From contig NW_021827902.1 in NCBI RefSeq assembly GCF_006345805.1, forward strand, positions 1 through 9,550: a DNA stretch of 9,550 nt. The letters are read 5' to 3'. Every line of letters begins with the position of its first letter. Position 1 is the first letter of the stretch. Positions 1 to 9,550 of the stretch are shown one piece after another. This DNA comes from Octopus sinensis. Lineage: Eukaryota. A program made the position numbers and the translations under genes. Below the pieces are notes generated by a model. It was not told the DNA's origin. It searched no databases and saw only the letters and a list, made by a program, of their open reading frames with translations.

Positions 1-40
1 TCTCTATGTTTAGCCTCTTGTGGGCAATAAAGAAATAAGA
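1..40 (+). mobile_element. 3' end of a tRNA-derived SINE (family A), cut by the window edge
   Basis: tctctatgtttagcctcttgtgggcaataaagaaata matches the reverse complement of 385-423 and 569-605 (ctctgtgtttagccccttgtgggtagtaaagaaata). Confidence 0.75.
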
Positions 41-98
41 TATGGATAGGGTGCTTGTTCGAATTCACTGCTGCTGTTTCGTGCTTTCTTCCATTAAT

Positions 99-222
99 TA
101 TTCTTTATTTATTTATTTTTTAAAGTCACTGGACGGCGACCATGCTGGAGCAAAGCCCTATAAATTGTTTAGTCGTACAAATCTACACCAGTATTTATTC
201 CTTTATAACTCTGGTAAATATT
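99..222 (-). mobile_element. Old SINE family B, 3' part (left piece, interrupted by the trimeric SINE)
   Basis: agtcactggacggcgaccatgctggagca...agtcgtacaaatctacaccagtatttattc aligns with the reverse complement of ~4885-5010 of the full-length copy. Confidence 0.7.
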
Positions 223-800
223 CTTTTCTACTCTAGGCACAAGGCCCGAAATTTTGGGGAGGGAAACAGCCGATTAGATCGACCTCGGTACGCAACTGGT
301 ACTTAATTTATCAACCCAGAAAGGATGAACGACAAAGTCGACCTCGGCGGAATTTGAACTCAGACGTAAAGACAGACGAAATACCTGTTTCTTTACTACC
401 CACAAGGGGCTAAACACAGAGAGGACAAACAAGAATAGACAAAGGGATTAAGTCGATTACATAGACTCCAGTGCGTAACTGGTCCTTATTTAATCGACCC
501 CGAAAGGATGAAAGGCAAAGTCGACCTCGGCGGAATTTGAACTCAGAACATAGCGACAGACGAAATACCTATTTCTTTACTACCCACAAGGGGCTAAACA
601 CAGAGGAGACAAACAAGGACAGACAAACGGATTAAGTCGATTACATCGACCCAGTGCGTAACTGGTACTTAATTTATCGACCCCGAAAGGATGAAAGGCA
701 GAGTCGACCTCGGCGGAATTTGAACTCAGAACGTAGCGGCAGGCGAAATACGGCTACGCATTTCGCCCGGCGTGCTAACGATTCTGCCAGCTCGCCGTCT
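223..800 (-). mobile_element. Trimeric tRNA-derived SINE (family A; octopus-type) with 17-bp TSD
   Basis: Three ~183-bp units (gtcgacctcggcggaatttgaactcaga at 337, 520, 703). The minus-strand head ggcgagctggcagaatcgttagc is A-box-like and gagttcaaattcc is B-box-like. The direct repeat taactctggtaaatatt lies at 206-222 and 801-817. Confidence 0.9.
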
Positions 801-817
801 TAACTCTGGTAAATATT

Positions 818-930
818 TGTATCTGTAGTCGCTTTTTGCCGAGCTGCTAAATTATGAGGACGGGAACAAACCAACGGCGTTTGTTATGTTGAGAGGAGAT
901 AAATAAAGGACGAATACATTCACACACGTA
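818..930 (-). mobile_element. Old SINE family B, continuation (right piece)
   Basis: gtcgctttttgccgagctgctaaattatgaggacgggaacaaacca aligns with the reverse complement of ~4833-4879 (tggtgatgtgtttatgtctccgtaacttaacgattcaggaaaagcgac) and runs into a short CA-rich tract. Confidence 0.65.
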
Positions 931-993
931 TACAACTCAGTTGAGTGTAATATACTGAATACCTGTTGATATTAATACGGCTTCTGTCGTTAA

Positions 994-1080
994 GGGGTAA
1001 AGGGTAAAAAGCCCACTTCGGTCACGAATGACCATGGGATTCCACCTACAAAGTTCCCATTCGAGGCACAAGTCTGGGCA
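994..1080 (-). mobile_element. SINE family C, 3' end with (TTTACCC)n tail; left piece of a MITE-interrupted copy
   Basis: gggtaaagggtaaa...cttcggtcacgaatgaccatggg...aagtctgggca is collinear with 1708-1781. Confidence 0.85.
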
Positions 1081-1626
1081 ATGAAATTTTTTTCCCCACG
1101 TGAGTTCCGGACCCCAGTCATGAACTCATTTGCATACTGCCAATCAGTGCTCAACTAGGAAACTAATTCACGAGTCCATAACAAGTGATGGGCGATAAGT
1201 TAAGGTCACTTGGGTAAGGAATGACCATGCTTCTTTTTCTCTTTTAATAATGCTTTTTGTTCTTGTTCTTGTTTCAACAATGGCTGCCTCTGCGTAGTTA
1301 TTTGTGTTGTTGTTTACTTTGTAAAACAGTAAGGGGTTGCTAGCACATTACCCTCTACCCACATTTTTCCCATCCACATCTTTACCATATGGGGCCCTAA
1401 CAAAATCCGATAATAGGTAAAGATGCAAATCTATCTAATTACTTGTCTCCTTCTAAAATCAGTCATAACTTGGCGATCGGTCGACTTACAATACTGTTCT
1501 TCGTCTTGAGTTTACATGGTAGAGTGTGTTTATTAATTTGACAACAAGGTCAAGGTGAATGCTGATTGGTTGTATGCAAATGGATTCATAACTGGGATCC
1601 GGAACTCTCGTAGGAAAAAAATTCAC
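1081..1626. mobile_element. Non-autonomous DNA transposon (MITE) with long TIRs and 9-bp TSD; Mutator/MULE-like
   Basis: TIRs 1081-1147 and 1562-1626 match at about 56/67 positions by hand count. Flanks gtctgggca (1072-1080) and gtcctggca (1627-1635) each differ by one base from the empty site gtccgggca (1773-1781). No ORF. Confidence 0.88.
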
Positions 1627-1693
1627 GTCCTGGCATGGTTGTTTATGGAAGACCAGCAGTCACCTATGCATACCAGTCTCCCCTCTCCGCACC
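1627..1693 (-). mobile_element. SINE family C, right piece of the interrupted copy (5'-truncated)
   Basis: ggcatggttgtttatggaagaccagcagtcacctatgcataccagtctcccctctcc is nearly identical to 1778-1834. Confidence 0.85.
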
Positions 1694-1707
1694 ATTATAT
1701 GTACATA

Positions 1708-2017
1708 GGGTAAAGGGTAAAGATTCCCTTCGCTCACAAATGACCATGGGTAAGTTACCCTCTAAGGTAGAAGTCCGGGCATGGTTGTTTATGGAAGACC
1801 AACAGTCGCCCATGCATACCAGCCTCCCTTCTCCACCGATGTTACCCAAGGGAAAGACAAAGGCCAATACAGCTTGGCACCAGTGACGTCACAACACTGA
1901 GTGAATTGGAGCAACGCGAAATAAGGTGTCTTGCTAAAAAGCACAACGCACAGCCCGGTCCGGGAATCGAACTCATTACCTCATGATCGTGAGCCCGACG
2001 CTCTAACCACTAAGCCC
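1708..2017 (-). mobile_element. Near full-length tRNA-derived SINE family C (CORE-like central domain)
   Basis: Minus strand shows A-box-like gggcttagtgg (2007-2017), B-box gttcgattc (1964-1972), CORE-like gttgtgctttttagcaagacacctta and a tttaccc tandem tail at 1708-1721. Confidence 0.88.
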
Positions 2018-2386
2018 ACTGGTTATTTGCGACATCAGTGTCTGAGATGATGCAGATATTCTATATATCGTAACAGCGAGATTTGACTGGCATACGGTCA
2101 AACGTATATATATATATATTTCTTCTTTTTACAAAACACAAGATAATATCTCAAATTTGGAATATGGTGAGCTTATTAAATTACGAGATAGTCTCAATGT
2201 GATGTAGTTAAAATCATGTTTTATGATTCTAATGTTAAAAAGCTAAATTATTTTAAGTTATGCAGTAAAAGAAAAATATTAGAGGCCGGTTGTATTCAAC
2301 GATAAATAACAGAAGATCACTTCTAACATACTTCACTCTGCTTGAAGTTTTAGTATACGAATCGTTAAGAAAAACATAGCAAATTA

Positions 2387-2520
2387 TAGACATAGGTATA
2401 ATTGTGTGGTTCCAAACCTCTCTTTGCAACCATGTAGTTTCGAGTTCACTCCTACTGAACAACTGTCTTCTCGTATTGCTCCAGGCTGGCCAATTCCTTG
2501 TGAGTGAATTTGGTAACTGT
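2387..2520 (+). mobile_element. Highly decayed 5' part of SINE family B
   Basis: tgtgtggtt...caaccatgtagtttcgagttcactcctactg...ccttgtgagtgaatttggta is collinear with 4507-4645. Confidence 0.65.
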
Positions 2521-2544
2521 GCCTCAGTCCATCATGTGCGTATA

Positions 2545-2601
2545 TTTTTTTTATTCTTTTATTTGTTTCAGTCATTAGACAGCAGCCATTCTGGCGCATC
2601 G
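2545..2601 (-). mobile_element. 3'-terminal fragment of SINE family B
   Basis: ttttattcttttatttgtttcagtcattagacagcagccattctggcgca is the reverse complement of ~4958-5006. Confidence 0.75.
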
Positions 2602-2653
2602 ATAATCTAAACATAAATTGCGAGTATAACTTTTTCAAGGTGTTCCTTCCATA

Positions 2654-2818
2654 TAGGTGTAGGCATGGCTGTATGGTCAAAAGTTTGCTTCCCAACCGCA
2701 TGGCTGTGGGTTCAGTCCCACTGCGTGGCACCAAGGAGAAAGGTTTTCAAACATAGCGCCGGGTCGATCAAAGCCTTGTGAGTTTGGTAGACAGAAACTA
2801 AATGAAACCTGGTTGTGT

Positions 2819-2857
<39 letters not shown>

Positions 2858-2872
2858 GTGTGCGTGTGCATG

Positions 2873-2919
<47 letters not shown>

Positions 2920-2920
2920 A
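2654..2920 (+). mobile_element. SINE family B, 5' half ending in its internal (TG)n tract (2813-2919)
   Basis: aggcatggctgtatggt (A-box-like), gggttcagtccc (B-box-like) and gccttgtgagtttggtagacagaaact are collinear with 4507-4700; the 3' half is absent. Confidence 0.85.
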
Positions 2921-3169
2921 TACCGTTTATATTCAGGTAGATGGATAAAACGAAAATAGAATTTAATGTACGGTTAATTTTTGATTAAATTTAGTCCCTA
3001 AACAAAAGGCGGCGAGCTGGTGGTGGTGGTGGTGAGGTTGTTGTTTAGCCCTAGGCCGTCCTTCATCGAGAAGAACTAAGATCAACAGCATTCGAGCCTT
3101 GATAAGCCCTTCGTACTTTTAACGGACTTCCGTCCGTCAGAGTTGACCATTTATTTGCATCTGCATGCG

Positions 3170-3266
3170 CAGCCCTGGTTATGGTGGAATTGAAGCCAGG
3201 TAGGTACCCAATGATGCAATTCCTCCTCCCCTCTCCACACGAGTGATATTGTCCAAAGTAAAGGCT
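3170..3266 (-). mobile_element. Diverged remnant related to the body of SINE family C
   Basis: cctcccctctccacacgagtgatattgtccaaagtaaagg resembles cctcccttctccaccgatgttacccaagggaaag (1823-1856). Confidence 0.45.
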
Positions 3267-3422
3267 GCGGCATTTAGGGCCCTCATAACAAAGCACTAGT
3301 ATTATCGCAAGCGTTGCAGTCAGAGCGCAAAGGACTTGAAACAAATATCTTAAGGTACCACGCTGATACCCTAAAATTTCTGCTAGTCGATCACCCTAGA
3401 TTGGTACCTTTCAGGTTTGGTG

Positions 3423-3730
3423 TATCTAACATGACCTTTCTTAAAATGTTAGGGTGCAATGGCATAGCTAGTGTGTGCGTGTGTGCCGCCCGTGATAGCC
3501 TTTGGGTTTTCTCCCTTTCGTCAGCTCCCCCACCCCTCTACACAGGCTTATACATCAGACCCAAAAGTTTTCACCCCCATAAAAGTGTCACCTGGGATGG
3601 ACCTCTCCCCCATCGTCCACCCACTTGCCCCAGTTGCACTGCAGCAGGGATGTGATTTTTTTTAAAAATTTAGTTGCTATTTCTAGCAAATCGAGCGACC
3701 ACTTAGCAGCCACATAGCGACTCCATCGTT
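3423..3730 (-). repeat. Dispersed repeat family D copy, interrupted by an insertion at ~3457-3641
   Basis: 3423-3456 (tatctaacatgacctttcttaaaatgttagggtg) joined to 3653-3730 (tgattt...gttgctatttctagca...ctccatcgtt) aligns with the reverse complement of 4259-4365. Confidence 0.65.
3457..3641. mobile_element. GC-rich MITE with decayed CAGTGGCGTAGCTAG-type ends (hAT-like)
   Basis: Left end caatggcatagctag, right end ccagttgcactg; subterminal motifs gtgccgcccg and gtgtcacctggg; splits the family D repeat. TSD is degenerate. Confidence 0.5.
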
Positions 3731-4258
3731 TGATTCGTCATTTTTTTATTTTATGCGAAGATCCATCAAAACATTGAACAAAGCGTGGTTAAAAAACTGC
3801 TTTATATATTGTAAGCAATGTTACTACAGTCTTAACTAGTCGTGCAATAGTATATCTTATACATAGACTTAGGCAAAAGTAAGGCCGCGTCTTTGCAGGC
3901 ACGTGATCATCTTCCATTCAAGTAATGAGAAAACCACGCCTACCAAACCGCCAAAATAATTTTTTTTTTTTGTTTTGTTTTGCTGGTGGTGGGGGGGTTC
4001 CGTAATAATAGATTTGTATTGCCGAAATGGCTTTATACGTGTCTTAATGTCTGAGAAATTTGTTGCTAATAAGATTACAATTTTTAAACTATTAATCTCA
4101 TCTATAGAAATGAGATTAACAATCCGATACATTGTAATCTTATTAGTTTTCATATCTGTTTATTAAATACTTATTTTCTTCTGCCGACCTCTGGTCTTAA
4201 TATGTTAATTGTTCATCTGACACAACACAATTTTTCTCTCGTCGTTGAAAACCTTCAA

Positions 4259-4365
4259 CAGGAGGGAGCCTCTCTGTAGCTTTTTTCCGCCTGCTAGAAA
4301 TAGCAACCGGATCTTCTTCAAATTACATCCTAACTTTTCAAATAAGCAAAGGAAATATTAGATAA
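4259..4365 (+). repeat. Dispersed repeat family D copy
   Basis: gagggagcctct...cctgctagaaatagcaacc...tcaaattacatccta...aaaggaaatattagataa is shared with 5160-5260 (direct) and 3423-3730 (inverted). Confidence 0.7.
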
Positions 4366-4438
4366 TCTTTCAACGCCGAATAATGACATATTAAAGGCAT
4401 GGATATACTAAAGAGTTGTTCTAGGGGTCCAAGTGCTA

Positions 4439-4488
4439 ATTTAGATAAGCTGTGATTTAGATAACCGTTAATTTAGATAACCGTTAAT
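4439..4488 (+). repeat. 16-bp minisatellite, 3 units
   Basis: atttagataagctgtg / atttagataaccgtta / atttagataaccgtta. Confidence 0.9.
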
Positions 4489-4506
4489 GAATAAATAGAT
4501 ACTATA

Positions 4507-4665
4507 GGTGCAAGCATGGCTGCGTGGTAAGGAGTTTGCTCCCCAAGCACATGGTTCCGGGTTCAGTCCCATTCCGTGGCACCTTGGTCAGGTGTTTTCT
4601 ACTATAGCTTCGGGCCGACCAAGGCCTTGTGAGTGGGTTTGGTAGACAAAAACTGAAAGAAGCCC

Positions 4666-4701
<36 letters not shown>

Positions 4702-4746
4702 GTATGTGTATGTGTGAGTGTGAGAGAGAGAGAGAGAGAGAGTGTG

Positions 4747-4789
<43 letters not shown>

Positions 4790-5010
4790 TTTGCGTCTAT
4801 ATTTGTCCCCTCACCATCGCTTGACAACCGATGGTGATGTGTTTATGTCTCCGTAACTTAACGATTCAGGAAAAGCGACCGATAGAATAAGTTCTAAACT
4901 CACAAAGAATAAGCCCTGGGGATCGATTTCTTTGACTCAAAAACCTCTCAAGGCAGTGTGCCAGCATTGCCGCTGTCAAATAACTAAAACGTGTAAAAGA
5001 ATAAAAGAAT
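4507..5010 (+). mobile_element. Full-length tRNA-derived SINE family B (octopus-type) with internal (TG)n/(AG)n microsatellite at 4668-4788
   Basis: A-box-like tggctgcgtgg, B-box-like ggttcagtcc, CORE-like accttggtcaggtgt, internal microsatellite and (taaaagaa)2 tail; five partial relatives are present in the window. Confidence 0.9.
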
Positions 5011-5159
5011 ATATGCCCCAGAGCGTCGTTATGTCCGCGGAAGGGGTCTATAATGTTGTTATGACGGCCTTGAATCCTAGACATAACACTAGAATAAAGG
5101 GATGGTAGTAATACCATATCTGACGCGAAGATAGCAAAAAACATAACAATTGTCAAAAC

Positions 5160-5260
5160 AATGAGGGAGACTCTACGTAGTCATTAACCTGTTAGAAAGA
5201 GCAGTCAAAACATTCTCAAGTTACTCGCTTAATAAAGAAAATAGGGGAAGGACATATCCG
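5160..5260 (+). repeat. Dispersed repeat family D copy (diverged)
   Basis: gagggagactctacgtagtcattaacctgttagaaagagcagtc parallels 4262-4308. Confidence 0.6.
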
Positions 5261-5291
5261 TTAGTTCCTCGAAAATATTTTCATTCAGCCA

Positions 5292-5323
5292 TACAGTCAT
5301 GGTATTTTCTACAGTCATTGTAT

Positions 5324-5327
<4 letters not shown>
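5292..5327 (+). repeat. 18-bp tandem duplication
   Basis: tacagtcatggtattttc / tacagtcattgtattttc (one mismatch). Confidence 0.85.
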
Positions 5328-5402
<75 letters not shown>

Positions 5403-5485
5403 CATATATATATGAGTGTGTGTCTGTGTGTATGTTTGTGCATGTAGATAGAAGGAGGGACAGGCAAACAGGCAGACAGGCAGAT

Positions 5486-5575
<90 letters not shown>

Positions 5576-5576
5576 G

Positions 5577-5656
<80 letters not shown>

Positions 5657-5657
5657 C

Positions 5658-5718
<61 letters not shown>

Positions 5719-5725
5719 TAGATAG

Positions 5726-5756
<31 letters not shown>
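5327..5756 (+). repeat. Compound microsatellite: (CA)n, (TA)n, (TG)n, (GACA)n, then ~230 bp of (GATA)n
   Basis: Directly visible. Confidence 0.97.
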
Positions 5757-5823
5757 CTAAATCGAAAATTAAAAATAACAAAACAACGAAAGTCAAAAGG
5801 ACGTACACGTGGAATGTGTTAGG

Positions 5824-5880
5824 TTGACGCTCAGTATAAGATGGGTGCATAGACGTTCCGAGCATGGCTCTTCGTCAGAA
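5824..5880 (-). ncRNA. Degenerate minimal type I hammerhead ribozyme-like motif (Penelope-associated type), probably inactive in this copy
   Basis: Minus strand reads UU-CUGACGA-A-GAGC(CAU)GCUC-GGAA-CGUC...GAGC-GUC-AA: intact CUGANGA, perfect 4-bp stem II, GAAA changed to GGAA, stem III base ACG/CGU, GUC triplet, and only 2 bp of stem I. Confidence 0.55.
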
Positions 5881-6133
5881 AGAGAAGAAAGGAAAGGTCT
5901 AGAGAAGGAAAAAAAAGAAAGTCCAAGAAACCGTGTGTGGTTACATGGATCATGGATAAGGTAATCGAAAGTGGAGAGAGATATAGATTTTTTAAGGTAG
6001 GAAAATGTGAAAATGACCTATGTGTATGTGTGTGGTAGTATCTATATGCATGTGTTAGTGTTTGTGTGAATGATGTGTGGGTAAAGGCGTAGTTTCGAAC
6101 AGGTCAGCCGCAGTTCGGTTTAGTGGTGAGAGG

Positions 6134-6136
<3 letters not shown>

Positions 6137-6169
<33 letters not shown>
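6137..6169 (+). repeat. (TA)n microsatellite
   Basis: Directly visible; similar tracts at 2105-2118, 6580-6600 and 7727-7790. Confidence 0.95.
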
Positions 6170-6173
<4 letters not shown>

Positions 6174-6993
6174 CATCTCGAAGTTATTCACCTGAAGGCA
6201 TGCAGGTACACAGCTATTGTTGGATCATATTGAAGCAAGAATGTATATAATACGTGAAACACTCAGCAATTATCAGCTGATAATAATGCAATGAAACAAT
6301 TGTAGTGATTGGGATTAAAACCCGTCCATTCATCTTTTTGTATACACACATGTGCGTGTGTGCGCGCGCGCGTGTATTGTATGGATTCTGCAGATAATAA
6401 CGCACTTCCACGTGCATATCCAGTAAAAAAAACGAATTCCTGCTGTATGATAGCATATGGCAGCTGATACCTTTGGAGGAGCTTTGCGAAACAAACGCTA
6501 TAAGGTTATTTCCCAGACGATTTTATAATTACACGCACGCACATGTATAGTCACATGCACACACACATACACTCATATTTATATATATATATATATATAT
6601 TTGTTAGGTAAGGGTGTCTGTTATACTTTTATTGTAAAACCTTCAGTTGCACATCACATTTCGAGTAATATCGATTTTCAACATTTATTCATTTTCATGA
6701 AAATTATGACTCAAATAATACCTTACTCTGCGATTACTAAAATTCCATTGTCAGTTTTTTTGGGGTTTTTTTTTTTTTCCTATTGTGCTTTTGAATTATT
6801 GTACTGCAATAAAGATATGAAGATATGAATTTTATTTAATTTTTTTTTAAAGAGCTTTTTAAAGACATTTTTCATTTGAAATCTTAAAATTTCGCCAGTC
6901 ATCAACGAGAGGATTCACCTAAGTTATTTATGGAGCAGAGCAGAGCAGAGAATCTCTTCGCACAAAAATCGTTGGAACCGCGCGTGGTAAATA

Positions 6994-7519
6994 CATCACA
7001 GCAGCAATCTGTAGAAACGAACAGCAAGTTCACAAACGCGTAGCAACGTCCAACGAAGCGTTACAATTAATTTTTTTTGTTGTTGATCAAATAAATTTCT
7101 TACTTTTAATTTTTTTTCTCTTTTTTTTTTTTCCTTTTTTCTCATTAGTACAACTAATAATTTTATGAATATTGATAGTTTACCGTAAAGTAATCCAGGA
7201 ATTTTATCATAAAAAAAAAAAAAACTTGACTTAATCAACAAAATTTAGTCAGGAAAATGAAACGCTATAAGTAATACGCTAACCTCAACACGGAAAAGTA
7301 TCAATATTAATATTTATGAATGTTTTGCTACGCCTTGATAAAATTGCTACATTACCCCACGGTAAAATATCAATATCCATAAAATTAATAGGTATATCAA
7401 CGAGAAAAAGAAGGGGGAAATTAATTTGATCAACGAAATTTATGTATTACGCTTGCTATACATAGCAGCGTATACTACGTCATTGCAACTGGACGTTCAA
7501 TGAGATTGTTGATTTGATG
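6994..7519. repeat. Long imperfect inverted repeat (foldback/MITE-like element)
   Basis: Core arms 7136-7209 and 7336-7409 match at about 60/74 positions without gaps. Similarity continues outward (gttgatcaaat, aagcgt, catca..ca.caatct) to ~6994 and ~7519. Confidence 0.75.
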
Positions 7520-7594
7520 ATGACAGTGAATTAGTTTGAGAATAAACTCCGGTCCCGAGATTTCAAATACAAAAACAATAAAATTAATGTGACA

Positions 7595-7726
7595 TAGACG
7601 CAGGCATGGCTATGTGGTAAGAAGTTTTTACTTCCCAAACACATTGCTCCACGTTCTGTTCTACTACGTGGCACCTTCGTTAAATGTCTTCTATTATAAC
7701 TCCTTTGTCAGAGGATTTGGTAGACG
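7595..7726 (+). mobile_element. SINE family B 5' part (diverged), followed by (TA)n
   Basis: gcaggcatggctatgtggtaagaagttt...cgtggcacctt...ggatttggtagac is collinear with 4507-4646. Confidence 0.8.
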
Positions 7727-7966
7727 TATAATATATATATATATTATATATATATATATATATATAATATATATATGCATATATATCTTATATCTATTTT
7801 CTTTACTCTACCTCACTCTCAATTTTGTATCCTATCTAAACTCACTATTACTTAACCATCCTCCCACACCGTCTCCGATGAAGGGATATAATTAATAAAT
7901 ATCCTGGAAACAGCTGTAAGATATCGACACAACTTTGGTTTTTTATCTCATTACGCAAAAAATTCT

Positions 7967-8008
7967 TATATATATATGTGTGTGTGTGTGTGTATGCATG
8001 TATGTATG

Positions 8009-8080
<72 letters not shown>
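7967..8080 (+). repeat. Compound microsatellite (TA)n(TG)n(TATG)n(CA)n
   Basis: Directly visible. Confidence 0.95.
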
Positions 8081-8086
<6 letters not shown>

Positions 8087-8268
8087 AGTGCTGAAAAGTT
8101 CCTGGTTGGGGATCCAGCCTTCCAAGTTCTTTTACAGGGCTTAGAAAAATTGAAGGACCGCTGCAATAAGTGTGTGAATCTGAGAGGAGAACATGTTGAA
8201 TAAAATTATCTGATCCTCCGGCATTTTCTTTTACCCAAAACCAGGAACTTGTCTCTGCACCCTTCGTA
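8081..8268 (+). mobile_element. Internally deleted mariner (Tc1/mariner) element retaining the transposase C-terminus
   Basis: TA at both ends. Left TIR gtgctgaaaagttcctggtt compares with the right TIR reverse complement gtgcagagacaagttcctggtt. Encodes GLEKLKDRCNKCVNLRGEHVE* (stop at 8201-8203), matching the mariner C-terminal pattern GIxKLxxRxxKCxxxxGxYVE. Confidence 0.88.
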
Positions 8269-8619
8269 TAAATATATATGTATTTATATAATATAAATAT
8301 TTATCCAATATTTGCACCCTATTAGCTATAACTTTATCATGTGCTTCGAGATCCATTGTTAAAAAAACGGGGAAGAATTATCTCACATCCTCGCAAAGTT
8401 TATAAATTCTTATGACGTCATGTGTGCGCGCGTGTGTGTGTACATACATACATAGAACATAATCGATATATGTTTGTTAATACATAAAAGACAGGAGAAC
8501 TCAGTACTTGTTCGGTGCAGTTTGATATTATATAATGTACTAACGGTGATGAAGTTGTTTGCCTCATATGATGACAATGGCATATTTTCACGAAACGATT
8601 CTTAGCTCTACTAGTTGAC

Positions 8620-8701
8620 TGTATGTATGTATGTATGTATGTATGTATGTATGTATGTATGTATGTATGTATGTATGTATACATGTGTGTGTGTATGTGT
8701 G
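8620..8701 (+). repeat. (TATG)n then (TG)n microsatellite
   Basis: Directly visible. Confidence 0.95.
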
Positions 8702-8936
8702 GTCGAACATGTTTTACAGGGGTTTGTTTGACGAAAAGGAAAACATGAACGATAAAATTAGAATTTCTAAAATATTGGAAGAACAATAAATTTGAAAAAA
8801 AATATCTTTCGATGTAGTTAAGGAAGATATTGATTAAGAACTAGTTTTTTTTAGGCTACAAGTTATGATTCTCAGCTGTAAAACAGCAATGGAATGAAAT
8901 ACACAAATTTTGGAAATGATTAAACATAGTTTTCAT

Positions 8937-8986
8937 TCTCTCTCTCTCGGTATCTATCTATCTATCTATCTCCTCCTCTGTCTTTC

Positions 8987-9041
<55 letters not shown>

Positions 9042-9064
9042 CTCTCTCTCTCCATCTTTCTCTC
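8937..9064 (+). repeat. Pyrimidine-rich compound microsatellite (TC)n(TATC)n(TTTC)n(TC)n
   Basis: Directly visible. Confidence 0.95.
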
Positions 9065-9145
9065 CAGACATGTGAACATGGCACATGTCGAGAATTTTCA
9101 TTCAGGTCTTACCCAGACATGCTGTTGCAGCAGCAGTTTTTGGTA

Positions 9146-9312
9146 ATGAGGATGATGATGAAGAAGATGACGCTGATGATGATGATGATGATGATGATTA
9201 TGATGATGATGATGATAAAGAAGAAGAGGGGAGGAGGGGGAGGAGGAGGAGGGCGAGAACGAGGACAAGGAAGAAAATGAGGACGAGTAGAAGTGGGAGT
9301 GGAGTGGGAGTC
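9146..9312 (+). repeat. Purine-rich trinucleotide tract (GAT)n grading into (GAA)/(GAG)n and (GGAGTG)
   Basis: Directly visible. Confidence 0.9.
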
Positions 9313-9550
9313 TTATCCTTTGAGTCACTTAAAGATCACAGAACCCGGAATTATTTCTGATGTAATGGATTCGAAAGCTCAAGGACGAATTCTAACTCTG
9401 CCGACCAGTATTCCATGAGGAGCGAGAGGATCTAAGCTAAACAAAACTGAATATTGAATCACAAACAATACATTAAAAGAATTACTGAAAAATTACATTC
9501 TACTAGCTTCTACTGTTACCATTTTGAGGACAGTAGGTAGAAAGAACCTT

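What the first reader, a model, noticed from the sequence alone, without database searches (positions are those of the whole stretch)
5760..6136. Hammerhead ribozyme-like core in a non-coding segment between two microsatellites: candidate Penelope-derived or retrozyme-like element
Seen on the minus strand (5880 to 5824): CUGACGA, one extra A, a perfect GAGC/GCUC hairpin, GGAA in place of GAAA, stem III closing ACG/CGU, and a GUC triplet (predicted cut between 5826 and 5825). The order is exactly that of a type I hammerhead, but stem I is only 2 bp. Established: minimal hammerheads occur in the terminal repeats of Penelope-like elements and in non-autonomous retrozymes, an extra nucleotide after A9 is tolerated, and A13 is essential. 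Inference: this ~375-bp segment bounded by (GATA)n and (TA)n is a decayed copy of a ribozyme-bearing non-autonomous retroelement, with active relatives elsewhere in the genome.
Basis: partly seen in the sequence, partly recalled or inferred. Interest (0 to 1): 0.75.

Follow-up and report, generated by a model that had tools for sequence, protein, structure and literature searches.

The report
Penelope retrotransposons shedding hammerhead core bases
This 379-base piece is the broken-off tail of an old Penelope-type jumping gene, and its hammerhead (self-cutting RNA) motif carries a mutation that is predicted to kill it; younger sister families have spread to thousands of copies after changing core hammerhead bases, so cutting is likely not needed for them to jump.

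Summary
The motif is there as described (minus strand, 5878-5826) and the GGAA is real. The segment is a dispersed repeat; 29 of 29 aligned relatives have A at position 13, so the change is decay of this copy. It is the 5'-truncated 3' end (pseudo-LTR plus part of the 3' UTR) of a protein-coding Penelope-like element: relatives carry GIY-YIG/RT remnants upstream on the same strand (13 of 29 loci against 0 of 60 control flanks), and 5.7-6.3 kb sister elements carry the motif at both ends of an RT+GIY-YIG frame. It is not a retrozyme: no tandem monomers were seen. Hammerheads in Penelope ends are known. The new part lies in sister lineages: exact motif counts are 3,008 canonical, 6,852 with U4C and 13,318 with A6U, and a nested lineage that includes both open 1008-codon frames adds U16.1C. 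Helix I is 2-3 bp at most, Rfam finds no hammerhead, and cleavage is untested. The scan has noted other Penelope/hammerhead families in this genome before; none of the 8 notes shown (218 fit) describes this family or the stepwise loss.

The parts
5757..6135 (-). 5'-truncated 3' end (part of the 3' UTR plus pseudo-LTR) of an old Penelope-like retrotransposon family; non-coding
   Evidence: about 10% from the family majority; no similarity to the PLE protein anywhere in the window
6010..6135 (-). CA-rich 3' UTR portion (left bound approximate); in longer relatives it continues upstream for about 0.5 kb to the end of the GIY-YIG frame
   Evidence: L092, L093, L104, L120
5872..5878 (-). hammerhead core C3-A9 (CUGACGA)
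   Evidence: U4 29 of 29, A6 29 of 29, C3 28 of 29 in relatives
5860..5871 (-). unpaired A after A9 (5871), then helix II GAGC/GCUC with a 3-nt loop
   Evidence: unpaired A in 29 of 29; the extra base is a described trait of PLE hammerheads (PMC4209133)
5856..5859 (-). G12-A15.1 with the copy-specific A13G at 5858
   Evidence: 29 of 29 relatives have A; genome-wide 74 GGAA against 9,860 GAAA motifs
5826..5856 (-). helix III (ACG/CGU, one more U-G pair possible), a 22-nt loop and the GUC triplet; predicted cut between 5826 and 5825
   Evidence: U16.1 27 of 29, C17 25 of 29; cutting untested
5757..5825 (-). 3' tail to the family's shared 3' end
   Evidence: most relatives end at this place and run into simple repeats; L002 and L004 run on for a further shared ~170 nt
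5482..5756 (+). (AGAT)n microsatellite at the element's 3' end; likely insertion target
   Evidence: target role inferred
6136..6169 (+). (AT)n microsatellite at the truncation point; likely insertion target
   Evidence: target role inferred

Best explanation
The segment is the 5'-truncated 3' end of an old Penelope-like retrotransposon, likely written into a microsatellite by the element's own reverse transcriptase and GIY-YIG endonuclease, and its hammerhead motif has since taken an A13G change that is predicted to inactivate it. Shown: family membership, linkage to RT/GIY-YIG coding sequence, a canonical core in the family majority, and that A13G is specific to this copy. Inferred: copying started at the family's fixed 3' end and stopped after 379 nt; the parent's motif was a weak type I hammerhead (helix I 2-3 bp, helix III 3-5 bp around a 20-35 nt loop) that would cut only with help from the element's protein, as reported for the anole element PAc; this copy has no function.
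For: Multi-copy with a shared 3' end and variable 5' ends. GIY-YIG remnants lie upstream on the same strand in L092 and L093. Reciprocal test: of 29 loci found with a bait that does not overlap the segment, 14 match the segment on the same strand, 13 of them downstream of the bait; control 0 of 60 flanks of 1.4 kb. L104 and L120 run from RT through GIY-YIG to the window-type end. 6 of 10 fetched sister regions have the motif at both ends, 5.7-6.3 kb apart, 95.5-99.4% identical, and 2 hold a 1008-codon open frame. That protein has 659 homologues at E<=1e-20; of the 120 listed most carry PF00078 and about 25 carry PF01541. Family majority is canonical at all 12 core positions. A second family keeps core, extra A and GAAACG...CGUC with a different helix II (1,551 exact copies).
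Against: No Rfam hammerhead hit. The hammerhead fold lies 9.7 kcal/mol above the best fold for this copy and 3-8 kcal/mol above it for the family majority and three relatives; helix III probability is 0.03 or less in all five. No full-length copy of the window's own subfamily was recovered: the link to RT rests on decayed pieces. Direct Pfam support for the 1008-codon protein is weak (RVT_1 E 7e-4, below cut-off, 1 of 2 proteins) and the PDB search found nothing. Some of the 13 reciprocal hits (L106, L119, L122) look like sister subfamilies, not the window's own. No usable RNA data for this copy.
Confidence: 0.88

Rival explanations
1. Non-autonomous retrozyme or SINE-like element: a short unit that is transcribed, cut, circularised and copied by a borrowed RT.
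For: Most copies are short (150-400 nt) and lack coding sequence within 1.5 kb; a preprint argues that animal retrozymes derive from PLE ends (10.64898/2026.07.22.740005, part 1 of 5 read).
Against: 5' ends vary and longer copies run into GIY-YIG coding sequence. Among 60 young loci only 4 (3 distinct places) have a second same-strand motif within 1.5 kb; in the two looked at base by base (L035, L044) simple repeats or other sequence lie between the copies. Retrozymes are defined by tandem units with canonical hammerheads (PMC7229834 passages).
Confidence: 0.06
2. The motif is hammerhead-derived but no longer catalytic in any of these families, the window's parent included; it is kept as a protein-binding or folding element, perhaps a switch in which the downstream UGAGC pairs with the 3' strand of helix II.
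For: No usable helix I in the four families inspected; fold not favoured; U4C, A6U and U16.1C fixed in amplifying lineages; the downstream UGAGCG is kept across the GAGC families though helix III needs only part of it; cleavage mutants did not affect insertion in vitro for PAc (PMC11167929 passages).
Against: C3, G5, G8, A9, G12, A13, A14 and A15.1 are kept in all families seen (partly by construction of the patterns); U4C is tolerated in a viroid and changes at 6 and at 15.1/16.1 leave low activity (PMC3088659 passages); the family with the other helix II shows no matching downstream switch sequence (by eye). This rival does not conflict with the element's identity, only with catalysis.
Confidence: 0.35
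3. Chance resemblance to a hammerhead in simple-repeat DNA.
For: 7 of 200 shuffles give the loose pattern; no Rfam hit; folding z-scores -0.25 to -1.73.
Against: 3,008 exact canonical motifs with 0 in the reversed control; 88 structure-aware hits in 531 kb of motif-enriched loci against 0 reversed; position in both terminal repeats of full-length elements; helix II replaced but paired in another family.
Confidence: 0.01

Closest known systems
Minimal hammerheads in pseudo-LTRs of metazoan Penelope-like elements (Cervera and De la Pena 2014, PMC4209133; parts 1-2 of 4 read)
   Same: Type I order; extra base between A9 and G10.1; G10.1-C11.1 pair; sits in both terminal repeats; mostly single copies from truncated elements; predicted low activity.
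   Different: Helix II is 4 bp (7-8 in Schistosoma); helix I is 2-3 bp (4-5 there; 2 in D. virilis); loop III is 20-35 nt and not a short palindrome, so dimer folding would add nothing (inference); the lineage-fixed U4C, A6U and U16.1C are not in the text read, which reports only U3-A8.
Neptune/Nematis-type EN+ PLEs (PMC8557442, passages)
   Same: RT then C-terminal GIY-YIG; C-x4-C-x2-C linker in L083; pseudo-LTRs; 5' truncation; insertion in (TA)n.
   Different: About 3 kb CA-rich 3' UTR in the young family (about 1 kb in the window's family); clade not placed on a tree with named references.
PAc (Poseidon) of Anolis carolinensis (Frangieh et al. 2024, PMC11167929, passages)
   Same: PLE end with a hammerhead; AT-rich targets. 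Its protein-assisted cutting, dispensable for insertion in vitro, is the model used here.
   Different: There the hammerhead overlaps the start codon and has a recognisable stem I; here it lies about 270 nt before the open frame.
Metazoan non-LTR retrozymes (PMC7229834 passages; bioRxiv 10.64898/2026.07.22.740005 part 1 of 5)
   Same: Short, non-coding, type I motif, PLE-related.
   Different: No tandem units, no canonical helix I/II contacts, no evidence of circles; linked to coding sequence.

Membership tests
EN+ Penelope-like element | Single frame with RT and C-terminal GIY-YIG endonuclease | tested here: met
   1008-codon frames in L082, L083; homologues with PF00078/PF01541 (that PF01541 is GIY-YIG is recalled); decayed RT-to-GIY-YIG pieces upstream of window-type ends. 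Absent from the window copy itself.
EN+ Penelope-like element | Pseudo-LTRs (partial tandem) holding the hammerhead motif | tested here: met
   6 of 10 fetched sister regions; for the window's subfamily only a short shared run-on in L002 and L004
EN+ Penelope-like element | 5' truncation, fixed 3' end, AT-rich or microsatellite targets | tested here: met
Neptune clade | Zn-finger-like linker between RT and EN (shared with Nematis) | tested here: met
   C-x4-C-x2-C read in the L083 translation; not checked in the window's own subfamily
Neptune clade | Placement in the RT tree with named members | not tested
   no named reference sequences were on hand
Type I hammerhead ribozyme | Core C3-A9, G12-A15.1, U16.1, H17 | tested here: not met
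   window copy has A13G; met by the family majority and, with helices II and III, by 7 of 29 relatives, one of which has a 2-nt core insertion
Type I hammerhead ribozyme | Helix II with G10.1-C11.1, supported by covariation | tested here: met
   present; paired but different sequence in a second family; no compensatory change looked for or seen within the window's family
Type I hammerhead ribozyme | Stable helices I and III, fold accessible | tested here: not met
   helix I 2-3 bp; helix III probability 0.03 or less; fold 3-10 kcal/mol above the best; no Rfam hit
Type I hammerhead ribozyme | Self-cleavage at the NUH site | not testable with these tools
   only contigs were available
Non-LTR retrozyme | Head-to-tail tandem units of 150-450 nt, each with a hammerhead | tested here: not met
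   none in the window or in 90 loci
Non-LTR retrozyme | No link to coding sequence | tested here: not met
Non-LTR retrozyme | Abundant circular RNA | not testable with these tools
   searches gave no usable RNA data

The most novel reading that the evidence does not exclude
In this genome the Penelope hammerhead has been losing catalysis step by step while the elements kept jumping: an old canonical form (the window's family), then U4C, then U4C plus U16.1C in the youngest lineage with open frames, and separately A6U, with C16.1 again in part of that lineage. The altered forms outnumber the canonical ones about four to one among the exact motifs counted. This is a natural allelic series showing that the conserved part (helix II, GAAACG, UGAGCG) serves as a protein-binding or folding element and that cutting is dispensable in vivo.
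Probability: 0.4. Interest if true: 0.62.

Novelty: new variant of a known kind. Interest (0 to 1): 0.38.

Why it matters
The copy itself is ordinary debris. What the hammerhead does for Penelope elements is an open question: it is nearly universal in them, weak in vitro, and was dispensable for insertion in the one reconstituted system. Here lineages with canonical, U4C, U4C+U16.1C and A6U cores exist side by side in hundreds to thousands of copies, with near-intact proteins for the most altered one, so cleavage, protein binding and insertion can be compared directly. Standard hammerhead searches would miss most of these motifs.

Tried and rejected
Rfam scans of the window and of the segment: no hammerhead. 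A 31-nt exact pattern for the window's subfamily found 1 copy, showing only that the subfamily is old. Pfam and PDB searches of the 1008-codon protein were nearly blank; the protein atlas gave no answer. The run search was swamped by microsatellite words: RNA rows shared 0.10 or less; one guessed-RNA run held no contig of this copy, which proves nothing. Idea that A-to-I editing of A15.1 rescues cutting at GCC sites (inosine 15.1 allows NCH cutting: PMC8879150 passages; Ludwig 1998 seen as a title only): no A>G at that place in contigs of 3 guessed-RNA runs, and one contig runs across the predicted cut; contigs drop rare variants, so this is unsupported, not excluded. Idea that the pyrimidine tract before the core is a splice acceptor: no joints listed. 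Type III reading with an upstream cut site: no helix I partner found by eye. Core positions mismatch less than other positions among copies (10 of 288 against 842 of 5,344 at non-CpG sites), but this is confounded by search bias and poor alignment and was not used. That canonical cores are only CpG-decayed U4C cores was rejected for the window's family (U4 29 of 29) but likely holds for some young copies (2 of 30 fall inside the U4C group), so 3,008 overstates the canonical lineage.

Full report
Observation. The loose pattern alone is weak (7 of 200 shuffles), Rfam gives no hammerhead at E up to 10 and the predicted fold is another one. Contigs of two public runs match the copy with no difference (one study, possibly the source).

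Family. The 379 bases between the two microsatellites are a dispersed repeat in a 2.72 Gb genome: 695 candidates, 40 scored, all hit. The host is probably an octopus; that rests on recalled repeat families and on earlier scan notes, not on a tool label. In an alignment with the 29 best relatives (30 of 41 matches were fetched) A13 is A in 29 of 29, U4 and A6 are 29 of 29, and most other departures sit at CpG sites. The window copy is about 10% from the majority; the median Jukes-Cantor distance of relatives is 0.17. Genome-wide the GGAA form occurs 74 times, this copy included, against 9,860 GAAA forms. A13G is therefore decay after insertion. That A13 is needed for cutting is established knowledge; PMC3088659 lists it in the consensus core.

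What the repeat belongs to. Copies share a 3' end followed by simple repeats and start at varied places. The two longest relatives carry the end of a GIY-YIG frame about 0.5 kb upstream of the matched part, on the same strand. Using that upstream stretch as bait, 14 of 29 new loci match the window segment on the same strand, 13 downstream of the bait, against 0 of 60 control flanks; L104 and L120 run from RT to the window-type end. A coding fragment beside a young copy led to full-length sisters: 6 of 10 regions have the motif at both ends, 5.7-6.3 kb apart and 95.5-99.4% identical, and two hold a 1008-codon open frame with RT motifs, a C-x4-C-x2-C linker and a GIY-YIG-type end. Its homologues carry PF00078 and in part PF01541, though direct Pfam and PDB support is poor. 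The segment is thus a 5'-truncated end of a Neptune-like Penelope element. No tandem monomers were seen in 90 loci, so it fails the retrozyme test.

How it likely works. Inferred from the anatomy and from PAc (PMC11167929): the element's endonuclease nicked AT-rich simple-repeat DNA, its RT copied the RNA from the fixed 3' end and stopped after 379 nt. The parent's motif had a canonical core but helix I of 2-3 bp and helix III of 3-5 bp around a long loop. The hammerhead fold lies 9.7 kcal/mol above the best fold in this copy and 3-8 above it in the family majority and three relatives, so any cutting would need protein help. This copy is predicted to be dead.

Sister lineages. Exact counts, each with 0 in the reversed control: canonical 3,008, U4C 6,852, A6U with a 4-nt loop 13,318, and a canonical family with another helix II 1,551. 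These are counts of single patterns, not of families, and favour young copies. The A6U family is also PLE-linked (4 of 30 loci have GIY-YIG upstream); 16 of its 30 sampled copies have C at 16.1. In trees of the ends, with positions 4 and 16.1 masked in the young rows, 29 of 30 U4C copies group with 2 canonical ones (96/90), and the 7 copies with U4C plus U16.1C form a nested group (100/99) with short branches; both open frames fall in that group (unmasked). The bootstrap had not settled, the samples are the first 30 hits on one contig, and the root rests on the window's family as outgroup. The changes are therefore inherited from master elements, not decay. Whether they abolish cutting is open: U4C is tolerated in a viroid and changes at 6 and 15.1/16.1 leave low activity (PMC3088659).

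Comparison and novelty. Hammerheads in Penelope ends, mostly as lone truncated copies, are described (PMC4209133). Penelope expansions in an octopus are described without mention of ribozymes (PMC13282606). Searches for hammerhead with octopus, for U4C or A13G and for core variants in Neptune elements found no account of these families or of lineage-fixed core changes; the library lacks most subscription papers, and supplements of PMC4209133, PMC8557442 and the preprint, which may list such motifs, were not seen. Papers seen: PMC4209133 parts 1-2 of 4; 10.64898/2026.07.22.740005 part 1 of 5; passages of PMC8557442, PMC3088659, PMC11167929, PMC13282606, PMC8879150 and PMC7229834; Ludwig 1998 as a title only. 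Earlier scan notes describe other Penelope/hammerhead families in this genome.

Verdict. Real feature, known kind, dead copy. Interest comes from the surrounding lineages, which give a ready test of what the Penelope hammerhead is for. Interest 0.38.

Noticed in passing
window 271-751: 2.6 tandem copies of a 183-bp unit, 89% alike; looks like a common SINE-type repeat (recalled).
   Followed up: no
window 2652-2807, 4503-4658, 7594-7725: Three copies of a second dispersed repeat, about 75% alike, each followed by simple repeats; tRNA-derived SINE-like (recalled).
   Followed up: no
window 8081-8270: About 185-bp stretch with imperfect terminal inverted repeats between simple repeats; MITE-like, read by eye.
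   Followed up: no
window 1627-1688 and 1773-1834: 62-nt direct repeat, 90% alike, 146 bases apart.
   Followed up: no
L044 1101-1145 and L028 downstream flank: Another hammerhead-like motif with GAAAC before CUGAUGA (permuted order); earlier scan notes describe permuted hammerheads in this genome.
   Followed up: no
L083 5160-8150, L082: The young full-length elements have a 3 kb CA-rich 3' UTR that holds a conserved GC-rich island of about 200 nt.
   Followed up: no
L092 5939-7000: A second, more distant Penelope-like RT/GIY-YIG piece (31% to the L083 protein) 4.5 kb upstream of the window-type element.
   Followed up: no
L035/L138, L044, L053, L082, L103, L107: Ends of different subfamilies often sit within 0.3-1 kb of each other on the same strand, suggesting that older copies and their microsatellites are targets for later ones.
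   Followed up: partly
L002 and L004 downstream of the motif: A shared run-on of about 170 nt beyond the usual 3' end, resembling the leader of the young element: two stop points, as in the PLE 'tail'.
   Followed up: partly
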